Shown here: one piece after another, positions 1-38,819 of the stretch | How positions within the stretch are numbered: position 1 is the first letter of the stretch | Layout of the letters: each line of letters begins with the position of its first letter | Sequence record: PX655591.1 | Reading direction: 5' to 3' (one strand) | Length of the DNA stretch: 38,819 bases | From: a phage | Notes under the pieces: model-generated | What the model was told of the DNA's origin: nothing | What the model saw: the letters and a program-made list of their open reading frames with translations, nothing else | Databases searched by the model: none | Translations under genes and position numbers: made by a program

Positions 1-180
1 TAGGCCCTCTTTTAGTCCAGACCAAAGGCCCTACCCGTAGACCTTCGGTCTATACCTCTAGTCTATCATAAGGTTGGACCGGTTGTCAACACTTCAGGTC
101 AACTATAGGTAGAGGCTATTGCTGGAGGTCGGGACGATAGGTAGGGACTATTGGTCTGCCTCCGAGTCTCTATCTGTACA

Positions 181-302
181 ACCATAGGTCAAAACCATAA
201 GTCACAACCCACATCTCACAACCTACAGACTACAGACTACAGTCTAACCAACCATAAGTCACAACCTACAGTCTCAACCATAAGACACCAACACCTACAG
301 TC
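181..302 (+). repeat. Left-end array of short direct repeats (ACCATAAGTCACAACC twice at 194-209 and 251-266; CTACAGA tandem at about 227-247)
   Basis: Repeats read directly from sequence; position matches the short-repeat array near the left end of T7-like genomes. Confidence 0.6.
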
Positions 303-426
303 ATAGACCTACGGTTAATAGACACAAGGCTATAGACTTAAGGTCTAAGACATGTTAGTCAAAGACTATATCCTCTTACACCATGGGGCCGACGATAGCT
401 CAATCAATATTATTTGAAATAACCTA

Positions 427-456
427 TTGACTATAGGTACAGACTATGGCTTAATA
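427..456 (+). promoter_or_regulatory. Candidate host sigma70 early promoter (TTGACT -35 at 427-432, weak -10 near 450-456)
   Basis: Perfect -35-like hexamer with 17-18 nt spacer; position matches T7 A1-A3 early promoters upstream of gene 0.3; -10 is poor. Confidence 0.35.
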
Positions 457-567
457 GCTTCCGTCAACACGACACGGCAACAACCGGATAGTGAAGACGC
501 CGGGTCATCCCGGTTAAGTAGACAGCCTGATAAGTCATACGAAAAACAGGCAGATGACAGAAAGCAG

Positions 568-597
568 TTGACAAGATGTACCGACTTAAAGTAGTAT
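568..597 (+). promoter_or_regulatory. Candidate host sigma70 early promoter (TTGACA 568-573, 18 nt spacer, TAGTAT 592-597)
   Basis: Consensus -35 plus plausible -10, read from sequence, upstream of first gene. Confidence 0.45.
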
Positions 598-821
598 GTA
601 CCACATCGAAACGACAGTGAGTACCAACACTGAAACGGGATAGCACGGCGGCGACAGCCAACGCGAATGCTCTTTAACAATTTGGATAAACTCTTAATGT
701 GCGCCGATAGCGACTAACTACAGGGTCTTTGAGTCTACCGCGAGACGGGCTTGACTTGAGCGACTGAAGGCCCTGACTGATAGTCACTAAAATACATAAA
801 CAACTTTGAGAGGATATAACT

Positions 822-1331
822 ATGGAACGTAACGCTAAAGCATACTATGAGCTGCTGGCCGCAACCGTTGAAGCATTTAACGAGCGCATTCAGTACGACG
901 AAATAGCTGAAGGTGATGACTACCGTGATGCGCTGCATGAAGTCGTAGACGGTAATGTTCCGCACTATTACCACGAGATTTTCACGGTGATGGCTGCTGA
1001 TGGTATTGACCACGAGTTTGAGGACTCTGGGCTGATGCCTGATACCAAGGACGTAACGCGTATACTACAAGCTCGCATCTATGAGGCGCTATATAACGAT
1101 GTATCTAATAGCCGTGATGTGGTATGGTTTGAGGCTGAAGAGGAAGACGAAAGGGCTGAATATCGGGTAGTTGACACTAGAACAGGCGAGATAATTGAGG
1201 CAGCTGTATCACTTTACGAGGCTATTGCATGTGCAAAAGAACTCTATGAGGAAGGTTTTCACATGCAGGTCGAGGACATCAACGATAACGTAGTGTTTGA
1301 CCCTGCGGATGCTGAGGAGGACTGCGAGTGA
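822..1331 (+). CDS. Ocr-like DNA-mimic anti-restriction protein (gene 0.3-like) with C-terminal extension, 169 aa
   Basis: Translation has [43 protein letters not shown], closely matching T7 Ocr as recalled; acidic; RBS GAGAGGA upstream; first gene after early promoters. Confidence 0.85.
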
Positions 1332-1486
1332 TGGTAACTTATGGCCTCTGCCAGTACCACGTCACCACCGCCAGGCTTATGGTCAAGACTGGGCGGTTAA
1401 ACCACGATGAGACTATGCGTCTCCTGAAGGTGGTCTACAAGCGCCGCAAACGTATTCACGACAGCTTGCACGCTGAGGACAAGTAA
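1331..1486 (+). CDS. Small early ORF, 51 aa ([11 protein letters not shown]...), overlapping the Ocr stop (TGATG)
   Basis: Hand translation; translationally coupled; no recognised homolog. Confidence 0.35.
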   Translation: MVTYGLCQYHVTTARLMVKTGRLNHDETMRLLKVVYKRRKRIHDSLHAEDK

Positions 1487-1488
1487 AC

Positions 1489-1614
1489 ATGTACAAGATA
1501 ACTTATAGCAGTGAACAGGCGTTCTACGATGGGTGCTACGAAATGATGAAGCGCGGGGCTTGCTACGTGGCTGATCACCATAGCCTGACCATAACGCTAA
1601 CAGGCGGATACTGA
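1489..1614 (+). CDS. Small early ORF, 41 aa (MYKITYSSEQAFYDGCYEMMKRGACYV...)
   Basis: Hand translation; begins 2 nt after the preceding stop; no recognised homolog. Confidence 0.3.
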   Translation: MYKITYSSEQAFYDGCYEMMKRGACYVADHHSLTITLTGGY

Positions 1615-1684
1615 GTGATAGACGAGAGGTCATCGACTGATAGGTGGCCTCAAAGATTACCACTTGCATTAATAGGAGTTAACT

Positions 1685-1774
1685 ATGAGTGTGGGATATT
1701 GGGTCTGCCTAGCGCCAGTTATCTGGATGGTAGGTTATGGGATATACGATTGCATTAAACGGAAATCACTATGA
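1685..1774 (+). CDS. Small hydrophobic early ORF, 29 aa (MSVGYWVCLAPVIWMVGYGIYDC...)
   Basis: AGGAG RBS about 7 nt upstream; stop overlaps next start (ATGA). Confidence 0.3.
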   Translation: MSVGYWVCLAPVIWMVGYGIYDCIKRKSL

Positions 1775-1968
1775 GTCTTGCACTATTGATAGCCATAGGC
1801 TATGGACTTATCACCTACGTGCTGGTGAGAGACATCAACAAAGCGCGTAAAGTCTACAAATTCAACTATGTACGTCTGGGCCGCTGGACTGTACGTCAAC
1901 CTAACGGACGATTCATGCGCAACCTAGCGAACGTCTGGGATATAGCAACACTTGGGAGCAAACTGTAA
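1771..1968 (+). CDS. Hypothetical early protein, 65 aa, N-terminal hydrophobic helix then basic tail
   Basis: ORF track; N-terminus LALLIAIGYGLITYVLV; coupled to neighbours; sits where T7 has genes 0.4-0.6. Confidence 0.45.
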   Translation: MSLALLIAIGYGLITYVLVRDINKARKVYKFNYVRLGRWTVRQPNGRFMRNLANVWDIATLGSKL

Positions 1969-2294
1969 TGAAAAAGTCTTACGGGATTAATCTGGTACAC
2001 TCTATGGATGCAGACGCGAACATGTTAAGCCTACTGGCTACCGGGTATCGTCACGGAACGTCAAGTCACTCCGCACGTCAACAGCAGGAGCGTGACCGTG
2101 TACTACAGGCACGACTCCGGGCCGAGGGACATAAGTCCGAGCTGATGTGTCTGGCGTATGGTGGCCGACCACTTACCGACGATGGTAAACTTTTAGTCTC
2201 AGGCTGGAAGGCGATAGACCAACGGTCAGCCATCAAGCACACGACCCATGGTGACTTCAGTCATCTCCACGCTAACCCACTGATATGCAAGTGA
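1968..2294 (+). CDS. Hypothetical early protein, 108 aa
   Basis: ORF track; TAATG overlap with upstream ORF; no recognised motif. Confidence 0.5.
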   Translation: MKKSYGINLVHSMDADANMLSLLATGYRHGTSSHSARQQQERDRVLQARLRAEGHKSELMCLAYGGRPLTDDGKLLVSGWKAIDQRSAIKHTTHGDFSHLHANPLICK

Positions 2295-2299
2295 TTCTG

Positions 2300-2322
2300 A
2301 CTTAACTATCACTATAGGACTC
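2300..2322 (+). promoter_or_regulatory. Phage RNAP promoter (ACTTAACTATCACTATAGGACTC), upstream of the RNAP gene
   Basis: One of 11 near-identical 23-mers resembling T7 promoter core CACTATAGG; intergenic. Confidence 0.8.
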
Positions 2323-2391
2323 AAGGTCTAATACTCCAAGTGAAAGACCGAAGAGACTTTAAGTGAAAGACTAATAACAAGGACTTTAAGT

Positions 2392-5073
2392 ATGGGCGTC
2401 ATCTCTATTGACAAACACGACTTCTCTGATGTGTCGAACGCCATTGAGCCGTTTAACCTGCTGGCTGACCACTACGGGCAAGACCTTGCAGTCAAACAGC
2501 TTCAGCTTGAGCATGAGGCATACACTGAAGGCGAGCGACGTTTCATCAAGAACCTTGAGCGCCAGACCGAGCGCGGGGAACTAGCAGACAATCAGGTCGC
2601 CAAGCCTCTTATGCAGACTCTGGTTCCTAAGATTGCGCAAGCCGTCAAGGAGTGGCATGAAGGTCCAGACGGGAAGCTGTCAACCTCTCGTCCGAGCGTA
2701 GCGTTCACCATGTTGAGTACTGAAGAGAAGGCCGTAAAGGACCGCTCTTTGCGTATCTCCTGTGAGTCTGCTGCAGTTATCATACTGAAGGTCATCCTCT
2801 CCAAGCTGGTCAAGCCTGAAGGGATACCGATTACACCGATGGCCTCCGCGATAGGTCGCACACTTGAGGATGAAATCCGATTCGGTCGAATTCGTGACAA
2901 GGAGAAGGAGCATTTCAAGAAGGCGATAGCTGATAACCTGAACAAGAGAGTCGGGGCATCATACAAGAAGGCCTACATGCAAGCGGTTGAGACATCCATG
3001 TTGGAGCAAGGTCAACTGGAAGATGCGTGGGGGACTTGGAGTCCGACCGAGGCTGTCCACGTTGGTATCAAGATGCTTGAGATTGTCATCCAGTCAACAC
3101 AACTGGTCGAGCTTAAGCGTTACGGTGCTGGCAATGCAGCGGCTGACGTTGAGATGGTCCATCTGTCAGACTTCTGGGTCAAGAAGATGGCACAAAGAGG
3201 ATTCAGCCTTGCGGGTATCGCTCCAGTCTACCAGCCTTGCGTAGTTCCACCTAAGCCGTGGACTGGTGTCGTAGGCGGTGGGTACTGGGCCAAAGGTCGC
3301 AGACCACTACCACTGATTCGATTAGGGTCTAAGTCTGCGGTGGCGCGTTATGAAGATGTGTACATGCCTGAAGTCTATGACGCTGTGAATATCATCCAGA
3401 ATACGCCTTGGAAAGTGAACAAGAAGGTGCTGGACGTGGTGAACATGGTCGAGAAGCTGAACAACACGCCTATTGATGACATCCCGCAGATGGAACCACT
3501 GAAGCCTGAGGACTATGCGGGTGAGACCGAAGAGGAACTCAAGGCATGGAAGAAGACTGCTGCTGGTATCTACCGCCGAGAGAAGGCCCGGCAGTCACGC
3601 AGATTGTCACTGAGCTTTATCGTTAACCAAGCGAACAAGTTCTCTCAGTTCAAGGCCATCTGGTTCCCGTACAACATGGACTGGCGTGGTCGCGTCTACG
3701 CTGTGCCGATGTTCAACCCTCAGGGTAACGACATGCAAAAGGGTCTACTGACTCTGGCAGTCGGCAAGCCTATTGGTGCCGATGGCTTCAAATGGCTGAA
3801 GGTCCACGGTGCAAACTGCGCGGGTGTCGATAAAGTCACCTTCGAGGAGCGCATCAAGTGGGTGGAAGACAACCACGACAACATCATGGCTACTGCTAAA
3901 GCACCGATGGATAGCATTGAGTGGTGGGGCAAGTTAGACTCTCCGTTCTGCTTCCTTGCGTTCTGCTTCGAGTATGCTGGCGTAATGCACCACGGATTGT
4001 CTTACTCCTGCTCTCTACCGATAGCATTCGATGGGTCCTGCTCTGGGATTCAGCACTTCAGCGCTATGCTTCGTGACCACATCGGTGGACATGCAGTAAA
4101 CCTAACGCCATCCGGTAAGGTCCAAGACATCTACCGCATCGTGTCTGATCGCATTGAGGAGGAACTTAAAGTCCTGCTGGTTAACGGCACGGATAACGAG
4201 ATGGTCACTCACGAGGACAAGAAAACTGGTGAGATCACCGAACGTCTCAAGCTAGGGACACGAGAGCTGGCCCGGCAGTGGCTGACTTACGGTATGTCAC
4301 GTAAGGTCACTAAGCGTTCAGTAATGACTCTGGCCTACGGGTCGAAAGAGTACGGCTTCGCAGACCAAGTGTACGAGGACATCGTGATGCCAGCGATTGA
4401 CTCAGGGTCTGGCGCTATGTTCACCGAGCCAAGCCAAGCGTCTCGCTTCATGGCTAAGATGATTTGGGAAGCTGTGAGTGTGACCGTAGTTGCTGCTGTT
4501 GACGCGATGAAGTGGCTTCAAGGAGCTGCCAAGCTGCTGGCTGCTGAAGTGAAGGACAAGAAGACTGGAGAAATCCTGAAGCCTTGCCTCCCGGTACACT
4601 GGGTCACACCTGATGGGTTCCCGGTCTGGCAGGAATACCGCAAGAAGGATACCACCCGTCTGAACCTGATGTTCTTAGGGTCATTCAACCTTCAGCCTAC
4701 CGTCAACAGAGGCACGAAGAAAGAGCTGGACAAGCACAAGCAGGAGTCAGGCATTAGCCCGAACTTCGTCCACTCACAAGATGGTAGCCACCTCCGCAAG
4801 ACTGTAGTCCACACTCACCGCAAGTATGGAGTGATGTCATTCGCAGTGATTCATGATAGCTTCGGGACCATCCCTGCTGACGCTGAGTACCTGTTCCGTG
4901 GCGTCCGGGAGACGATGGTAGAGACCTACCGCGACAACGATGTGCTGCTGGACTTCTATGAGCAGTTTGAATGCCAGCTTCACGAGAGCCAGCGCGACAA
5001 GCTGCCAGAGCTTCCGAAGAAAGGTAAACTGAATATAGAAGACATATTGTCTTCCGACTTTGCATTCGCTTAA
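2392..5073 (+). CDS. Single-subunit DNA-directed RNA polymerase (T7 gene 1-like), 893 aa
   Basis: Extensive recalled identity to T7 RNAP (e.g. DGSCSGIQHFSAMLRD, ends SDFAFA). Confidence 0.97.
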   Translation: MGVISIDKHDFSDVSNAIEPFNLLADHYGQDLAVKQLQLEHEAYTEGERRFIKNLERQTERGELADNQVAKPLMQTLVPKIAQAVKEWHEGPDGKLSTSRPSVAFTMLSTEEKAVKDRSLRISCESAAVIILKVILSKLVKPEGIPITPMASAIGRTLEDEIRFGRIRDKEKEHFKKAIADNLNKRVGASYKKAYMQAVETSMLEQGQLEDAWGTWSPTEAVHVGIKMLEIVIQSTQLVELKRYGAGNAAADVEMVHLSDFWVKKMAQRGFSLAGIAPVYQPCVVPPKPWTGVVGGGYWAKGRRPLPLIRLGSKSAVARYEDVYMPEVYDAVNIIQNTPWKVNKKVLDVVNMVEKLNNTPIDDIPQMEPLKPEDYAGETEEELKAWKKTAAGIYRREKARQSRRLSLSFIVNQANKFSQFKAIWFPYNMDWRGRVYAVPMFNPQGNDMQKGLLTLAVGKPIGADGFKWLKVHGANCAGVDKVTFEERIKWVEDNHDNIMATAKAPMDSIEWWGKLDSPFCFLAFCFEYAGVMHHGLSYSCSLPIAFDGSCSGIQHFSAMLRDHIGGHAVNLTPSGKVQDIYRIVSDRIEEELKVLLVNGTDNEMVTHEDKKTGEITERLKLGTRELARQWLTYGMSRKVTKRSVMTLAYGSKEYGFADQVYEDIVMPAIDSGSGAMFTEPSQASRFMAKMIWEAVSVTVVAAVDAMKWLQGAAKLLAAEVKDKKTGEILKPCLPVHWVTPDGFPVWQEYRKKDTTRLNLMFLGSFNLQPTVNRGTKKELDKHKQESGISPNFVHSQDGSHLRKTVVHTHRKYGVMSFAVIHDSFGTIPADAEYLFRGVRETMVETYRDNDVLLDFYEQFECQLHESQRDKLPELPKKGKLNIEDILSSDFAFA

Positions 5074-5089
5074 CAGGAGAGAGAGAGTT

Positions 5090-5290
5090 ATGAAATTCGC
5101 ACACAAGCAGACTGGCGTTAAGGGTGGGACTCAAATCGTGACCGTAACAGAACACAACGGCAAGGGTCTGGTGAAGACCACTGTCATACCTACCGAGATG
5201 TCAAAGCAGCTTAAAGTCCCATTCAAGTGGTTGGTTAAGCAGGTGGAGCAGGCACACGAACAGGCTCTTAAAGAGGCGGCAACAAAATGA
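5090..5290 (+). CDS. Hypothetical protein, 66 aa (MKFAHKQTGVKGG...)
   Basis: Strong RBS GGAGAGAGAGAG upstream of ATG 5090; in-frame with track ORF 5060-5290; no T7 counterpart recalled at this position. Confidence 0.5.
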   Translation: MKFAHKQTGVKGGTQIVTVTEHNGKGLVKTTVIPTEMSKQLKVPFKWLVKQVEQAHEQALKEAATK

Positions 5291-5365
5291 CAGACCTACA
5301 GTTACTGGCCTTGTGGCTAGGAGCACTCGCAGTATTCACTTTAATCCAACGCAGAAGAGGTTAAC
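5288..5365 (+). CDS. Small hydrophobic peptide ORF, 25 aa (MTDLQLLALWLGALAVFTLIQRRRG)
   Basis: Hand translation; ATGA overlap with upstream ORF; very short. Confidence 0.25.
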
Positions 5366-5388
5366 CCTAAACTATCACTATAGGATTA
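5366..5388 (+). promoter_or_regulatory. Phage RNAP promoter (CCTAAACTATCACTATAGGATTA)
   Basis: Conserved 23-mer; position matches T7 phi1.1 promoters near the primary replication origin. Confidence 0.85.
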
Positions 5389-5423
5389 GACTCAAGGTCA
5401 TGACTCAAAGTCGTGGCCTTCAT
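5386..5423 (+). promoter_or_regulatory. RNase III-type processing hairpin (TAGACTCAAGGTCAT...GTGGCCTTCAT)
   Basis: Stem AAGGUCA/UGGCCUU with one G-U pair; same flanks recur at 12381 and 35433 with different loops. Confidence 0.6.
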
Positions 5424-5461
5424 GATTAACCCTAAATAAACACTACTGGAGATTTAACCAT

Positions 5462-5641
5462 ATGTATCAGAACACTATCAACTTCGAGCGCATCCGTGGA
5501 CGTCAGCAGACTGAAGGTTACATTCCGAAGGGCCGCAAGCTGAACAAGACCAAGCGTGGTGGTGGTATCAAAGGCGCTTTCCGTAATGCTGAAGGTAAAG
5601 ACTCTATTGTTAACCAAGAGAAATATTTCGTAGGAGTATAA
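5462..5641 (+). CDS. Gene 1.1-like small basic protein, 59 aa
   Basis: Contains KGRKLNKTKR as in T7 gp1.1 (recalled); position after phi1.1. Confidence 0.7.
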   Translation: MYQNTINFERIRGRQQTEGYIPKGRKLNKTKRGGGIKGAFRNAEGKDSIVNQEKYFVGV

Positions 5642-5645
5642 CCAA

Positions 5646-5933
5646 ATGGGCATGTTCTCAAGAGCACATAGTGGCAACCTGAACACTCTGCGTCAGGCCA
5701 TCAACAACTGGCAGACCGAGACGGAATACAATGCAGAGATCAGCACTTGGTTTGACCCGGTGATGAACAGGACTTGTATCAAAGCGGTAATAGTCCACGC
5801 TCAAACAAGAGAGGTACTCATCGAGAAGGACTTCACGGAGTACCCAAATATCCACGCCGCAGATGTGGAGGCCATTGCGGTAGCCACTTGGTTCAATAAA
5901 CAGTTCAACGACTACACTGGTCGATTCCTTTAA
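5646..5933 (+). CDS. Gene 1.2-like protein (dGTPase inhibitor position), 95 aa
   Basis: Position and size; weak recalled similarity to T7 gp1.2 (MG...SGNL). Confidence 0.55.
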   Translation: MGMFSRAHSGNLNTLRQAINNWQTETEYNAEISTWFDPVMNRTCIKAVIVHAQTREVLIEKDFTEYPNIHAADVEAIAVATWFNKQFNDYTGRFL

Positions 5934-5947
5934 TTCTGGAGACATTA

Positions 5948-6985
5948 ATGATGACAACTATCAAAACAAAACCGCACCGCGCTGTAGATTACTCCGAGCC
6001 TGGTATTAAGAAGGCACTGGAAGCAGCTGGGTCTCTGGAAGCTGAAGTGAAGTATGACGGTGTGCGTCTAAACCTACTGGTCCTGCGTGAAGGTGAGACC
6101 TACTGGCTGAGCCGTGAGTCTAAACCTCTTCCAGCCTTGGAGTGGATGAACTCTGAGTTAGGGAATGCGTGGACCCAAGCTGAGTGGCGATGGTTCCTGC
6201 GTCAAGCTGGCTACGAAGGAGTGGGCTTAATGATTGATGGCGAGGTCATGGTCAAAGGCGTGGACTTCAATACCTCCTCAGGTCTCATCCGAACGAAGTG
6301 GGTAAAGCAAAAGAACTTTGAGTTTTCAACTGGTGAGCACTGGGGTAAGAGCTGGAAGAAAGAGAATCTACCGTTCTGTCTTGACAGGAAGCACATCAAG
6401 GTAGTCGTCTACGGTATCGTGGACCTTAACGTCATCCTCGACCCGAAGGCCGAAGGTCCTATCCATAGCGTCACACGCCTGAAGGCCGAAGCTATCGTAC
6501 CCCTCCTCCAGAAATACTTCCCGGAAATTGACTGGGTTCTGTCTGAGAGTCATACAGTGTTCAACCTTGAGTCTCTTCGTGATTTGTACGAGGAGAAGCG
6601 AGCAGATGGACATGAAGGTCTGGTAGTCAAGGATCCACTGGGCAAATACAAGCGTGGTAAGAAGTCTGGTATGTGGAAGATGAAGCCAAGTGAAGAGGCA
6701 GATGGTCACGTTGTTCGCCCGGTGTGGGGAACAGAAGGTCTAGCCAACGAAGGTATGGTCATCGGCTTTGACGTTATGCTCGAGAACGGGATGGAGGTCT
6801 CCGCAACTAACATTAGTCGTGCCCTTATGTCCGAGTTTACGGAGAACGTTAAGTCAGACCCTGACTACTACAAAGGGTGGGCTTGCCAGATTACCTACAT
6901 GGAGGAGACACCAGATGGCTCATTGCGACACCCCTCGTTCGACCAGTGGCGTGGAACTGAGGATAATCCTACAGTCAAGATTTAA
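5948..6985 (+). CDS. ATP-dependent DNA ligase (gene 1.3-like), 345 aa
   Basis: KxDG adenylation motif (EVKYDGVR) and long recalled identity to T7 ligase (WACQITYMEETPDGSLRHPSF). Confidence 0.95.
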   Translation: MMTTIKTKPHRAVDYSEPGIKKALEAAGSLEAEVKYDGVRLNLLVLREGETYWLSRESKPLPALEWMNSELGNAWTQAEWRWFLRQAGYEGVGLMIDGEVMVKGVDFNTSSGLIRTKWVKQKNFEFSTGEHWGKSWKKENLPFCLDRKHIKVVVYGIVDLNVILDPKAEGPIHSVTRLKAEAIVPLLQKYFPEIDWVLSESHTVFNLESLRDLYEEKRADGHEGLVVKDPLGKYKRGKKSGMWKMKPSEEADGHVVRPVWGTEGLANEGMVIGFDVMLENGMEVSATNISRALMSEFTENVKSDPDYYKGWACQITYMEETPDGSLRHPSFDQWRGTEDNPTVKI

Positions 6986-7014
6986 GGCTACATTAAGAGA
7001 TTCATTATGATATC

Positions 7015-7048
7015 AACCCAGTGGTCTTAGGACTGCTGGGTTTCTTTG
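7015..7048 (+). terminator. Intrinsic terminator after the ligase gene (T7 TE-like): 12-bp stem, UUAG loop, U-rich tail
   Basis: AACCCAGUGGUC-UUAG-GACUGCUGGGUU followed by TTTCTTT, read from sequence; same position as T7 early terminator. Confidence 0.7.
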
Positions 7049-7088
7049 CTTTGTGCTAGCAAGCTATCGTCTGGGCCACCAGCTGGAC

Positions 7089-7111
7089 CCTAAGCTATCA
7101 CTATAGGACTA
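7089..7111 (+). promoter_or_regulatory. Phage RNAP promoter (CCTAAGCTATCACTATAGGACTA)
   Basis: Conserved 23-mer with one substitution; intergenic. Confidence 0.8.
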
Positions 7112-7135
7112 CAACCAACAACCTAAGGAGACGCT

Positions 7136-7396
7136 ATGTCTAAGAACTTAATGTTCAACCGTTATTCCAATACCTTCCACCTGTCCAACAACCCGTTCGC
7201 TTGCATTAAGCGCAACGAGAAGCTCGGATACTTCGGGAAGGCAGTTAAGTTATCACCTACAGTCTTCGCGCTGATTACTCCTGGCAAAGCTGAAGAGGCT
7301 CGCCAGAAGCGTGAGACCAGCGTACCTGTGGTCTACACTAAGTGGCCTCGCGTTCGTCTGTTCGTTGAGTTCGTGAAGGAGGTGGTCAATGTTTAA
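7136..7396 (+). CDS. Gene 1.6-like hypothetical protein, 86 aa
   Basis: ORF with RBS AAGGAG; assigned by position only. Confidence 0.5.
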   Translation: MSKNLMFNRYSNTFHLSNNPFACIKRNEKLGYFGKAVKLSPTVFALITPGKAEEARQKRETSVPVVYTKWPRVRLFVEFVKEVVNV

Positions 7397-7829
7397 GGTT
7401 GGGGATACAGTTGAATATGTTGGACCAGTTGAAGCCTACATGGGGCTCTCAGGTGGCAAGGTGATTATAGTTAGAGGGCCGGCAGTTGGCGTTAAGTGGC
7501 CCCATTTATCTGAACCAGTCATTCACTCCTCTAGAGCCTTAAGTATTACCAATCAGGAGCAGGCTGAGACGCCAACAATAGGTCAGGAAGACAGCGTCCG
7601 TAAGCCGTCCCACTATCAGGTCTTTGACGGTGTTGAATCCATTGAGATTATCGCTCGGTCAATGACTGTCAGCGAGTTCCGTGGTTTCTGCATGGGTAAC
7701 GTCCTGAAGTATCGACTCCGGGCCGGTAAGAAGTCCGAGCTGGCCACTATGGAGAAGGACCTGAACAAAGCAGCCTTCTATCAGGAGCTGTTCGACCTGC
7801 ATAAAGGTAAGTGCTATGCTGCCGAGTGA
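7389..7829 (+). CDS. Gene 1.7-like hypothetical protein, 146 aa
   Basis: RBS GAAGGAGG; assigned by position; C-terminal PSHY...GNVLKYRLRAGKK motif resembles a phage DUF-type domain (uncertain). Confidence 0.5.
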   Translation: MFKVGDTVEYVGPVEAYMGLSGGKVIIVRGPAVGVKWPHLSEPVIHSSRALSITNQEQAETPTIGQEDSVRKPSHYQVFDGVESIEIIARSMTVSEFRGFCMGNVLKYRLRAGKKSELATMEKDLNKAAFYQELFDLHKGKCYAAE

Positions 7830-7911
7830 GTGGTGCCGGGAGATGTATGAGAAGACTCTCAACCCGGACTACATTACGTTATACAACCAATGGAAGGAGC
7901 GCGGTTTATGA
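7816..7911 (+). CDS. Gene 1.8-like small ORF, 31 aa
   Basis: Hand translation; overlaps gene 1.7 end and gene 2 start; start codon uncertain. Confidence 0.3.
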
Positions 7912-8066
7912 CTGAGGTTGAGAAGAAATACATCGTGGAGCTTGAGGGTCGCGTTCAGTCCTTCGAGGTTCCGGTGTACGCAAAGTCTCTTGAAGAGGCT
8001 ACCCTGAAGTCCCAAGAGTATGAGGACGCTGGGTTTGTGGTAGGACGGATTCGTCCTGAGACCTAA
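7908..8066 (+). CDS. Host RNA polymerase inhibitor (gene 2-like), 52 aa
   Basis: [15 protein letters not shown]...GFVVGRIRP matches recalled T7 Gp2 (HSFEVPIYAETLDEA...GFEVTRVRP). Confidence 0.8.
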
Positions 8067-8084
8067 ACTATCACTGTAGGACAG
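8062..8084 (+). promoter_or_regulatory. Phage RNAP promoter variant (CCTAAACTATCACTGTAGGACAG)
   Basis: Conserved 23-mer with A to G at -3; upstream of SSB gene. Confidence 0.6.
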
Positions 8085-8124
8085 ACGTCCAGTTCGTAAC
8101 TTTTAAATTAGGAGATTTACACCA

Positions 8125-8823
8125 ATGGCTAAAGAGCAACTGAAGACTTTCACCACTCCGGTAGCTGGTATCGTTGAGCCTTACGCATGGCTAAACAAAG
8201 CAGACACCAAGTTCAACGAGCGTGGTGAACACAAAGTCAACCTGACATTCGACCTGAGCAACCCGAAGGTCCGTAAGATGATTGATGTCTTGCAGAAGAT
8301 TCACGACGATGCGTATGCGAAAGCACTCGCAGACCACGAGAAGAACCCACCTCAGGTTCAGCGTGGCAAGAAGCCTATTGAACCACGAGAAGGCGACATG
8401 CCGTGGATTGAGAATGGTGATGGTACTGTTACCCTGAAGTTTAAATGCTTTGCGTCTTACCTTAAAGACGGCAAGTCCGAGCCTATCGTATTACGGTTCT
8501 ACGACACTGATGCCAAACTAATCCGTGACGTCCCGAATATTGGCGCTGGGTCTAAGCTGAAGGTCAAGTTTAAAGTCCTGCCGTTCAAGTGGAACGCTGC
8601 GACTGGTGCAAGCGTTAAGCTTCAGCTTGAGTCCTGCCTTCTGGTAGAACTGAAGGAGTGGAAAGGTGATGGTGCTGGTGGAGATGGTGGTTGGGGTGAT
8701 GATGAAGACCTCGGTACTGGCTACAAAGCGTCAACCGATGGCGACTTCGGGTCTGACGACTTCGGTGACGATGGTTCCGAAGGTTGTGACGACTCTGGCT
8801 CTGGTGGCGATTACGACTTCTAA
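8125..8823 (+). CDS. Single-stranded DNA-binding protein (gene 2.5-like), 232 aa
   Basis: Recalled identity to T7 gp2.5 (ASVKLQLES...); acidic Gly/Asp-rich C-terminal tail ending DYDF. Confidence 0.95.
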   Translation: MAKEQLKTFTTPVAGIVEPYAWLNKADTKFNERGEHKVNLTFDLSNPKVRKMIDVLQKIHDDAYAKALADHEKNPPQVQRGKKPIEPREGDMPWIENGDGTVTLKFKCFASYLKDGKSEPIVLRFYDTDAKLIRDVPNIGAGSKLKVKFKVLPFKWNAATGASVKLQLESCLLVELKEWKGDGAGGDGGWGDDEDLGTGYKASTDGDFGSDDFGDDGSEGCDDSGSGGDYDF

Positions 8824-9278
8824 TGGCCCAATGGTCTGCAAAACGGGGGCACTCTGTGGGTGCCTACCGCTCTGGACTTGAAGCCAAGAACCAGCAGTGG
8901 CTGGAACAGAACGGCGTCAAAGCGGAGTACGAAAGCCATTATATCAACTATGTGATTCCGGCTTCCGACCACAAGTATACACCAGACTTTATCCTTCCCA
9001 ACGGCATCATCGTGGAGACCAAAGGTATCTTCGATAGTGATGACCGTAAGAAGCACCTTCTGGTACGAGAGCAGCACCCAGAGTTAGACATCCGGTTCGT
9101 GTTCTCAAGTTCCCGCTCCAAGCTATACAAAGGGTCTCCTACCACGTATGGCGCATGGTGCGAAAAGAACGGCTATAAGTATGCCGATAAATTCATACCG
9201 GTTGAGTGGCTTCGAGAGGCGACTGTACGTCTGCCTTCAGGTATCCTCATCCCCAAGAAGAAAGGAGTTAAGTTATGA
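8823..9278 (+). CDS. Endonuclease I, Holliday junction resolvase (gene 3-like), 151 aa
   Basis: YTPDF...VETKG...DDRKKHLLVREQHPELDIRFVFSS matches recalled T7 endonuclease I. Confidence 0.95.
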   Translation: MAQWSAKRGHSVGAYRSGLEAKNQQWLEQNGVKAEYESHYINYVIPASDHKYTPDFILPNGIIVETKGIFDSDDRKKHLLVREQHPELDIRFVFSSSRSKLYKGSPTTYGAWCEKNGYKYADKFIPVEWLREATVRLPSGILIPKKKGVKL

Positions 9279-9745
9279 CTCAGAAATATAGACTTAAGGC
9301 TAATTTTAATGGGTGGCCAGCAGGTACTATCGTTACAAAATGTACGAAAGACCCGTACCCAACGCCGGGAGCGACTCTGGTAGAAACCTCCCAGCCTGGC
9401 ATCTACAAACACGGAGCGGAAGGTTATGACACTCAGCCTGACGGTATGTGGGGAGCGTGGGTTGTAACTAATCAGCTTGAGGAAATTGTAGAGGATAAAC
9501 CTCAAGTCCTTCCAGCTTCGAGCGTACCGCCTGTGACTGTGAAGCGTGAAGTCCTGACCATCGACAAGATTGGTGTGGGCCAGACGTTCATCGTACATGG
9601 CCAGCCTGACGAAGTGTACGTGAAGATTAGCAACTCTCACGTCTTCAACCATAAGCGTCTCCAGATGCACACCACGGACGCACAACGCTTCACCCAGCAC
9701 CTGAATCTGGTGGTCGTAGAATTGGTGGTGTACAATGGTAAGTAA
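9275..9745 (+). CDS. Hypothetical protein, 156 aa, inserted between endonuclease I and lysozyme
   Basis: RBS AAAGGAG; ATGA overlap with gene 3 stop; no recognisable motif. Confidence 0.6.
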   Translation: MTQKYRLKANFNGWPAGTIVTKCTKDPYPTPGATLVETSQPGIYKHGAEGYDTQPDGMWGAWVVTNQLEEIVEDKPQVLPASSVPPVTVKREVLTIDKIGVGQTFIVHGQPDEVYVKISNSHVFNHKRLQMHTTDAQRFTQHLNLVVVELVVYNGK

Positions 9746-10193
9746 GGTACAGTTCAACCCACGGTCCCGGACTGACGCTATCTTCGTCCACTGTTCGGCT
9801 ACCAAGCCAGAGATGGACATAGGGGTAGAGACCATCCGTATGTGGCACAAGCAGCAAGGCTGGCTGGATGTAGGCTACCACTTTATCATCAAGCGCGATG
9901 GCACTGTGGAAGAGGGGCGCCCGGTCAATGTCGTAGGGTCACATGTTAAGGACTGGAACTCACGGTCTGTAGGCGTCTGCCTTGTAGGTGGAATCAACGC
10001 TAAGGGTCAGTTTGAAGCTAACTTCACTCCAGCCCAGATGAACTCCCTGCGCAACAAGCTGGCTGACCTGAAGTCCCTGTATCCTCAGGCAGAAATCAAA
10101 GCACATCATGACGTAGCACCAAAGGCGTGTCCAAGTTTCGACTTACAGCGCTGGATGTCTACCAACGAACTGGTCACTTCCGACCACGGTTAA
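9735..10193 (+). CDS. N-acetylmuramoyl-L-alanine amidase / T7 lysozyme (gene 3.5-like), 152 aa
   Basis: TDAIFVHCSATKP...GWLDVGYHFIIKRDGTVEEGR...AHHDVAPKACPSFDL...NELVTSD matches recalled T7 lysozyme. Confidence 0.95.
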   Translation: MVSKVQFNPRSRTDAIFVHCSATKPEMDIGVETIRMWHKQQGWLDVGYHFIIKRDGTVEEGRPVNVVGSHVKDWNSRSVGVCLVGGINAKGQFEANFTPAQMNSLRNKLADLKSLYPQAEIKAHHDVAPKACPSFDLQRWMSTNELVTSDHG

Positions 10194-10216
10194 TAAACTC
10201 TAAAGGAGAACACTCA

Positions 10217-10432
10217 ATGATTAAACTTATCGAATTTCTTGGTCGTCTGGTGGTGCGTGGTTATCGTCGTGCTGCGGTTATGGAACGAAAGGTAGCAGAG
10301 AAGACTGCTGAAGGTGCGGCTGATGCTGCTGCTCTGAGTGACAAGCTGACCATCGCGTCACTGGAAGCAGGCATGAAGGCACGTCAAGCTGACACCAAAG
10401 CTGACCAGTTGGCCCAGTTCTTCAAAGCCTAA
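10217..10432 (+). CDS. Hypothetical protein, 71 aa, N-terminal hydrophobic segment plus Ala-rich helical region
   Basis: RBS AAAGGAGAA; in-frame part of track ORF 10127-10432; product unknown. Confidence 0.55.
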   Translation: MIKLIEFLGRLVVRGYRRAAVMERKVAEKTAEGAADAAALSDKLTIASLEAGMKARQADTKADQLAQFFKA

Positions 10433-10450
10433 ACTATCACCTTAGGGATG
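10428..10450 (+). promoter_or_regulatory. Degenerate phage promoter-like 23-mer (CCTAAACTATCACCTTAGGGATG)
   Basis: Shares 5' half and GGGA start region with consensus but has CT for TA at -4/-3; function uncertain. Confidence 0.35.
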
Positions 10451-10497
10451 GGACCATGAGTCCTGTCCCTTTGTTCGCATTTATGATTAAGGAGTGA

Positions 10498-12201
<1,704 letters not shown>

Positions 12202-12212
12202 GGAGGAGTACA

Positions 12213-12377
12213 TTGTTAAGAAAACTTAAAGCCCGCTACCACATGTTCATGTACAAATGGTGGAGCGATGAAGCAACCTGCCTGTCGAACATTCTGGGAG
12301 ACCAAAGGTTCGAATCTAAGGCATGGAAGAAGGCTAACCGTAAGTTCATGTACCACTTCTTGCGTACAGACTTCTAG
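12213..12377 (+). CDS. Hypothetical small protein (gene 4.3/4.5 position), about 54 aa; start uncertain (TTG 12213 or ATG 12243)
   Basis: AAGGAGG RBS at about 12202-12208; within track ORF 12180-12377. Confidence 0.35.
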   Translation: MLRKLKARYHMFMYKWWSDEATCLSNILGDQRFESKAWKKANRKFMYHFLRTDF

Positions 12378-12380
12378 GTC

Positions 12381-12416
12381 TAGACTCAAGGTCATTCACA
12401 TCGAGTGGCCTTTATT
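12381..12416 (+). promoter_or_regulatory. RNase III-type processing hairpin (TAGACTCAAGGTCATTCACATCGAGTGGCCTTTAT)
   Basis: Same conserved flanks and stem as the 5386 and 35433 sites; intergenic before DNA polymerase. Confidence 0.6.
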
Positions 12417-12441
12417 ATTATTAGACTAAACGGAGGAAAAC

Positions 12442-14454
12442 ATGGACTTAAGTAACATATATGGGTCTGACATCGAGACCAACGGTCTCCTTGATACAGT
12501 CTCCCAGTTTCACTGTGGGGTCCTGATTAACGCCGAGTCGAATGAGACCCTTAAGTATGGGGTAGCTCCGATGGTTGGTATCGTCGGTGGCTTCAAAGAG
12601 TATGTGCGTAAAGTGGAAGAGATTGCCGCATCGCCTGATGGTATGCTGGTATTCCACAACGGTATCAACTATGACGTCCCAGCTATTGACAAACTGAAAC
12701 GTCTGTACTTTGGGAAACGTTTTAACTTCCCGAAACACAAGATGATTGATACCTTGGTGCTGGGCCGCTTGATGTATCCAAACATTAAGTTCTCAGACAT
12801 GGGGGCGGTGAAAGCTGGACGTCTTCCACCTAATATGATGGGACGCCAGTCTCTTGAGGCTTGGGGCTATCGTCTCGGTGAGATGAAGGGCGAGTACAAA
12901 CACGATTACGTTGCCAAGTGCAAGGCCGAAGGTATCGAATATAAGGCTGGGGACGAATGGTTGTTCCCGTCTCAGGAGATGCTGGACTATAACGTTCAAG
13001 ACGTTGTGGTCACACTGGCGTTGTTCAAGAAGTTCCTGACTGACAAGTATTACTTCCAGTCTGAAAAGTTCGCTTTCGAGCAGATTTATGCGTTGCGTCT
13101 GGAACATGATGCTGCGTGGACCTGTGCGAAGATGGAACGTAACGGCTATCCGATGAACACAGAGATGGTCGAAGGCTTATATCGTGAACTCACCATCAAA
13201 CGTGCGGAGTTACTGGACAAGCTGCGCTCTACTTTCGGTAGCTGGTATGCACCGAAGGGAGGCAAGGAGTTCTTCAGACATCCACGGACAGGTAAGGATC
13301 TTCCGAAGTATCCGCGAGTCGTGTACCCTAAGGTCGGTGGCATCTTTAAGAAGCCGAAGAACAAAGCCCAACGCTTAGGTCTTGAACCTTGTGAACTCGA
13401 TACGCGAGACACAATGGAAGGAGCACCATTCACTCCAATCACTTACGTTGAGTTTAATCCGGGAAGCGGCGACCACTTAGCGAAAGTCCTGATGGAGCGT
13501 GGCTGGGAGCCTGTGGACTTCACTGACACAGGGAAACCTGTAGTCGATGACGAGACGTTAGAACACGTTAAGTTACCAGACGCAGAGGCTCAGGCTTGCG
13601 TAGAGCTTGTCCGTGAGTATCTGGTGGTCCAGAAGCGCATCGGTCAGGCTGCTGAAGGTAAGAACGCATGGTTGAAACTTGTAGGTCCAGACGGACGTAT
13701 GCACGGTTCAATCAACACATGTGGTGCAGTGACCGGACGTGCGACCCATAGCTCACCAAACATGGCTCAGGTCCCGGCTAACGGTGCTCCATATGGTGAG
13801 ACTTGCCGTGGTGCTTTCGGTGCAGCGTGGAACAAGAAGGATGGTAAGCCAGACCCTTGGATTCAAGTAGGTGTGGATGCTTCAGGTCTTGAGCTTCGTT
13901 GTCTGGGGAACCGAGCTGCTCCGTTTGATGGTGGTGCATATGCGAAGACTGTAGTCGAAGGTGACATCCACTGGGCAAACGCAGTCAACGCTGGGTTAGC
14001 ACCTAACGTCCCACGCGATAAGTCGAGCCACGACCATGATGCTTTCCGTAACAACGCTAAGACGTTCATCTATGCGTTCCTGTATGGTGCAGGGGCCGCT
14101 AAGATTGGACTGATAGTCGGAGGTGGTAAGAAGGAAGGTTCAGCTCTCATGAAGAAATTCATTGAGGGTACACCAGCCATCAAGGACCTCAGGGAAGCTG
14201 TGAGTAATACGTTAATCTCAGACTCTAAGTGGGTAGATGGTGAGAACATCGTGAAGTGGAAACGTCGCTGGCTGAAAGGTCTGGACGGTCGACGCATTCA
14301 CATCCGGTCTCCACACTCAGCACTTAACGCCTTACTTCAGGGGGATGGTGCGGTAGTCTGTAAGCACTGGATTGTTGAGGTAGAGCGTATGCTGGAAGCC
14401 GAAGGATACGTCCACGGCTGGGATGGAGACTTTGCGTACATGGCATGGGTGCAT
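12442..14454 (+). CDS. DNA polymerase (gene 5-like) exon 1, 671 codons, ends ...FAYMAWVH
   Basis: Recalled identity to T7 DNAP including thioredoxin-binding loop KVGGIFKKPKNKAQR; ORF ends exactly before the motif C Asp codon. Confidence 0.95.
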
Positions 14455-15052
14455 TAACATCATGGTGCACATTAAATCTGGTGAACTCGGTGAACTCCTA
14501 ATGGGACAATACCGAGCCAAGCCATAGGGAGGATGTATGAGAGGCAAGAAGTTAATTCTTGAGGCCACTGAGACTGGCTGCATAATCCCTACGTCACATA
14601 AATTGAATCAGGATGGATACTTCCGAAAGAGGACTAACGGTGTCCTTGAGATGTATCATAGAACTGTATGGATTAAAGCTAATGGTCCAATACCTGACGG
14701 TTTCGAAGTAGACCACAAGTGTCGTAATAGAGCTTGTTGCAACGTCGAACATCTACAAGTATTAGACCGGGACTCACACTTAGTCAAGACCAACAAAGAG
14801 CGATACGCTGCTAGGAAGCTAGAAGCACGAGACTACTGGGTAGAGACTGGGTGTACTGGAACGAAGTTAGCCGAAGTGTTCAATGTGTCGTTCTCAGCCG
14901 CCTGTGGGTGGATTAGAGAGTGGAAGGCGTAGAGACTATCCGAAAGGAGTAGGGCCGTGGGTGAGATTCCCACGTAACCCGAAGCGCCAGACAGTCACCT
15001 CAAAGACTGATGATATAGTCCGACACTTCCAGTAATGGGAGAATACAGAAAG
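14455..15052 (+). mobile_element. Group I intron (about 598 nt) in the DNA polymerase gene, carrying an HNH endonuclease ORF
   Basis: Exon 1 ends in U that can pair with G of intron GUGCAC (14465-14470); AGACUAU (14933-14939) pairs with AUAGUC (15015-15020) as P7; G at 15052; downstream exon restores DNAP C-terminus in frame. Confidence 0.8.
14537..14932 (+). CDS. Intron-encoded HNH homing endonuclease, 131 aa
   Basis: HNH motif GPIPDGFEVDHKCRNRACCNVEHLQV; RBS GGGAGGA; ORF stops 1 nt before the P7 core element. Confidence 0.85.
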   Translation: MRGKKLILEATETGCIIPTSHKLNQDGYFRKRTNGVLEMYHRTVWIKANGPIPDGFEVDHKCRNRACCNVEHLQVLDRDSHLVKTNKERYAARKLEARDYWVETGCTGTKLAEVFNVSFSAACGWIREWKA

Positions 15053-15208
15053 GATGAGTTACAGATTGCTTGTCGTACTCAAGAAATAGCAGAACGTACA
15101 GTAGAAATTGCTCAACTTGCTATGCGTAAGGTGGGCGAGTTCTATAACTTTAAATGTGTCCTTGATACCGAAGGTAAGATTGGACCAACGTGGAAGGAGT
15201 GTCACTAA
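15053..15208 (+). CDS. DNA polymerase exon 2, 51 codons plus stop (DELQIACRT...GPTWKECH)
   Basis: Matches recalled T7 DNAP C-terminus DEIQVGCRT...GPNWAICH; no start codon or RBS of its own at the junction. Confidence 0.85.
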   Translation, partial: DELQIACRTQEIAERTVEIAQLAMRKVGEFYNFKCVLDTEGKIGPTWKECH

Positions 15209-15498
15209 TGGCTATGACCAAACGTATGCGAGTTTCATTCTCGCTGGGCTCTGTACTGTCTACTGAAGACGTTGAGCACTTCAAGAAGTCTCTCTGTGAT
15301 TTGAGCCGTAAGGTTCTCAATGGTGAGAAGACCACTGGCTTCGAGCGTAAGATGGTCGAGGTAGGCGTTACAGAGGGTCTGGAAGCTGTGGTAGAGCTTG
15401 TCTTTAAGAAAGGCATTGTTGATGGCCTGAAAGAAGACCTGAGTAATTACGCTGACCAACCCAGCTTCGGAGACTTCCGAGTGGAGTTCAAGCAATGA
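15208..15498 (+). CDS. Gene 5.5-like protein (T7 gp5.5 is an H-NS binder), 96 aa
   Basis: Begins MAMTKR as recalled T7 gp5.5 MAMTKK; TAATG overlap with DNAP stop. Confidence 0.7.
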   Translation: MAMTKRMRVSFSLGSVLSTEDVEHFKKSLCDLSRKVLNGEKTTGFERKMVEVGVTEGLEAVVELVFKKGIVDGLKEDLSNYADQPSFGDFRVEFKQ

Positions 15499-15704
15499 GT
15501 GAATACTTACGGGTCCTTGCGGCCCTTAAGTCCTGCCCGAAGACCTTTCAGTCAAACTATGTGCGCAACAACGCTGCACTTGTGGCTGAGGCTGCGAGTC
15601 GTGGACATCTAAGCTGCCTGTCTATGGATGGGCGTAACAACGGTGCGTGGGAGATTACGGCTGCTGGCACCAAGTTCCTTAACCAACATGGAGGCTGCCT
15701 GTGA
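15495..15704 (+). CDS. Gene 5.7-like protein, 69 aa
   Basis: LKSCPKTFQSNYVRNNAALVAEAASRGH...GAWEITAAGTKFL closely matches recalled T7 gp5.7. Confidence 0.85.
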   Translation: MSEYLRVLAALKSCPKTFQSNYVRNNAALVAEAASRGHLSCLSMDGRNNGAWEITAAGTKFLNQHGGCL

Positions 15705-16567
15705 GCGAAAAGAAGATAGCTCTGGTTCTGGATGGCGACTATCTGGTCTTCTCTTCTATGGCTGCTGCCGAGGACGAGACTGACTGGGGTGATGACATCT
15801 GGACCCTTATCTGCGATCATGATAAGGCTCGTCGTATCCTTGAGAACACCATCGCTGAAATCGTTAAGAAGCGAAAGGCGTGGAAAGACGCTAAGATTGT
15901 GATGTGCTTCACCGATGACGTGAACTGGCGCAAGTCAATATTACCTACCTATAAGGCCAACCGTAAAGGTTCTCGCAAGCCTGTAGGTTACAAGAAGTTC
16001 GTAGCCGAAGTGATGGCTGACCCACGGTTCAACAGCTTCCTGCGTCCTACGCTTGAGGGTGATGACTGTATGGGTATCATCGGGACACGACCTCAGATTG
16101 TAGGCTGTGATCATGCGGTTCTGGTATCCTGCGATAAGGACTTCAAGACCATCCCGAACTGTGAGTTCTTCTGGTTAACCACTGGTGAAATCCTGAGTCA
16201 TACGACTGCTGAGGCAGACTACTGGCACATGGAGCAGACCATCAAGGGTGACACTACAGATGGCTACGGTGGCATTCCGGGGATGGGTGAGGATACCACT
16301 CGTGCGTTCCTTGACGAGCCGTACTACTTCGTGCAGGAGAGCCGTGAACTTAAGACTGGTAAGAACAAAGGCCAGATTAAGACTGAGTGGAAGAAGTATC
16401 CGAAGCGTGAAGATATGACGCTGTGGGACTGCATGGTGACTCTGGCTGAGAAAGCCGGGATGACTGAAGAAGAACTTCTGGTCCAAGCTCAGGTAGCTCG
16501 TATCTGTCGAGCCTCCGACTACAACCCTAAGTCCAAGGAGGTCATCCTGTGGACACCATCCATGTAA
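15701..16567 (+). CDS. 5'-3' exonuclease (gene 6-like), 288 aa, GTG start
   Basis: CDKDFKTIPNCEF...TIKGDTTDGYGGIPG...LWDCM matches recalled T7 gene 6 exonuclease. Confidence 0.95.
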   Translation: MSEKKIALVLDGDYLVFSSMAAAEDETDWGDDIWTLICDHDKARRILENTIAEIVKKRKAWKDAKIVMCFTDDVNWRKSILPTYKANRKGSRKPVGYKKFVAEVMADPRFNSFLRPTLEGDDCMGIIGTRPQIVGCDHAVLVSCDKDFKTIPNCEFFWLTTGEILSHTTAEADYWHMEQTIKGDTTDGYGGIPGMGEDTTRAFLDEPYYFVQESRELKTGKNKGQIKTEWKKYPKREDMTLWDCMVTLAEKAGMTEEELLVQAQVARICRASDYNPKSKEVILWTPSM

Positions 16568-16693
16568 TATACTGGGCCGGACTTCTAGCCATTTACTGCA
16601 TGTACAAGTGGTTCGGGTCGAACAACCGTCCTAAACAATGAGTCTAACCGATAGTCATATCCTATCAATACTACAGTCATCCATAGGTGAAAC

Positions 16694-16716
16694 ACTAAAC
16701 TATCACTATAGGGACT
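16694..16716 (+). promoter_or_regulatory. Phage RNAP promoter (ACTAAACTATCACTATAGGGACT)
   Basis: Conserved 23-mer; position matches T7 phi6.5. Confidence 0.85.
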
Positions 16717-16777
16717 TTAGGACCTAAGATATGACTATAAGATAGACTTTAGTCTTAACTTAAAGAGGAGATTCAAG

Positions 16778-17050
16778 ATGGCTCTTAATGCTATTGAAAA
16801 CGTTGTTAAGCAGTTACAGGAAGAAAGACTTGATGTCCCGAACATCTCCCAGTCTGCCATCCAGTTCCTGCACGTACTGTTCAACGCAAGCTATGCTGAG
16901 AAGATGGGAGCTATCAGTCTCCTCAAGCAGCAAGGCTACAGCGATGCGTTCATTGCCGGGTTCATCAAGGGTCTCCAGTATTGTTCTGACACTCTCGACT
17001 CTGCGATTGCTATGCGTCGTGAGCTGAAAGATACCGTTCAGTTCGATTAA
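16778..17050 (+). CDS. Gene 6.5-like hypothetical protein, 90 aa
   Basis: RBS AAAGAGGAG; assigned by position. Confidence 0.55.
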   Translation: MALNAIENVVKQLQEERLDVPNISQSAIQFLHVLFNASYAEKMGAISLLKQQGYSDAFIAGFIKGLQYCSDTLDSAIAMRRELKDTVQFD

Positions 17051-17064
17051 CTGTAGGAGGGACT

Positions 17065-17289
17065 ATGTGTTTCAGTCCAAAGATTAGCACTCCGAAGCCT
17101 TCGGTCCAAGCACCTGAACCAGCACCTCTGAGTGAGGAAGTTGCGTCAGTTGACATCGGGGCCGAATCGGATGTAGACACCAACGAGACCAAAGGTATCA
17201 AAGACCTTAAGGTTAAGAAGGAGTCTGCGCCTAAAGATAAATCGTCAGTGAGCCGCGCTATGCGAGCCTCTGGCGTAAACATGGGGTAA
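17065..17289 (+). CDS. Gene 6.7-like virion protein, 74 aa
   Basis: N-terminus MCFSPKI.TPK...EPAPL matches recalled T7 gp6.7. Confidence 0.8.
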   Translation: MCFSPKISTPKPSVQAPEPAPLSEEVASVDIGAESDVDTNETKGIKDLKVKKESAPKDKSSVSRAMRASGVNMG

Positions 17290-17293
17290 GACA

Positions 17294-17698
17294 ATGCTAC
17301 CATATCTAAACTCACGCGAAGGTCGCCACATGTGCGCCTGTCGCCTCTGGGAAGACGGGCAGTCTAACTTCAAGTCATTCGAGGACTTCAAGGCTCATAC
17401 ATACCGTATGGCTGACGAGTTCGAAGGTGAAGAGTACACAATCTACGATGTCTCAGGTCAACCAGTAGCGTATCTCTACATGCTGGCTACCGCATCTTGG
17501 CATAGACCGACTCCCGGTCTTGACCTTTCAATCATCGCTATTCGTCGTGACTCGCAGTCCTCCCGCAAGGTTCTTGAGACTGTCAGGCACATCATAGACG
17601 AAGAGTGCAAGCGCTGGGGTCTTGGCTGGTATTCTCGTGTCAAGCATGTTTCCGGGTCGGTAGACATCGTAACAACTAAGGAGATTAACCGTGGGTAA
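17294..17698 (+). CDS. Gene 7-like virion/host-range protein, 134 aa (alternative start ATG 17330, MCACR...)
   Basis: Position between 6.7 and 7.3; start uncertain. Confidence 0.6.
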   Translation: MLPYLNSREGRHMCACRLWEDGQSNFKSFEDFKAHTYRMADEFEGEEYTIYDVSGQPVAYLYMLATASWHRPTPGLDLSIIAIRRDSQSSRKVLETVRHIIDEECKRWGLGWYSRVKHVSGSVDIVTTKEINRG

Positions 17699-17939
17699 AT
17701 CAATCAGTAAGGCTTTCAAGAAAGTAGTGAGCAGTGCGTTAGGGACAGTGGGTCTTGGCGCTGATGACGCGCCTAAGGTTGTTGAGGCTCAGACCCCAGC
17801 AGCACCAGTGGAAGTACCGAACGACAAAGTGGAGGATGTGGACACTGAAACAACCGCATCTGACGAGAAGAAAGTGAAGCGCTCCGGTAAGCGAAGCCTT
17901 CAGGTATCTCGCACCTCTGGTGGCGGTATTTCTATTTAA
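17691..17939 (+). CDS. Gene 7.3-like tail/virion protein, 82 aa, GTG start
   Basis: Ends KRSLQVSRTSGGGISI as recalled T7 gp7.3 (...SLSVARSSGGGINI). Confidence 0.8.
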   Translation: MGKSISKAFKKVVSSALGTVGLGADDAPKVVEAQTPAAPVEVPNDKVEDVDTETTASDEKKVKRSGKRSLQVSRTSGGGISI

Positions 17940-17950
17940 GGAGGTGACGA

Positions 17951-19519
17951 ATGGCTGAACGTGAAGGGTTCGCTGCTGAAGGAGCCAAAGCGGTCTATGA
18001 CCGACTGAAGAACGGTAGACAGCCATATGAGACACGCGCTCAGAACTGTGCTGCTGTCACTATCCCGTCACTGTTTCCTAAGGAGTCCGACAACTCGTCT
18101 ACTGAGTACACAACTCCGTGGCAAGCTGTAGGTGCTCGCTGCTTGAACAACTTGGCTGCAAAGCTGATGTTGGCGTTATTCCCTCAGTCACCATGGATGC
18201 GACTAACAGTCTCAGAATATGAGGCCAAGACCCTGAGTCAGGACTCAGAGGCTGCTGCTCGTGTTGACGAAGGGCTTGCTATGGTAGAGCGTGTGTTGAT
18301 GGCCTACATGGAGACCAACAGTTTCCGTGTCCCATTGTTCGAGGCTTTGAAGCAGCTTATCGTCTCCGGTAACTGTCTGCTCTACATTCCAGAGCCTGAA
18401 CAGGGAACCTACAGTCCTATGCGAATGTACCGCTTAGTGTCCTACGTTGTTCAACGTGACGCTTTCGGTAACATCTTGCAGATTGTGACTCTCGACAAGG
18501 TAGCGTTTAGTGCTCTACCGGAAGACGTGAAGTCTCAACTCAATGCAGACGACTATGAGCCTGACACCGAGCTGGAAGTGTATACGCACATCTACCGTCA
18601 GGACGACGAGTATCTGCGCTACGAGGAAGTGGAAGGCATTGAGGTAGCAGGGACAGCTGGTTCCTACCCGCTTACCGCCTGTCCTTACATCCCGGTACGA
18701 ATGGTTCGATTGGACGGTGAAGACTACGGTCGTTCTTACTGCGAGGAATATCTGGGAGACCTGAACTCGCTGGAGACGATTACAGAAGCTATCACAAAAA
18801 TGGCTAAGGTAGCCTCCAAGGTAGTGGGCCTCGTTAACCCGAACGGAATCACGCAACCTCGACGTCTGAACAAGGCGTCTACAGGTGAGTTCGTGGCTGG
18901 TCGAGTTGAGGACATCAACTTCCTGCAACTGACGAAAGGTCAGGACTTTACGATTGCTAAGTCGGTGGCTGATGCTATCGAGCAACGTTTAGGCTGGGCC
19001 TTCCTTCTTAATAGTGCTGTTCAGCGTAATGCCGAGCGAGTCACTGCTGAAGAGATTCGTTATGTTGCTGGCGAACTGGAGGCGACCTTAGGTGGTGTGT
19101 ACTCAGTACAATCACAAGAGCTTCAGTTACCTATCGTCCGTGTGTTGATGAACCAGCTTCAGTCTGCTGGCATGATTCCTGACCTTCCGAAAGAAGCGGT
19201 AGAACCTACGGTCTCCACTGGTCTGGAAGCGTTAGGCCGTGGTCAAGACTTAGAGAAGCTGACTCAGGCAGTCAACATGATGACAGGGCTACAGCCTCTG
19301 CAACAGGACCCAGACATTAACTTGCCGACACTGAAGCTGCGACTGCTGAACGCCTTAGGCATTGACACCGCTGGTCTACTGCTTACTCAGGACGAGAAGA
19401 TTCAGCGCATGGCTGAACAATCAGCTCAAGGAGCCGTGGTCAACGGTGCGTCTGCTGCTGGTGCTAACATGGGTGCTGCTGTAGGTCAGGGAGCTGGTGA
19501 GGACATGGCTCAAGCCTAA
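17951..19519 (+). CDS. Portal (head-to-tail connector) protein (gene 8-like), 522 aa
   Basis: Extensive recalled identity to T7 gp8 (YETRAQNCA...TIPSLFPK...RMVRLDGEDYGRSY). Confidence 0.97.
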   Translation: MAEREGFAAEGAKAVYDRLKNGRQPYETRAQNCAAVTIPSLFPKESDNSSTEYTTPWQAVGARCLNNLAAKLMLALFPQSPWMRLTVSEYEAKTLSQDSEAAARVDEGLAMVERVLMAYMETNSFRVPLFEALKQLIVSGNCLLYIPEPEQGTYSPMRMYRLVSYVVQRDAFGNILQIVTLDKVAFSALPEDVKSQLNADDYEPDTELEVYTHIYRQDDEYLRYEEVEGIEVAGTAGSYPLTACPYIPVRMVRLDGEDYGRSYCEEYLGDLNSLETITEAITKMAKVASKVVGLVNPNGITQPRRLNKASTGEFVAGRVEDINFLQLTKGQDFTIAKSVADAIEQRLGWAFLLNSAVQRNAERVTAEEIRYVAGELEATLGGVYSVQSQELQLPIVRVLMNQLQSAGMIPDLPKEAVEPTVSTGLEALGRGQDLEKLTQAVNMMTGLQPLQQDPDINLPTLKLRLLNALGIDTAGLLLTQDEKIQRMAEQSAQGAVVNGASAAGANMGAAVGQGAGEDMAQA

Positions 19520-19537
19520 ACTATCACTATAGGAACA
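19515..19537 (+). promoter_or_regulatory. Phage RNAP promoter (CCTAAACTATCACTATAGGAACA)
   Basis: Conserved 23-mer overlapping portal stop; position matches T7 phi9. Confidence 0.85.
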
Positions 19538-19540
19538 ACT

Positions 19541-19632
19541 AGAGCCACTCAAAGTGGGACTTACTGTAGCGCACACAATGACCGTGGGTATTTAGCCTAA
19601 GTCATCCTACAGGTCCCACTTTGAGTGGCTCT
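19541..19632 (+). promoter_or_regulatory. Long hairpin in the gene 9 leader: perfect 20-bp inverted repeat (19541-19560 / 19613-19632) with a 6-bp extension after a 3-nt bulge
   Basis: AGAGCCACTCAAAGTGGGAC and its exact reverse complement; CTGTAG/CTACAG extension; read directly. Confidence 0.75.
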
Positions 19633-19663
19633 ACCTATTAACGACTTAAAGGAGAACGACTCA

Positions 19664-20548
19664 ATGTCACAATCAGTTTATGCCGAGTTCGGCGTTAGCT
19701 CTAATGCAATCACTGGTTCCGTTGAGGACCTGAACGAACACCAGAAGTCTATGCTTGAACAGGACGTAGCTGTTCGTGATGGCGATGACGCTATTACCTT
19801 CAAGCAACTGGAAGCCGAAAACGAAGAGGCGACCGAAGAAGACGAGAACGTCGAAGAGACTGAAGGTGAAGAAGACCACGAGTCCGATGACGAAGAATCT
19901 GAGACCGATGGGGAACAACCTGAGTTCATCGAACTTGGTGATGCACCTAAAGAGCTGACCGAAAGTGTTACAGCTCTGGATGAAAACGAAGCTGCATTCG
20001 ATGATATGGTGTCTTCTGCTGTAGAAGCTGGAAAGGTCACTGCTGATGAAATTACCGCTATCAAGGCTGAATACGCCAAGGACGGTAAGCTGTCTGACGC
20101 ATCCTACGCTAAGTTACAGGAAGCAGGTTACACCAAGCGTTTCGTAGATTCGTTTGTCCGTGGTCAGGAAGCTCTGGCTGAACAGTATGCTGCTGGTGTG
20201 GTTCGCTACGCTGGTGGTGCTGAACAGTTTAACCGCATCCTGTCTCACCTTGAGTCCAACGACCCGTCAACTCGTGAAGCACTGGAAGCTGCTATCGTTC
20301 GTAAGGACATTGCGACTACCAAAGCTCTACTGAATCTGGCTGGCAAGACTCTGGGTAAAGCTGTAGGCGTTAAACCTCAGCGTACCATCACCAATCAGGC
20401 TAAACCTGTTGTCGCACCTAAGGCTCCTCAGACCGAAGCATTCAGCTCCAAGGCTGACATGATTAAGGCTATGAGTGACCCGCGCTACCTGCGAGACGCT
20501 AAGTACACGATGGAAGTTCGCGCTAAGGTAGCTGCCTCGAGCCTGTAG
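19664..20548 (+). CDS. Capsid assembly (scaffolding) protein (gene 9-like), 294 aa
   Basis: YAKLQEAGYTKRFVDSFVRGQEALAEQY...KAMSDPRY matches recalled T7 gp9; RBS AAAGGAGAA; start taken at ATG 19664. Confidence 0.9.
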   Translation: MSQSVYAEFGVSSNAITGSVEDLNEHQKSMLEQDVAVRDGDDAITFKQLEAENEEATEEDENVEETEGEEDHESDDEESETDGEQPEFIELGDAPKELTESVTALDENEAAFDDMVSSAVEAGKVTADEITAIKAEYAKDGKLSDASYAKLQEAGYTKRFVDSFVRGQEALAEQYAAGVVRYAGGAEQFNRILSHLESNDPSTREALEAAIVRKDIATTKALLNLAGKTLGKAVGVKPQRTITNQAKPVVAPKAPQTEAFSSKADMIKAMSDPRYLRDAKYTMEVRAKVAASSL

Positions 20549-20551
20549 TTG

Positions 20552-20574
20552 ACTAAACTATCACTATAGGGAGA
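20552..20574 (+). promoter_or_regulatory. Phage RNAP promoter, best consensus match (ACTAAACTATCACTATAGGGAGA), phi10-like
   Basis: Identical to T7 core CACTATAGGGAGA; followed by GGGAGACC...GTTTCCC 5' stem-loop as in the T7 gene 10 leader. Confidence 0.9.
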
Positions 20575-20674
20575 CCAAGAGATACTCAATGTTTCCCTAT
20601 TACTTCAGTCCATACGGATTGGGCGTACAGTAAGTAATAAACTTTATCTTTCAATTGAATAGGAGAATTATCAT

Positions 20675-21718
20675 ATGGCAAACGTTCCGGGTCAGAAAAT
20701 TGGTACAGACCAAGGTAAAGGCAAATCTAGTTCCGACGCTCTGGCGTTGTTCCTGAAGGTATTTGCTGGTGAAGTCCTGACCGCATTCACTCGCCGCTCT
20801 GTAACTGCTGACAAGCATATTGTCCGTACCATTCAGAACGGTAAGTCTGCTCAGTTCCCGGTCATGGGTCGCACCTCTGGTGTGTATCTGGCTCCGGGTG
20901 AGCGACTGTCCGATAAGCGTAAAGGTATCAAACATACCGAGAAAGTGATTACCATTGATGGTCTGCTGACTGCCGATGTGATGATTTTCGACATTGAAGA
21001 CGCTATGAACCACTATGACGTGGCTGGCGAGTATTCCAACCAGTTAGGTGAAGCGCTGGCTATCGCTGCTGATGGTGCGGTTCTGGCTGAAATGGCTATC
21101 TTGTGTAACCTACCTGCCGCTTCCAACGAGAACATCGCTGGTCTGGGCACTGCGTCCGTACTGGAAGTTGGTAAGAAAGCAGACCTCGACACCCCGGCTA
21201 AACTGGGTGAAGCAATCATCGGTCAACTGACCATTGCTCGTGCTAAGCTGACCTCCAACTACGTTCCTGCTGGCGACCGTTACTTCTACACCACGCCTGA
21301 CAACTACTCTGCAATCCTCGCGGCTCTGATGCCGAACGCTGCTAACTATGCTGCGCTGATTGATCCAGAGACTGGTAACATCCGTAACGTGATGGGCTTC
21401 GTTGTTGTTGAAGTTCCGCATCTGGTACAGGGTGGTGCTGGTGAGACTCGTGGTGAAGATGGTATCACTATCGCTTCCGGTCAGAAACACGCATTCCCGG
21501 CGACTGCTACTGGCGACGTTAAAGTTGCTATGAACAACGTTGTGGGTCTGTTCTCTCACCGTTCTGCTGTTGGTACTGTGAAGCTGCGTGACTTGGCGCT
21601 GGAACGTGACCGTGACGTCGATGCTCAGGGCGACTTGATTGTTGGTAAGTACGCTATGGGTCATGGTGGTCTGCGCCCAGAAGCAGCAGGCGCACTGGTT
21701 TTCAGCCTAGCGGCGTAA
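20675..21718 (+). CDS. Major capsid protein (gene 10A-like), 347 aa
   Basis: Extensive recalled identity to T7 gp10A (HTEKVITIDGLLTADV...AMGHGGLRPEAAGA). Confidence 0.97.
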   Translation: MANVPGQKIGTDQGKGKSSSDALALFLKVFAGEVLTAFTRRSVTADKHIVRTIQNGKSAQFPVMGRTSGVYLAPGERLSDKRKGIKHTEKVITIDGLLTADVMIFDIEDAMNHYDVAGEYSNQLGEALAIAADGAVLAEMAILCNLPAASNENIAGLGTASVLEVGKKADLDTPAKLGEAIIGQLTIARAKLTSNYVPAGDRYFYTTPDNYSAILAALMPNAANYAALIDPETGNIRNVMGFVVVEVPHLVQGGAGETRGEDGITIASGQKHAFPATATGDVKVAMNNVVGLFSHRSAVGTVKLRDLALERDRDVDAQGDLIVGKYAMGHGGLRPEAAGALVFSLAA

Positions 21719-21849
21719 GCACCTTTAGCCAACCTAACGTCGCTACAGTAGCGGCTGCACCTGAAGAGGAGACTCTAACTCCTCAACAGAAAGCTGCGCG
21801 TACTCGTGCTGCGAACAGGGCCGCTAAACTGGCTGAGTCCAACAACTAA
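20675..21849 (+). CDS. Minor capsid protein 10B-like (frameshift product, about 392 aa)
   Basis: Inferred from slippery site and open -1 frame; extension length close to the T7 10B extension. Confidence 0.5.
21697..21703 (+). other. Putative -1 programmed frameshift slippery site G GUU UUC near the end of gene 10A
   Basis: Heptamer read from sequence; the -1 frame stays open for 48 codons to TAA 21847-21849, matching the T7 10A/10B arrangement. Confidence 0.6.
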
Positions 21850-21852
21850 TTG

Positions 21853-21892
21853 AAACCCCTTGGGTGCCTTCGGGTGCTTGAGGGGTTTTTTG
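21853..21892 (+). terminator. Tphi-like terminator for phage RNAP (CCCCTTGGGTGCCTTCGGGTGCTTGAGGGGTTTTTTG)
   Basis: Near-identical ends to T7 Tphi (AACCCCTTGGG...CTTGAGGGGTTTTTTG); directly after capsid gene. Confidence 0.85.
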
Positions 21893-21906
21893 CTTAAGGA
21901 GGGGTT

Positions 21907-22473
21907 ATGCCTCAATATGTACCAATCGGCACTGATGATGATTTAGACGCTATCAATGATATGTTAGGGGCCATCGGTGAACCATCTGTCCTACAGCTGG
22001 ACGAGACCAACGCAGATGTCTCTAATGCTCACCGTATACTACATCGTATCAACCGTCAGGTCCAAGCTAAAGGCTGGAACTTTAACATAGATGAATCAAA
22101 GGTTCTGACTCCAAGTCTGGACACACGGCAAATCGTCTGGCTGCCTTCATACCTTAGGATGCAGACAACCGGTTCAGCTAGTGCCTATAGTAACCGTGGT
22201 GGTTATGTTTACGACCTGATACTGCGTACCGACCTGTTTGATGCACCTATAACCGTGGAGCTTATTGAGATGAAGCAGTTCTACGAGATGCCTGTGGTCT
22301 TCCGAGACTACATCGTGACAAAGGCTAGCCGAGAGTTTAACGCCAAGTTCTTCGGAAGCATGGAGTCAGAAACCTATCTGCGTGAGCAGGAGCAGGAACT
22401 GTATCAGCAGGTCATGGAATACGAGATGGATACAGGTCGCTACAACATGATGTCTGACATCGGTCGAGACTAA
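21907..22473 (+). CDS. Tail tubular protein A (gene 11-like), 188 aa
   Basis: NRGGYVYD...MEYEMD motifs shared with recalled T7 gp11; RBS AAGGAGG. Confidence 0.9.
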   Translation: MPQYVPIGTDDDLDAINDMLGAIGEPSVLQLDETNADVSNAHRILHRINRQVQAKGWNFNIDESKVLTPSLDTRQIVWLPSYLRMQTTGSASAYSNRGGYVYDLILRTDLFDAPITVELIEMKQFYEMPVVFRDYIVTKASREFNAKFFGSMESETYLREQEQELYQQVMEYEMDTGRYNMMSDIGRD

Positions 22474-22484
22474 TAGGAGGAGCT

Positions 22485-24848
22485 ATGCCGCTTTACACTC
22501 AGAGTATAAAAAATCTTAAAGGAGGGATAAGCCAACAGCCTGACATCCTAAGGTTTCAGGACCAAGGTGAAGAGCAGGTTAACGCTTGGTCCTCCGAAAG
22601 TGGTGGACTTCAGAAGAGACCACCTTCAGTCTTCAGGAAGCGTATCTCAACAGCGTCTGGCATCCCTGATAACTCTAAGTTCCACTTGGTGAACCGTGAT
22701 GAGGACGAGCGGTATTACCTCGTGTTTACAGGTACTACCGTACGGGCCTTCACTCTTGATGGGGCCGAGGTGGCTGTAACCGGGCCAGACAACTATTTGT
22801 CCACCAGCAATCCGCAAGAGGACATTAGGGTAGTGACTGTGGCAGACTATACGTTCATCGTTAACCGCTCCAAGGTGGTGACTGCAGGAGCGACCACAGC
22901 ACATCCGGGGTATAACCTTAAGTCTCGAGGTCTCATTAACGTACGAGGAGGACAGTACGGTAAAAAGCTGACGGTCAGTATCAATGGAGGACCTGAGGTC
23001 AACCATGCGCTCCCTAATGGCACTAGCGCCGAAGCTGACCCACCACGGATTGACGCGCAGTTCATTGCTATCAGCCTCCGTAACGCCTTAAGGACAGCAT
23101 ACCCTGACTATACGTTCGAAGTGGGGTCTGGCTATGTGGTATGTACGGCTCCAGAGGGTGGCTCTATAAACCGTATTGATACTAAGGATGGGTACGCCAA
23201 CCAGATTATCAACCCTATTCTCACCTCAGTCCAGACCGTGAGTAAGCTGCCTCTGGCGGCTCCTGACGGATACATCATAAAGATTCAGGGCGAGACAAAC
23301 AGTTCAGCCGATGAGTATTACGTTCGCTATGACGCTGATGCAAAGACTTGGCGCGAGACTGTGGAGCCGGGTACGGTCTTAGGATTTAATAAAGACACGA
23401 TGCCCCACGCCCTGATTAGACAGGCTGATGGTACGTTCAAGTTCGACGTGCTGAACTGGTCTGAGAGAGGGGCAGGTAATGATGACACCAGCCCCATGCC
23501 GAGCTTTGTGGGAGCTAAGATTAACGACGTGTTCTTCTACCGAAACCGATTAGGGTTCCTATCAGGTGAGAACGTCATTATGTCCAGACCGGCTGGCTAC
23601 TTTGCGTTCTTCCCTAAATCTGTGGCAACCATTAGCGATGATGACCCTATTGACGTGGCTGTTAGTCACCCTCGTATCAGTGTCCTGAAGTACGCTGTTC
23701 CGTTCTCTGAGCAATTACTTCTGTGGTCAGACGAGGTACAGTTCGTTATGTCATCCGCTGGGGTCCTGACCTCAAAGTCTATCCAACTTGACGTAGGGTC
23801 TGAGTTCGCGGTGAGTGATAATGCACGGCCGTTTACAGTCGGACGCTCGGTCTTCTTCAGCTCACCCCGCGGGACATTCACCAGCATAAACCGTTACTTT
23901 GCGGTTGCTGACGTATCTGATGTTAAGGACGCTGATGACACGACGGGTCATGTACTGTCCTACATTCCTAATGGAGTATTTGACATCCAAGGGTCCTCGA
24001 CTGAGAATTTCATCTGTGTGGCAACCTCTGGAGCATGGAACAAGCTGTTCATCTATAAGTTCCTCTTCAAGGACGGCGTACAGCTTCAGGCATCATGGTC
24101 TCACTGGGACTTCGGTGAAGGATCAAAGGTGCTGGCCTCAGCATGTATTGGGTCGACCATATATCTGGTTCGCAAGTCTTCTGAAGGTGTGGACCTTGAG
24201 TCTATCTCCTTTACTAAGGACTCCACTGACTTCCCCGATGAACGACTGAGACTTTATGTAGACGGTAAGGTTCTATATACGGTTCCGTCCAATGCGTTCA
24301 ACGCAGATACGTACCAGACCGTACTCAACATGGCTACAGCCTATGGCGTTACCCCAAGTGCTGGAGAGTATGCCGTGATTGAGACCAATGGTCGCTACGA
24401 GGAGTTGCCTGAGCAGGATTTCAATGTTAACCCTGTGGTCCTCCTTACTGGAGACTGGAGTGGTAAGACGCTTATCATCGGTCGTCGCTACACAATGCGC
24501 TACGTCTTCTCTCGGTTCCTCATTAAGCAGGAGGACCAGAACGGGACGCAGACGGTGGACTCCGGGCGCCTACAACTCCGAAGAGCGTGGGTTAACTACG
24601 AGAATACTGGTGCTGTGACCTTCACGGTATCCAACCCTAGCAGGGACTTCACGAACAAACTTAACGGTGGTGACGTTGGGTCCTTAATCCTCGGTGGTGT
24701 GAATGTGGGTGACGGACAGTATCGATTCCCTATGAACGGTAACGCCCTGACCACACGTCTCATCCTTGAGTCGTCTCATCCTACCCCTGTTTCTATCGTT
24801 GGCTGTGGCTGGGAGGCGTCTTACGCTCGTAAGGCTCGCCCTATCTAA
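22485..24848 (+). CDS. Tail tubular protein B (gene 12-like), 787 aa
   Basis: Size and position; RBS AGGAGG. Confidence 0.9.
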   Translation: MPLYTQSIKNLKGGISQQPDILRFQDQGEEQVNAWSSESGGLQKRPPSVFRKRISTASGIPDNSKFHLVNRDEDERYYLVFTGTTVRAFTLDGAEVAVTGPDNYLSTSNPQEDIRVVTVADYTFIVNRSKVVTAGATTAHPGYNLKSRGLINVRGGQYGKKLTVSINGGPEVNHALPNGTSAEADPPRIDAQFIAISLRNALRTAYPDYTFEVGSGYVVCTAPEGGSINRIDTKDGYANQIINPILTSVQTVSKLPLAAPDGYIIKIQGETNSSADEYYVRYDADAKTWRETVEPGTVLGFNKDTMPHALIRQADGTFKFDVLNWSERGAGNDDTSPMPSFVGAKINDVFFYRNRLGFLSGENVIMSRPAGYFAFFPKSVATISDDDPIDVAVSHPRISVLKYAVPFSEQLLLWSDEVQFVMSSAGVLTSKSIQLDVGSEFAVSDNARPFTVGRSVFFSSPRGTFTSINRYFAVADVSDVKDADDTTGHVLSYIPNGVFDIQGSSTENFICVATSGAWNKLFIYKFLFKDGVQLQASWSHWDFGEGSKVLASACIGSTIYLVRKSSEGVDLESISFTKDSTDFPDERLRLYVDGKVLYTVPSNAFNADTYQTVLNMATAYGVTPSAGEYAVIETNGRYEELPEQDFNVNPVVLLTGDWSGKTLIIGRRYTMRYVFSRFLIKQEDQNGTQTVDSGRLQLRRAWVNYENTGAVTFTVSNPSRDFTNKLNGGDVGSLILGGVNVGDGQYRFPMNGNALTTRLILESSHPTPVSIVGCGWEASYARKARPI

Positions 24849-24872
24849 CTTATTGAATGGCCTATAGATTTA

Positions 24873-24895
24873 CCTTAACTATCACTATAGGGACT
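24873..24895 (+). promoter_or_regulatory. Phage RNAP promoter (CCTTAACTATCACTATAGGGACT), phi13-like
   Basis: Conserved 23-mer; intergenic. Confidence 0.85.
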
Positions 24896-24924
24896 ATAGG
24901 CCCTTAAGGTTATAAGGAGACATT

Positions 24925-25395
24925 ATGTATATTCGTAAGGCTACGGAACCAGATGTCCACTACTTTCTGTGGCATCTTTCAGCAGATGATGTTAATGAAT
25001 GCAAAGCAAACTATGGGTCAACCGTGGGTCTCTCTGAAAGACTGCTTAAGCACCTATCTCCGTCATCTGTGGTTTTAACGAACGGTGTAGGCGAAGTGTT
25101 TGCCTATGGTGGAAACCAAGGGGATAACGTATGGTTCTTGACTTCGGGTCTGGTCTACAAGCTGGGGCCTAAAGAGAAGCGAGAGTTCATAAAGTGTATC
25201 TCTGAGTACAGGGACTTAATGTTAGACCAATACGGGACCATCTGGAACTACGTGTGGTCAGGCAATAAGTCTCACATTAAATTCTTGAAGTTGCTTGGCG
25301 CTAAATTCCATGAGGATTGGACTATCAGCCCGGTAACTGGTGAGCGTTTTCAATTATTCACTATCTCTAAGGAGGACGTATGTGTGAACCCATAA
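24925..25395 (+). CDS. Internal virion protein A (gene 13-like), 156 aa
   Basis: Position and size; RBS AAGGAGA. Confidence 0.7.
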   Translation: MYIRKATEPDVHYFLWHLSADDVNECKANYGSTVGLSERLLKHLSPSSVVLTNGVGEVFAYGGNQGDNVWFLTSGLVYKLGPKEKREFIKCISEYRDLMLDQYGTIWNYVWSGNKSHIKFLKLLGAKFHEDWTISPVTGERFQLFTISKEDVCVNP

Positions 25396-25967
25396 GTATC
25401 GGCATGGGTATCATGGCTGTAGCCGGGGCCACTATGTCCGCATCCCAGCAGGCCAAGGCCGAAGGTGCAGCAATTGACGCTCAGAACCGACAGGCTCAGG
25501 AAATGGTTAAGCAGATGAACTACTCTGACGCCAACCTGAGGATGCAGGAGCGAGACCTGAAGGAGCAGCAGATGGCTGAACTGACAGAGATCACGCTCAA
25601 CGGTATCCGCAATCAGGGTATGGTCCGAGCTGCGGTGGCTGAGTCAGGTCTGGAAGGTAACTCTATGGACAGGATTGAACGTCAGGTCGCAGGAGATACA
25701 GTCAAGGAGCGAGTAGGGATTACCGAAAGTTACAACCGCGACTATGCGGCTATCTTCGGGAACCGTATCGCCAACATTGAGAACACAAAGTCTGCTATCC
25801 GTGGTCAAGGTAAAATCATCAAGACCAGCCCACTGGCTCATGCACTTAATGTTGCTAACGCCGGGGCGCAAGGCTACGCCGCTGGTAAGTCAATCTCTGG
25901 AGAGTCCAGCTCTGGTGGTTCTGCACCAATTAGTGCTGCTAAGGGCACACCTACAGGTCATAGCTAA
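25380..25967 (+). CDS. Internal virion protein B (gene 14-like), 195 aa
   Basis: N-terminal MC... and GNSMDRIERQ similar to recalled T7 gp14 (GSSMDRIKR). Confidence 0.85.
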   Translation: MCEPISIGMGIMAVAGATMSASQQAKAEGAAIDAQNRQAQEMVKQMNYSDANLRMQERDLKEQQMAELTEITLNGIRNQGMVRAAVAESGLEGNSMDRIERQVAGDTVKERVGITESYNRDYAAIFGNRIANIENTKSAIRGQGKIIKTSPLAHALNVANAGAQGYAAGKSISGESSSGGSAPISAAKGTPTGHS

Positions 25968-25978
25968 GAGGAGGACTA

Positions 25979-28261
25979 ATGGCTAGTAATATTGAATCAG
26001 CTCTGGCTAATCGGACTATGGGTCGTGGCAGAGCGCCGGGTAAAACTATCGCCGTCAACTATCAAGCAGCCAACGTTCAGGCTCCGACTGGTGACTCTGG
26101 TCTGGCTCGTGCGTTAACAAACTTCGTTGAGTCTGGTACTGGATTGTACAAGCAGTTCAAAGACGAGGAGAAGACCAGAGCTGACGAGCGGTCTAACGAG
26201 ATTATCCGTAAGCTGACACCTCAGCAAAGACGTGAGGCTATCCAGAACGGCACGTTGCTATATCATGATGACCCTTACGCTATGGAAGCACTTCGAGTCA
26301 AGACGGGCCGTAACGCTGCCTTTGCGGTGGATGACGAGATTAACGTTAAGATTCAGAACGGCGAGTTTCGTACACGTCAGGACATGGAAGAGTATCGCCA
26401 CCAGCGACTACAGGATGCCGCTAAGTCCTATGCTGAAGAGGCGGGTATTAACCCTACCGACGAGTTCTTCCAGCGCGGATTCAACGATAACATCACTGAC
26501 CGAAACATAGCTATCTACGGGTCCTTCAATAAGTATTTCAGCAAGCAGTCTGAAGAGACAGCAATGTTGAACACTCGTATTGAGTTGAACTCGTTCCTTA
26601 ACGATGGGGACCTGATGCGTTCGCCTGAGTCTGGAAAGACCTTCATGGCCTACCTTCGTGATGGACTGACGACTGCTGCTATACCTTCGGACCAGAGAGC
26701 ACGAGAGGTCATCGCCCAGACGGTCCGTGACGCAATCCAGAAGTCAGGAGGTTCAAACTTCCTACAGCAAGTCCGTGGCGAGCGTATCACCCTTAACGGT
26801 GTTGACGCTACCATCGAAGAGATTGTAGGACCTGACATCTTCAATGCTGCTATGGTTGAGGCCCAAGGTACTGAGTATAAACTGGTGGCTAAGTATCAGG
26901 AAGACTTGGCGTTAGGCGTTCAGTCTGCGATTCTTCAGGATGACCCAACCATTGGTCTTGCCCAGATTCAGAAACTCAAGGAGCAGAACAACCTGCTTCA
27001 GCCGGGTGAAGAACTCACGCCTCAGCGTCAGATGCTTATTAATGCCGAAGCCAGCTTACTGGAAGCGGTCAAGCGTAAGTCTGCTGAACAGGCGAAGGAG
27101 AACACTAAGTTAATCCAGACTCAGAACAAGCAACTGGTCATCGACCAAGTGTATCAGCGACGTCTGGCTGGGGACAACGTGTCCACCAACTATGAGGACC
27201 TTCCAGTCTCAGATGCTACAGGCGAGTTCAAGCGTTCTGACATGAACAACTATGCGTCTGCCAAGCTACAGCAGATTGACCAGATGGACATCCCTGAGGC
27301 TGCTAAAGATGCTCAGAAGGTGGCATTGTTAAGAGCGGATACTAACAACGGTCCGTTCCGTAATGCCTTCCAGACGCTGACTCAGGACGCTGCTGGCGAG
27401 TGGCAAGCTGCGGTCATCCGTGGACAGTACGACCCAGACAAGATGAAACGCTTCGAGTCTCTTCGTCGTGCCTACACTCAGGACCCTTCAAGTTTTGCTG
27501 CTCTGTATCCTGACCAAGCTCAGTTGTTCTCTACGTTCGACCAGATGGACAAGATGGGTCTTGACCCTCAGACGATGATTGAAGCTGATAAGCAAGCTGC
27601 AAGTCAAAGCCGTGAGATGCGAATGGAGTCAGACAAGGCGTGGCAGGAGTTGAAGAATGACTCCAAGAACACCCAGTTGTCTCGCCTCCCAACGTCTCTG
27701 GACTCAAGTGCTCGTAAGGTCTGGGACTCATGGTACTATCGTACAGGTAACGCTGACGCTGCGACTCAGCAGACTCAACGCTGGCTTAACGAGAACACCG
27801 TAACGTTCCAGTCTGAAGGTTCTGACGGTAAGTCAATCGGCATGGTATCCAAGCACCAGCTTATGGTCGGGGATAACCCTGAGTCGTGGCAGGTAGGTCG
27901 AGACATTATCGACACCGCCCGTAAGCAGATCATTAAGGCCAACCCTTGGGTAGTGAACTCTCAGTTGTCCGTTGTTGAACAGAACGGCTCTATCTTCCTC
28001 CAAGACGCTACAGGGACTATTCGTATTCTCTACGATAAAGAACTTGTAGGTAAACTCTACCGCGAACAACAGCAGAAGGCACAGGATGCCGCATATGCTC
28101 AGGCAGAACGTGACGCTAACAAGCGAGCGCGTATCGTCGGGACTAAAGCTGCTGGTGATAAACGTCGAGCTGACCGAGAGGCCAACATCGAGAAGCGCGG
28201 TGGGATGTACAATGACGTCTCACTGGAGGGTATCGCAAACGCACTAATCGGTAAGGAGTAA
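25979..28261 (+). CDS. Internal virion protein C (gene 15-like), 760 aa
   Basis: Size and position; RBS AGAGGAGG. Confidence 0.85.
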   Translation: MASNIESALANRTMGRGRAPGKTIAVNYQAANVQAPTGDSGLARALTNFVESGTGLYKQFKDEEKTRADERSNEIIRKLTPQQRREAIQNGTLLYHDDPYAMEALRVKTGRNAAFAVDDEINVKIQNGEFRTRQDMEEYRHQRLQDAAKSYAEEAGINPTDEFFQRGFNDNITDRNIAIYGSFNKYFSKQSEETAMLNTRIELNSFLNDGDLMRSPESGKTFMAYLRDGLTTAAIPSDQRAREVIAQTVRDAIQKSGGSNFLQQVRGERITLNGVDATIEEIVGPDIFNAAMVEAQGTEYKLVAKYQEDLALGVQSAILQDDPTIGLAQIQKLKEQNNLLQPGEELTPQRQMLINAEASLLEAVKRKSAEQAKENTKLIQTQNKQLVIDQVYQRRLAGDNVSTNYEDLPVSDATGEFKRSDMNNYASAKLQQIDQMDIPEAAKDAQKVALLRADTNNGPFRNAFQTLTQDAAGEWQAAVIRGQYDPDKMKRFESLRRAYTQDPSSFAALYPDQAQLFSTFDQMDKMGLDPQTMIEADKQAASQSREMRMESDKAWQELKNDSKNTQLSRLPTSLDSSARKVWDSWYYRTGNADAATQQTQRWLNENTVTFQSEGSDGKSIGMVSKHQLMVGDNPESWQVGRDIIDTARKQIIKANPWVVNSQLSVVEQNGSIFLQDATGTIRILYDKELVGKLYREQQQKAQDAAYAQAERDANKRARIVGTKAAGDKRRADREANIEKRGGMYNDVSLEGIANALIGKE

Positions 28262-28263
28262 AC

Positions 28264-28713
28264 ATGAAGAACGGGACAGCCAGTGAGAGACTGGCAGAAC
28301 TGTCAGTAGCTGAAGAGTCTGGCTGTATCCGATTCACAGGCCACTTAGACGGAGAAGGATATGGAAGGATAATGGTAGCTAGGGTTAAGTATATGGCACA
28401 TCGTCTCTCCTACTCCCTAAATAATGGGCCAATACCAGATGGCTATGTTGTTAGGCATAAATGTGATAATCCATCATGCATAAATCCTGAACACCTTGAA
28501 GTAGGAACGCAGGCTGACAACATTGCAGATAAGGTTTCCAGAGGCCGACAGGCAAGAGGGAGTGGAGCAGGCAGAGCTATACTGACAGAGGAATCTGTTA
28601 GGGAGATACTCTCCAGTCCATTAAAAGTATCTGAGCTTTCCACATTATACGGGGTAAGCGTCGTTTCCATACGAAATATATTGAGGAGAAAGACATGGCA
28701 ACACGTGGTGTAA
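28264..28713 (+). CDS. Free-standing HNH homing endonuclease with C-terminal helix-turn-helix-like tail, 149 aa
   Basis: GPIPDGYVVRHKCDNPSCINPEHLEV HNH motif; paralogous to intron ORF (shared ..GPIPDG..V.HKC.N..C.N.EHL); inserted between genes 15 and 16. Confidence 0.85.
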   Translation: MKNGTASERLAELSVAEESGCIRFTGHLDGEGYGRIMVARVKYMAHRLSYSLNNGPIPDGYVVRHKCDNPSCINPEHLEVGTQADNIADKVSRGRQARGSGAGRAILTEESVREILSSPLKVSELSTLYGVSVVSIRNILRRKTWQHVV

Positions 28714-31700
28714 GGAACGCAAATCCGGGCAATATCCGTAAGTCCAAAGACCAATGGGAAGGTGCTATAGGTGATGATGGTGAATTCGTTATCTTCGACA
28801 GCCCTGAATCCGGGGTCCGAGCATTAGCAAAAAACCTTCAAAGCTACGGTCGCCAAGGCTACGACTCAATCGAGAAGATTATCAACCGTTGGGCGCCTCC
28901 GAACGAGAACGACACTCAGTCCTACATCAACTCGGTTGTATCTGCGACTGGTATTCCAGCTACCCAGAGTCTCGACCTCTCTGACCCGGACACACTGTCT
29001 TCTCTGGCGCAAGCTATCGGCTACCACGAGACTGGTTCCCGGTATGACCCTGAGGTCTACAAGACTGGCGTCTCTCGTGCCTTAAGTGGTGCGGGAGGTA
29101 TAAGCCCAAAGACTCCACCAGTAAGCGCGAACGTATTTGACGCACTCACGGAAGGCCTCAAGGCTAAACCTAAAGTATCTCTGGGTGAGAATCTTCCGAC
29201 CGCTGCTGGTCTGAACATTGAGGGTCAAGCGCCTGAAGCTCCCAACGAATCGTTCGGTGAGATGTTCTATAAGGCTACTGGAGAGACCATGCAGGAACGA
29301 GAGGACCGCTCTACGTGGTTCGGTTTCGGTGCTGCTACAGAAGCTGAAGTGAAGAACTCTATGGTCGGCGTGGCTATCCGAGCTGGTCAGACTGAGGACT
29401 CACTTGATGTCATTGGAGATGTGTTCAACCCTACCAGATGGAACAACCATAAGTGGACTCGCGAGGAGCTGGATCAGATTCGTAACGCTGGGGTTCTGCC
29501 TCAGTATTATGGAGTCATTACTGGTGGGTCTCCTCAGAACCTGACCGAGCTTATTAACTTAGCGCTTGAGAACCAGAAGTTGGACCAAGAGAAGGCCAAG
29601 GCTGGGACTGGTGCTCAGTTAGCTGCGGGTGTGATTGGCGCTGGTGTGGACCCTCTGACCTACGTTCCTATTGCTGGGCAGGTAGGTAAAGGTGGGAAGC
29701 TAGTCAACAAGATGTTCACTGTGGCTGCTCAGTCTGGTGCTCTGGCTGGGGCATCCGAGATTGCTCGAACCTCAGTTGCTGGTGGTGACGCTCATGTGGC
29801 TGAGGCAATTATGGGTGGTGCTCTCTTCGGTGGGGGAATGACAGCTATCGGGGACGCTATCGGCAAGGCCTTAGGCAAGTCAACCAACGAGTTCGCTGGG
29901 CCAGCCACACGTCTGGAAGCCCGTGAGACTGCACGTAATGTTGATGGTCAGGACCTGTCTCGTATGCCAATCCGTGAAGGAGAGGAGACTTTTAGTCATC
30001 AAGGCGTTAAGTTCGCTGATGTTCCGAATGAGCCGGGTAGTGTACGACTGGAGGATGGTTCAATCCTGATTGGTGAGAACCCTCTGAACCCTAAGACACG
30101 TCAAGTTTTTGACGAAGTGATTGAGCCTGAACGTGCCGCTGCTGGTGTGAACCTTGGTGGTCTGACTGAGATTGGCTTGAAGCTGCTTCGGTCAGAGAAC
30201 CCTGAGATTCGTGGAGTAGCTGCTGACTTAGTGCGTTCACCGACTGGTATGCAGTCTGGGTCCTCAGGTAAAATCGGGACCACTGCGTCAGACGTATTCG
30301 AGAGACTTCGTGCTGTGGACCATCGGTTCTACAACGACATCGACGATGCGGTTACTGAGGCACTAAAGGACCCGTACTTCCAGACAGCATTCTGGCGAGA
30401 CTCTGGCGCATTCCGTCAGGACATCTACCAGCGTGTGTCTATGGCTATCGAGGATGGTAGCGGAAACCTGAAGGCTGAACTGACTCCGGGAGAACTGAAA
30501 GTCTATGACCTGCTGAAGAACCAGTTTGACGCCAAGCGTGAGATGATGGAGAACCCAGCTATGTTTGGTCGGCCAGACGCTCAGTCTATCTTTCCGGGTA
30601 GCCGCTTCAAGGGAACCTACGTCCCTCATGTGTATAGCAAACAGATGAAGGAGCTGTACATCAAGGAGCTTGGGAGTCCAGAGGCGTTGCAGGAGGCCAT
30701 CAAGAAGTCATGGTTGACCAGCTATGCGTCTCGACCTGAAGTCAAGAAACGCGTGGACGAGGCACTCTTAGAGGCTGACCCTACGTTGACTCCAGAGGGA
30801 CTTGCTGCTGCGGTCGATAAGTACGCCAACGATAAGGCTTACGGTATCTCTCACACCGAGCAGTTCGAACGTTCATCCGTAATGGAAGAGAACATCAACG
30901 GTCTGGTTGGTCTGGAGAACAACAGCTTCCTTGAGGCTCGTAACCTGTTCGATAGTGATATGTCAATCGTCCTGCCTAACGGTCAGACCTTCAGTGTCAA
31001 CAACCTGCGTGAGTGGGACATGGATAAGATTGTCCCTGCTTATAACCGTCGAGTTAATGGTGACATTGCTATCATGGCTGGTACAGGAAAGACCACGAAG
31101 GAAATGAAGGACTTGGTTGAGACCATGATGAACAAGGCTGGGGATGACGGTAAGTTGAAAGGTGAGGTATCTACCTTACGTGACACCTTGAAGATTCTCA
31201 CTGGTCGTGCTCGACGTGATGGTGCTGATGATGCAGCCTTCGCTACCGTGATGCGTACAATGACAGACCTATCGTTCTTCGCTAAGAATGCCTACATGGG
31301 TGTTCAGAACTTAACGGAGATTGGTGGTATGCTGGCTCGCGGCAATGTTCGTGCGCTGCTGCATGGAGTCCCGATGTTCCGTGACCTAGCCTTCCGTAAC
31401 AAGAAGGTAGGGGCCTCAGAGATTAAGGACCTGCACAACGTTATCTTCGGTAAGGAACTGGATGACTCAATCCGTCCGTCAAAGCAGGATGTTATAGACC
31501 GACTACGATCTTACAGCTCCCTGAGTAAACCTACGGCTACGGCTCTAGGCTCTGCCAAGTATTACACTGGTGAACTTGCAGTACGCTCTCCGTTCACTAA
31601 AGTCCTCAACGGTACGACCAACTACCTGTTAGATGCTGGACGTCAAGGCTTCTTGTCTGACATCGTAGAGCATAGCCTGACTGGTAGTAAGCGTAAGTTC

Positions 31701-32591
31701 GATGACCGCTGGCTGAAGACCGCTGGTATCTCTGACGAGCAGTGGAAGGGCATTAAGTCCCTAATCCGTGAGTCAGTGACTCGTGGTCCAGACGGGAAGT
31801 ACACCATCAAGGATAAGAAGGCGTTCAGTCAGGACCCAAGGGCTATGGACCTGTGGCGTATGGGCGACACCATCGCTGATGAAACGTTACTCCGTCCTCA
31901 TAAGCTGTCCAACATGGACGCCAAGGCTTATGGTCCTCTCGCTAAGACTGTCCTTCAGTTTAAGAACTTCGTCATCAAGTCCATCAATGGGCGAACCATG
32001 CGAACCTTCTATAACGCCACGAAGAACAACCGAGCGATGGACGCTGCCCTGTCCACTGTGATGTCTATGGGTCTTGCTGGTATCTACTACATGGCTCAGG
32101 CTCACGTCAAGGCTTACGCTATGCAGGACGGTCGAGACAGAGATTACCTCAAGCAAGCTCTGGACCCAACGATGATTGGCTATGCGGCCCTGTCCCGTAG
32201 TTCACATCTTGGTGGGCCACTTGGGGTAGCTAACATTCTTGGTGGCATCGCTGGATACGAGGACACTAAGATGCTTCGTTCGTCTATCCTCCCGCGTTCA
32301 CCTACAGAGAAGCCTGAACGTGCCATAGCAGATGGTGCGGCTACAAGTGACCCTGTGATGAATGTCGTCGGTAACTTCTTGGAGCAGGTCCCGGCTTTCG
32401 GCTATGCTGCTAACGTTGGTGCCTCGGCGTACAACTTGGCTGGCTACCTCAAGGCTGATACTCGTGTCAATGAGCGAGACTACATGACAGGGATGTATAA
32501 CACGTTCCGAGAACTTGTCCCGAACGACCCGATTACCCAGAAGCTGCTACTTGGGACGTTTGAGGAGCAAGGTATCCACATAAAGGACTAA
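28695..32591 (+). CDS. Internal virion protein D (gene 16-like), 1298 aa, with non-T7 N-terminal domain
   Basis: Middle and C-terminal regions match recalled T7 gp16 (ARETARN...DLVRSPTGMQSG...GTYVPHVY...AYGISH); N-terminal about 120 aa (RNANPGNIR...) lacks the T7 SLT motif. Confidence 0.9.
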   Translation: MATRGVRNANPGNIRKSKDQWEGAIGDDGEFVIFDSPESGVRALAKNLQSYGRQGYDSIEKIINRWAPPNENDTQSYINSVVSATGIPATQSLDLSDPDTLSSLAQAIGYHETGSRYDPEVYKTGVSRALSGAGGISPKTPPVSANVFDALTEGLKAKPKVSLGENLPTAAGLNIEGQAPEAPNESFGEMFYKATGETMQEREDRSTWFGFGAATEAEVKNSMVGVAIRAGQTEDSLDVIGDVFNPTRWNNHKWTREELDQIRNAGVLPQYYGVITGGSPQNLTELINLALENQKLDQEKAKAGTGAQLAAGVIGAGVDPLTYVPIAGQVGKGGKLVNKMFTVAAQSGALAGASEIARTSVAGGDAHVAEAIMGGALFGGGMTAIGDAIGKALGKSTNEFAGPATRLEARETARNVDGQDLSRMPIREGEETFSHQGVKFADVPNEPGSVRLEDGSILIGENPLNPKTRQVFDEVIEPERAAAGVNLGGLTEIGLKLLRSENPEIRGVAADLVRSPTGMQSGSSGKIGTTASDVFERLRAVDHRFYNDIDDAVTEALKDPYFQTAFWRDSGAFRQDIYQRVSMAIEDGSGNLKAELTPGELKVYDLLKNQFDAKREMMENPAMFGRPDAQSIFPGSRFKGTYVPHVYSKQMKELYIKELGSPEALQEAIKKSWLTSYASRPEVKKRVDEALLEADPTLTPEGLAAAVDKYANDKAYGISHTEQFERSSVMEENINGLVGLENNSFLEARNLFDSDMSIVLPNGQTFSVNNLREWDMDKIVPAYNRRVNGDIAIMAGTGKTTKEMKDLVETMMNKAGDDGKLKGEVSTLRDTLKILTGRARRDGADDAAFATVMRTMTDLSFFAKNAYMGVQNLTEIGGMLARGNVRALLHGVPMFRDLAFRNKKVGASEIKDLHNVIFGKELDDSIRPSKQDVIDRLRSYSSLSKPTATALGSAKYYTGELAVRSPFTKVLNGTTNYLLDAGRQGFLSDIVEHSLTGSKRKFDDRWLKTAGISDEQWKGIKSLIRESVTRGPDGKYTIKDKKAFSQDPRAMDLWRMGDTIADETLLRPHKLSNMDAKAYGPLAKTVLQFKNFVIKSINGRTMRTFYNATKNNRAMDAALSTVMSMGLAGIYYMAQAHVKAYAMQDGRDRDYLKQALDPTMIGYAALSRSSHLGGPLGVANILGGIAGYEDTKMLRSSILPRSPTEKPERAIADGAATSDPVMNVVGNFLEQVPAFGYAANVGASAYNLAGYLKADTRVNERDYMTGMYNTFRELVPNDPITQKLLLGTFEEQGIHIKD

Positions 32592-32609
32592 ACTATCACT
32601 ATAGGAAAC
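32587..32609 (+). promoter_or_regulatory. Phage RNAP promoter (ACTAAACTATCACTATAGGAAAC), phi17-like
   Basis: Conserved 23-mer overlapping gp16 stop; followed by GGGAC...GTCCC leader hairpin. Confidence 0.85.
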
Positions 32610-32655
32610 GGGACGCTTGTATAGGTCCCTATTATTTCAACTTTAAGGAGGTCCA

Positions 32656-34956
32656 ATGGCTAGTAAGGTTCTTATTAATTACCCTGTAGGTCAGGACCAG
32701 TATGAAATTCCGTTCCCGTATCTGGCTAGACCTTTTGTCGTAGTGACTCTGGTGAACTCTATGGACCCTTCCATGAACAAGACTCTTGTGGTTGGTAGTG
32801 GCTATCGGTTTATCACAGCCACAGTAATTGAGATTCTTGAGCCAACAGATGGCTTCGACATTGTTCGCATCCAGCGCTACACATCATCAACACGCATTGT
32901 AGACTTCAAGGATGGATCACCTCTTGTTGCTAATGACCTAAATGTTGCTGAGATTCAGTCAATACACATCGCAGAAGAGGGAAGGGACTACGTGCTTGAC
33001 CTAATGGATGAGGCCGCTACTGTTGCCACAAAAGCTGCTGCCGACTCTCAGAAGTACCGTGATGAGGCTGAAGGTTTTAAGAACGACATTAAAGGTGATG
33101 CTGACGCCGTGTTTAACTATAAAGAGGCGGCTTGGGAGGCGATGCTACGAGCTGAGATGGCTGCGTCAACTGCTAACGCTACCCAGATTGTCAGGATTGA
33201 TGACATCGTGTCTCACATCCCGGGCGGTACAACTGGTCAAGCTGACATCTCCACAGCCTTGAATGCGGCGCTTGTGTTGTATGCTGGCACAGGAACAACG
33301 CTACTTGGGACTAAGACATCTCGCTACAGGCAGGATGACACAATAATTGCTCAGTCAGGTGTGACACTTGACTATAATGGAGCTTGGGTAGATGATAACG
33401 TTCAGTCTTCCATCCCAACATCAGGTGGCCGACCGGGTCACACCTTTCAGATTTACGGAGTTGATAGGTTCAAGCTCAGGAACTTCGTGTACAATATGCT
33501 TCCTACAAGAAAGGTTCAATCTGATCCAGACGGTCCACAGCCTACTGTTATGTGGATTGGTGGTCAATACTTAGGGGATGCAACAACAAGTAACATCGAG
33601 GTTAGTGGTATTGACGGGGAAAGTGGAACGCCTCTTGCTGGCGGCTTTCAGATGTGTGGCATGGGGGAGCTTAACGGTCTGTGGTATCATGACTGCAACT
33701 GGGCAAACAACGGATGGCGTTGGGGTTGTAACTTTGAGTATGGACTTATGCCAGAAAGCCCAGTGACAAACCCTAACTTTGAGAACGGCCGCCACCCGTA
33801 TAACCTACTGATTGAGCGTGTAAACGGTCGAAACATTCGCACCTGTGAAGGCTTCTGGCGGTCAGCATCATGTTTTAACGTGTCCTTCAGGGATTGCTTC
33901 AGCTTCAATGTGAGTAACGCTATACGCTACTTCAGTGGGGACCGTGGCATCACTCGCTATAACCAAAAAGTGACATTCAGTAACATGTCTTGCAGAAATA
34001 CGAACTTGGGCCGTCCTGATAATATTGTATGGGCTATCGTTACGAACCGAGATGGCTCAACTGGTGAGGTGCTACCTTCATGGACAAACCAACACCACAA
34101 CTTAGCGTTCATCAACTGCGAGTTCTGGCAAGAGGGACGTTACGGGTCCAGCTGTATGAGACTAGTTGGTAACTTAGGGAAGACTCTGGTAGCGAACTGC
34201 ACCATTAAAGGAGGATTCTTTGGGTTGTGGCAACAAGGCTCTGGTCCTGCTAACTATGACGCAAAGAATAGTCTTCTGGTTATTAACACTGAGTTCATTC
34301 AGAACTACCAGTCTCTGCGTATCGTCGACACCACTGGCTCCATGATTATCCACAGTAGTTTCACAGACCAGCAGTATTCCGCTACGTTTGGTGAGACAGC
34401 TGCAGTTGCGCTCTCCGGTACATCAAACTTTAAGATGTTCGGATGTAATTTGAACCACAGTACGGCGGCTGGTTCGATGGACTGCCCTCTGATGGCCTTG
34501 GTTGGGACTAATAGTAACCTATACCTTCATGCTAATGATTTTATAGTTTACTCTGGTAAGACAGCGATAAGAGGAGCGTCAGACCTATCGCCTGTATATG
34601 GCTCAGCTAATACATGCAACGGAAAGATTATCGACGACGGTCAGCGCATCATTGGGGAGGTAGGAGCCTCAAGCGCTCCAGTTGTTCCCACTGTTACTTC
34701 AAACGTGATTTCTTTCAACCAGTCAGCTGTATTTAATGTTACCAGCGCCATTGTTGTAAACGAGGTTACTGGGGGACGAGAGGGGGATAAGATTACATTC
34801 CGTGGCAGGACTGGAGGTGCGAGTATCACCTTAAGGCATACGGCAGTCACTGGAAACACAAGAATCATCACAAAGTCTGGTACAGATTTAGTGGTAACTG
34901 GTAACTCAGCGTCAGTGACTCTAATGAAGTTCGCTGACGGATGGGTTGAGATGTAA
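32656..34956 (+). CDS. Tail fibre / tailspike (gene 17-like), 766 aa: T7-like N-terminal attachment domain plus unrelated C-terminal receptor-binding domain
   Basis: N-terminal about 150 aa resembles recalled T7 gp17 (IPFPYLAR.FVVVTL...NDLNVAEIQ..HIAEE); remainder not T7-like. Confidence 0.85.
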   Translation: MASKVLINYPVGQDQYEIPFPYLARPFVVVTLVNSMDPSMNKTLVVGSGYRFITATVIEILEPTDGFDIVRIQRYTSSTRIVDFKDGSPLVANDLNVAEIQSIHIAEEGRDYVLDLMDEAATVATKAAADSQKYRDEAEGFKNDIKGDADAVFNYKEAAWEAMLRAEMAASTANATQIVRIDDIVSHIPGGTTGQADISTALNAALVLYAGTGTTLLGTKTSRYRQDDTIIAQSGVTLDYNGAWVDDNVQSSIPTSGGRPGHTFQIYGVDRFKLRNFVYNMLPTRKVQSDPDGPQPTVMWIGGQYLGDATTSNIEVSGIDGESGTPLAGGFQMCGMGELNGLWYHDCNWANNGWRWGCNFEYGLMPESPVTNPNFENGRHPYNLLIERVNGRNIRTCEGFWRSASCFNVSFRDCFSFNVSNAIRYFSGDRGITRYNQKVTFSNMSCRNTNLGRPDNIVWAIVTNRDGSTGEVLPSWTNQHHNLAFINCEFWQEGRYGSSCMRLVGNLGKTLVANCTIKGGFFGLWQQGSGPANYDAKNSLLVINTEFIQNYQSLRIVDTTGSMIIHSSFTDQQYSATFGETAAVALSGTSNFKMFGCNLNHSTAAGSMDCPLMALVGTNSNLYLHANDFIVYSGKTAIRGASDLSPVYGSANTCNGKIIDDGQRIIGEVGASSAPVVPTVTSNVISFNQSAVFNVTSAIVVNEVTGGREGDKITFRGRTGGASITLRHTAVTGNTRIITKSGTDLVVTGNSASVTLMKFADGWVEM

Positions 34957-34973
34957 ATAGAATAGGAGGCCTT

Positions 34974-35168
34974 ATGATTGAGTTAGACTTCAAGAATGAA
35001 GTACTTAAGGCCTCCCCTATCGTTGGAACCGCTGCGGCTGATGGTGCCAGTCGGTTCTTCTTTGGACTAACACTGAACGAATGGTTCTACGTTGCGGCTA
35101 TCGCGTACACCGTTGTCCAGATTGGTGTGCTGGTCTACAAAACGATTAAGGGAGGTGGTAAAACATGA
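34974..35168 (+). CDS. Class II holin (gene 17.5-like), 64 aa
   Basis: FFGLTLNEWFYVAAIAYTVVQIG nearly identical to recalled T7 gp17.5. Confidence 0.9.
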   Translation: MIELDFKNEVLKASPIVGTAAADGASRFFFGLTLNEWFYVAAIAYTVVQIGVLVYKTIKGGGKT

Positions 35169-35428
35169 CGCAGATGGACTTAGAGAAGTTCCTCTTGATG
35201 CTGGATACTGAACGTGCTCGACTCATGCTGCAAGACCTGCGGGATGACACAAAGCGTTCGCCTCAGCTTTACAACGCCATTGAGAAGCTGCTGGCTCGTC
35301 ACAACTTTGTGTTAAGCAAGGTGTCTGTTGACGAGAAGACGCTGGCTGATATGGAGGCCCTGAGCGCAGAGTACGATAAGGTGCTCTCCGCTACGGAGGA
35401 TAATGACACTGGATATGGAGTACAGTAA
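35165..35428 (+). CDS. Terminase small subunit (gene 18-like), 87 aa
   Basis: MLDT...RSPQLYNAIEKLLARH matches recalled T7 gp18. Confidence 0.9.
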   Translation: MTQMDLEKFLLMLDTERARLMLQDLRDDTKRSPQLYNAIEKLLARHNFVLSKVSVDEKTLADMEALSAEYDKVLSATEDNDTGYGVQ

Positions 35429-35432
35429 GCGT

Positions 35433-35468
35433 TAGACTCAAGGTCATTACTATATGTAGTGGCCTTTA
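35433..35468 (+). promoter_or_regulatory. RNase III-type processing hairpin (TAGACTCAAGGTCATTACTATATGTAGTGGCCTTTAT)
   Basis: Third copy of the conserved hairpin; position matches T7 R18.5. Confidence 0.6.
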
Positions 35469-35529
35469 TGGTTAACACTAACCAGTGGAGGAGACTCTAC
35501 GTGAAATCTGATAAACCGGGAGGGCAACT

Positions 35530-35973
35530 ATGCTCGAATTTTTAAAGAGAGCGGCTCCGTGGTTACTTGCAGCAGTGATGTTTGCTGGTGGCTACCACAC
35601 CGCTAACAATAAGTGGGAGGCTAAGGTCAATGAAGAATACACCTCGAACCTTAAGGCATCGGAGGATACAAGGCTTGCTGTCCAAGCTGAAGTCAACAAA
35701 GTGTCCAAACGGTTTCAGGACGAAATATCCTCGCTGGAAGGCAGCACTGATAGGATTATTGCTGACCTTCAGTCTGACAATAAGCGGTTGCGCATCCGAG
35801 TCAAACCAACGAGTGGAACCACGCAAAGTGACGGTCGATGCGTCATTGATGGTTACGCCGAACTTGACGAACGAGATGTTAAACGTCTTATCGCCATCGG
35901 ACTGAAAGGGGACAAATGGATTAAGGCACTTCAAGACACTGTGAGAGCCTTACAGCAAGATAAGGAGAAATAA
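35530..35973 (+). CDS. Rz-like i-spanin (gene 18.5-like), 147 aa
   Basis: MLEFL...EGSTDRIIADLQSDNKRLRIRVK...ALQDT matches recalled T7 gp18.5. Confidence 0.9.
   Translation: MLEFLKRAAPWLLAAVMFAGGYHTANNKWEAKVNEEYTSNLKASEDTRLAVQAEVNKVSKRFQDEISSLEGSTDRIIADLQSDNKRLRIRVKPTSGTTQSDGRCVIDGYAELDERDVKRLIAIGLKGDKWIKALQDTVRALQQDKEK
35630..35905 (+). CDS. Rz1-like o-spanin lipoprotein (gene 18.7-like) embedded in the +1 frame of gene 18.5, 91 aa
   Basis: PRWKAALIGLLLTFSLTISGCASES lipobox and LMVTPNLTNEMLNV match recalled T7 gp18.7; start taken at ATG 35630. Confidence 0.8.
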   Translation: MKNTPRTLRHRRIQGLLSKLKSTKCPNGFRTKYPRWKAALIGLLLTFSLTISGCASESNQRVEPRKVTVDASLMVTPNLTNEMLNVLSPSD

Positions 35974-36359
35974 TGCTAACCGACTTTACGTACTCAGATG
36001 GGAAGTTGTTCAGGAAGGGACGCGAAGTCGGCTCAATGGACAACCACGGGTATCTACGGACTACGGTCAACTACCGTAAGTATCTCGTACACCGTCTAAT
36101 CTACAAGCTACACAACCCTGAGTTCGACCTTGAGTCAGACCTCGTGATTGACCACATCAATCGCGACCGAACAGACAACAGGATTGAAAATCTTCGGGCT
36201 GTGACTAAGGCTGAAAACAACAGGAACAGGGACCTACCGAGAGGCGTGTCTTATTGCAAACAGACCGGGAAGTGGAAGGCTATCCAACCTCGCTGGCTCG
36301 GTCGATTTGATACTGAACAGGAGGCCATAGATGCAGTTAGCGCCGCAAGAGAGGAATGA
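35973..36359 (+). CDS. Free-standing HNH endonuclease with AP2-like DNA-binding domain, 128 aa
   Basis: [31 protein letters not shown] motif; [30 protein letters not shown]2-like; inserted between 18.5 and 19. Confidence 0.8.
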
Positions 36360-38094
36360 GGCAGTAACCAATCGGATGAAAGAAGACTTCGTGTTCTTCT
36401 TATTTGTCCTCTGGAAAGCACTTAGCCTCCCAGTACCAACCAGATGCCAGATAGATATCGCCCGTAAGCTCTCCGCTGGGGACAACAGGCGCTTCATCCT
36501 ACAGGCGTTCCGTGGTATCGGGAAGTCCTTCATTACGTGTGCATTCGTTGTCTGGAAGCTATGGAACAACCCAGACTTGAAGTTCATGATTGTGTCGGCC
36601 TCAAAGGAACGAGCTGATGCTAACTCCACCTTCATCAAGCGAATCATCGACCTCATGCCTCAGCTTCAGGAACTCAAACCTAAGCAGGGACAGCGAGATG
36701 CGGTTATCAGCTTCGACGTTGGACCAGCCAAGCCAGACCACTCACCTTCGGTTAAGTCCGTTGGCATCACTGGCCAGTTGACTGGTAGTCGTGCTGACAT
36801 CCTGATTGCCGATGACGTGGAGGTTCCGAACAACTCAGCGACTCAGGCCGCACGAGACCGTCTGTCAGAGCTTGTGAAAGAGTTCGACGCTATCCTGAAG
36901 CCGGGAGGTACAATCATCTATCTGGGTACTCCTCAGACCGAGATGACCTTGTATCGTGAGCTGGAAGGTCGTGGATATACCACTACTATCTGGCCAGCCC
37001 GCTACCCACGCGATAAGAAGGACTGGCAGTCTTACGGCGACCGTCTGGCTCCTATGCTTCAGGCAGATCTTGAAGAGGACCCTGAGTCCTTCTACTGGCG
37101 TCCGACCGATGAAGTTCGATTCGATGATACGGACCTGAAGGAACGTGAGCTGTCCTATGCTAAAACTGGCTTCGCTCTACAGTTCATGCTTAACCCGAAC
37201 CTGAGTGATGCTGAGAAGTACCCTCTGAAGCTACGTGACCTTATCGTAGCAGACTTGGACCCAGCATCCAGCCCAATGGTCTACCAATGGTTGCCTAACC
37301 CTCAGAACAAGCGTGAGGACGTTCCTAACGTTGGACTTATGGGTGACTCATACCACACGTATCAGACTGTAGGTTCTGCCTTCAGTTCGTACACCCAGAA
37401 GATTCTGGTCATTGACCCTAGTGGTCGTGGTAAGGATGAAACTGGCTATGCTGTACTGTACCAGCTCAACGGCTACATCTTCGCTATGGAAGTTGGTGGT
37501 ATGCGTGGTGGTTATGAGGACTCTACGCTGGAAGCTCTGGCTAAGATTGGTCGTAAGTGGAAGGTCAACGAATACGTCATTGAGGGTAACTTCGGTGATG
37601 GTATGTACCTTGAGCTATTCAAGCCTGTAGCGGCCCGTATCCATCCTGCGGCTGTAACTGAAGTGAAGAGTAAGGGTCAGAAAGAACTACGAATCTGTGA
37701 CGTTCTGGAGCCTATCATGGGGTCTCACCGCCTTATCGTGAACGCTGCTGCTATCGTCCAAGACTATCAGACAGCCTCTGATAAGGATGGTGTTCGTAAC
37801 CCTATCTACTCTCTCTTCTACCAGATGACCCGTATCTCTCGTGAACGGGGAGCCTTGGCACACGATGACCGACTTGATGCTCTGGCTATCGGTGTACAGT
37901 TCTTCGTTGAGTCTATGGCTAAGGATGCCAACAAAGGCGAACGTGAAGTCACTGAGGAGTGGCTGGAGGAACAGATGGAGAACCCACGGAAAGGCTTCGA
38001 GTCCATCCACACTGAGTTCTGGGACAATGGGGTCCGGGTGACTCACGATACGGACTACGAGCTGGGACTCGGGTCGTACGTTACGTTCCACTAG
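36331..38094 (+). CDS. Terminase large subunit (gene 19-like), 587 aa
   Basis: Extensive recalled identity to T7 gp19 ([59 protein letters not shown]); RBS AGGAGG. Confidence 0.97.
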
Positions 38095-38188
38095 CTGAAT
38101 GAATAATTATAGGTGAAAGCTGCATGAATACGCGGTTAGTAACCTATAGTTACTACCAGTCTAACCTACTGTTTTACAAGGAGTTTGG

Positions 38189-38211
38189 ACTTAACTATCA
38201 CTATAGGGAAG
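38189..38211 (+). promoter_or_regulatory. Phage RNAP promoter near the right end (ACTTAACTATCACTATAGGGAAG), phiOR-like
   Basis: Conserved 23-mer after the terminase gene. Confidence 0.8.
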
Positions 38212-38391
38212 ACCCCCGGTTACTTATAGTATTACTGTAGTGAATATACATATGCAGACTTTATGCAAGACCTTAGGAGGCAGACTCCGAGTTCTTACCT
38301 AAGGCTTGCACCGATGGAAGGAGGGTGATAGTAATCATAATCCCTCCAATACAGATAGTCACCGACCATAGATACAGGAGGTATGTAGCAT

Positions 38392-38550
38392 ATGGCAAAG
38401 ACCAAAGCTGTACTTAAAGCTCTGGCGACCAATCGAGCTACATACAGGTTTCTTGCTGCTGTTCTACTTGCTGCTGGCGTTACTGCTGGAAGTCAGTGGG
38501 TCGGGTGGGTCGAGACTCTCGTATGTTCTCTGGTGTCTGAGTGTTATTAA
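38392..38550 (+). CDS. Gene 19.5-like small hydrophobic protein, 52 aa
   Basis: Hand translation (MAKTKAVLKALATNRATYRFLAAVLLAAGV...); RBS CAGGAGG about 9 nt upstream; assigned by position. Confidence 0.4.
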   Translation: MAKTKAVLKALATNRATYRFLAAVLLAAGVTAGSQWVGWVETLVCSLVSECY

Positions 38551-38583
38551 CGCCGTAATGATAACAATCAACGAACGTAAGAC

Positions 38584-38624
38584 CTAAGGTCAGTTCATAG
38601 CTGACGCTACTCTACTGACCTTAG
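38584..38624 (+). repeat. Inverted repeat with 11-bp arms (CTAAGGTCAGT / ACTGACCTTAG) and 19-nt loop
   Basis: Read from sequence; no U-tract follows, so not a classic intrinsic terminator. Confidence 0.6.
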
Positions 38625-38710
38625 CTACTGTAGTCAAGGACTTTAGGTAACACCTTAAGAGAAGCTCACTTAGGGTCATCCTACTTATTGGTCTATCCTA
38701 GTGTCGCCTG

Positions 38711-38751
38711 ACCTACGGTCCTTGACCTACAGTGGCTGTGGCCTACAGTAG
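38711..38751 (+). repeat. Right-end short direct repeats (ACCTACGGT, ACCTACAGT, CCTACAGT)
   Basis: Same CCTACAG family as the left-end array; analogous to T7 end-proximal repeats. Confidence 0.5.
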
Positions 38752-38785
38752 TGACGATGAGTTTTGGACCAAAAGTTTGAGAACA

Positions 38786-38819
38786 CATCTCACAGTTCAA
38801 GAACCTCAAGTCTCCCCCA
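38786..38819 (+). other. Probable true genome left terminus / start of terminal repeat (TCTCACAGTTCAAGAACC...CCCCCA, continuing into window position 1)
   Basis: Window end joined to window start reads TCTCACAGT...CCCCCATAGG, resembling the recalled first bases of the T7 genome (TCTCACAGTGTACGG...CCCCCATAGGGGG). Confidence 0.55.

Follow-up and report, generated by a model that had tools for sequence, protein, structure and literature searches.

The five small open reading frames of 51, 41, 29, 65 and 108 aa located between the ocr gene and the RNA polymerase gene of the phage are real genes, each held in its own frame by purifying selection. They very probably form the class I (early) accessory block of a K1F-like phage, which is transcribed by the host polymerase, processed by RNase III and carried as dispensable, mosaic cargo. 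The window, that is, the whole stretch of 38,819 nucleotides that was analysed, belongs to Kayfunavirus, i.e., to the K1F-like relatives of T7. It was matched by 245 phage records, the best of which have the same gene order and a DNA identity of 91–92%. Comparison across related phages, suggested as a check in the first-pass annotation, showed the five genes recurring in order: the order of the early block in EPr2, CHX131 and PDP351P3 is that of the window (91–92% identity), and the same five small genes are present in annotated relatives. The five-gene block is the standard early block of Kayfunavirus, found in more than 200 sequenced phages; it is already known and ordinary, and its gene content is mosaic across relatives. 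As a genome feature it adds little, the genus being well sampled and loss of the kinase being common. The block and its boundaries are represented by the following features:

822..1331, + strand: homologue of ocr (gene 0.3) in its long form of 169 aa; bounds the block on the left (Pfam PF08684, E=1.9e-31; phrog_2568)
1331..1486, + strand: 51-aa gene, diverged member of the T7 gp0.4 family (slot, length, profile match, pN/pS 0.31)
1489..1614, + strand: 41-aa gene, soluble product (intact in 17/17 distinct homologues; pN/pS 0.18; phrog_33188, E=3e-5)
1613..1665, + strand: homologue of R0.5, the T7/T3 RNase III processing site, a hairpin with an internal loop (homology, conservation)
1685..1774, + strand: gene of a hydrophobic peptide of 29 aa; it is the first gene after R0.5 and takes the gene-0.5 slot (intact in 18/19 homologues; pN/pS 0.28)
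1771..1968, + strand: 65-aa predicted single-pass membrane protein, assigned to the T3 gene 0.6 family (matches to T3 gp0.6 and phrog_2385; pN/pS 0.36)
1968..2294, + strand: gene of a 108-aa basic helical protein, ‘gp0.38’ in EcoDS1/CR8 (phrog_7066, E=1.6e-44)
2302..2319, + strand: promoter for the phage RNA polymerase, matching the consensus exactly; closes the block on the right, shortly before gene 1
2392..5073, + strand: gene 1, T7-type RNA polymerase, 893-aa ORF (annotated as RNA polymerase in all relatives)

The Ocr homologue is 50% identical to T7 Ocr over 113 aa, and the distance from ocr to gene 1 is about 1.06 kb, compared with 1.9 kb in T7. Ten phage promoter matches were found on the + strand of the window (0.05 expected); the promoter at 2302..2319 has the same position in K1F and most relatives. 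Within the block region a phage promoter occurs solely after the 108-aa gene, which fits the assignment of the five genes to the host-polymerase (class I) genes. A host-promoter-like site is located upstream of ocr, at 568–597. The Rfam scan of positions 1–6000 gave zero matches at E<=1, and scans of all ORFs against Pfam (a copy predating PF26807) and NCBIfam returned Ocr as the sole match.

Coding status was assessed from the ratio of nonsynonymous to synonymous variation. In-frame pN/pS was 0.31 for the 51-aa ORF, 0.18 for the 41-aa ORF, 0.28 for the 29-aa ORF, 0.36 for the 65-aa ORF and 0.37 for the 108-aa ORF, the value for Ocr being 0.30; in the other two frames of the five ORFs it was about 0.85–1.7. 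Each ORF is thus under purifying selection in its own frame, and even the 29-aa ORF is a gene. Shine–Dalgarno-like sequences are present 6–10 nt upstream of all five ORFs, the one before the 65-aa ORF being weak. A 90-aa ORF on the minus strand (1397–1669) was rejected because of stop codons in relatives.

The 51-aa product belongs, as judged from sequence and profile comparisons, to the family of T7 gp0.4, the FtsZ inhibitor, as a diverged member. It shares 37% identity with T7 gp0.4 over 41 aa; reciprocal PHROG cross-matches were found for T7 gp0.4 with phrog_5058 (E=9e-5) and for the 51-aa product with phrog_7202 (E=0.015); hhalign of the two families gave a probability of 90% and E=1.6e-6 over 40 columns; and a homologue 78% identical to the 51-aa product has a precomputed match to Pfam PF26807 (Phage_T7_GP04). 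Similar to the 51-aa gp0.4 of T7, the gene directly follows ocr with a stop/start overlap (TGATG), and R0.5 is located downstream of the gp0.4-like slot at 1331–1486, with the 41-aa gene, absent in K1F, between them. The positions YGL, MV, G, N, M, LK, Y, K and I are common to both families. An alternative GTG start at 1328 has better Shine–Dalgarno spacing and is the sole start available in two relatives. The remark in the first-pass annotation that none of these ORFs resembles a T7 early protein does not hold, given the gp0.4-family assignment of the 51-aa product and the T3 gene 0.6 family assignment of the 65-aa product.

The 51-aa peptide most likely binds FtsZ and would thereby block host division. 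This bears on K1F, which is said in a 2022 paper to be without gene 0.4, FtsZ being nevertheless blocked; K1F infection leads to filaments with multiple Z-rings (PMC9372555). K1F gp02, of 49 aa, is 90% identical to the 51-aa product, and this gp0.4 homologue is, on sequence grounds, the obvious candidate for the blocking of FtsZ. K1F-type phages do carry a gp0.4-family gene, which contradicts the published claim of a missing gene 0.4 and a novel FtsZ inhibitor; FtsZ inhibition by K1F becomes a one-gene hypothesis that is directly testable. Of the host-takeover or anti-defence functions expected for the early genes in the first-pass annotation, a role in host takeover has good support for one gene, this FtsZ inhibitor homologue.

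It is possible, although rather unlikely, that the relationship of the 51-aa product to gp0.4 goes no further than structure and that its target is another one, the filamentation caused by K1F-type phages being due to another gene. Identity to gp0.4 is only about 35%, and the 51-aa product is basic (pI 10.0), while T7 gp0.4 is acidic by reading of its sequence. Escape variants of T7 gp0.4 carry substitutions at W28 and L35, two residues of the FtsZ-protected helices (PMC13423816). In the alignment, the 51-aa family has an invariant L32 opposite L35 but an invariant H25 opposite W28, and the target could therefore differ. All five CapRel-contact residues of T7 gp0.4 (A12, T14, L16, S19, R23; PMC13423816) also differ in the 51-aa product. 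Nevertheless, slot, length and the two-helix pattern are conserved, as are Leu35, Met32, Tyr39 and the YGL motif; a Pfam family match is recorded for a close homologue; and K1F shows a gp0.4-like phenotype with no other candidate similar to known FtsZ inhibitors (PMC9372555). FtsZ binding by a diverged gp0.4 homologue is the likelier reading.

Its matches place the 65-aa product in the T3 gene 0.6 family: it is 38% identical to T3 gp0.6 over 63 aa (BLASTP, E=1.5e-9), and both proteins match phrog_2385 end to end (E=8e-32 and 9e-30, respectively). The homologue in K1F is annotated as ‘0.6’. An N-terminal transmembrane-like helix had been noted earlier, and the hydrophobic helix LALLIAIGYGLITYVLV was indeed found. 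The 65-aa product has the same length as T3 gp0.6 (NP_523298.1, 65 aa), an N-terminal transmembrane helix and a location downstream of R0.5, as well as the conserved pattern RD..K...TVR..NGRF...IAT. However, in T3 gene 0.6 comes straight after R0.5, ahead of 0.65 and 0.7, whereas in the window the 65-aa gene is the second after R0.5, follows the 29-aa gene and precedes the 108-aa gene. The 65-aa protein is predicted to cross the membrane once and to have a small basic domain in the cytoplasm.

The 108-aa protein consists of a variable N-terminus, a three-helix core and an invariant C-terminal tail, T92-x2-GDF-x-HL, with pN/pS of 0.16–0.30 in all three parts. Its AF2 model has a pLDDT of 70.7, with values of about 90 for residues 41–80. 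The gene was found in 213 phage records. A profile search of 1.84 billion representatives gave only 14 matches, counted as representatives at 50% identity; the ten best (E<=1e-10) are family members of 57–122 aa, and among the four weakest are two long proteins, which look like chance. No fold or sequence match was found for the protein outside its family, and the family profile matched nothing below E=1 among PDB sequences. A detached C-terminal (shut-off) domain of gp0.7 and a relative of T3 gp0.65 were both considered and rejected as identities for the 108-aa protein, since the profile search against T7/T3 early proteins gave <=2.6 bits. The 65-aa gene stands directly before the 108-aa gene, or is separated from it by an HNH gene, in nearly all relatives examined. 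The homologue of the 108-aa gene stands immediately before gene 1 in the distant relatives L045, L046 and L047, and the contig of the fourth, L048, ends before gene 1.

The 108-aa protein probably docks onto a partner via its invariant, unstructured C-terminal tail. A more specific proposal, plausible but doubtful, is that it acts, possibly together with the membrane-anchored 65-aa protein, as a host-takeover or anti-defence factor, with the tail docking on a conserved enterobacterial target; in that case, the three-helix core would present the invariant, disordered peptide T-x2-GDF-x-HL. If this is true, the fixed slot just before gene 1, kept in phages as divergent as 37–50% identity, would point to a requirement for very early co-expression with the polymerase.

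The gene 0.7 kinase, already reported as missing in the first-pass annotation, is absent: tblastn of three gp0.7-type kinases (T7 gp0.7, T3 gp0.7 and the 244-aa kinase of Kayfunavirus) against the whole 38.8-kb window gave no matches at E<=1. The gp0.7 kinase families are phrog_2828 and phrog_15752. Absence of 0.7 is usual in this group, its loss being a known, common and mosaic trait (PMC4038870), and the 244-aa kinase was found in only about 47 phage records, compared with 213 for the 108-aa gene. The JSS1_004 kinase was rejected as an example of the 244-aa form, as it has both kinase and shut-off domains.

Replacement of 0.7 by the block, especially by the pair of 65-aa and 108-aa genes acting in host shut-off or anti-defence by another mechanism in kinase-less phages, is improbable. 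The pair immediately precedes gene 1 in the three distant relatives with contigs extending that far, most phages carrying it are without the kinase, and the 108-aa protein, with a pI of 9.5, shares its basic character with the C-terminal domain of the T7 kinase, which binds nucleic acids (10.1101/2024.12.20.629319). However, the pair coexists with the 244-aa kinase, encoded between the 41-aa and 65-aa genes, in the relatives L013, L014 and L019–L023, and is therefore not an alternative to it; T3 likewise has a 0.6 homologue and full-length 0.7 together. With the 108-aa family profile, T7 gp0.7 reached a score of only 2.3 bits and T3 gp0.7 one of −0.3 bits, and searches for a resemblance in structure or sequence to characterised anti-defence proteins found none.

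The 41-aa gene, which K1F does not have, is an optional insertion separating the 0.4 homologue from R0.5. Its family comprises only 18 clusters among 5.8 billion proteins; relatives on long contigs are all on phage-sized ones of about 38–41 kb, the remaining relatives being on short fragments. The 29-aa peptide has a GRAVY of +0.78 and a basic C-terminus; the hydrophobic, membrane-type character of this product had been missed earlier. Occupying the gp0.5 slot, it is probably an inner-membrane peptide. In a nine-protein database, the best BLASTP E-value of the 29-aa product against T7 gp0.5 was 34, and neither the 29-aa nor the 65-aa product matched T7 gp0.6A; their PHROG families differ from those of T7 gp0.5 and gp0.6A. 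Slot and hydrophobic character are the sole features common to the 29-aa product and gp0.5. The 41-, 29- and 108-aa products are narrow, phage-restricted families. All five genes had been put forward as candidates for new functions; this still suits only these three products and what the T3 gene 0.6 family does biochemically.

Doubts that the smallest ORFs are real, expressed earlier, were dispelled by coding constraint and by intactness in homologues. That the 29- and 41-aa ORFs are chance frames in a non-coding leader is highly improbable: both are very short, and the 29-aa ORF has a weak PHROG match (E=0.029) and is left unannotated in several deposited relatives, but 18 of 19 and 17 of 17 distinct homologues, respectively, are intact, and pN/pS rises to 1.2–1.4 out of frame. 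The variable columns are mostly third positions (28/50 for the 29-aa ORF and 31/50 for the 41-aa ORF), and the ATG of the 29-aa ORF is preceded, at a distance of 6 nt, by a strong AGGAG site.

The five ORFs had been described as one continuous chain of about 1 kb, coupled throughout. Their sizes and coordinates stand, while unbroken coupling does not. The junctions are TGATG for ocr/51, a 2-nt gap for 51/41, ATGA for 29/65 and TAATG for 65/108, but the 41-aa and 29-aa ORFs are 70 nt apart (1615–1684), with an RNase III-type hairpin between them. The R0.5 homologue in this gap splits the block into ocr-51-41 and 29-65-108. Its flanks are near-identical to T7 1427–1480 and to the annotated R0.5 stem-loop of T3 (1359–1408), with GAGTGATAGAC...AGGTC...GTGGCCT...GATTA.CACTT common to the window and T7. 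In 15 sequences, the 18 pairs of the hairpin are conserved, with 98.1% of cells paired, compared with 26–44% in slid controls, and the site is kept in relatives whichever gene comes next. Two pairs show compensatory changes on both sides; most pairs are invariant, and the covariation evidence is therefore modest. The fold of −20.5 kcal/mol has a z-score of only −1.76 against shuffles, so that support for R0.5 comes from homology and conservation rather than stability. Cleavage by RNase III at this site would be expected by analogy with T7 and T3.

A GTG-initiated 47-aa ORF (1615..1758, + strand; phrog_36394) overlies R0.5 and the 29-aa gene, and it is scarcely credible as a real gene following the 41-aa ORF with the hairpin as part of its coding sequence: it has a strong PHROG match (E=1.7e-34) and adjoins the 41-aa stop codon, which would make the chain unbroken again, but its own-frame pN/pS is 0.85, the constrained frame being that of the 29-aa ORF, 7 of 11 relatives have stops in it or have lost its start, and the DNA of its first 25 codons stays conserved even in relatives with another gene downstream and matches the R0.5 sites of T7 and T3, where it does not code for protein. 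As a protein family phrog_36394 is likely spurious, since it appears to consist of ORFs called across an RNase III site.

By analogy with T7 and T3, the block would be read rightward by host RNA polymerase, with promoters upstream of ocr giving a single polycistronic transcript. Cutting by RNase III at the R0.5 homologue would release two messages, ocr-51-41 and 29-65-108, the second of which would probably run on into gene 1, and the genes within each message would be translationally coupled via overlapping or adjacent stop and start codons. As cargo the block is mosaic and dispensable, with relatives exchanging genes at the same junctions, including the 244-aa gp0.7-type kinase, and shut-off of host transcription would be left to the gp2 homologue encoded at 7890–8066 (phrog_1307, E=6.7e-24). 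Being small early genes of therapeutic-candidate phages, conserved and under selection, the 41-, 29-, 65- and 108-aa genes are reasonable, not exceptional, targets for toxicity and anti-defence screens.

The early regions of EPr2, CHX131 and Peacock contain ocr, the 51- and 41-aa genes, the R0.5 hairpin, the 29-, 65- and 108-aa genes, the phage promoter and gene 1 and, as in the window, no 0.7 kinase; identity to the window over 1.6 kb is 91–92% for EPr2 and CHX131 and 90% for Peacock, which differs in its short Ocr of 110 aa. K1F differs in the absence of the 41-aa gene, in a 55-aa membrane protein in place of the 29-aa product and in an in-frame stop in its 108-aa homologue. Compared with the early order of T7 (0.3, 0.4, R0.5, 0.5, 0.6A/B, 0.7, R1, gene 1), the window likewise has ocr followed by an overlapping 51-aa gene of the gp0.4 family, then R0.5 and a small hydrophobic peptide gene overlapping the next gene by ATGA, with all early genes on one strand upstream of gene 1. 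Unlike T7, the window is without the 0.7 kinase and without detectable similarity to gp0.5 and gp0.6A, and it contains the additional 41-aa and 108-aa genes. In T7, the E. coli C promoter is the sole one annotated between 0.7 and gene 1, whereas in the window a phage promoter is located directly upstream of gene 1.

The block at 1331–2294, lying between ocr and the T7-type RNA polymerase gene (gene 1, 2392..5073, plus strand), is an ordinary early region of a K1F-like phage, with little that is new. It contains one gene of the gp0.4 family, one gene of the T3 0.6 family, three further genes that are small and conserved, and a predicted R0.5 processing site. A query with the surrounding 1.6 kb matches 245 deposited phage genomes, mostly of phages from Escherichia, Salmonella, Klebsiella, Citrobacter and Enterobacter, belonging to the genus Kayfunavirus (K1F-like, T7 subfamily); three records show 91–92% identity at 100% coverage of the 1.6-kb query. 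The first-pass annotation, which described an unbroken chain of five short ORFs without T7 matches, was largely right, except that the block is neither unbroken nor unmatched. Comparison across related phages showed the same layout of ocr, small hypothetical genes and T7-type RNA polymerase gene in the annotated relatives EPr2, CHX131, Peacock and Ro45lw.

ORFs of the block, with pN/pS in the ORF frame (Nei–Gojobori; all distinct homologues from 27 related loci, three forward frames each)
1331–1486, plus strand, 51-aa ORF, pN/pS 0.31
1489–1614, plus strand, 41-aa ORF, pN/pS 0.18
1685–1774, plus strand, 29-aa ORF, pN/pS 0.28
1771–1968, plus strand, 65-aa ORF, pN/pS 0.36
1968–2294, plus strand, 108-aa ORF, pN/pS 0.37
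Ocr, comparison gene, pN/pS 0.30

All five ORFs were found at the positions first reported; the other two forward frames of these genes gave pN/pS of about 0.85–1.7. The suspicion that the smallest ORFs may not be real is not borne out for the 29-aa ORF, which, besides its low pN/pS, is intact in 18 of 19 distinct homologues, the lone exception being a 29/65 fusion; the 41-aa ORF is intact in 17/17. A purine-rich Shine–Dalgarno-like element is located 6–10 nt 5' of each ORF, strongest before the 29-aa ORF and weakest before the 65-aa ORF, an ORF that itself overlaps the preceding one. An alternative GTG start of the 51-aa gene at 1328, three bases upstream, has better Shine–Dalgarno spacing and is the sole possible start in two relatives, in which the ATG is ATA. 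The junctions TGATG, ATGA and TAATG were described correctly, and the 51-aa and 41-aa ORFs are separated by 2 nt, but the chain is broken once, since 70 nt separate the 41-aa and 29-aa ORFs. A 90-aa minus-strand ORF (1397–1669) was rejected as a gene, stops being present in relatives.

The 51-aa gene has the same length and position as T7 gene 0.4, overlapping the ocr stop. Its product shares 37% identity with T7 gp0.4 over 41 residues; T7 gp0.4 matches the PHROG of the 51-aa product with E=9e-5 (reverse match E=0.015), and profile–profile comparison of the two families gave 90% probability and E=1.6e-6 over 40 columns. A homologue from a related contig, 78% identical to the 51-aa product, has a precomputed match to Pfam PF26807 (Phage_T7_GP04); Pfam scans for the product itself were empty because the version used lacks this model. 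The 51-aa product is thus a gp0.4 relative, contrary to the initial view that no product matches a T7 early protein. Two differences call for caution: Trp28 of T7 gp0.4 is replaced by an invariant His, and all five CapRel-contacting residues of T7 gp0.4 (PMC13423816) differ in the 51-aa family. T7 gp0.4 is an FtsZ inhibitor (Kiro et al. 2013, as cited in PMC9372555; PMC13423816). K1F infection produces filaments carrying multiple Z-rings, K1F was stated to lack "the 0.4 genes", and its inhibitor was said to be unknown (PMC9372555). Since K1F gp02 and the 51-aa product share 90% identity, this gene is, judged by sequence, the obvious candidate for the FtsZ inhibitor of K1F. The most useful result is that K1F-type phages can be assigned a gp0.4 homologue.

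Folding predicted a two-part hairpin at 1613–1665, plainly homologous to T7 R0.5 (T7 1427–1480) and the annotated T3 R0.5 stem-loop. When 13 Kayfunavirus versions are aligned with T7 and T3, the 18 proposed pairs are standard in 98.1% of cells, against 26–44% with registers slid by 1–3 columns; in two pairs, both partners differ between the K1F group and T7/T3. The element is kept after the gp0.4-type gene (or the 41-aa gene) regardless of the downstream gene. The 41-aa/29-aa gap is a predicted RNase III site homologue, at which, by analogy with T7 and T3, RNase III would cut the early transcript into an ocr-51-41 RNA and a 29-65-108 RNA. A GTG-initiated 47-aa ORF (1615–1758) overlying this element and the 29-aa gene matches phrog_36394 (E=1.7e-34); it is not a gene, since its pN/pS is 0.85 and it is broken in 7 of 11 relatives. 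The phrog_36394 "family" appears to be built from ORFs called over the R0.5 RNase III site and the beginning of the gene after it and, the frame being without selection, is probably an annotation artefact.

The 65-aa product is also matched: T3 gp0.6, likewise 65 aa long, is 38% identical to it over 63 residues (E=1.5e-9), both match phrog_2385 end to end, and the K1F copy is annotated "0.6". Similarity therefore places the product in the family of T3 gene 0.6; it does not resemble T7 gp0.6A in sequence. The hydrophobic N-terminal helix reported earlier is present, followed by a strongly conserved, very basic tail (pI 11.0). In a large protein collection the family forms 119 clusters, and its members on long contigs are almost always on phage-sized ones of roughly 38–41 kb.

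The 29-aa gene encodes a hydrophobic peptide whose C-terminus is basic. It occupies the slot of T7 gp0.5, being the first gene after R0.5 and overlapping the following one by ATGA, without sequence similarity between the products; in other Kayfunaviruses this slot holds a 53–55-aa membrane protein. The 41-aa gene is not always present; where it occurs, it is inserted between the 0.4 homologue and R0.5. Its family has only 18 clusters in the protein collection, all on phage contigs.

The 108-aa gene, named gp0.38 in EcoDS1 and CR8, belongs to a family of which 1.84 billion proteins yielded only 14 representatives at 50% identity. Neither sequence nor fold searches matched anything outside this family, and T7/T3 gp0.7 and T3 gp0.65 gave no match either. 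In three distant relatives with long enough contigs, the homologue (37–50% identity) still comes after a 64–66-aa gene, with the polymerase gene immediately downstream. The variable N-terminus, core and tail are all constrained (pN/pS 0.30, 0.16 and 0.17). In the AlphaFold model from a diversified alignment (pLDDT 70.7), the three-helix core is predicted with confidence and the C-terminal tail with low confidence. The tail holds most invariant residues (T92, G95, D96, F97, H99, L100) and, as a tentative guess, may dock onto a host protein. In the K1F RefSeq record (L006, NC_007456; 2209–2468) the homologue is unannotated, with an in-frame TAG at codon 14 and scrambled nearby residues, and is either a pseudogene or a reference sequencing error.

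An exact copy of the phage-promoter consensus (TTAACTATCACTATAGGA; 10 copies in the window against 0.05 expected) is located at 2302–2319, eight bases past the 108-aa stop codon and 73 nt upstream of gene 1, and is conserved in K1F and most relatives. No copy was found upstream of the five genes, and a sigma-70-like site precedes ocr; this arrangement fits class I genes read by the host polymerase. If active, the promoter before gene 1 would allow the polymerase to raise its own production; in T7, only the E. coli C promoter is annotated between 0.7 and gene 1. Within 2302–2391, the promoter is followed by a short hairpin that contains the decamer ACTCAAGGTC, typical of T7/T3 RNase III sites, and is possibly an R1-type site. 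The left-end non-coding region (180–310) contains short direct repeats (CTACAGAC / ACCATAAGTCACAACC motifs), usual near T7-group genome ends.

Gene swaps at shared junctions, ocr included, mark the region as mosaic accessory cargo; the same junctions in relatives also take a 115-aa HTH-like gene and an HNH endonuclease. Among the related loci (L-numbers), a 140–144-aa HNH endonuclease gene lies exactly between the 65-aa and 108-aa genes in L011, L019, L020 and L023 (about 2064–2498); the 108-aa gene is full-length in L011 and cut to an 83-aa form starting near residue 26 in the other three. In L017 its N-terminus is swapped for a different 48-aa segment, and L008 has a partial tandem duplication around the gp0.4-type gene. 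The window encodes a 169-aa long form of Ocr (822–1331), whose C-terminus extends about 55 aa past the DNA-mimic domain; in T7 and several relatives the protein is 110–117 aa long, and the genus carries both forms. Ocr is replaced in L008 and L011 (about 920–1590) and in L013 and L019–L023 (about 40–780), in some by a 174-aa protein (phrog_11084) with a glycine-rich GKGAFTK motif and in others by a 150-aa protein that, by eye, we take to resemble T3 SAM hydrolase. The distant relative L045 has in this slot a 154-aa gene matching Pfam S-AdoMet_lyase.

Gene 0.7 is absent, as first noted: no kinase-like sequence was found anywhere in the window. A 58-aa gp2-type host RNA polymerase inhibitor, homologous to T7 gp2, is encoded at 7890–8066 (phrog_1307, E=6.7e-24) and is likely the means of host transcription shut-off, for which gp0.7 would thus be dispensable. 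In seven related loci (L013, L014, L019–L023; e.g., L013:1505–2239), the stretch between the 41-aa and 65-aa genes encodes a gp0.7-type kinase domain of 244 aa (phrog_15752, E=4.5e-114). The kinase-less state is the commoner one, since the 244-aa kinase occurs at >=80% identity in about 47 phage records and the 108-aa gene in 213. Exactly this difference, presence or absence of the kinase, was already reported for the pair CR8/CR44b (PMC4038870). The 244-aa form lacks the C-terminal shut-off or nucleic-acid-binding domain found in the kinases of T7 (359 aa) and T3 (369 aa).

Follow-up and report, generated by a model that had tools for sequence, protein, structure and literature searches.

Phage promoters of the window and the two variant copies

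The window, that is, the whole 38,819-nt stretch of phage DNA analysed here (PX655591.1), is the genome of a K1F-like (Kayfunavirus) phage of the T7 family and contains 11 promoters for the phage RNA polymerase (Table 1). Throughout the window the core CACTATAGG occurs exactly nine times, always on the + strand, compared with 0.34 expected from shuffled sequences, bearing out a sequence-only reading of this DNA that had listed nine promoters with a common core. A search with the 18-mer consensus CTAAACTATCACTATAGG, allowing up to three mismatches, returned exactly 11 sites (0.03 expected). When the window was scored with a position weight matrix (PWM) for which the nine consensus copies served as input, these copies reached 33.6-37.6 bits, and the best non-promoter site 14.3 bits. 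The promoter binding element of this genome is CTAAACTATCAC.

The other two promoters precede the genes for the single-stranded DNA-binding protein (SSB) and the primase-helicase, and, as the same reading had noted, both carry substitutions in the core: A-3G in the former, and T-4C with A-3T in the latter, in an alignment with T7 numbering. The SSB copy, with CACTGTAGG at 8072-8080, matches the 18-mer consensus at 17 of 18 positions and scores 28.6 bits; the gene 4 copy, with CACCTTAGGG at 10438-10447, matches at 16 of 18 and scores 25.3 bits, and in both the segment from -16 to -5 is exact. Their leaders measure 46 nt to the ATG of the SSB gene and 56 nt to the primase-helicase gene, and those of the other nine promoters 30-186 nt to the next gene. 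Each variant is intergenic and co-directional, with the upstream ORF ending within the TAA of the promoter itself (8064-8066 and 10430-10432). The segment 8062-10450, to which the earlier reading referred, extends from -17 of the SSB promoter to +6 of the gene 4 promoter.

Both variants lie in the DNA-metabolism region, between the TE-like terminator and phi6.5, and the gene 4 copy is the sole promoter across the 8.6 kb from 8079 to 16711. No convincing terminators were found between 7052 and 21867, and no known RNA family in Rfam matched anywhere in the window.

Table 1. Promoters, genes and RNA elements of the window considered in this study
Feature	Coordinates	Strand	Basis or remarks
Consensus-core promoter upstream of gene 1	2300..2322	+	Pattern and PWM
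Gene 1, single-subunit RNA polymerase, K1F-type specificity loop	2392..5073	+	63% identity to T7 RNAP
phi1.1 consensus promoter	5366..5388	+	Pattern and PWM; TATA in 25/25 relatives
Terminator-like hairpin and T-run after ligase gene	7015..7052	+	Place of T7 TE (early terminator for host RNAP)
phi1.5/1.6 consensus-core promoter, G at -12	7089..7111	+	Pattern and PWM; TGTA in 4/25 relatives
phi2.5-type class II promoter CCTAAACTATCACTGTAGGACAG, A-3G in melting element (TGTA)	8062..8084	+	-17 to +6, +1 = G8079
Gene 2.5, single-stranded DNA-binding protein	8125..8823	+	Pfam SBB_T7, E=1.1e-72; relatives' annotation
Gene 3.5, amidase/lysozyme homologue	9735..10193	+	Pfam Amidase_2; 68% identity to T7 lysozyme
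phi3.8/phi4-type class II promoter CCTAAACTATCACCTTAGGGATG, T-4C and A-3T (CTTA)	10428..10450	+	-17 to +6, +1 = G10445
10-bp stem-loop GGGAUGGGAC/GUCCUGUCCC, gene 4 leader	10445..10469	+	Start exactly at predicted +1
Gene 4, primase-helicase	10501..12201	+	Pfam Helic-prim_T7_N, Toprim, DnaB_C
phi6.5 consensus promoter	16694..16716	+	Pattern and PWM; TATA in 23/23 and 24/24 relatives (two counts)
phi9 consensus promoter	19515..19537	+	Pattern and PWM; TATA in 25/25 relatives
phi10 consensus promoter	20552..20574	+	Pattern and PWM; TATA in 25/25 relatives
Terminator-like hairpin and T-run after capsid gene	21867..21894	+	Place of T7 Tphi
phi13 consensus promoter	24873..24895	+	Pattern and PWM; TATA in 22/22 instances found
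phi17 consensus promoter	32587..32609	+	Pattern and PWM; K1F promoter comparison
phiOR consensus promoter	38189..38211	+	Pattern and PWM; K1F promoter comparison

Conservation of the variant promoters and of the gene 4 leader

We compared the promoter slots at the loci around the SSB and capsid genes in 25 related genomes, mostly of >90% identity, so that the counts are not independent observations: TATA was present in 96 of 96 instances at the late slots phi6.5, phi9, phi10 and phi13, and in 0 of 59 at the SSB, gene 4 and pre-gene-5 slots (phi2.5, 0/24; phi3.8/4, 0/24; phi4.x, 0/11). At phi2.5, 17 of 24 relatives had TGTA and seven TTTA, and at phi3.8/4, where CTTA, CTAA, TAAA and TTAA occur, CTTA was found in 19 of 24; reversion to TATA was seen at neither. 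An invariant TATA at the late slots together with its absence from the middle slots implies that the difference matters functionally. In a scan of IMG/VR for AAACTATCACNNTAGG, most of the matches listed fell singly on contigs outside the set of K1F-like genomes, and the scan was not drawn on for the counts.

Conservation of both variant promoters extends to more than 20 genomes. A sister lineage has promoters that read TTAAACCCTCAC, and at its phi2.5 slot the binding element follows the consensus of that lineage and the G at -3 is retained; a base other than A at -3 of this slot was found across three unrelated leader contexts.

The gene 4 promoter can be aligned with T7 phi3.8 and its leader, including the common motif CCCTTTGTTCGCATT. 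Its leader in the window folds at -21.5 kcal/mol (z = -3.2), and a hairpin beginning at +1 was present in the folds of every relative and also in those of T7 phi3.8 and phi10. The upper stems of this hairpin vary among the relatives, with a compensatory change from G7:C19 to A7:U19; these hairpins were folded variant by variant, the MAFFT alignment being out of structural register between lineages.

Predicted promoter strength and alternative explanations

The two sites are, in all likelihood, genuine conserved class II promoters of the phage's own RNA polymerase, the counterparts of T7 phi2.5 and phi3.8, that would fire more weakly than the consensus copies. Their sequence, position and conservation, and their orthology to promoters of T7 and K1F, are established by the sequence comparisons, and a lower strength would be expected from T7 data and from the perfect partition between TATA and non-TATA slots. 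With the binding element (-17 to -5) intact, recognition by the polymerase should be normal; the changes are confined to the melting element at -4 to -1 (TATA to TGTA and TATA to CTTA), which in T7 governs open-complex formation and initiation, not binding. Because the substitutions lie only in this element, fewer firings than at the nine consensus promoters would be expected. In agreement with this, a review states that substitutions at -4 to -1 affect initiation more than binding, and describes class II promoters as weaker (PMC11617373).

Activities for the same base changes beside an intact binding element, CACCTTAGG itself and CACTGTAGG in combinations, are available from the in vitro T7 RNAP promoter library of Komura et al. 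2018 (PMC5937735, S2 File). Among the library entries compared here, the CTTA double change in the T7 context (TAATACGACTCACCTTAGG; CACCTTAGG) gave 3.63, about 2% of the wild-type value of ~169; -3G, an effect derived from four combination mutants and not from a single mutant, gave ~9-22% of the matching parent, -3T ~12-17%, -4C ~6% and -2A ~82-95% (PMC5937735). If such values transfer, TGTA would lower output about 5-10-fold and CTTA tens-fold. They may not transfer, since T7 RNAP and the polymerase of the window share only 63% identity and differ in the intercalating hairpin, where the latter has A at the equivalent of T7 V237. In the specificity loop of the window's enzyme, the equivalents of N748 and Q758 are kept and that of R756 is N. 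The library entries were obtained in vitro with T7 RNAP and T7 binding elements, whereas the enzyme of the window is of K1F type and acts in infection. Searching the literature for transcription starts mapped in Kayfunavirus gave nothing relevant.

The suggestion of the sequence-only reading that the two copies are weak or non-functional therefore divides. Both variants are probably weaker than the consensus copies, the support being indirect on both counts, by proxy from the low values in the T7 library and from the late-TATA/middle-non-TATA partition in relatives. That they are non-functional is unlikely in view of the intact binding elements, the lineage-tracking in the sister lineage, the conservation in more than 20 genomes and, for gene 4, the hairpin at +1.

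Weak promoters at these places would add a modest and tunable amount of transcription across the DNA-replication genes to the read-through from the upstream consensus promoters at 2317, 5383 and 7106. In T7, lysozyme drives the switch from class II to class III promoters (PMC6938266), and by analogy the gp3.5 homologue is a candidate for inhibiting the phage RNAP, with weak promoters shut off preferentially. As this protein accumulates, the two variant promoters would be silenced first and the polymerase shifted to the late promoters, a lysozyme-mediated switch that we infer from T7 only. We think it rather unlikely that the off-consensus state of the Kayfunavirus replication-gene promoters is actively selected, with weakness or kinetics being adaptive; if it were, these promoters could owe their advantage to hypersensitivity towards the lysozyme-RNAP complex or towards the concentration of the initiating NTP, and CTTA would form a separate very-low-output or specially regulated subclass of promoters for K1F-type polymerases.

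Other explanations fared less well. One, which we consider improbable, is that TGTA and CTTA make no difference to the K1F-type polymerase, the two promoters being as strong as the consensus and the substitutions neutral. The divergence of the enzyme from T7 RNAP, including the hairpin that opens -4 to -1, would allow for such tolerance, as would the presence of TGTA at up to four slots in the genus. Neutral variants, however, should turn up sporadically at late slots, which is at odds with the complete partition described above, and a G-to-A change restoring TATA was never seen, while G/T exchanges occur.

Still less probable is that the sites are decaying, non-functional relics and that the genes downstream are expressed solely by upstream read-through. 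Read-through is possible, as no convincing terminator separates 7052 from 21867, and the activity of the CTTA double change in the T7 library entry is very low, but 2% of a very strong promoter is still usable. Decay would also be expected in the binding element, which is instead exact from -16 to -5 in the window and in relatives and co-varies with lineage specificity, and the compensatory change maintains the hairpin at +1. A genome of K1F specificity, L013, has a heterologous promoter before gene 4, with ACACT for ACTAT at -12 to -8, suggesting that this slot can be dispensable given another promoter downstream; yet all genomes without the extra pre-gene-5 promoter, the window among them, have a promoter of the cognate type before gene 4.

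We give equally little credence to an RNA-level reason, such as RNase III or another processing structure in read-through transcripts, in place of promoter strength. T7 has an RNase III site, R3.8, directly 3' of the phi3.8 start, which counts in favour of this reason, and in the read-through fold A-1 and C-4 add marginal pairing with the sequence that flanks the hairpin on its 3' side. Consensus bases would nevertheless pair about equally well, the phi2.5 slot has its non-A base at -3 whichever of three unrelated leaders follows it, and no Rfam family was matched. RNA structure as the reason for the substitutions was rejected, as the extended read-through folds at the two promoters did not improve on those of shuffled sequences (z = -1.3 and -0.45). 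Sequencing error was dismissed on account of identical variants in more than 20 independent genomes, and coding constraint on -4/-3 because both positions lie beyond the upstream ORFs, which end at 8066 and 10432.

Comparison with K1F, CR44b and T7

For this phage the results have little import beyond annotation, confirming a genome with the standard K1F-type promoter set and showing that Kayfunavirus shares the split known from T7 between consensus late promoters and middle promoters off the consensus. K1F-type polymerase is in use as an orthogonal polymerase in synthetic biology. The natural TGTA, TTTA and CTTA sequences could be used with it as off-the-shelf attenuated promoters, but only with their strengths measured.

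Among the records listed, Mt1B1_P3 and CR44b are closest to the window, at ~93% overall identity. Phage K1F (NC_007456) has the same set of 11 promoters, located by pattern search as the RefSeq record has no promoter features, with the identical 18-mers CTAAACTATCACTGTAGG and CTAAACTATCACCTTAGG at the same gene junctions and near-identical leaders; in Citrobacter phage CR44b (HG818823), CTAAACTATCACTGTAGG and CTAAACTATCACCTTAGG are annotated as 'predicted promoter' features. There is no difference of substance between the promoters of the window and those of K1F and CR44b, and the extra pre-gene-5 promoter of some other members of the genus is absent from both the window and K1F.

In T7, phi2.5 at the gene 2/2.5 junction (CACTATTAGGG) and phi3.8 at the gene 3.5/4 junction (TGAACTCACTAAAGGG) occupy the same positions as the two variants and are also non-consensus, whereas the T7 class III promoters are all identical. 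In both phages the departures from the late consensus fall in the initiation half, but the substitutions differ, T7 phi2.5 having -1T/+1A and phi3.8 having -2A plus changes at -13 to -11. All 10 class II promoters of T7 are off-consensus, compared with two of the five early/middle promoters of the window, and the HNH gene 3.8 that lies between phi3.8 and gene 4 in T7 is absent from the window. Both phages have the hairpin of the phi3.8 leader and the CCCTTTGTTCGCATT motif. The two variants are thus ordinary, conserved middle-gene promoters of K1F-like phages and T7, neither decaying nor novel, and the pattern to which they belong is already known from T7-type class II/class III biology.

Promoter set of the window

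The core CACTATAGG occurred exactly nine times in the window, as the sequence-only reading had counted, with every copy on the + strand (expected 0.34), and the two off-consensus copies that it had placed before the SSB and primase-helicase genes were borne out in every detail (CACTGTAGG at 8072-8080 and CACCTTAGGG at 10438-10447, respectively). A longer consensus, CTAAACTATCACTATAGG, matched exactly 11 sites with three or fewer mismatches (expected 0.03). A position weight matrix trained on the nine consensus copies gave these copies 33.6-37.6 bits and the two variants 28.6 and 25.3 bits, while no other site scored above 14.3. Promoters of this type consist of a polymerase-binding half (-17 to -5) and a melting element (-4 to -1). 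In T7 numbering, with the C of CAC at -7, the substitutions are A-3G in the SSB copy and T-4C plus A-3T in the gene-4 copy, and positions -16 to -5 are exact in both. Start codons lie 46 nt (SSB) and 56 nt (gene 4) downstream, similar to the distances at the other nine promoters. At four promoters, the conserved TAA at -15 to -13 also terminates the preceding gene, namely gp2 (8064-8066), a 71-aa ORF (10430-10432), portal (19517-19519) and gp16 (32589-32591). Coding constraint on the variant bases was rejected, since -4 and -3 lie outside ORFs.

Mt1B1_P3, CR44b and ST31 are among the many Kayfunavirus genomes (K1F-like Studiervirinae) that share 93-94% identity with the 4-kb stretch around the variants. 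The gene order of the window is that of T7, with the structural genes downstream of gp4. The DNA polymerase gene is split by an insert of about 600 bp, and the same gene is annotated as a two-piece join in the K1F record; no group I intron was found by Rfam at the gathering threshold.

Features of the window discussed in the text
Feature	Position	Strand	Remark
Consensus-core promoter	2300-2322	+	75 nt upstream of RNA polymerase gene
RNA polymerase	2392-5073		63% identity to T7 RNAP
Terminator-like hairpin, host-type	7015-7052	+	After ligase gene; counterpart of T7 TE
Host-RNAP inhibitor gp2	7890-8066		Pfam
SSB gp2.5	8125-8823		Pfam
Amidase/lysozyme gp3.5	9735-10193		Pfam; 68% identity to T7 homologue
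Primase-helicase gp4	10501-12201		Pfam
RNase III-like hairpin	12388-12412		-19.9 kcal/mol, z = -3.0
DNA polymerase, first part	12466-14454		T7 gp5 residues 4-653
Insert	14455-15052
HNH endonuclease ORF	14537-14932		Within insert; Pfam HNH_3
DNA polymerase, second part	15053-15205		T7 gp5 residues 654-704; different frame
Degenerate promoter-like site	16724-16741		14/18 match, 14.3 bits
Terminator-like site	21867-21894	+	After capsid gene; counterpart of T7 Tphi

The promoter preceding the RNA polymerase gene, which T7 lacks, would let the enzyme stimulate its own synthesis (positive autoregulation). Relatives conserve this promoter, some with TAAA or TGTA in place of TATA. The degenerate site (CTAAGATATGACTATAAG), 29 nt downstream of phi6.5, has G at the critical -7 and a leader with no significant fold (z = -0.07); it is kept in most K1F-like relatives examined and may be the relic of a tandem promoter.

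Variant cores in related phages

Neither variant is confined to this genome. All eleven promoters recur in the type species K1F, where gene 2.5 is preceded by CTAAACTATCACTGTAGG and gene 4 by CTAAACTATCACCTTAGG, and in the GenBank entry for Citrobacter phage CR44b both, with identical cores, are labelled 'predicted promoter'. We classed promoter slots by their -4 to -1 tetranucleotide, using 24 related genomes for the region of the SSB gene and 23 for that of the capsid gene. TATA stood at 0/59 of the three middle slots versus 96/96 of the late slots (phi6.5, phi9, phi10 and phi13), counts that are not independent because the genomes are related. Each middle slot showed several non-consensus states, and the single transition back to TATA was never seen in the surveyed genomes.

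Tetranucleotide at -4 to -1 by promoter slot
Slot	TATA	Other states
phi1.1	25/25	none
phi2.5	0/24	17 TGTA, 7 TTTA
phi3.8/4	0/24	19 CTTA, 3 TAAA, 1 CTAA, 1 TTAA
Extra pre-gene-5 (some genomes)	0/11	9 TGTA, 2 TTTA
phi6.5	24/24	none
phi9	25/25	none
phi10	25/25	none
phi13	22/22	none

In a sister lineage (L017, L019 and L023), promoters read TTAAACCCTCAC, and phi2.5 carries the lineage's own binding element in a different leader context yet retains G at -3; it thus tracks polymerase specificity, which is not the behaviour of a dead site. A more distant phage, L024, has a consensus core before gene 2.5, so the off-consensus pattern is genus-level and not universal. The related genome L013 (IMGVR_UViG_3300045988_000160) has a sister-lineage promoter, TTAAACACTCACTAAAGGG, before gene 4 (12052-12090), differing at -10 and -9, and all its other promoters are K1F-type; this indicates recombination at the slot, and the promoter is probably non-cognate.

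An additional off-consensus promoter separates gene 4 from the DNA polymerase gene in some relatives (e.g., CTTAACTATCACTGTAGGATAGACTCAAGG). It is absent from the window (12370-12445: …CTTCTAGGTCTAGACTCAAGG…) and from K1F, leaving the gene-4 promoter as the only one between 8079 and 16711 in the window. The RNase III-like hairpin that follows the extra promoter in relatives is kept in the window and resembles the T7 phi1.1A leader.

Expected strength and proposed working

As a proxy for strength we used the RNA/DNA read ratios that Komura et al. (2018, PMC5937735) tabulated in the supplement for their T7 promoter library. These values are for T7 RNAP and the intercalating hairpin of the window's enzyme differs (Ala at the V237 equivalent), so they are only a guide: in that table the wild type gave 142-188 (mean 169, taken as 100%), the -4C/-3T double mutant CACCTTAGG in T7 context 3.63 (~2%), -4C with a near-neutral change 10.9 and 6.9 (~6%), -3T ~12-17% of parent, -3C 83 and 53 (31-49%) and -2A 161 and 138 (82-95%). 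For -3G, four combination mutants in the same table retained roughly 9-22% of parent: 3.93 with -10T (versus ~30 for -10T alone), 7.3 with -15T/+2C (versus 77 for that parent), 9.3 with +2T and 15.6 with three upstream changes.

If the K1F-type enzyme tolerated the variants, the substitutions would be neutral, a reading hard to reconcile with the slot counts; the perfect genus-wide partition, independent of the T7 data, argues that this enzyme also tells TATA from non-TATA. The view that the variants are non-functional relics draws on L013, whose non-cognate gene-4 promoter beside a downstream pre-gene-5 promoter shows that the slot can be redundant, but it is contradicted by the binding element, intact and co-evolving with the lineage, and by the conserved +1 hairpin. 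The gene-4 leader, with the hairpin GGGAUGGGAC/GUCCUGUCCC, folds at -21.5 kcal/mol (z = -3.2), and a hairpin starts from +1 in every relative and in T7 phi3.8 and phi10, varying among relatives by a compensatory change (G7:C19 to A7:U19) and in the upper stem; this conservation fits a transcript truly starting at 10445. Of the earlier suggestion that the two copies are weak or non-functional, weakness is reasonable by the library proxy and loss of function unlikely. RNA structure in read-through transcripts was unsupported as a reason for the substitutions (extended folds, z = -1.3 and -0.45), and no known RNA family was found by Rfam.

Genes 2.5 to 6 could be covered by read-through from the upstream consensus promoters (2317, 5383 and 7106), since the window's only convincing + strand terminator-like sites are those after the ligase and capsid genes, and the two variant promoters would add smaller increments on top. 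In T7, gp3.5 lysozyme makes transcription move away from class II promoters and towards class III (PMC6938266); the same switch would be plausible here, since a gp3.5 homologue is encoded.

Comparison with T7

T7 itself matches the consensus perfectly at its five class III promoters and at phiOR, whereas phiOL and every one of its ten class II promoters depart from it, phi2.5 being CACTATTAGGG and phi3.8 TGAACTCACTAAAGGG. The gene-4 promoter of the window is a sequence homologue of phi3.8, both having a hairpin exactly from +1 followed by CCCTTTGTTCGCATT. The variant promoters conform to the usual class II pattern among T7-like phages.

Follow-up and report, generated by a model that had tools for sequence, protein, structure and literature searches.

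Length, Composition and Overlapping Reading Frame of the Gly/Asp-Rich C-Terminal Tail of gp2.5, the SSB of a K1F-Like Phage

Introduction

The SSB encoded by gene 2.5 of the phage studied here ends in a stretch of low complexity that is very rich in Gly and Asp, and this raises the question of whether such a tail is something new or the C-terminal tail already known from T7 gp2.5. The window analysed was the whole stretch of 38,819 nucleotides of sequence record PX655591.1. The original prediction, made from the letters of this DNA, held that the last 55 or so residues of a gp2.5-like protein are almost entirely Gly, Asp, Ser and Glu, that they end in the Phe expected for interaction with the polymerase, that the tail looks longer and more repetitive than in T7, and that it accounts for a spurious overlapping ORF.

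The tail of T7 gp2.5 is disordered and acidic; it and ssDNA compete for the cleft of the OB fold, and it mediates contacts with the polymerase and other replication proteins and stabilises the dimer (PMC10359462, PMC12339929). In solution the T7 protein was reported to be dimeric and to bind ssDNA in monomeric form, and not to be a tetramer (PMC10359462). Deletion of 21 residues of the tail stabilised ssDNA binding, slowed dissociation and impeded displacement, and the contact of the tail with the front basic patch of the DNAP leads to active displacement of the SSB by the polymerase; the tail is needed both for this displacement and for normal DNA replication (PMC10359462, PMC12339929). The C-terminal Phe is described as critical (PMC10359462; PMC12339929, with its references Kim & Richardson 1994, Marintcheva 2008/2009 and Ghosh 2009).

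Results

Gene 2.5 and Its Surroundings

The genome is that of a K1F-like phage of the T7 family, genus Kayfunavirus, and its first 25 kb were 92.6% identical to Escherichia phage K1F with 87% of the length covered. Gene 2.5 (8125..8823, + strand) encodes an SSB of 232 aa followed by a TAA stop, and the assignment was based on Pfam, on the T7 crystal structure and on gene order. The match to PF21265 (SBB_T7) reached 243.5 bits, far above the cut-off of 27, with E 1.1e-72; it comprised residues 15-176 of the protein and profile positions 2-169 of 169. The sequence of the T7 gp2.5 crystal structure, 1JE5_A, was aligned with residues 7-203 (E 7.9e-54). SBB_T7 was the sole Pfam family reported for gp2.5 at E <= 0.01, and the E. 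coli-type SSB profile PF00436 gave no match at this level. The same gene was present in 221 phage records at 80-99% nucleotide identity, nearly all of them labelled as SSB or helix-destabilizing protein, and over the full length the nucleotide identity to the SSB genes of many K1F-like phages was 95-96%. The gp2.5-type identity given in the original prediction is thereby confirmed, and every family feature of a T7 gp2.5-type SSB that can be tested on a sequence was found in this protein.

Gene 2.5 lies between gene 2 (RNA-polymerase inhibitor; RNA_pol_inhib, PF16857; 7890-8066) and gene 3, which is the position it has in the T7-type class II (DNA metabolism) block. Gene 3 (8823..9278, + strand) encodes endonuclease I (PF05367 Phage_endo_I, E 2.8e-81), and its ATG overlaps the TAA of gp2.5 by one base. 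The stop and the start together read TAATG at 8821-8825, which suggests translational coupling of gp2.5 and gp3. Several relatives (L004, L006, L010, L012 and L013) have another gene inserted between 2.5 and 3; an HNH homing endonuclease is annotated in this region of TM1, and T7 has the endonuclease gene 2.8 at the same position. On the other side, upstream of gene 2, the ORF 7389-7829 encodes a 146-aa DUF3310 protein (E 1.8e-21), at the position of which T7 has the 196-aa nucleotide kinase gp1.7. The gene 1.7 located at this position in CR44b is annotated as a pseudogene without the N-terminal region.

A Shine-Dalgarno sequence, AGGAG (8110..8114, + strand), was read from the sequence 10 nt before the ATG of gene 2.5, and further upstream the phage-promoter-like sequence ACTATCACTGTAGGACAGAC (8067..8086, + strand) coincides in position with a phage promoter predicted ahead of gene 2.5 in the CR44b annotation. 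A related copy of this 20-mer, with 3 mismatches, was located at 38194-38213, near the right end of the genome, with 0 copies expected by chance; the remaining phage promoters are evidently more than 3 mismatches away from it. The search of the whole window with Rfam at the gathering threshold returned no match, and the tail region and its surroundings thus contain no curated RNA element.

Extent and Composition of the Tail

The OB-fold core was delimited as residues 1-176 (8125..8652, + strand) with the help of the AlphaFold model and of a dN/dS of 0.05. It closes with the conserved QLESxxLVEL strand, here QLESCLLVEL, the last residue of which is L176. The tail that follows, K177-F232 (8653..8820, + strand), has 56 aa, and its limits agree with composition, pLDDT, charge-hydropathy and conservation; it reads KEWKGDGAGGDGGWGDDEDLGTGYKASTDGDFGSDDFGDDGSEGCDDSGSGGDYDF and is followed by the stop. 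This is exactly how the ORF 8125..8823 ends, and the low-complexity sequence quoted in the original prediction for the last 55 or so residues is therefore correct. The region had been drawn as 8640-8823: position 8640 belongs to codon 172, so that the region opened five residues ahead of the tail proper, and it closed at 8823 with the final base of the TAA.

The composition of these 56 residues after LVEL176 is G17 D15 S5 E3 K3 F3 W2 Y2 A2 T2 L1 C1, that is, 30% Gly and 27% Asp, with a net charge of -15. Gly, Asp, Ser and Glu together make up 71%; the strong bias towards them stands, and the description of the tail as almost entirely composed of these residues was somewhat overstated. Among the 16 residues left, 7 are aromatic (W179, W190, Y200, F208, F213, Y230 and F232). 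In comparison with the proteome of the same phage (Gly 8.1%, Asp 6.5%), the excess of Gly plus Asp had a binomial P = 2e-13 and that of Gly, Asp, Ser and Glu P = 1.5e-11. When the 56-aa windows of the approximately 10,700 encoded residues were ranked, the tail had the highest content of Gly plus Asp (57%, the next best being 29%) and also the lowest entropy.

Repetition at the DNA level was weak. A tandem repeat of 15 nt in 2.5 copies, GGTGATGGTGCTGGG (8665..8701, + strand; TRF score 46, 77% matches), encodes GDGAG-GDGGW-GD, and within it one 10-mer occurs in 3 copies with a spacing of 15 nt; apart from it there were only a few direct repeats of 9-16 nt. We considered the repeats as a meaningful tandem array and rejected it, as they are merely 2.5 imperfect copies of 15 nt. 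Codon 221 (8785-8787) is Cys (TGT) in this phage, within the disordered tail, and Gly (GGT) in most of the relatives examined. An exact 26-nt search for the DNA variant with Cys221 in the viral-contig collection did not find it, and the residue probably reflects either a neutral polymorphism or a difference in sequencing.

Comparison of the Tail with T7 and Relatives

It had been proposed that the tail is longer than that of T7, and this is not the case. Gene 2.5 of T7 has 699 nt and encodes 232 aa, the same total length as the protein described here. Measured from the LVEL motif the tail has 56 aa in this phage and 52 aa in T7, so that the alignment gave an essentially T7-like length; the conserved Trp occupies position 190 in each of them, with exactly 42 residues after it. 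The 4 extra residues are placed between LVEL and W190, at the GDGAG/GDGGW repeat, and are offset by 4 fewer in the core. The length of the tail in a set of 64 unique gp2.5 sequences, all taken from viral contigs, was 49-56 aa, except for one outlier of 61 aa, the longest seen. This outlier (L064, a Klebsiella-phage-like viral contig) has an 8-residue tandem duplication, DPKDWSGE in two copies, which shows that local duplication can alter the length of the tail, but seldom does. The 15 representatives drawn from several genera of Studiervirinae (Teseptimavirus, T3-like, Klebsiella-phage, Berlinvirus, Aarhusvirus, Ghunavirus, Chatterjeevirus and two unclassified lineages) had tails of 47-60 aa, which gives a family range of 47-61 aa when the viral-contig sequences and 8 genera from GenBank are taken together. 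The whole protein had approximately 223-241 aa across genera and 230-234 aa among relatives with small indels.

That the tail is more repetitive than that of T7 is weakly supported, the Shannon entropy being 2.9 bits here and 3.3 in T7, with the single weak 15-nt repeat already described. The true difference from T7 is composition, Gly/Asp in this phage and Glu/Asp in T7. There are 17 Gly here and 6 in T7, the ratio D/(D+E) is 0.83 and 0.45, respectively, and the aromatic residues are 7 and 5. The share of Gly in the tail was 25-32% for Kayfunavirus-type sequences and 10-20% for the other genera. The ratio D/(D+E) was 0.58-0.83 in Kayfunavirus-type sequences and close to 0.45 in T7-like, T3-like and Klebsiella-phage sequences, but it discriminates less well than the content of Gly because other genera overlap (up to 0.74). 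The two extra Phe with respect to T7 are F208 and F213, and these, together with Y230, were kept in all the Kayfunavirus sequences examined. The YDF end is the Kayfunavirus form, and most other genera have GDF, EDF or DDF. Considering that all of the approximately 25 Kayfunavirus sequences examined have the traits of the Gly/Asp-type tail, we regard it as a trait of the lineage and not as a peculiarity of this genome.

Disorder, Conservation and Selection

A model of the protein was built with AlphaFold2 using 25 homologues, and disorder was read from the pLDDT and from charge-hydropathy, both taken as proxies; a low pLDDT is a proxy for disorder and not a measurement of it. In the core the means of 10-residue blocks were approximately 67-89 for residues 11-180 and 60 for residues 1-10, and pLDDT was at least 70 for 145 of the 232 residues. 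The modelled core has OB-type β-strands, a helix at residues 47-73 and a last strand at residues 162-175. Residues 179-232 were below 50 (about 36) and without secondary structure. The charge-hydropathy calculation agreed, since the mean hydropathy of the tail (H 0.355) was below the boundary of 0.509, on the disordered side, and the core fell on the other side. The tail is thus predicted to be intrinsically disordered and acidic, and this supplies the disorder prediction that had been proposed as a check of the region.

Within this tail a small number of positions were conserved. In two alignments, of 15 and 25 homologues, F232 was invariant and D231 was invariant or nearly so; the Phe that had been noted at the C-terminus is therefore a family feature. 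It closes the terminal motif D229-Y230-D231-F232 (8809..8820, + strand), which was defined on the homologue alignments. The landmarks shared across genera were GG..(W/F).D, G(Y/F).A, an internal aromatic residue approximately 20 residues from the end, and the terminal DF.

Selection was estimated on 23 distinct Kayfunavirus gene sequences. A dN/dS of 0.146 was obtained for the tail and one of 0.048 for the core, values that point to a constraint relaxed about threefold in the tail and clearly still purifying. The proximal half of the tail had a dN/dS of 0.08 and the distal half 0.19. The dS was higher in the tail than in the core (0.59 vs 0.31), a difference that could partly reflect ambiguity of the alignment in low-complexity sequence.

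The Overlapping ORF

An ORF of 71 aa with a GTG start overlaps the tail in the +1 frame with respect to gp2.5 (8666..8881, + strand). It is annotated as "gp2.55", without function, in K1F (AM084414) and CR44b (NC_023576), and the genome announcement of CR44b contains no statement on gene 2.5 or 2.55. On the basis of its relatives and of frame tests we judged it to be non-coding. The opposite view, in which "gp2.55" is a genuine gene that overlaps 2.5 and encodes a small hydrophobic protein, with dual coding shaping the choice of codons and amino acids in the tail, would account for the two CDS annotations, for the approximately 70 aa over which the frame stays open in the majority of the Kayfunavirus relatives and for the AAGGAG placed 7 nt before the GTG, but it is hardly credible given the behaviour of the sequence in relatives. 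The AAGGAG was rejected as a ribosome-binding site, as it is simply the Lys-Glu codons of the conserved KEW in front of an ORF without coding constraint. In 7 of the 23 scorable Kayfunavirus relatives, L004, L006, L010, L012, L013 and L023 among them, the ORF was truncated, cut or provided with a different C-terminus, and in others it was shifted. In L010 and L023 the codon of L196 changes from CTC to CTA, a substitution that is synonymous for gp2.5 and introduces a TAG into the +1 frame, and wherever another gene comes after 2.5 the last third of the ORF was unrelated.

The frame tests argued in the same direction. Pairwise amino acid identity was 0.84/0.80 in the +1 frame, equal to that of the stop-filled +2 frame (0.85/0.82) and below that of the gp2.5 frame (0.94). 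A reduction of the synonymous variation of gp2.5 under the ORF was looked for in the Kayfunavirus relatives and not found; third-position diversity was 0.27 under the ORF and tail and 0.16 in the core, and dS was likewise raised there, instead of lowered, with respect to the remainder of gene 2.5. What keeps the frame open is the composition of the tail. When residues 181-232 were randomly re-coded with synonymous codons, the +1 frame was free of stops in 81% of the trials, against 11% for random 52-residue segments of the proteome, and 92% of the Kayfunavirus tails had no +1 stop. The +1 frame remains open because a stop in it can arise only from gp2.5 codons whose second base is T; there are four such codons only in the tail (CTC and three TTC), none of which gives a +1 stop as written. 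The original prediction was thus right in that this ORF exists, that it is spurious and that it is explained by the tail, and the "gp2.55" CDS that the records of K1F and CR44b carry is most likely, on the comparison of these sequences, an annotation artefact that should not be propagated.

Putative Partners of the Tail

Taking into account that the T7 tail contacts the polymerase, we compared the residues involved. K587, K589, R590, R591, K594 and R599, which form the front basic patch of T7 gp5, were identical in the spliced gp5 of this phage, as were the basic residues of the thioredoxin-binding domain K268, K285, K300, K302, K304 and R307. The gp4 primase-helicase also ends (12154-12201) in an acidic, Trp-containing and Phe-terminated -NDF tail, which is alike to the end of T7 gp4, ...ESTDWSNDTDF, and to the tail of gp2.5. 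This likeness fits with the tails of gp2.5 and gp4 using the same sites on the polymerase.

Gene 5 itself, which encodes the gp5 DNA polymerase, is split in this genome (12442-15208). Exon 1 ends in ...FAYMAWVH and is followed by a stop at 14457 and by a 131-aa ORF with an HNH motif at 14537-14932; the missing C-terminus of gp5 (DELQIACRT...GPTWKECH) is encoded at 15035-15208, and the junction is exactly at H653|D654 of T7. Rfam gave a match of the full Intron_gpI model at 14445-15042, with 35.8 bits (below the gathering score of 50) and E 2e-7. These data point to a putative group I intron that interrupts gene 5 and carries the HNH endonuclease ORF. Gene 5 of K1F has already been reported to contain a putative group I intron, together with a homing endonuclease (PMC4925675).

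Discussion

We consider it very likely that residues 177-232 are the ordinary disordered and acidic tail of gp2.5, acting as in T7, and that the +1 ORF is a by-product of it. By analogy with T7, the tail would fold back to enter the basic cleft in which the OB fold binds ssDNA, where it would compete with ssDNA, and in this way the affinity and the dissociation would be tuned. Its negative charges and the C-terminal Phe may dock on basic patches present on the gp5 DNA polymerase, and on gp4, and this docking would let the polymerase recruit and displace the SSB at the fork. This mechanism of binding and competition is transferred from T7 gp2.5, approximately 50% identical overall and less in the tail, and it probably operates here. 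In the Kayfunavirus lineage the length, the aromatic landmarks and the -DF end are kept, with the charge carried mostly by Asp and with spacers of Gly and Ser rather than of Glu and Ala; the tail is slightly less charged (-15 vs -19), has two extra Phe and would be more flexible. Of the last 26 residues, 10 are acidic here and 15 in T7, and a purely electrostatic model in which the tail mimics ssDNA may carry over only partly because the charge density of the tail is lower than that of T7.

Other readings of the tail give more weight to its composition. One of them is that it acts as in E. coli SSB, with a Gly-rich and largely uncharged spacer (approximately residues 181-203, GDGAGGDGGWG...GTGY) that tethers a short acidic and aromatic module (DGDFGSDDFG...GDYDF), the internal D-F-G motifs being, as a corollary, additional and weaker copies of the terminal motif that binds the partners. 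The high content of Gly in Kayfunavirus-type tails in comparison with other genera agrees with this, and so do the three D-[FY] motifs (F208, F213, Y230/F232), where T7 has one internal Trp and the terminal Phe, as well as the retention of F208, F213 and Y230 throughout the Kayfunavirus sequences examined. However, acidic residues are found along the whole tail (6 in 177-203 and 12 in 204-232), the proximal half is the better conserved of the two, unlike what a mere spacer would be, and the GG..W.D and GY landmarks are common to T7; we therefore regard a two-part tail as unlikely. A stronger form of the idea, that the Kayfunavirus-type tail is a functionally distinct, multivalent variant in which Gly-rich spacers display DGDF208, DDF213 and DYDF232 as copies of the end that binds polymerase and helicase, seems to us more doubtful still; if it were true, the auto-inhibition of the SSB and its hand-over at the fork would be changed with respect to T7.

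The composition could also be of no functional meaning, the Gly/Asp stretch being neutral low-complexity sequence produced by replication slippage on GGT/GAT repeats. The weak 15-nt tandem repeat, the small indels among relatives (lengths 230-234) and the 8-residue duplication of L064 speak for this. Against them, the length is held to 47-61 aa in a protein of approximately 223-241 aa across genera, the dN/dS is 0.15, neither the aromatic landmarks nor the terminal Phe vary, and in T7 the tail is required for normal replication and for displacement of the SSB (PMC10359462, PMC12339929). An origin of this kind as the whole explanation is extremely improbable, and the T7-type tail is the reading that we retain.

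The greater length was the sole comparative claim that would have made this tail interesting, and it fails. The importance of the result is small beyond annotation hygiene: gene 2.5 of a K1F-like phage is confirmed as encoding a standard T7-type SSB. The tail is nevertheless a small and tidy example of a disordered region that is constrained in length, charge and aromatic landmarks rather than in sequence. Across the Studiervirinae its length is tightly kept while the composition drifts between genera, towards Glu/Asp or Gly/Asp.

Comparison with Known Systems

E. coli SSB has an acidic tip, ...DFDDDIPF, and T4 gp32 has an acidic C-terminal domain. For E. coli SSB, part of the literature describes the C-terminal domain as disordered and the C-terminal peptide as the one that binds the partners. 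The resemblance to gp2.5 lies in an OB-fold SSB with a disordered, acidic and Phe-ended tail that recruits partners and auto-inhibits DNA binding, functions which for the present protein would hold by analogy; the Gly-rich spacer is also reminiscent of the linker of E. coli SSB. The differences are that those proteins belong to another OB-fold family, in line with the lack of a PF00436 match at E <= 0.01, and that the acidic residues of the present tail span its whole length and not the tip only.

T7 gp2.5 is much closer. Both proteins share the fold family, the 232 aa, the gene neighbourhood 2 / 2.5 / 3 and the conserved basic patches of gp5, and both have an acidic disordered tail with W190, the GY motif, an aromatic residue approximately 20 residues from the end and a terminal D-F. 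They differ in that their identity is about 50% and in that the tail has G6 D10 E12 in T7 and G17 D15 E3 here, a net charge of -19 and -15, 5 and 7 aromatic residues, and the ends DGDF and DYDF, respectively. T7 also has gene 2.8, whereas here gene 3 comes directly after 2.5.

The closest proteins are the gp2.5 of K1F, CR44b, TM1 and other Kayfunavirus, with 95-96% nucleotide and 98-99% protein identity to the one described here. Their tails are identical except for 1-3 substitutions, and the same overlapping "gp2.55" ORF accompanies them; the presence of Gly221 in most of the relatives examined, where this phage has Cys221, is a trivial polymorphism. Near-identical proteins have been deposited for more than 200 phages, and the Gly/Asp-rich tail is thus a real but ordinary feature that was already known.

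Follow-up and report, generated by a model that had tools for sequence, protein, structure and literature searches.

Gene 3.2 of a K1F-like phage encodes a predicted two-barrel protein with a conserved C-terminal module and an exchangeable N-terminal cassette

Results

A gene between endonuclease I and lysozyme

In phage T7, gene 3 (10258–10707) abuts gene 3.5 (10707–11162), with no gene between them. The window examined here, the whole 38,819-nucleotide stretch of record PX655591.1, is an almost complete Kayfunavirus (K1F-like) genome and holds a 156-aa ORF at this junction. What this ORF is, and what its product might do for the phage, are the questions addressed below. An earlier note, made from the sequence alone, had rightly given the T7 gene order and had singled out the ORF. 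The elements of the locus are as follows.

8057..8081, plus strand: phage RNA polymerase promoter 5' of gene 2.5 (a copy of the repeat with consensus CTAAACTATCACTATAGGA)
8823..9278, plus strand: gene 3, endonuclease I, 151 aa (64% identity to T7 gp3)
9262..9267, plus strand: Shine-Dalgarno sequence AAGGAG, 7 nt before the gene 3.2 ATG (9275–9277)
9275..9745, plus strand: gene 3.2 (the K1F name; 3.01 in CR44b), ATG start, 156 aa, from the ORF listing and the sequence
9735..10193, plus strand: gene 3.5, lysozyme/amidase, 152 aa (67.6% identity to T7 gp3.5)

The good ribosome-binding site and the ATGA coupling to gene 3 reported in the earlier note were both confirmed, as the AAGGAG sequence and as a 4-nt overlap (9275–9278) of the TGA stop of gene 3 with the ATG of gene 3.2. 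The start junction, AGAAAGGAGyTAAGnnATGA, was kept in 23 of 23 IMG/VR loci. At its other end the gene overlaps the start of gene 3.5 at 9735 by 11 nt, an overlap that is also found in K1F and in the diverged loci L051 and L052. The computed properties of the product, gp3.2, are those of a hydrophilic and soluble protein of 17.4 kDa and pI 7.0. A 225-aa antisense ORF (9173..9850) was rejected as a gene; because it is not conserved in 21 relatives, it is regarded as a chance ORF. The 72-aa truncated endonuclease I of SH4-type phages was found to reflect a mis-called start, with a GTG start giving the full 150 aa.

The promoter repeat CTAAACTATCACTATAGGA occurs in 12 copies across the window. After the copy at 8057–8081 the next lies at 10423–10447, with none within 8082–10422, and these two copies bracket genes 2.5, 3, 3.2, 3.5, and 3.7. 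Since the promoters flank this block and none lies inside it, gene 3.2 can be assigned to one class II transcription unit. Gene 3.2 itself is free of phage promoters, Rfam RNAs, and plus-strand terminators, and an Rfam search of 8700–10500 gave zero matches. Judging from promoter positions and gene overlaps, gene 3.2 is co-transcribed with genes 2.5, 3, and 3.5, and its translation is coupled to that of the genes on either side, which bears out the earlier expectation of co-expression with the DNA-metabolism genes.

Family identity and database searches

To place gp3.2 in a family, its sequence was compared with profile libraries and phage records. It matched PHROG 16385 over its whole length (E 2.8e-96; residues 1–156 against profile positions 1–157 of 157), and residues 87–156 also matched PHROG 15211, a 74-aa family; both PHROGs carry the label "unknown function". 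The closest record across genes 3 to 3.5 was Citrobacter phage CR44b (93.7% nucleotide identity), and at the protein level gp3.2 is 92% identical to CR44b gp3.01 and 76% identical to K1F gp3.2. These two proteins share with the window gene full-length homology, an identical slot, the overlaps, and the two-module layout described below. The gene is found in more than 200 K1F-like phage genomes, annotated as 3.2 in K1F, 3.01 in CR44b, and "hypothetical protein" elsewhere. By sequence, the window gene is thus a new allele of a known, uncharacterised family and not a new gene. Its description in the earlier note as an undescribed candidate stands for the function, none having been assigned to the family, but not for the gene, which was already on record as K1F gp3.2, CR44b gp3.01, and PHROG 16385. 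The identity and architecture of gp3.2 given here are held to be very probably correct.

A sensitive profile search, one of the checks the earlier note had proposed, found no homologue of known function. Run exhaustively against 1.84 billion representative proteins, it returned only 18 clusters, which marks a very narrow family. At E<=1e-3, 255 homologues were collected (proteins at 90% clustering), almost all from contigs of 39–41 kb, and a scan of JGI metagenomes for further type A alleles (defined below) gave 6 loci only, whereas Logan/ENA assemblies contain more than 100. The earlier reader had recognised no catalytic or binding motif, and none emerged from Pfam, PHROG, NCBIfam, PADLOC, or PDB sequence searches. 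Pfam gave zero families at E<=10, the SH3/SH3b families SH3_1, SH3_3, and SH3_5 included; NCBIfam gave zero families and PADLOC zero matches; and the PDB held no sequence match to the protein by itself or to a profile of either half. The HNH families PF13392 and PF01844 gave no match to gp3.2, whereas the neighbouring gene in phage PRF-SP4 scores 3.1e-14. The motif of gp3.2 was absent from the supplementary files of two published accessory-gene screens, and a search of the open-access literature for a function of gene 3.2 gave gene names only; the 74-aa form of the protein is given as gp3.2, without function, in PMC4925675. One record, Shigella phage ESh23, labels the gene "nonfunctional ... 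due to mutation". This label is an artefact of an UNVERIFIED record annotated on the wrong strand.

Distribution and synteny

Presence and absence of the gene, also proposed for survey in the earlier note, followed phage lineage: gene 3.2 is found in K1F-like phages and not in T7, T3-like, Przondovirus, or gh-1-like phages. When 1301 phage records were surveyed by distant blastn, the span from gene 3 to gene 3.5 proved ~465 nt shorter in T7 and in the T3-like, Przondovirus, and gh-1-like phages. The term "inserted", used in the earlier note, describes a difference from T7 only; on these sequence comparisons gain in the K1F lineage and loss elsewhere both stand. The C-terminal barrel is encoded by almost every K1F-like phage and also in a small number of neighbouring lineages. 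In every clade examined, gene 3.2 lies directly 3' of the endonuclease I gene with a 4-nt overlap, a layout shared by the 23 IMG/VR loci and by the diverged members L006, L033, L051, and L052. Other genes intervene between gene 3.2 and the lysozyme gene in phages PRF-SP4 and PSTCR2. One Kayfunavirus record, ZG49, is without gene 3.2 and has an HNH-like remnant in the slot; this record may be unreliable because of an odd duplication within it.

Predicted two-barrel architecture

Three regions could be told apart in the family alignment: an N-terminal one that varies (residues 1 to ~72), a Pro-rich linker whose length differs between members, and a C-terminal one that hardly changes. Structure prediction, a further check raised in the earlier note, gave two SH3-like barrels with weak, generic fold matches. 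The following parts of gene 3.2 were distinguished.

9275..9490, plus strand: N-module of "type A", residues 1–72, a predicted SH3-like beta-barrel and exchangeable cassette
9491..9547, plus strand: Pro-rich linker EDKPQVLPASSVPPVTVKR, residues 73–91, from the alignment (AF2 pLDDT <56; entropy 0.24)
9548..9742, plus strand: C-module, residues 92–156, a predicted small beta-barrel, equivalent to PHROG 15211
9617..9691, plus strand: invariant polar patch of the C-module, on the beta3-beta4-beta5 hairpins, a candidate functional surface

AlphaFold predicts gp3.2 to consist of two SH3-like beta-barrels joined by the Pro-rich linker. The linker is conserved in sequence but varies in length between alleles, with 7 additional residues (LTGVQTT) in the 163-aa forms. 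An initial AlphaFold model, built on an input alignment without variation in the C-domain, left that domain unresolved; after the most diverged members had been added, the C-domain was modelled as a second small barrel with a mean pLDDT of 83 (92–94 in the core). On the predicted models, the barrels have the five to six strands of an SH3-like small barrel and superpose on SH3, KOW, or Tudor domains. Matches to known folds were weak and generic (Z <=6.1); those of the C-barrel were FeoA, the ribosomal L2 barrel, EF-P/KOW, and Tudor domains (Z <=4.9), and its neighbours in BFVD were uncharacterised phage proteins of 70–85 aa. The likeness of the gp3.2 models to eukaryotic SH3, KOW, Tudor, FeoA, and ribosomal L2 barrels is at the level of the fold, with no sequence relationship.

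The conserved C-module

The C-module was present in 221 phage records of the GenBank phage collection, and all matches, to it and to N-modules of types A, B, D, and E, lie at the gene 3.2 locus. Thirteen residues are invariant in all clades (Y115, S119-N120-S121-H122, F124, Q130-M131-H132-T133-T134, and R138-F139), and N125 is nearly so. This invariance holds even in the PSTCR2-like clade, which is only ~32% identical. The motif VYVKISNSHVFN....QMHTT...RF, at residues 114–139 of the window protein, is invariant in alignments A1–A3, and the patch itself reads SNSH.FN....QMHTT...RF.

Nucleotide substitutions pointed to constraint on the protein. NG86 omega was 0.10 for the C-module, compared with 0.14 for gene 3 and 0.12 for gene 3.5, and a parsimony count over 22 type A genes gave 0.107 for the C-module with zero sites above 1. 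Across the two halves of gene 3.2, dS was 0.5–0.9, so conservation of the C-module is at the protein level, and an overlapping DNA or RNA element is ruled out as its cause. The C-terminal half of gp3.2 is close to genus-core and is constrained like the endonuclease and the lysozyme.

The C-module also occurs alone, as a 74-aa form without an N-module (gp3.2 of Cronobacter phage Dev2 and of Citrobacter phages SH3 and SH4). These N-less alleles differ at three correlated positions in the C-barrel's first hairpin (IPVGYAF against IGVGQTF) and, because all of them share the differences, look like one old lineage.

The exchangeable N-module

One and the same C-module pairs with N-modules of type A (window, K1F), B (Pipis), D (PRF-SP4), and E (CR8). 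Further forms of gp3.2 include a tandem A+B arrangement of 226–227 aa (P0121/P0094), several rarer modules, and the N-less 74-aa protein. By N type, the phage records comprise 56 of type A, 27 of type B, 21 of type D, and 4 of type E, the rest being N-less or carrying other modules; about half of gp3.2 records have no recognisable N-module. There is some host bias, type D being found in Salmonella phages in 20 of 21 cases and type A mostly in Escherichia phages. The alternative N-modules matched no PHROG with a known function. Comparison by hhalign of the N types with one another and with the C-module showed no relationship (probabilities <=14%), and the proposal that the N-modules arose by duplication, from the C-barrel or from one another, and then diverged was rejected on this result. 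In P0152, the N-module fused to the C-module corresponds to the start of a separate downstream gene in Providencia phage PSTCR2, a case of domain shuffling; in PSTCR2 it is a diverged gp3.2 gene that comes after endonuclease I.

The cassette has sharp boundaries. Genomes that are 95–100% identical to the window through gene 3, and again from 9498, show only ~30% identity (another N type) or 44–80% identity (diverged type A) within 9275–9497. The recombination boundaries are thus placed at 9275 on the left and at about 9498, within the linker, on the right.

Evolution of the N-module was faster. Its NG86 omega was 0.22–0.31, and the parsimony count over the 22 type A genes gave 0.54. Omega exceeded 1 at 16 of the 72 sites, reaching at most 2.6, and each of these sites lies in a loop; in this set of 22 sequences and by parsimony counts, positive selection was significant at no single site. 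Variability is concentrated at loop positions 9–12, 24–34, 43, 48–52, and 64–67, which sit on an invariant Gly/Trp/Pro scaffold. An exchangeable, fast-evolving N-terminal half resembles the pattern seen in host-interaction genes. The cassette pattern could instead be a by-product of recombination driven by homing endonucleases, and not of selection on binding specificity, because HNH genes are found at the junction in PRF-SP4 and phiA1122. The N-module may also add little, since N-less alleles are common.

Discussion

A tentative model for gp3.2

The fold class, the lack of an enzyme signature, the contrast between core and cassette, and the fact that T7 and many relatives do without the gene lead us to read gp3.2 tentatively as a non-enzymatic binding or adaptor protein, in which the C-barrel docks and the N-barrel makes a lineage-specific contact (probability about 0.45). 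On this model, the site of action would be the cytoplasm and the time of action the class II (DNA-metabolism) period. Its C-barrel would dock through the invariant polar patch onto a highly conserved partner, for which the candidates are a conserved phage replication or recombination protein and an Enterobacterales-wide host machine, such as RNA polymerase, the ribosome, or nucleic acid. Partners of these classes are the usual docking partners of KOW, Tudor, and SH3-like barrels. Through its hypervariable loops, the N-barrel would make a further contact that is specific to the lineage. The role of gp3.2 appears to be accessory rather than essential, because T7, T3, many relatives, and one Kayfunavirus record are without the gene.

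The predicted fold leaves room for other roles, since nucleic-acid binding, peptidoglycan binding, and a small enzyme would each fit an SH3-like barrel just as well. Similarly, with its many His, Asn, Ser, and Thr residues, the invariant patch could serve catalysis or metal binding instead of forming an interface.

Alternative explanations

An inhibitor acting in anti-defence or host takeover, with a variable N-barrel that neutralises or decoys a strain-variable component of host immunity and a C-barrel that serves a common effector or stabilising function, would be a special case of the adaptor model; it takes up the suggestion of the earlier note and is rather unlikely. It would suit a lineage-specific gene, accessory relative to T7, whose N cassettes are exchanged between near-identical genomes, fall into several unrelated types with some host-genus bias, and have loop sites at or above the synonymous rate (omega up to 2.6). 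However, positive selection is significant at zero sites, about half of the records are without a recognisable N-module, gene 3.2 is a middle and not an early gene, and the C-module, found in almost the whole genus and under strong constraint, does not behave as most anti-defence genes do. In addition, gp3.2 showed no similarity to known defence or anti-defence families in Pfam, PHROG, NCBIfam, or PADLOC and does not appear in the supplements of the two accessory-gene screens. It is because of the genus-core C half, the empty family searches, the negative screens, and the non-significant selection that an anti-defence role is treated as hypothetical here. Adjacency to endonuclease I raises a different prospect, that of a nucleic-acid-binding helper of this enzyme in junction resolution, breakdown of host DNA, or processing of concatemers, which we consider quite unlikely. 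The 4-nt overlap with the endonuclease gene is kept in every clade examined, even where other genes precede the lysozyme gene (PRF-SP4, PSTCR2), and gene 3.2 lies within the DNA-metabolism transcription unit. Such adjacency is weak evidence, since gene order is conserved generally in T7-like phages; the window protein is neutral and not basic (pI 7.0; C-module 7.2), and T7 endonuclease I needs no such partner, with T7, T3, and Przondovirus all lacking the gene.

Nearly all of the invariant residues are polar (S119, N120, S121, H122, Q130, H132, T133, T134, and R138) and are kept even at ~32% overall identity, as might be expected of a small enzyme or a metal- or ligand-binding protein with His122, His132, and the Asn, Ser, and Thr residues of the patch at its active site. 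Against this improbable reading stand the lack of any profile-library or PDB sequence match and a 65-residue barrel that is small for catalysis, with weak fold matches throughout. Two specific enzymes were considered and set aside: a papain-like Cys peptidase was excluded because the N-less 74-aa forms are without cysteine, and a 2H-phosphoesterase, suggested by the "HTT" residues, was dropped in view of the single HxT motif and the predicted small-barrel fold. Coupling to the amidase gene by an 11-nt overlap would fit an SH3b-like peptidoglycan-binding partner of the gp3.5 amidase, with the gene that overlaps it upstream supplying this partner as a polypeptide of its own, but this is very improbable given that Pfam gave zero SH3b matches even at E<=10, that T7-type amidases work without a binding domain and most relatives are without the gene, and that HNH or other genes can intervene before the amidase gene. 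Finally, the gene might be functionless or selfish filler, a decaying remnant held by its position between two essential genes, as the absence of the gene from ZG49 and the truncated in-frame deletion variants P0124 and P0146 could suggest. A dispensable remnant had also been named as the counter-reading in the earlier note. It is contradicted by purifying selection on both halves with synonymous sites free to vary, and by the recurrence of the C-module, with its 13 invariant residues, in 221 records and in lineages that have diverged; the ZG49 record, with its odd duplication, may moreover be unreliable. Filler is thus barely credible.

Implications

Extending the adaptor model, gp3.2 might provide "plug-and-play" intracellular targeting, in which a conserved barrel, acting as effector or anchor, would gain new targets as unrelated specificity barrels are exchanged at a hot spot of recombination; this extension is doubtful. 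If true, such a targeting protein would be the cytoplasmic counterpart of the exchange of receptor-binding domains in tail fibres, and by swapping modules K1F-like phages could keep pace with host factors that vary between strains, such as immunity proteins. Therapy against encapsulated and multidrug-resistant Enterobacterales is a common reason for isolating K1F-like phages, and gene 3.2 is one of the few genus-wide genes that set them apart from T7. Should the conserved barrel bind a conserved host or phage machine, the best-understood phage family would gain a further host-takeover or replication-accessory mechanism. The picture of gp3.2 and its homologues as a conserved SH3-like barrel with exchangeable, unrelated N-modules may be new, as it was not found in the open-access literature. 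The sharply bounded exchange of N-modules provides natural chimeras that are ready for testing the role of each module.

Other occupants of the junction

Yersinia phages phiA1122 and vB_Yep_15 carry an HNH endonuclease at the junction of gene 3 and gene 3.5. These free-standing homing endonucleases, like the one beside gp3.2 in PRF-SP4, share with gene 3.2 the insertion site and a lineage-specific presence, whereas gp3.2 lacks nuclease motifs, HNH included, and its predicted fold is unrelated. In Morganella phage MP2, gp20 (PHROG 6570, Minipunavirus) lies between endonuclease I and the endolysin and, at 74 aa, is the size of the N-less form. It lacks the invariant SNSH...QMHTT patch of gp3.2, and its homology to the C-module is unsupported (hhalign probability 6%). 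A 74-aa MP2 protein, A0A192YBZ7, possibly gp20, is a BFVD structural neighbour of the C-barrel (TM 0.56–0.59), and MP2 gp20 can be regarded as a positional, possibly structural, analogue of N-less gp3.2.

Homing endonuclease insertion at the gene 3/gene 3.5 junction

In T7-like phages, HNH homing endonuclease genes insert recurrently at the junction between gene 3 (endonuclease I) and gene 3.5 (lysozyme), where the two genes directly abut in T7 itself. Such a gene was found between gp3 and gp3.5 in Yersinia phage phiA1122, and an HNH-like remnant lies at the same junction in Escherichia phage ZG49. The locus of Salmonella phage PRF-SP4 (L003) carries an HNH gene next to that for gp3.2, the 156-aa protein encoded at this position in the window, and Morganella phage MP2 (L030) has a different small protein between its endonuclease I and endolysin:

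L003 1763-2212, HNH protein of 149 aa in PRF-SP4, between gp3.2 and gp3.5 (PF13392, E 3e-14)
L030 11039-11263, protein of 74 aa in MP2, phage protein family PHROG 6570, between endonuclease I and endolysin

In the genus Minipunavirus, represented by MP2, the slot occupied by gp3.2 in K1F-like phages is held by the PHROG 6570 protein. One 74-aa MP2 protein, possibly this slot protein, was also returned as a structural neighbor of the C-barrel (the predicted C-terminal SH3-like barrel of gp3.2) when its model was searched against the BFVD predicted structures, and no sequence homology could be demonstrated between the PHROG 6570 slot protein and the C-barrel.

The ZG49 record (KX669227.5) contains a chimeric ORF, in which the N terminus of lysozyme is joined to the C terminus of endonuclease I, and a segment around the gene 3/gene 3.5 junction is present in duplicate; the chimera and the duplication reflect either an assembly error or a genuine rearrangement.

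Annotation of compared sequences

Endonuclease I is annotated as a protein of 72 aa in Citrobacter phage SH4 (L004), and the Dev2 enzyme is likewise given as 72 aa (PMC4925675). As a GTG start at position 1040 of the SH4 locus yields the full-length enzyme of 150 aa (L004 1040-1492), the shorter annotation is probably the product of a mis-called start.

Among the proteins matched by the gp3.2 family profile, one of 1872 aa (P0134) aligned through 12 stretches to profile positions 59-96, the region around the proline-rich linker preceding the C-barrel (E 1e-10); these matches probably stem from a low-complexity Pro/Ser/Val repeat. It was also noted that several Kayfunavirus-like genomes of 39-40 kb are filed under Gram-positive hosts, including OR786095.1 ("Staphylococcus phage MBBL139") and "Enterococcus" records, and these are probably mislabeled or contaminated.

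A split DNA polymerase gene and further homing endonuclease-type ORFs

Gene 5, encoding the DNA polymerase, is present in the window as two separate ORFs spanning 12442-15208, each of which matches T7 gp5. A gp7.7-like ORF lies between them, and two further ORFs of homing endonuclease type are found elsewhere:

12442-14457, gene 5, first piece, ORF of 671 aa
14537-14932, ORF of 131 aa similar to T7 gp7.7
15035-15208, gene 5, second piece, ORF of 57 aa
28264-28713, gp7.7-like ORF of 149 aa, flanked by genes 15 and 16
35973-36359, gp3.8-like HNH ORF of 128 aa, flanked by genes 18.5 and 19

Because gene 5 of K1F is annotated as two joined pieces, the interruption in the window is probably an intervening sequence with a homing endonuclease-like gene.

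Gene content, promoters, and repeats

The product of gene 0.3 is Ocr-like:

822-1331, gene 0.3, 169 aa

The alignment with T7 Ocr (55% identity) takes in only 94 residues of this product, which therefore carries an extra segment relative to the T7 protein. BLASTp searches across the whole window (E<=1e-3) found no counterparts of T7 genes 0.4-0.7, the kinase included, of 1.1, 1.2, 1.4, 1.5, and 1.8, or of 4.5, 4.7, 5.3, 5.9, 7, 7.3, and 19.5. A 0.7-like kinase is present in the related phage JSS1 (PMC12345140).

Twelve phage promoter sites are distributed across positions 2295-38208, with the consensus CTAAACTATCACTATAGGA. A 50-nt repeat occurs at 5386-5435 and 35432-35481, the copies being 84% identical and each following a promoter-like sequence. 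Near the left end (102-277), short direct repeats with units such as AACCATAAGTCACAACC and ACTATAGGTAGAGGCTATTG form arrays resembling those that adjoin the terminal repeat in T7-like genomes.

Follow-up and report, generated by a model that had tools for sequence, protein, structure and literature searches.

The DNA polymerase gene of the phage described here is, almost certainly, interrupted by a mobile group I intron of subgroup IA2 that carries a gene for an HNH homing endonuclease (HEG). The phage is a Kayfunavirus (K1F-like, T7-family), the window analysed is the whole 38,819-nt record PX655591.1, and the interrupted gene encodes an essential family-A DNA polymerase. The reading rests on the anatomy of the element, its homology, the covariation of its helices, its exact insertion site and its signature of lateral spread. 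The element is already known: its mechanism, its family and near-identical sequence have been described. An earlier note on this DNA, made from the letters alone, had said that group I introns occur in the polymerase genes of a few T7-like relatives and that this instance would still need characterising. The first statement holds, as DQ111067 gives the polymerase CDS of K1F as a join of two pieces that flank a 'homing endonuclease', and 13a and Bas102 also carry annotated joins. The second does not, given those annotations, the mention of the K1F intron in PMC4925675 and an identity of 99.2–99.7% to the introns of K1F, Ro45lw, CLB_P1 and others. The coordinates of all features are collected in Table 1.

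Table 1. Features of the interrupted DNA polymerase gene and its intron, by position in the window
Feature	Position	Strand	Description or evidence
DNA polymerase exon 1	12442..14454	+	671 codons, end ...FAYMAWVH; ORF list, Pfam DNA_pol_A 99.2 bits
Group I intron, subgroup IA2	14455..15052	+	598 nt; Rfam RF00028, contiguous intronless alleles, covariation
P1	14449..14470	+	Exon GUGCAU + intron UA (14449–14456) pairs with AUGGUGCAC (14463–14470)
P10 guide CAUC	14458..14461	+	Pairs with GAUG 15053–15056, start of exon 2
P3	14477..14483	+	5′ strand UCUGGUG pairs with CGCCAGA 14985–14991
P4 + P5	14486..14516	+	P4 14486–14492 / 14510–14516 encloses P5 14496–14499 / 14503–14506
P6 + P6a 5′ strands	14517..14525	+	P6 CC 14517–14518; P6a CCAU 14522–14525
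HNH homing endonuclease gene	14537..14932	+	131 aa; Pfam HNH_3, phrog_6254, T3 gp5.3 similarity
P7 5′ strand GACUAU	14934..14939	+	Pairs with AUAGUC 15015–15020; guanosine-binding helix, pseudoknot with P3
P7.1 + P7.2	14940..14980	+	P7.1 14940–41 / 14946–47, GAAA loop
P3 3′ strand + P8 hairpin	14985..15009	+	P3 14985–14991; P8 14992–14996 / 15005–15009
P7 3′ strand + P9 + 3′ tail	15015..15052	+	P7 15015–15020; P9 15026–15030 / 15037–15041
57-aa ORF 'gp5.4 / DNA polymerase'	15035..15208	+	Fortuitous in-frame ATG in P9, then exon 2
DNA polymerase exon 2	15053..15208	+	51 codons + stop; DELQIACRT...GPTWKECH*

The insertion site

The polymerase reading frame ends at a TAA (14455–14457) directly after U14454, the last base of exon 1, and resumes in frame at 15053, motif C's catalytic Asp-Glu being the first residues of exon 2; the coordinates given for this interruption in the earlier note all check out. 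With 14454 joined to 15053, the gene encodes a 722-aa family-A DNA polymerase whose alignment with T7 gp5 runs from end to end (T7 residues 4–704) at 55% identity. The exact exon-1 protein has no identical entry in the public protein collection. The alignment with intronless T7-family polymerase genes that had been proposed for placing the insertion was run, and the junction is contiguous in intronless alleles. Those of Kayfunavirus read ...TGGGTGCAC followed directly by GATGAG... (the last six bases before the junction being GTGCAC), among them vB_Aba_01KA with the site ...GCATGGGTGCACGATGAGCTACAA..., and the T7 allele reads ...GTACAT/GATGAA... without interruption. The His codon is polymorphic, being either CAT or CAC. 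Together with the alignment to T7 gp5, these alleles bear out the earlier placement within motif C, between its His and the catalytic Asp, exactly at His671/Asp672, which equals T7 H653/D654 and E. coli Pol I 881/882. This H/DE site is common to all 14 introns examined.

Conserved polymerase motifs are targets of inteins as well, so that an intein or another element removed at the protein level, after translation, deserves consideration at such a site. This explanation is refuted because the reading frame is closed by the UAA with which the insert opens in the exon frame; there is no in-frame ORF, and the Pfam search returned HNH_3 only, with no match to a Hint domain.

Intron ends and ribozyme core

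The intron begins with this UAA and its final base is the omega-G at 15052, the terminal G already noticed before. The exon-terminal U had been predicted to pair with a G in GUGCAC at 14465–14470, and it does so in P1 as the splice-site wobble U14454·G14465, a U·G that is invariant in 13/13 homologous introns. P10 is paired in 77–100% of the cells of the MAFFT alignment; the P10 guide of 13a differs (AUCUCAU) and matches the exon 2 of 13a itself (AUGAGAU).

P7 is built of the two stretches from which a P7-like core had been proposed (AGACUAU, 14933–14939, and the AUAGUC of Table 1). Its 5′ strand fits the Rfam consensus AGACUA...UAUAGUC and is invariant in 13/13 introns. Both sides have changed in five of the seven pairs of P3, and P4 and P5, paired in 100 and 90% of cells, respectively, have two compensatory pairs each. 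The P6 CC pairs with GG at 14926–14927, one pair covarying from C-G to U-A, and the P6a CCAU pairs with GUGG at 14920–14923. The Edwardsiella and Klebsiella introns have ACUG/CAGU in place of P6a; this swap was read by eye from the sequences and is left out of the covariation counts, its partner strand lying in gap columns of the MAFFT alignment. P7.2 consists of 14952–54 / 14978–80 plus 14956–61 / 14969–74, with four compensatory pairs in its inner part, and is linked to P7.1 by AGUA. P8 is wholly different in sequence in the introns of PT2, MQM1 and PE006, with the hairpin retained, and four of the five P9 pairs show a compensatory change. P7.1 and P7.2, two additional helices that lie between P7 and the P3 3′ strand, assign the intron to subgroup IA2, in agreement with the description of this subgroup in PMC3428280. 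P3–P9, P7.1/P7.2 and P10 can thus all be placed, and the group I secondary structure on which the earlier note had made its reading depend is recoverable.

Statistical and profile support for the fold

Covariation was assessed on a MAFFT alignment of the homologous introns, with the P6 and P7 helices rebuilt by hand and by comparison. Over 13 homologous introns, the hand-built model pairs 92.9% of cells, as against 37–45% when slid controls are scored; both partners have changed in 24 of its 63 pairs, and the covariation score is 0.277 versus at most 0.071 for slid controls; none of 500 shuffles reaches the observed values. These counts are conservative, because MAFFT misaligns P7.2, the P3 3′ strand and P8 in the most distant introns (MQM1, PE006 and SU7), where the unpaired cells are artefacts. 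The core helices P3–P8 and the P3/P7 pseudoknot show the covariation expected of a group I intron. An independent minimum free energy fold recovers P1, P3, P4, P5, P7.1, P7.2, P8 and P9. The core with the ORF deleted has a thermodynamic z-score of −1.81, a modest value that counts against the assignment.

The covariance-model search that had been suggested supports the assignment in part. A permissive scan of 14380–15130 matched the full RF00028 model (positions 1–253) at 14445–15042 with an E-value of 2e-7, but its 35.8 bits lie below the gathering cut-off of 50 bits, and a scan of the whole window at the gathering threshold gave no hit. A sub-threshold score is expected, because the core is interrupted by a 396-nt ORF and lacks P2. 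Scores for relatives are 35.7 (K1F), 37.9 (13a), 61 (the same-site homologue of MQM1) and 58.9 (an ORF-less relative in Arash). Moreover, cmscan put the insertion of the ~400-nt ORF behind a false GAGGCCA and not ahead of the true AGACUAU at 14933, and because of this misplacement its alignment of P6 and P7 is wrong and the real P7 5′ strand is lost. The low score would fit an intron that has decayed and lost the ability to splice, so that the polymerase gene would be a pseudogene and the DNA would come from a metagenomic fragment or a defective phage. We regard this as scarcely credible. K1F and Ro45lw, which grow in culture and form plaques, share every base of the ribozyme segments with the phage studied here, no core helix is broken and the reading frame of the HEG is open; the truly degenerate ectopic copy in NS1 looks different, its P7 being mutated and its P6 carrying an insertion.

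The HNH endonuclease gene

The HNH endonuclease ORF that had been reported inside the intron was confirmed by Pfam HNH_3 (57.6 bits, cut-off 24.8, E 9e-16) and by phrog_6254 (E 1.5e-46). It sits in the P6a loop, between the two P6a strands, with a Shine-Dalgarno sequence (GGGAGG, 14527–14532) just after the 5′ strand. Its last codons (E-W-K-A-stop, 14918–14932) double as the 3′ strands of P6a and P6, right next to P7. By its HNH motif and sequence similarity, the protein belongs to the I-TslI / T3 gp5.3 family, whose invariants are H60, N64, N69, H72 and Cys residues. An AlphaFold2 model from the single sequence was unusable (mean pLDDT 35).

The small downstream ORF and annotation

The earlier note had described exon 2 as having neither a start codon nor a ribosome-binding site. 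The former is not so, since an in-frame ATG lies at 15035, within P9 and 18 nt upstream of exon 2; the latter stands, no Shine-Dalgarno sequence being found upstream of this ATG. The annotators of K1F and Ro45lw used the equivalent ATG for a separate 57-aa ORF, and several records list a small 'DNA polymerase / gp5.4'. Such a start would fit a gene that had been split by insertion of the HEG, with the 671-aa and 57-aa halves translated separately and assembling without RNA splicing, and phage genes that work although divided in two are on record (cited in PMC10448857). This arrangement is nevertheless very unlikely here. The ATG lies in the 3′ strand of P9 and changes along with that helix, 7/14 homologous introns lack an in-frame start ahead of exon 2, and in CHRF_10037 exon 2 is directly preceded by a stop codon. 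As the ATG is not conserved among the homologous introns, it gives no support for separate expression. A split would also part the His from the catalytic Asp within a single β-hairpin of motif C, and a conserved, covarying ribozyme would lack a reason to persist. The 57-aa 'gp5.4 / DNA polymerase' is therefore most likely an annotation artefact.

From the interrupted polymerase, gene callers make three products, namely a shortened protein of 671 aa, an 'HNH endonuclease' and a spurious 'DNA polymerase / gp5.4' of 57 aa, a pattern seen in Ro45lw, CHRF_10037, SU7, PE006, DT115P1 and others. The main value of recognizing the intron lies in correct annotation, as this restores a single 722-aa enzyme. 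About 250 extra nt downstream of the intron in CHRF_10037 were considered as a second intron and turned out to be one more small gene behind gene 5.

Splicing model and the interlock of endonuclease and ribozyme

Splicing of the group I intron would proceed as in experimentally studied relatives, and cleavage by its endonuclease is likewise modelled on them; the ΦI and W31 introns are said, from the work of Bonocora & Shub in 2004, to self-splice in vitro and in vivo, and mobility is on record for them as well. The transcript would fold into the P1–P10 ribozyme, and exogenous guanosine bound at P7 would attack the phosphate after U14454, presented by the U14454·G14465 wobble. The freed 3′-OH of exon 1 would then attack after the omega-G, with P10 (CAUC/GAUG) aligning exon 2. 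The product would be the mRNA for the 722-aa polymerase, with a junction reading ...GGGUGCAU/GAUGAGUUA..., and translation of unspliced RNA would end at the UAA that opens the intron.

The HEG and the ribozyme are physically interlocked through the bases shared by the end of the HEG and the 3′ strands of P6a and P6. A synonymous AAG to AAA change in the Lys codon of the HEG covaries with C to U in the P6 5′ strand, so that coding and pairing constraints act on the same bases. Tentatively, and as something we consider possible rather than probable, translation of the HEG may unfold the catalytic core while the folded core buries the end of the ORF, the two states being mutually exclusive and forming a built-in switch. 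If this is true, endonuclease synthesis and maturation of the polymerase mRNA would exclude each other on each transcript.

Probable homing and the signature of lateral spread

Compared with K1F, the ribozyme is identical at 202/202 positions and the HEG at 391/396 (five substitutions), whereas the adjoining exon 1 positions 14351–14454 are 88.5% identical and the genomes 92.6% over 87% of 25 kb; this contrast between the intron and its flanks is significant (Fisher p = 3e-10 and 6e-12). The boundaries of identity lie at 14409–14433 and 15103–15133, from which short co-conversion tracts of about 20–80 bp are predicted. The intron is carried by a minority of related genomes, with presence/absence polymorphism among close relatives, and homologous introns occupy the same His/Asp-Glu site in at least five phage lineages (Studiervirinae, other Autographiviridae, Grimontviridae, Gordonclarkvirinae and the unclassified MQM1). 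Next to an exon only ~88% identical to that of K1F, the ribozyme matches its K1F counterpart at every position, and this contrast points to recent homing. The HNH enzyme would cut or nick intronless polymerase alleles near the insertion site in mixed infections, and recombinational repair would copy the intron and short flanking stretches of exon into them. T3 gp5.3 reportedly cleaves intronless polymerase genes at the I-TslI position (attributed to Bonocora & Shub, 2009). With a near-identical intron in polymerase genes that are ~10% diverged, the element would be a clear case of ongoing homing.

Comparison with known systems

HNH endonucleases in group I introns of family-A polymerase genes also include I-HmuI and I-PfoP3I (of SPO1 and Pf-WMP3), but their insertion site is Pol I 674 versus 881 here (PMC3428280). 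Sequence and profile searches of the PDB with the HNH protein gave, amid noise, a weak and non-significant match to I-HmuI only (1U3E, E 0.11). T3 gp5.3 is 51% identical over 95 aa that include the HNH motif (E 4e-34); its gene is free-standing beside an intronless gene 5, whereas the HNH gene here is intronic, and it lacks the C-terminal ~37 residues (TGxxLAExFGVSFSAACxWIREWK) found in all intronic versions.

The ΦI and W31 introns, home of I-TslI, are likewise of subgroup IA2, with an HNH ORF in P6a and the His/Asp site of motif C (Pol I 881), according to PMC3428280, in which Bonocora & Shub 2004 is cited only as their first description. PMC8136825 cites I-TslI as an enzyme that nicks DNA at a site with a 9-bp core. 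This type is represented here by the proxies 13a, Bas102, mtp4 and Sal_R1S, and the likeness to ΦI and W31 themselves is drawn from the literature description and from these proxies. The 13a-type intron shares ~80% nucleotide identity over 593 nt and 76% protein identity in the HEG; it differs by compensatory changes in P5, P7.2 and P9, and in the P1 loop/P10 guide, which here fits the Kayfunavirus exon 2 (UAACAUC, versus AAACUAUCUCAU in the 13a type).

The closest known system is the K1F intron itself (DQ111067 / AM084414; gp5.3), which has the same insertion site, the same length of 598 nt and identical ribozyme segments, and whose HNH protein is 98% identical to the 131-aa protein here; what differs is the host genome, along with the five substitutions in the HEG. 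Introns of the K1F type occur in Ro45lw, CLB_P1, CHX131 and several 'Kayfunavirus' records as well.

A DNA polymerase gene interrupted at motif C

The sequence is a nearly complete genome of a T7-family phage of the genus Kayfunavirus, and for its first 25 kb the best match was coliphage K1F (87% of that query aligned, at 92.6% identity). Its DNA polymerase gene is split as an earlier note had described, with coordinates that sequence, ORF and junction checks all upheld: the reading frame stops after ...AYMAWVH at TAA 14455-14457, and a T7-like C-terminus resumes in the same frame at 15053. When 14454 is joined directly to 15053, the product is 722 aa long and aligns with residues 4-704 of T7 gp5 (55% identity, gap-free at the junction). 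In that alignment, the break lies between His671 and Asp672, corresponding to T7 His653 and Asp654; the Asp, as the earlier note also held, is the catalytic aspartate of motif C in family-A polymerases (His881/Asp882 in E. coli Pol I). An intein is excluded, since the insert opens with UAA. At 15206-15210 (UAAUG), the polymerase stop and the start of the following gene, which encodes a gp5.5-like H-NS inhibitor, overlap.

About 190 records in the phage collection align with 80% or more of a synthetic exon 1 + exon 2 query, and intronless alleles align across the junction in one unbroken stretch, as in Kayfunavirus vB_Aba_01KA (...TGGGTGCAC/GATGAG...) and T7 (...TGGGTACAT/GATGAA...). These alleles fix the insert at exactly 14455-15052, the 598 nt originally proposed, and because the bases on one side of each boundary differ from those on the other, this placement is not shiftable. 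The His codon (14452-14454) is CAU in 14/14 intron-containing alleles, as required for the P1 U·G pair; among intronless alleles, it is CAC in vB_Aba_01KA (447-470 of that locus), the only close Kayfunavirus allele compared, and CAU in T7.

Structure and conservation of the group I intron

The Rfam model RF00028 matched 14445-15042 over its complete length (positions 1-253, E 2e-7) at 35.8 bits. This is below the curated cut-off of 50 bits, so the default Rfam scan of the whole window reported no match. Low scores are typical of this ORF-bearing lineage (K1F 35.7, 13a 37.9 and PT2 39 bits); the same-site homologue of Aeromonas phage MQM1 scores 61 bits and the ORF-less relative of Salmonella phage Arash 58.9 bits. 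A secondary-structure model made by inspection and comparison placed P1-P10 except P2, which is absent, and the presence of P7.1 and P7.2 assigns the intron to subgroup IA2. The hallmarks first read from the sequence all found their place in it: the exon-end U pairs with G of the GUGCAC guide within P1, the P7 strands pair exactly as proposed and the terminal G is omega-G. An unconstrained MFE fold of the ORF-deleted core independently recovered P1, P3, P4, P5, P7.1, P7.2, P8 and P9, with a modest z-score of -1.81.

Features of the interrupted DNA polymerase gene and its intron
Feature	Coordinates	Strand	Remarks
DNA polymerase exon 1	12442-14454	+	671 residues, family-A, Pfam DNA_pol_A; ends ...FAYMAWVH
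DNA polymerase exon 2	15053-15208	+	same frame as exon 1; DELQIACRT...GPTWKECH, stop
P1	14449-56 / 14463-70	+	U14454·G14465 wobble at 5' splice site
P10	CAUC 14458-61 with GAUG 15053-56	+	
P3	14477-83 / 14985-91	+	
P4	14486-92 / 14510-16	+	
P5	14496-99 / 14503-06	+	
P6	14517-18 / 14926-27	+	
P6a	14522-25 / 14920-23	+	
HNH homing endonuclease ORF	14537-14932	+	131 aa; in P6a loop; GGGAGG upstream at 14527-14532
P7	14934-39 / 15015-20	+	
P7.1	14940-47	+	
P7.2	14952-80	+	
P8	14992-15009	+	
P9	15026-41	+	
omega-G	15052	+	

With the intron alone as query, blastn found it in 71 phage records. The comparison set comprised 13 non-identical introns, every one at the same His/Asp-Glu site, from Kayfunavirus, Teseptimavirus/Teetrevirus (13a, Bas102, mtp4 and Sal_R1S), Aeromonas phages PT2 and MQM1, Vibrio phage Vp_R1 (Grimontviridae), E. 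coli phages PE006 and SU7 (Gordonclarkvirinae), Edwardsiella phage DT115P1 and Klebsiella phage RCIP0053. When the ORF-deleted cores were aligned with MAFFT, 92.9% of cells were paired under the intron model, against 37-45% with the 3' partners slid by 1-3 columns. Both sides had changed in 24 of the 63 pairs, a level matched by 0/500 shuffles, and the covariation score was 0.277 (<=0.071 in the slid controls). No variation occurred in the splice-site U·G pair or in any of the six P7 pairs, and compensatory changes fell in P3, P5, P7.2, P8 and P9; these counts are conservative, because MAFFT misaligns P7.2 and P8 in the most divergent introns.

The chief rival reading has the polymerase halves translated separately. 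Exon 2 is preceded by an in-frame ATG at 15035, from which some records annotate a 57-aa ORF as 'gp5.4' or 'DNA polymerase'; the earlier note, which saw neither start codon nor RBS there, was thus mistaken about the former and right about the latter. However, this ATG lacks a Shine-Dalgarno sequence, belongs to the 3' strand of P9 and is missing in 7/14 homologous introns, CHRF_10037 has a stop codon immediately before exon 2, and a conserved covarying ribozyme would serve no purpose under separate translation, all of which makes this alternative very improbable. A spliced group I intron is the supported reading: every testable defining feature of the ΦI/W31/K1F-type IA2 introns was found except an Rfam gathering score, and catalysis is predicted.

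The introns of Vp_R1, MQM1, PE006, SU7, DT115P1 and RCIP0053 also bear HNH ORFs, and the phages themselves come from several lineages that are unrelated (Grimontviridae, Gordonclarkvirinae, 44-kb Autographiviridae and unclassified phages); apart from that of MQM1, their records show the polymerase in fragments that no join connects. Those of MQM1, DT115P1 and RCIP0053 have a P2 hairpin, unlike the window intron. In Arash (OQ632216.1, 749-1020), a family-A polymerase is interrupted elsewhere, before ...LLYGATVNS, by a related IA2 core with only a short hairpin-embedded ORF and no HNH ORF, and the halves are labelled 'DNA polymerase nu' and 'DNA polymerase theta'.

The HNH endonuclease gene

The intronic ORF matched Pfam HNH_3 (57.6 bits, cut-off 24.8) and PHROG 6254 'HNH endonuclease' (E 1.5e-46), in agreement with its initial identification. 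Its product is 98% identical to K1F gp5.3, 76% to the 13a intron ORF and 51% to the free-standing T3 gene 5.3 product (E 4e-34), and the HNH-motif His/Asn/His and the Cys residues are invariant in nine homologues. Intronic versions share a C-terminal extension of ~37 residues that T3 gp5.3 lacks; T3 carries its gene downstream of gene 5, where the window phage has no such gene. Single-sequence structure prediction gave no usable model (pLDDT 35) and a PDB profile search nothing better than a weak match to I-HmuI (E 0.11), so the fold assignment rests on sequence families. The last codons, GAG-UGG-AAG-GCG-UAG (14918-14932), form the 3' strands of both P6a and P6, with the stop codon adjoining P7. 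RNA and protein therefore both constrain the conserved C-terminus WIREWK(A/V); its Lys codon shows a synonymous AAG-to-AAA change that covaries with C-to-U in the 5' strand of P6.

Signature of mobility

Compared with K1F, the two ribozyme segments are identical (202/202) and the endonuclease gene nearly so (391/396), whereas identity is 88.5% in the last 104 nt of exon 1 and 83-89% downstream of gene 5; Ro45lw gave the same pattern. Tested against the 254 nt of exon 1 next to it, the intron stands out with Fisher p = 3e-10 and 6e-12. From the intron, the closest mismatches in the exons are 21-45 nt away on the upstream side and 50-80 nt away on the downstream side, distances that fit the size expected for short co-conversion tracts, and only a minority of ~200 related polymerase genes carry the intron. 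The identity contrast and patchy presence are consistent with, although not proof of, recent lateral spread by homing.

That the intron has decayed is unlikely, given that cultured phages carry an identical ribozyme; decay is seen in Citrobacter phage NS1 (MN715150.2, 814-1479), whose degenerate copy has a mutated P7 3' strand (AUACUC) and a ~10-nt insertion in the P6 region. That copy, with ~58 nt of polymerase exon 1 and a 3' flank that is not exon 2, lies near the left end of the record, far from the phage's intact intronless polymerase gene (15081-15391), and is explained either by ectopic insertion or by a chimeric assembly.

Relation to known introns

The T7-like phages ΦI and W31 provided the first description of this family, whose features PMC3428280, summarising Bonocora & Shub 2004, gives as subgroup IA2, Pol I site 881, an HNH ORF in P6a and the endonuclease I-TslI. 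I-TslI is cited in PMC8136825 as a nicking enzyme whose core site spans 9 bp, and the T3/T7-like case in PMC10448857 as 'collaborative homing'. The window intron is the K1F gene-5 intron: GenBank DQ111067 joins the K1F polymerase from two pieces, between which it places a 'homing endonuclease', 13a and Bas102 are annotated likewise, and PMC4925675 mentions the K1F intron. The original observation is confirmed and its interpretation supported, but two points need correcting: the ATG at 15035 and the status of an instance said to need characterising, which is essentially already described. Its value lies in annotation, as one 722-aa polymerase instead of three fragments, and as what would be a tidy example of recent homing. 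Bonocora & Shub reportedly found in 2009 that I-TslI and T3 gp5.3 share one cleavage position in intronless polymerase genes and that the ΦI intron is mobile in crosses. In direct comparison, the window intron is 80% identical to 13a-type introns, which serve here as proxies for those of ΦI and W31.

Follow-up and report, generated by a model that had tools for sequence, protein, structure and literature searches.

A long and probably selected RNA hairpin between genes 8 and 9 of a Kayfunavirus, best explained as an enlarged version of a sequence-variable leader stem-loop

T7-group phages are the textbook case of message processing by RNase III, and their processing sites are considered to form a closed and well-defined set. 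Canonical sites of this group are about 50 nt long and carry motifs of the form ACUCAAGGUC(A/G)...GUGGCCUUUAUGAUU, with two short helices (an upper and a lower one) placed around an asymmetric internal loop, an architecture that yields one cut only, with a protective 3' hairpin left behind. More generally, the ideal substrate of Escherichia coli RNase III is a duplex of 22 bp with at least 11 bp per half-site (measured from the cut to the distal box), and long duplexes are reduced to pieces of 11-15 bp (PMC3867540, PMC1540722). In vivo the enzyme favours stems in 5' UTRs and intercistronic regions, where double cuts leave 2-nt overhangs (PMC6212723). Here we describe a hairpin between genes 8 and 9 of a T7-like phage which resembles the canonical sites in lying in intergenic, leader RNA, as these sites often do directly after a phage promoter, yet which differs from them in its length of 94 nt, its uninterrupted duplex of 21-30 bp, and the different register of its pairing partners. 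We would class it among the RNase III-type or leader stem-loop elements of T7-like phages, although its structure places it outside the canonical site family. No mention of it was found in the SH3 genome paper, or in the literature searched on K1F or Kayfunavirus in combination with RNase III or stem-loop.

The window (the whole stretch of 38,819 nucleotides that was analysed, sequence record PX655591.1) is a T7-like phage genome of 38.8 kb from the genus Kayfunavirus (K1F group), the large ORFs of which all lie on the plus strand and follow the T7 order, from the RNA polymerase (2392-5073) through the replication genes to portal, scaffold, capsid and the remaining genes. A stretch of 601 nt around the hairpin matches 221 phage records, mainly Kayfunaviruses of Escherichia, Salmonella and Enterobacter, and shares 95% identity with Citrobacter phage SH3. 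The gene 8 stop codon falls within the sequence of the promoter that precedes the hairpin (Table 1), and the ATG of gene 9, which is the start annotated in relatives as well, follows a Shine-Dalgarno sequence AAGGAG at 19649-19654. In T7 and T3 the phi9 promoter occupies the equivalent position, and the T7 consensus predicts G19532 as the transcription start. The initial annotation had proposed a promoter just upstream, with the stem beginning 9 nt after the start of transcription; the promoter stands, as one of 12 copies in the window, and with G19532 as the start 8 nt precede the slightly longer stem. Its placement of the hairpin at the 5' end of the transcript from this promoter, ahead of the scaffold gene, is supported both by the promoter copy and by the PF05396 match of gene 9. 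The same region is also the intercistronic RNA between genes 8 and 9 in read-through transcripts from upstream promoters.

Table 1 Features of the hairpin, its flanking genes and the canonical RNase III sites, in positions of the window
Feature	Position	Strand	Basis and remarks
Canonical RNase III sites	1616-1666, 5384-5435, 12378-12427, 35430-35481		Covariance model, 31.8-56.8 bits
Gene 8 (portal / head-to-tail connector)	17951..19519	+	ORF; Pfam PF12236, E = 8e-97; portal annotation in relatives
Phage-RNA-polymerase promoter (phi9 equivalent), TCAAGCCTAAACTATCACTATAGGA	19510..19534	+	1 of 12 copies of CCTAAACTATCACTATAGGRA in the window
Unpaired 5' leader GGAACAAC, 8 nt	19532..19539	+	Unpaired in the predicted fold; kept in nearly all cassette types
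5' arm of the 21-bp perfect stem, TAGAGCCACTCAAAGTGGGAC	19540..19560	+	Inverted-repeat search, fold
3-nt bulge TTA	19561..19563	+	Predicted fold
Stem extension, 5' side, CTGTAG, 6 bp	19564..19569	+	Fold; no variation in 13 phages
Apical part: internal loop, 5-bp helix, weak tip with G-U pairs	19570..19606	+	Fold
Stem extension, 3' side, CTACAG, directly adjoining the 3' arm	19607..19612	+	Fold
3' arm of the 21-bp perfect stem	19613..19633	+	Inverted-repeat search, fold
Right border and translation initiation region, CCTATTAACGACTTAAAGGAGAACGACTCA	19634..19663	+	Conserved across all cassette types; 3/30 columns variable
Gene 9 (scaffold / capsid assembly protein), 294 aa	19664..20548	+	Pfam PF05396, E = 1e-67
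Capsid gene	20675-21718	+	Pfam PF21703

The perfect inverted repeat, initially described as 20 bp long, is real and slightly longer, with two fully complementary arms of 21 nt separated by 52 nt. Its extension by CTGTAG/CTACAG beyond a 3-nt bulge, which had been put at about 26 bp in all, is likewise present and gives a total stem of 27 bp (21 + 6 across the TTA bulge). Above this stem follow the pair G19571-C19606 and a 5-bp helix, ATGAC/GTCAT (19578-19582 / 19601-19605), and this apical part is the most variable section of the hairpin. RNA folding, proposed in the initial annotation as a check, recovers the long stable stem: positions 19538-19636 fold at -54.8 kcal/mol, versus -24.0 +/- 3.2 kcal/mol for 200 dinucleotide shuffles (z = -9.7), none of which folds as stably. 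This z score, together with the mere ~1e-6 perfect repeats of 21 nt (inverted, arms within 150 nt) that by our own arithmetic a sequence of 38.8 kb should contain, bears out the claim that a stem of this length is unlikely by chance. Indeed, it is the longest inverted repeat (arms within 150 nt) in the whole window, and no second copy of the arm sequence exists elsewhere in the window. Each arm is itself a small palindrome (CCACT-N3-AGTGG). The 5' arm includes ACTCAAAGT, a motif that canonical RNase III sites carry in their 5' half, and the distal half of the 3' arm (UUGAGUGGCUCU) is also complementary to the ribosome-binding region of gene 9. The latter complementarity has a 6-nt core, a motif that is common genome-wide.

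The seven RNase III sites of T7 (R0.3, R0.5, R1, R1.1, R1.3, R4.7, R18.5) were located by coordinates that we take to be those of Dunn and Studier, and the sequences at all seven show the expected hairpins. A covariance model of canonical sites, for which these were aligned with three sites from the window, finds four sites in the window, including one at 1616-1666 (31.8 bits) that lies outside the model's training set. Over 19532-19660 the same model reports no match, even with filters switched off and a threshold of E <= 10. Nor does it detect a site in the gene 8-10 / phi9 region of T3 or of 24 related loci, and on this basis we reject the hairpin as a homologue of canonical T7-type sites. 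The initial annotation had set it apart from the hairpin at three other candidate RNase III sites; the covariance model upholds the difference, and the number of such sites is four. Between genes 8 and 9, T7 and T3 possess the phi9 promoter only, without an RNase III site. Precedents for the general layout exist both in the window, where a promoter at 5361-5385 runs into the canonical site at 5384-5435, and in T7, where phi1.1A is followed by R1.1, and phi6.5 and phi13 lie inside RNase III sites. Moreover, the 5' arm contains the motif ACTCAA(A/G)GT, and a likeness to the canonical 3' half (GAGTGGCCTTTATGATTGAC) is seen in the 3' arm taken together with its flank (GAGTGGCTCTACCTATTAAC). These site-like motifs may hint at an evolutionary link to a promoter-plus-site module, which we regard as only a lead.

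The hairpin is carried by 14 GenBank records (13 distinct phages) and by one further IMG/VR contig, always at the same site, and our statistics on pairing and variation cover 13 aligned carriers with 10 distinct sequences. Among the carriers are Citrobacter phage SH3, Escherichia phage HC12 and RDN8.1. Across these carriers 99.5% of pair cells are paired, and only 3 of the 54 stem positions, corresponding to 2 of the 27 pairs, vary, every variant still being paired. One stem pair alternates between A-U and G-C (five of the ten distinct sequences each, with the G-C form present in 7 of the 13 phages), one G-C pair has become G-U in three phages (two distinct sequences), and all remaining substitutions are apical. 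The proportion of variable columns in the stem (3/54) is far below that in the apical part (10/36, or 28%; P = 0.005) and at third codon positions of the flanking genes (135/253, or 53%; P = 7e-12). The interval counted for the 3' side of the 6-bp extension was shifted by one base, which leaves these figures unaltered, as none of the variable positions falls there. In the IMG/VR contig 3300045988_000155, which is 95% identical to the window, an inserted TAA opposite the TTA bulge pairs the bulge and produces a stem of 30 perfect bp (-64.5 kcal/mol); no other gap interrupts the best alignment block of 2.3 kb with the window.

Several of these observations bear on whether selection acts on the RNA. 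G-U pairs, including those at the tip, are possible only in plus-strand RNA, which is the transcribed strand, and this supports a role at the RNA level. The A-U/G-C double change and the TAA insertion are each obtainable in one DNA template-switch step within a quasi-palindrome. Given that a single such step is possible, these changes are weaker evidence than two independent mutations would be, and the case for selection rests most strongly on the low variation of the stem between lineages. Overall, we hold it to be very probable that this part of the gene 9 leader is an RNA hairpin under selection. Conservation among relatives had been suggested as a check on the initial annotation, and here the answer is divided: the stem is kept among the 13 carrier phages, but carriers are a small minority of the related phages.

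The long hairpin version occurs in ~6% of ~217 related phages (14 records), and the remaining ~94% carry other, unrelated sequence between the same conserved borders, namely GGAAC(AAC) on the left and (T)ACCTATTAAC on the right, followed by the Shine-Dalgarno sequence and the ATG. In the window the left border of this variable leader cassette is GGAACAAC (+1 to +8). A query of eight concatenated cassettes matched 217 phage records, and among the 60 matches listed each phage has one place and one cassette type, nearly all at the intergenic site, with the TH20 type being the commonest among these listed matches. Other cassette types include a 20-nt AGGTCAGACTCTTGGCCTGT type. In 24 IMG/VR loci we find 20 distinct slot sequences of 9 unrelated types, in leaders of 57-135 nt. 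The flanks of phages with other cassettes are 94-96% identical to the window, versus 92-96% for hairpin carriers, and the same cassette is found in phages with flanks that differ by 15%. Cassette type is thus independent of flank similarity, which indicates that cassettes reassort by recombination, presumably with the promoter and the ribosome-binding region serving as homology anchors. Unlike the gene 8-9 slot, the phi10 leader is conserved in the same loci.

What the unrelated cassettes share is structural. In all 9 types the first and last 14 nt close with 6-11 pairs, versus about 2-4 in shuffles (P per type 0.03-0.22; Fisher combination ~0.002), from which we conclude that the slot requires a stem-loop. 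Other late leaders of the same genome (starts at 8079, 10445, 20569 and 32604) also open with 5' stem-loops from +1, and the leaders of T7 phi9 and phi10 likewise close from +1. The leader fold of the window version is extreme (z = -9.4, versus -1.2 to -4.2 for the other types). The possibility that the long hairpin is general to the genus was rejected, as leaders of the TH20, ST17 and NS1 types fold with z about 0 and share only the short closing stem. As a minority version in a slot otherwise filled by shorter, unrelated hairpins, the element implies that the generic function needs a hairpin only, and not a 21-bp duplex; equally, because ~94% of relatives are without the long duplex, RNase III cutting cannot be the generic function of the slot. 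The best explanation is that the hairpin is a clade-specific, enlarged version of a leader hairpin which is structurally conserved and hypervariable in sequence, and which is retained throughout the Kayfunaviruses between the promoter and the ribosome-binding region of gene 9.

With respect to what the enlargement does, we lean towards the view that RNase III would cut the hairpin in vivo, and more tentatively, at a little under an even chance, that such cutting may be what the long version is selected for. The duplex agrees in size with the generic RNase III criterion, having 21 perfect bp plus 6, and 30 in one relative, or about two helical turns. Half-sites were scored by published inhibitory-pair rules (G-C at proximal-box positions 2 and 4), a scoring that is qualitative only; the generic criteria also ask for a G-C pair between the two cuts. 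Several half-site registers combine A/U at proximal-box positions 2 and 4 with a helix of at least 11 bp, in all variants, and they are grouped about the CUCAAAGU tract at the centre. In every register at least one of the two half-sites contains an inhibitory G-C pair, and in 7 of the 13 phages the best-looking half-sites are lost through the A-U to G-C change, so that no specific cleavage site is conserved. The proposal that the hairpin acts in RNA, as a structure processed by RNase III or one that stabilises or regulates the scaffold message, thus fares unevenly: an RNA-level role is supported by the kept pairing and low stem variation, and a role as RNase III substrate is plausible by duplex size and by the half-sites without inhibitory pairs, though outside the canonical T7-type family.

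If the enlarged hairpin is indeed processed, host RNase III would bind and cut the lower stem, most likely near its A/U-rich centre (CUCAAAGU/ACUUUGAG), separating gene 8 RNA from gene 9 RNA. Every gene 9 message would then begin at the same processed 5' end, and this would in turn determine how stable the scaffold message is or how well it is translated. Such cuts on two strands, unlike those at canonical sites, would leave no protective 3' hairpin on the portal RNA. As a secondary effect, the leftover 3' arm could refold onto the Shine-Dalgarno sequence and AUG, creating a 5'-terminal hairpin that either damps translation or protects the end. In folding predictions, RNAs starting at 19618-19622 are ~9-10 kcal/mol more stable than RNA without the arm, and the unpaired probability of the Shine-Dalgarno sequence falls to about 0; no covariation supports this refolding of the 3' arm onto the Shine-Dalgarno sequence.

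Several alternative hypotheses may explain the long hairpin. One, which we consider possible but rather doubtful, is that it serves stability or insulation with no processing by RNase III, blocking 5' scanning by RNase E or 3' exonucleases on gene 8 RNA, or freeing the gene 9 ribosome-binding region from long-range pairing, its extra length being incidental. The 5' stem-loop of T7 phi10 and intercistronic REP hairpins are known stabilisers, and a function of this kind agrees with the mere 6-11 bp with which every cassette type closes at the same place, with the stem-loops that open four other late leaders of the genome and the phi9 and phi10 leaders of T7, and with a Shine-Dalgarno/AUG region that is more accessible in the intact RNA than once the 5' arm is removed. 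However, unpaired nucleotides ahead of a stem defeat classic 5'-terminal protection of the ompA type, and 8 nt are unpaired before the stem in 13 of 13 carriers, so a pure 5'-end stabiliser fits the long version less well. Nor would a stabiliser call for an unbroken run of 21-30 pairs, whereas the carriers preserve perfect pairing and in one case lengthen it, and such a duplex, with several registers that are without shielding G-C pairs, is expected to attract RNase III anyway (PMC3867540). The hairpin could alternatively be a near-neutral DNA palindrome, perfected or enlarged by template switching during replication and carried in a recombining cassette where any hairpin would do. This reading, which we judge unlikely, draws on the tolerance of the slot for at least 9 unrelated sequences of 57-135 nt that reassort independently of their flanks, on the change of an A-T to a G-C pair and the TAA opposite TTA, both of which are expected products of single template switches, and on the small palindrome within each arm. 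Copying from arm to arm cannot, however, lower substitution between lineages, and yet just 2 of 27 pairs vary against 53% of synonymous and 28% of apical positions; moreover, the G-U pair persists 'uncorrected' in three phages. Long palindromes are in general costly in replicating DNA, which also counts against neutrality.

A sharper sub-case of the preferred explanation is an RNase III-dependent translational switch of three segments, in which the 5' arm, itself similar to the initiation region of gene 9, would compete with that region for the 3' arm, such that intact RNA is translated and RNA that is cut or is without the 5' arm hides the Shine-Dalgarno sequence and AUG. Positions 19618-19632 are 80% complementary to 19653-19667, the predicted gain of ~9-10 kcal/mol for RNAs from 19618-19622 leaves the Shine-Dalgarno fully paired, the pattern AGAG..ACTCAA.GT is common to the 5' arm and the phi10 leader / gene 9 start, and the two variable positions of the initiation region are C/U opposite G, which keeps the pairing. 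The same initiation-region variants nevertheless occur in phages with other cassettes, and are therefore no real covariation, the core of the complementarity is a 6-nt motif over-represented genome-wide, and after a cut in mid-stem the short 5' fragment could remain annealed; in our view such a switch is improbable. We would also give little credence to a wider suggestion, that the leader may be a diversifying, horizontally exchanged RNA cassette (its sequence and length pressed to change, for example by host RNases or by RNA-sensing or RNA-targeting defences that act on an abundant late leader), of which the 21-30 bp version acts as an RNase III-dependent switch uncoupling portal from scaffold, or as a released decoy hairpin RNA. 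Identities of a quite different kind (a miniature mobile element, a small protein gene, a transcription terminator or a DNA-level protein-binding site) appear highly improbable. Terminal inverted repeats with TA at both ends recall a mobile element, but a mobile or host-derived repeat was rejected, as each genome has a single copy, invariably at the same site; indeed, no two-arm copy was detected elsewhere in 50,697 phage records (same site only), 5,426 E. coli genomes, 185,579 species genomes or JGI metagenomes, the arm pattern matches two Kayfunavirus contigs only in IMG/VR, and chance matches to a single arm number 3 in the species genomes and 3 in the metagenomes, with none in the E. coli genomes. 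PHANOTATE calls an ORF of 31 aa over the hairpin in phages EPr2 and vB_Aba_01KA, but this frame was rejected as a gene, as it is interrupted by TAG at 19593-19595 in the window and in 3300045988_000155, and shifted by a 1-nt insertion in EcL30g. An intrinsic (class I) terminator was rejected too, the tail ACCUAUUAAC being without a U-run, and no terminator-like site was found in 19300-19900. The arms, 52 nt apart, are not operator-like. Finally, a known RNA family was rejected, with no match in Rfam 15 at gathering thresholds and sub-threshold matches limited to generic microRNA precursors, on both strands.

If the preferred reading of an enlarged, RNase III-cut leader hairpin is true, the gene 8/9 position holds a structurally different RNase III site, in which a near-perfect duplex of two turns is cut on both strands. 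The more unexpected result is the slot itself, in which structure is kept and sequence swapped, with at least 9 versions in phages that are otherwise 95% identical. This natural series of versions is a ready-made experiment on how a leader hairpin affects mRNA stability, processing and the ratio of portal to scaffold to capsid. Kayfunaviruses are, additionally, used and engineered as therapeutic phages (K1F, and phages of Salmonella Typhi and Enterobacter), and T7-like promoter-leader modules are standard expression parts.

Beyond the T7 group, the hairpin can be compared with three sets of known elements. Intercistronic palindromes can stabilise upstream RNA, and Correia elements can be cut by RNase III. 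The REP/BIME and ERIC elements of enterobacteria and the Correia elements of Neisseria are, like the phage hairpin, transcribed intergenic palindromes that form RNA hairpins, although they are dispersed in many copies, whereas the phage hairpin is single-copy, at one site and in one genus. The T7 phi10 leader (GGGAGACCACAACGGTTTCCC), itself the leader of a late gene, and hairpins of the ompA type share with it a position close to the promoter, but their stems start at +1 and comprise 4-10 bp, whereas the stem between genes 8 and 9 begins only at +9 and has three times their length. In the leaders of E. coli rnc and pnp and of lambda N, RNase III cuts on two strands remodel the 5' structure and alter mRNA stability or translation. 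Among these, rncO is cited in PMC3867540. All three leaders resemble the phage hairpin in possessing long, nearly regular stems in a 5' UTR, yet they are unique sequences with mapped cuts and known feedback loops, whereas the phage hairpin is one of several interchangeable versions, and its cleavage is predicted.

We find that a cassette existing in multiple versions makes up the leader running from the phi9 promoter to the ribosome-binding region of gene 9, both at the related-phage loci L018-L040 and across 217 phage records, and that the long hairpin of the window represents one of these versions. At least nine unrelated sequences lie between conserved borders, giving leaders of 57-135 nt, and every version closes a stem. 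The versions reassort, and flank similarity is no guide to which one a genome carries. In the same genomes where this cassette varies, the phi10 leader is conserved. The commonest version is the TH20-type cassette. In a search of phage records with eight concatenated cassettes, it gave matches of about 82% in Klebsiella Przondovirus-like (KP32-like) phages (H96-H100), which hints that this version is older, or common to several genera. Some of the Klebsiella matches fall under an annotated capsid-assembly gene.

A 31-aa ‘hypothetical protein’ is annotated over the hairpin in two GenBank records, EPr2 and vB_Aba_01KA (419-514 in loci L005 and L008, respectively). We rejected this ORF as a real gene, and consider the annotation almost certainly spurious, because neither the window nor EcL30g nor an IMG/VR relative keeps the reading frame intact.

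The 3' arm of the hairpin and its right flank (19608-19642; CAGGTCCCACTTTGAGTGGCTCTACCTATTAAC) resemble an entire canonical RNase III site, T7 R1.1 (CAAGGTCATTCGCAAGAGTGGCCTTTATGATTGAC; L050, T7 5855-5895), with about 21/35 positions matching in a manual alignment, but the pairing register of the hairpin is not that of R1.1. The hairpin may have originated by inverted duplication of a promoter-plus-site module. The motif ACTCAA(A/G/T)GT occurs 16 times in the window (1.5 expected). Its + strand copies lie in RNase III sites, just behind promoters, at the start of gene 9 and in the 5' arm of the hairpin, whereas the eight - strand copies are intragenic, except for one in the hairpin 3' arm (19618-19626); the intragenic copies may reflect codon usage (CTT GAG).

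Features located in the window
Feature	Position	Remark
Canonical T7-type RNase III site	1616-1666	Covariance model 31.8 bits, E about 9e-7
Canonical T7-type RNase III site	5384-5435	
Canonical T7-type RNase III site	12378-12427	
Canonical T7-type RNase III site	35430-35481	
ACTCAA(A/G/T)GT (examples)	2319, 5390, 5403, 12384, 19547, 19659, 20584, 35436	
phi9-gene 9 leader	19537-19636	
phi10 leader	20569-20597	
Inverted repeat arms	16641-16664 / 16725-16748	24 nt, 83% complementary
Promoter copy	16689-16713	
Left-end direct-repeat arrays	180-277	Short, AACCATAAGTCACAACC-like units
Right-end repeat copy	38768-38794	Related to left-end units

The initial annotation counted three RNase III sites; the covariance model adds a fourth, the leftmost, which was detected despite lying outside the training set and is placed upstream of the RNA polymerase gene, as is T7 R1. 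The phi10 leader begins, like that of T7, with a 5' stem-loop (GGGAGAC...GTTTCCC), whose loop contains the RNase III-site 5' half, AGACTCAAGG. Short tandem duplications, as in L021 and L023, make this loop differ in length between relatives at L018-L040. The repeats near both genome ends resemble the arrays of terminal repeats found in T7-like genomes. An inverted repeat located downstream of the exonuclease gene encloses a promoter copy and folds at -31.5 kcal/mol (z = -3.9). This predicted hairpin would be formed by read-through RNA only, and its layout is that of T7 R6.5, whose hairpin encloses phi6.5.

Follow-up and report, generated by a model that had tools for sequence, protein, structure and literature searches.

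What is a free-standing HNH endonuclease gene doing between two conserved genes for internal virion proteins, and has it any bearing on the origin of the intron-borne HNH endonuclease of the same phage? The stretch of DNA that raises these questions, referred to here as the window (38,819 nt; sequence record PX655591.1), comes from a K1F-like phage of the T7 family, genus Kayfunavirus, positions 10000-32600 being around 93% identical to K1F and to other Kayfunavirus records. The initial annotation placed a 149-residue ORF between genes 15 and 16, overlapping the start of the latter by 19 nt, and both statements were confirmed. An ATG-to-TAA frame encoding 149 amino acids runs along the plus strand from 28264 to 28713; gene 15 (25979-28261) ends 2 nt upstream of it and gene 16 begins at 28695, so that positions 28695-28713 are shared. 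The identities of genes 15 and 16 were taken from annotated orthologous loci, for example that of CR44b with its genes 15, 7.7C and 16, in which the flanking ORFs are annotated as the internal virion proteins gp15 and gp16.

No phage promoter motif was found in the interval 24878-32592: the K1F-type motif is present seven times in the window, in no case within that interval, and the T3-type promoter consensus is absent from the window. Scans for sigma-70 promoters and for terminators around the endonuclease ORF yielded hits at chance level only. Since the interval lacks a promoter, the endonuclease gene should belong to the late transcript covering genes 13-16. A role as a terminase-associated HNH packaging factor was considered for the 15/16 ORF and rejected, as genes 18 and 19 are not in its vicinity; another HNH gene does sit near those two.

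The protein matches the Pfam family HNH_3 (PF13392) over residues 43-86 with a score of 55 bits (E=6.2e-15), passing the gathering threshold of 24.8, and a database search recovered 552 homologues at E<=1e-5; both results lie far above chance expectation. Its best PHROGs are HNH endonuclease families, phrog_6254 ranking top both for this protein and for the intron-encoded HNH protein of the window. Searches of NCBIfam and of PDB sequences with the same protein gave no match and no meaningful match, respectively. In an alignment of 35 family sequences the invariant columns include C21, H65, C67, D68, C72, P75, H77 and N86, all of which are kept in the window protein, while N69 and N74 are nearly invariant. 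The HNH (His-Me finger) catalytic core, residues 43-86 (28390-28521, plus strand), is thus placed by the Pfam coordinates, by the family alignment and by structural matches to I-HmuI and I-PpoI; putative catalytic roles for its individual residues may be assigned by analogy. The initial annotation named loss of the catalytic His or Asn residues as grounds for discarding its reading, and H65, C67, D68, C72, H77 and N86 are all intact. Its assignment of the gene to the free-standing HNH, homing endonuclease-type class is supported by the HNH_3 match and by the family-invariant residues. The gene is real and intact, and the sequence suggests that the encoded enzyme is probably active.

The AlphaFold model of the protein (mean pLDDT 91) comprises N-terminal strands, a beta-beta-alpha core, a helix at residues 83-92, a linker and three helices within residues 109-140. 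The last of these elements form a C-terminal helix-turn-helix DNA-binding domain (28588-28683, plus strand). The protein has the modular layout of I-HmuI: an N-terminal DNA-binding beta-sheet, the HNH core, a linker helix and a C-terminal helix-turn-helix. Indeed, its fold resembles that of I-HmuI, the intron-encoded HNH nicking enzyme of Bacillus phage SPO1 (PDB code 1U3E), with only 14-21% sequence identity. Unlike I-HmuI, the window protein has an extra Cys/His cluster resembling the zinc sites of I-PpoI and of SMAD MH1 domains.

The manner in which the gene is fitted into its site was established by comparing the junctions of the window and 10 other insert-carrying genomes with those of 19 insert-free Kayfunavirus genomes, together with those of Esher7 and HC13, which also lack the endonuclease gene. 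Alignment and tabulation of these junctions define an optional insert of 433 nt (28262-28694, plus strand) which takes the place of the 3-8 nt spacer separating the gene 15 stop codon from the gene 16 ATG. The spacer is 3-5 nt long in the 19 empty genomes (CATA, ACATA, TAACA or CAT) and reads TAATAATA in Esher7 and HC13. All carriers examined have the insert at this boundary, after the stop of gene 15 and before the ATG of gene 16.

The insertion appears both to capture one ribosome-binding site and to supply another, the translational roles being read from sequence. The last codons of gene 15 contain a putative Shine-Dalgarno sequence, AAGGAG (28253-28258, plus strand), positioned 7 nt before the gene 16 ATG in the empty junctions, which read GGTAAGGAGTAA-CATA-ATGGCG, and 5 nt before the endonuclease ATG in the window. 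A putative replacement for gene 16, GAGGAG (28683-28688, plus strand), is embedded in the endonuclease codons for L141-R142-R143 (TTG AGG AGA), 6 nt before the gene 16 ATG, an arrangement common to all insert-carrying genomes. The ATG itself lies within the Thr-Trp codons of the endonuclease (ACA TGG), and the 19-nt overlap which follows (28695-28713, plus strand) is dual-coding: the endonuclease frame gives W-Q-H-V-V-stop and the gene 16 frame M-A-T-R-G-V-R. The codons for the endonuclease C-terminus, RRKTWQHVV*, hence provide gene 16 with its putative replacement binding site, its ATG and its first six codons. For the overlap to be possible gene 16 must use ACA, GTA and the rare AGG; given the codon usage of the phage itself, MATRGVR would be expected to give W-x-H-V-x-stop in the alternative frame with a probability of around 0.002. 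No significant RNA structure was detected at the start of the ORF, where 33 nt are identical between two of the allele classes described below (types A and B), or at the start of gene 16 (z values of -0.7, -1.1, +0.5 and +0.3).

This C-terminal sequence is not peculiar to the locus. In the 35-sequence alignment RRxTWxH(V/I) is a family-wide C-terminal motif, present also in homologues from unrelated contexts. At the 7.7/gene 8 junction of T7 and in two Klebsiella phages the ribosome-binding site of the downstream gene likewise lies within the last codons of the endonuclease gene, with overlaps of 1-17 nt, and in the remaining two cases examined within the family the endonuclease gene adjoins its downstream neighbour or overlaps it by 0-4 nt.

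The gene is patchily distributed at a single precise site, as would be expected of a homing endonuclease gene. The insert is present in 3 of 23 IMG/VR Kayfunavirus loci, and of 213 GenBank phage records 17 cover at least 80% of the junction query and so hold a copy of the same type as that in the window (type A). Six of these 17 records carry an allele at least 95% identical at the nucleotide level and the remaining 11 carry more distant type-A sub-alleles. Two further classes occupy the site: type B (55-57% amino acid identity) in TM1, GA2A, Pipis and Ro45lw, and type C (59%) in Ro103C3lw. Decayed copies are also seen. Frameshifted or truncated, otherwise near-identical alleles occur in other genomes (P0038, P0041, P0042, P0045 and P0056), with lengths of 130, 123, 122 and 90 amino acids, the 90-residue form, P0056, being present in 17 contigs.

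Sequence comparison indicates that the history of the endonuclease is separate from that of the phage backbone. Alleles are 70-74% identical at the nucleotide level, while gene 15 of the same genomes is 86-97% identical, and at least 93.5% identical in all but one. The window allele in particular is 72-74% identical to those of CR44b, PH1061, ZH4 and EPr2, with dS values of approximately 1.6-1.75 (i.e. saturated), whereas the last 600 nt of gene 15 in these four genomes are 93.5-97% identical. Endonuclease dN/dS values of 0.05-0.15 show the gene to be under purifying selection. Composition also differs: the GC content is 45-46% within the insert and ORF as against 51-54% in the flanks, and AGA or AGG accounts for 10 of the 14 Arg codons of the endonuclease as against 13% in ten large phage genes.

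The discordant history of the gene is accompanied by a co-inherited flank, with the caveat that this stretch of gene 16 is also met in genomes lacking the gene. In the window it spans some 150 nt from the start of gene 16 (28695-28845, plus strand) and constitutes a divergent 5' haplotype, a tract of co-conversion-like appearance that travels with the endonuclease gene. Within it, identity is 20-22 in every 30 nt to all 19 empty genomes and mostly 26-30 in 30 to type-A carriers; beyond it, identity to K1F-like empty genomes returns to ~90%. In SD6 and ZH4 the endonuclease gene is accompanied by a shorter linked tract of ~60-90 nt. On the other side, gene 15 is identical to K1F-like empty genomes at 29-30 of 30 nt right up to its stop codon and so is almost without markers, which makes the apparent one-sidedness of the tract uninformative. 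At a threshold of at least 90% identity the haplotype is found in 19 GenBank records, 16 with the endonuclease gene and three (Esher7, Esher6 and HC13) without, giving an association between haplotype and insert with an odds ratio of ~100 and p of ~1e-14, for which the counts of other haplotypes are approximate. Strict linkage of the tract to the insert was accordingly dropped, the haplotype being present in those three insert-free phages and, in mosaic form, in Monomax. Since it does occur without the insert, it could be an ordinary lineage variant that hosts the insert, and it does not serve to identify the target. The pattern in the flank fits co-conversion, or hitch-hiking, with occasional uncoupling, and does not of itself prove homing.

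Two kinds of empty site can be distinguished. In two backbone clades the naive empty sites have ATGGCGACTCGTGGTATTCGC at the start of gene 16, which in the endonuclease frame reads W-R-L-V-V-F with no nearby stop. All carriers instead use GCA/GCG, ACA/GCA, GGT/GGA, GTA/ATA/GTG and AGG/AGA within codons 2-7, yielding W-Q-H-V-(V/E)-stop. The insert-free Esher7 and HC13 have ATGGCAACACGTGGTGTAAGG, matching the carriers even in the rare AGG, which makes up 4.8% of Arg codons, while Monomax is a mosaic in which GCGACT is followed by GTAAGG. Given the chance of around 0.002 attached to the carrier-like reading, descent from a carrier is more likely than a naive site for Esher7 and HC13, and we infer that empty sites of this kind arose from carriers by loss or partial conversion. 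The naive sequence ATGGCGACTCGTGGTATTCGC is absent from the window genome at up to three mismatches, and no second target candidate was found there.

How might these observations be accounted for? We consider it probable that the 15/16 gene specifies a homing endonuclease of the HNH (His-Me finger) class, free-standing and of the T7 gp7.7 type, which spreads by intronless homing. Transcription of the gene would be late, along with that of genes 13-16, and its translation would depend on the ribosome-binding site from which other phages express gene 16. For gene 16, the 3' end of the endonuclease gene would provide afresh a ribosome-binding site, an ATG and six initial codons; with the start of gene 16 re-created in this way, insertion should be harmless to the phage. 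In a mixed infection the enzyme would nick or cut the DNA of an insert-free relative within or close to its undivided 15/16 junction or the 5' end of gene 16, and recombinational repair from the carrier would transfer the endonuclease gene along with as much as ~150 nt of gene 16. The carrier would itself be protected, its junction being interrupted by the insert and its gene 16 differing at 7-8 of the first 24 positions. Intronless homing has been described for free-standing phage endonucleases, whose cuts may fall hundreds of bases away from the gene that encodes them (PMC2988022); with such distant cutting possible, placement of the target at the 15/16 junction is a guess. Our literature search found no paper on gp7.7-type enzymes.

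Strong purifying selection is equally what a protein beneficial to the phage would display, so that a domesticated HNH protein must be weighed against a purely selfish one. Such a protein might nick DNA for recombination or replication, degrade host or competitor DNA, or exclude co-infecting relatives, and it could explain why constraint extends across very old alleles and why at least three allele classes are maintained at one site. A different HNH gene is found at the analogous gp15/gp16 junction in a Przondovirus, and endonucleases of T-even phages are known to cause marker exclusion (PMC2988022). A beneficial gene sits less easily with the finding that ~90% of close relatives lack it, that frameshifted and truncated alleles occur and that some genomes have apparently lost it; nor is it beside the terminase genes, and its composition and codon usage are foreign. 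On balance we regard domestication as unlikely, though deserving of mention. The decayed alleles invite another thought, namely that the window copy is itself an inactive or decaying remnant at a late stage of the homing cycle, kept only by linkage. Close alleles do have frameshifts in the helix-turn-helix domain, and the window allele has Leu at position 116, where the nearest alleles and ~88% of the family have Arg, so that this copy could be weakened. Against this, the full-length frame is intact, every invariant family residue is kept, Leu 116 is shared with two other intact homologues, P0107 and P0117, and dN/dS to the nearest alleles is within the low range given above. A remnant accordingly seems to us quite improbable, and we retain an intronless homing endonuclease as the preferred interpretation.

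There remains the relationship to the intron of gene 5. The intron-encoded HNH endonuclease of the window (14537-14932, plus strand; 131 amino acids) is of the K1F gp5.3 type: it matches HNH_3 (E=9e-16) and the region is 95.6% identical at the nucleotide level to the gene 5/5.3 region of K1F. I-TslI of phiI/W31 and gp5.3 of K1F are both of this intron-encoded type. Rfam at gathering thresholds gave no match anywhere in the window, and the gene 5 intron emerges only at a relaxed threshold, at which the whole of the group I intron model RF00028 aligns to 14445-15042, with the ORF as a large insertion; the 35.8 bits of this match (E=2e-7) fall short of the gathering score of 50. The DNA polymerase frame halts after AYMAWVH at 14457 and restarts with DELQIACRT at 15053 (joined as AWVH|DELQ), and the K1F gp5.3 intron is documented (PMC4925675). 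The intron-encoded HNH enzymes of T7-like DNA polymerase genes belong to the same Pfam and PHROG families as the 15/16 protein, but are located in the gene 5 intron.

The initial annotation considered the two enzymes to share their HNH core, and in this it was correct: the motif NGPIPDGYVVRHKCDNPSCINPEHLEV of the 15/16 endonuclease has its counterpart in the intron ORF, and the pairwise alignment it had proposed as a check (BLASTP) gave 50% identity over 66 amino acids (63.5 bits, E=1e-18), confined to the N-terminal DNA-binding sheet and HNH core. It had further regarded the C-terminal helix-turn-helix tail as an addition by the free-standing copy. The tail is indeed present, but profile alignment of the family with the intron enzyme extends over 114 columns, to residue 123 of 131, with a probability of 98.5%; since the intron enzyme aligns through its C-terminal region, the tail is not a unique addition. 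By this alignment the 15/16 and intron enzymes are homologous over their whole length. They differ in the length of the linker (shorter in the intron enzyme), in the sequence of the C-terminal domain and in the last catalytic residue, which is Asn86 in the former and His in the latter.

Homology is one thing and direct ancestry another. The pair had been offered as a case of a free-standing endonuclease preceding intron invasion; such a pair would be a within-genome record of a free-standing endonuclease becoming intron-borne, the 15/16 enzyme perhaps targeting the gene 5 site as well. The 50% identity over sheet and core, the common architecture and the shared best PHROG are what might be expected of such a record. 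Yet each enzyme has closer relatives elsewhere. The 15/16 protein is nearer to T7 gp7.7 (112 bits, 47% identity over 128 amino acids) than to the intron enzyme, and the nearest free-standing relatives of the intron enzyme are gp5.3-type genes, which score 95-105 bits as against 62 bits for the 15/16 type. The C-terminal domains have diverged and the last catalytic residue is not the same. In the collaborative-homing or gene-invasion model a free-standing enzyme targets the intron insertion site (PMC3984707, PMC2988022). The gp5.3-type genes, which lie directly downstream of gene 5 in SD6, LM33_P1, T7M, SH2 and several Klebsiella phages, fit this model and the 15/16 gene, which lies 13.7 kb from the gene 5 intron insertion site, does not. 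The precursor called for by the model would be the closest relative of the intron enzyme and would sit beside the intron site or target it, a description that the 15/16 gene, by its relationships and position, does not match. When the empty 15/16 junction was compared by eye with the exon junction of gene 5 no obvious resemblance was apparent, and a short ACATGGCA match between the two was judged coincidental. The two elements are also distributed independently: K1F has only the intron, CR44b shows only the 15/16 gene among the records listed, PDP21P1 has both, and SD6 combines the 15/16 gene with a free-standing 5.3-type gene. We therefore set aside the proposal that the pair exemplifies invasion of an intron by a free-standing precursor, and consider it most improbable. 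The window adds no evidence on the origin of mobile introns, for which the informative comparison is that of the intron gene with the gp5.3-type genes beside gene 5.

Several known systems help to place the homing endonuclease gene favoured here. The genes of CR44b (7.7C), PH1061, CHRF_10022, EPr2 and ST20 share its 15/16 position, its length of 149 amino acids and its 19-nt overlap, and encode proteins with identities to that of the window of 84%, 79%, 99%, 83% and 99%, respectively. As far as we could find, same-locus Kayfunavirus genes are known only from annotation, several under the name 'HNH endonuclease' or 'predicted homing endonuclease', with a predicted helix-turn-helix feature noted for CR44b 7.7C. 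The window allele departs from them at a few positions, L116 among them. The similarity to T7 gp7.7 extends over the sheet, HNH core, linker, helix-turn-helix and RKTWxH motif, and the T7 gene abuts the essential gene 8, whose ribosome-binding site it contains in its last codons; it differs in sitting elsewhere, between 7.3 and 8, and in lacking the 19-residue N-terminal extension of the window protein. T7-like phages carry several free-standing HNH genes, among them that for T7 gp2.8, which is related to gp7.7. In T-even phages the Seg proteins are GIY-YIG enzymes and the Mob proteins are HNH enzymes with unrelated C-terminal domains. Like the window gene, Seg and Mob genes are intergenic between conserved genes, patchy in occurrence and co-inherited with their flanks (PMC2988022); these cause marker exclusion and their homing has been shown experimentally, whereas homing by the window gene is suggested by sequence.

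The window gene is, then, an ordinary member of a well-known class, proteins 98-99% identical to its product being already on record, with annotation, from the same locus. As far as we know, the coexisting site states at gene 15/16 and the dual-coding junction are undescribed; they are neat but incremental. What the locus offers is a descriptive picture of a harmless insertion, in which the ribosome-binding site of gene 16 would be taken over and a replacement and start codon supplied by conserved C-terminal codons of the endonuclease. It also illustrates turnover, through its allele classes, its linked haplotype, its decayed copies and its footprint-bearing empty sites. We would go further only tentatively, and with some doubt, in proposing that the 15/16 junction of K1F-like phages is an arena displaying every state of the homing cycle, i.e. 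naive empty sites with ATGGCGACTCGTGGTATTCGC, at least three old competing allele classes, frameshifted copies, and footprint empties reading W-Q-H-V-V-stop with AGG, and that RRxTWxH(V/I) is a portable translation-start adaptor providing ribosome-binding site, ATG and microhomology. If the motif does act as such an adaptor, endonuclease genes could land on the start codon of an essential gene without harm. Should the window enzyme be active, recombination around genes 15 and 16 would be biased in mixed infections of K1F-like phages, a matter of relevance to phage engineering and therapy.

The first 33 nt of the free-standing HNH homing endonuclease gene between genes 15 and 16 (nt 28264-28296, ATGAAGAACGGGACAGCCAGTGAGAGACTGGCA) are the same, without a single difference, in the two allele classes of this gene, type A (that of the window) and type B. 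Beyond this stretch the two share only approximately 58% identity and their synonymous divergence is saturated. The identical start could represent a recombination end-point or could reflect translational constraint. A small hairpin, GCCAGU-GAGAG-ACUGGC, is present within the 33 nt, and the fold of this region was assessed for significance, yielding z values of -0.7 and -1.1, neither of them significant. Further downstream, codon 116 (nt 28609-28611) encodes Leu in the window allele and Arg in its nearest alleles, P0001 and P0004, as in around 88% of the family. The residue lies in helix 1 of the helix-turn-helix domain, where ..EIRSS.. becomes ..EILSS...

Occupation of the gp15/gp16 junction extends to another genus. 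In Klebsiella phage 175004 (Przondovirus; locus L040) a different HNH gene (171-578 of the locus), approximately 36% identical, is found at the analogous position between gp15-like and gp16-like genes, overlapping the start of the latter by 17 nt. The junction may be a recurrent landing site. Among genomes free of the 433-nt insert that bears the endonuclease gene, those of Esher7, HC13 and Monomax (loci L044, L045 and L048; junction at around locus position 700) have a gene 16 start of the type seen in carriers. Read in the endonuclease frame, this start gives W-Q-H-V-V-stop, including a rare AGG codon, and in Monomax the junction is mosaic, the switch falling within nt 10-15 of gene 16. All three junctions resemble footprints left by loss or by partial conversion.

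A further gene (nt 35973-36359, + strand; 128 aa) matches HNH_3 with E=2e-17, bringing to three the number of HNH_3 genes in the window genome. Its upstream neighbour is an Rz-like gene (35530-35973), and at its 3' end it overlaps by 29 nt the start of gene 19 (36331-38094), which encodes the large terminase. Its product, the C-terminus of which is weakly AP2-like, shares just 31% identity with the 15/16 enzyme.

Nucleotide similarity of the window to K1F ends at approximately 32614, shortly 5' of gene 17 (32656-34956, + strand), and in Pfam the 766-aa product of that gene retains only the T7-type N-terminal tail-fibre domain. The part that binds the receptor is therefore unlikely to be the K1F endosialidase. 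The phage-promoter-like motif ACTATCACTATAGGGA(G/C/A) occurs seven times on the + strand of the window (at 5371, 16699, 19520, 20557, 24878, 32592 and 38194), against a chance expectation of none; a search of the window for the T3-type promoter consensus found it absent.

The group I intron of gene 5 (DNA polymerase) spans approximately 595 nt (14458-15052, + strand), protein continuity placing the exon junction at GTGCAT|GATGAG (AWVH|DELQ), and the insertion of around 400 nt within it is the HNH ORF. Kayfunavirus and its relatives (phage records including SD6, LM33_P1, T7M and SH2) show three states of the gene 5 region: with intron and endonuclease, as in K1F and the window; with a free-standing gp5.3-type endonuclease immediately 3' of gene 5, as in SD6 and LM33_P1; and with neither, as in SH3. 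Among free-standing proteins, those of the gp5.3 type are most closely related to the intron enzyme, and it is the comparison of the intron enzyme with these that is pertinent to models of intron origin.
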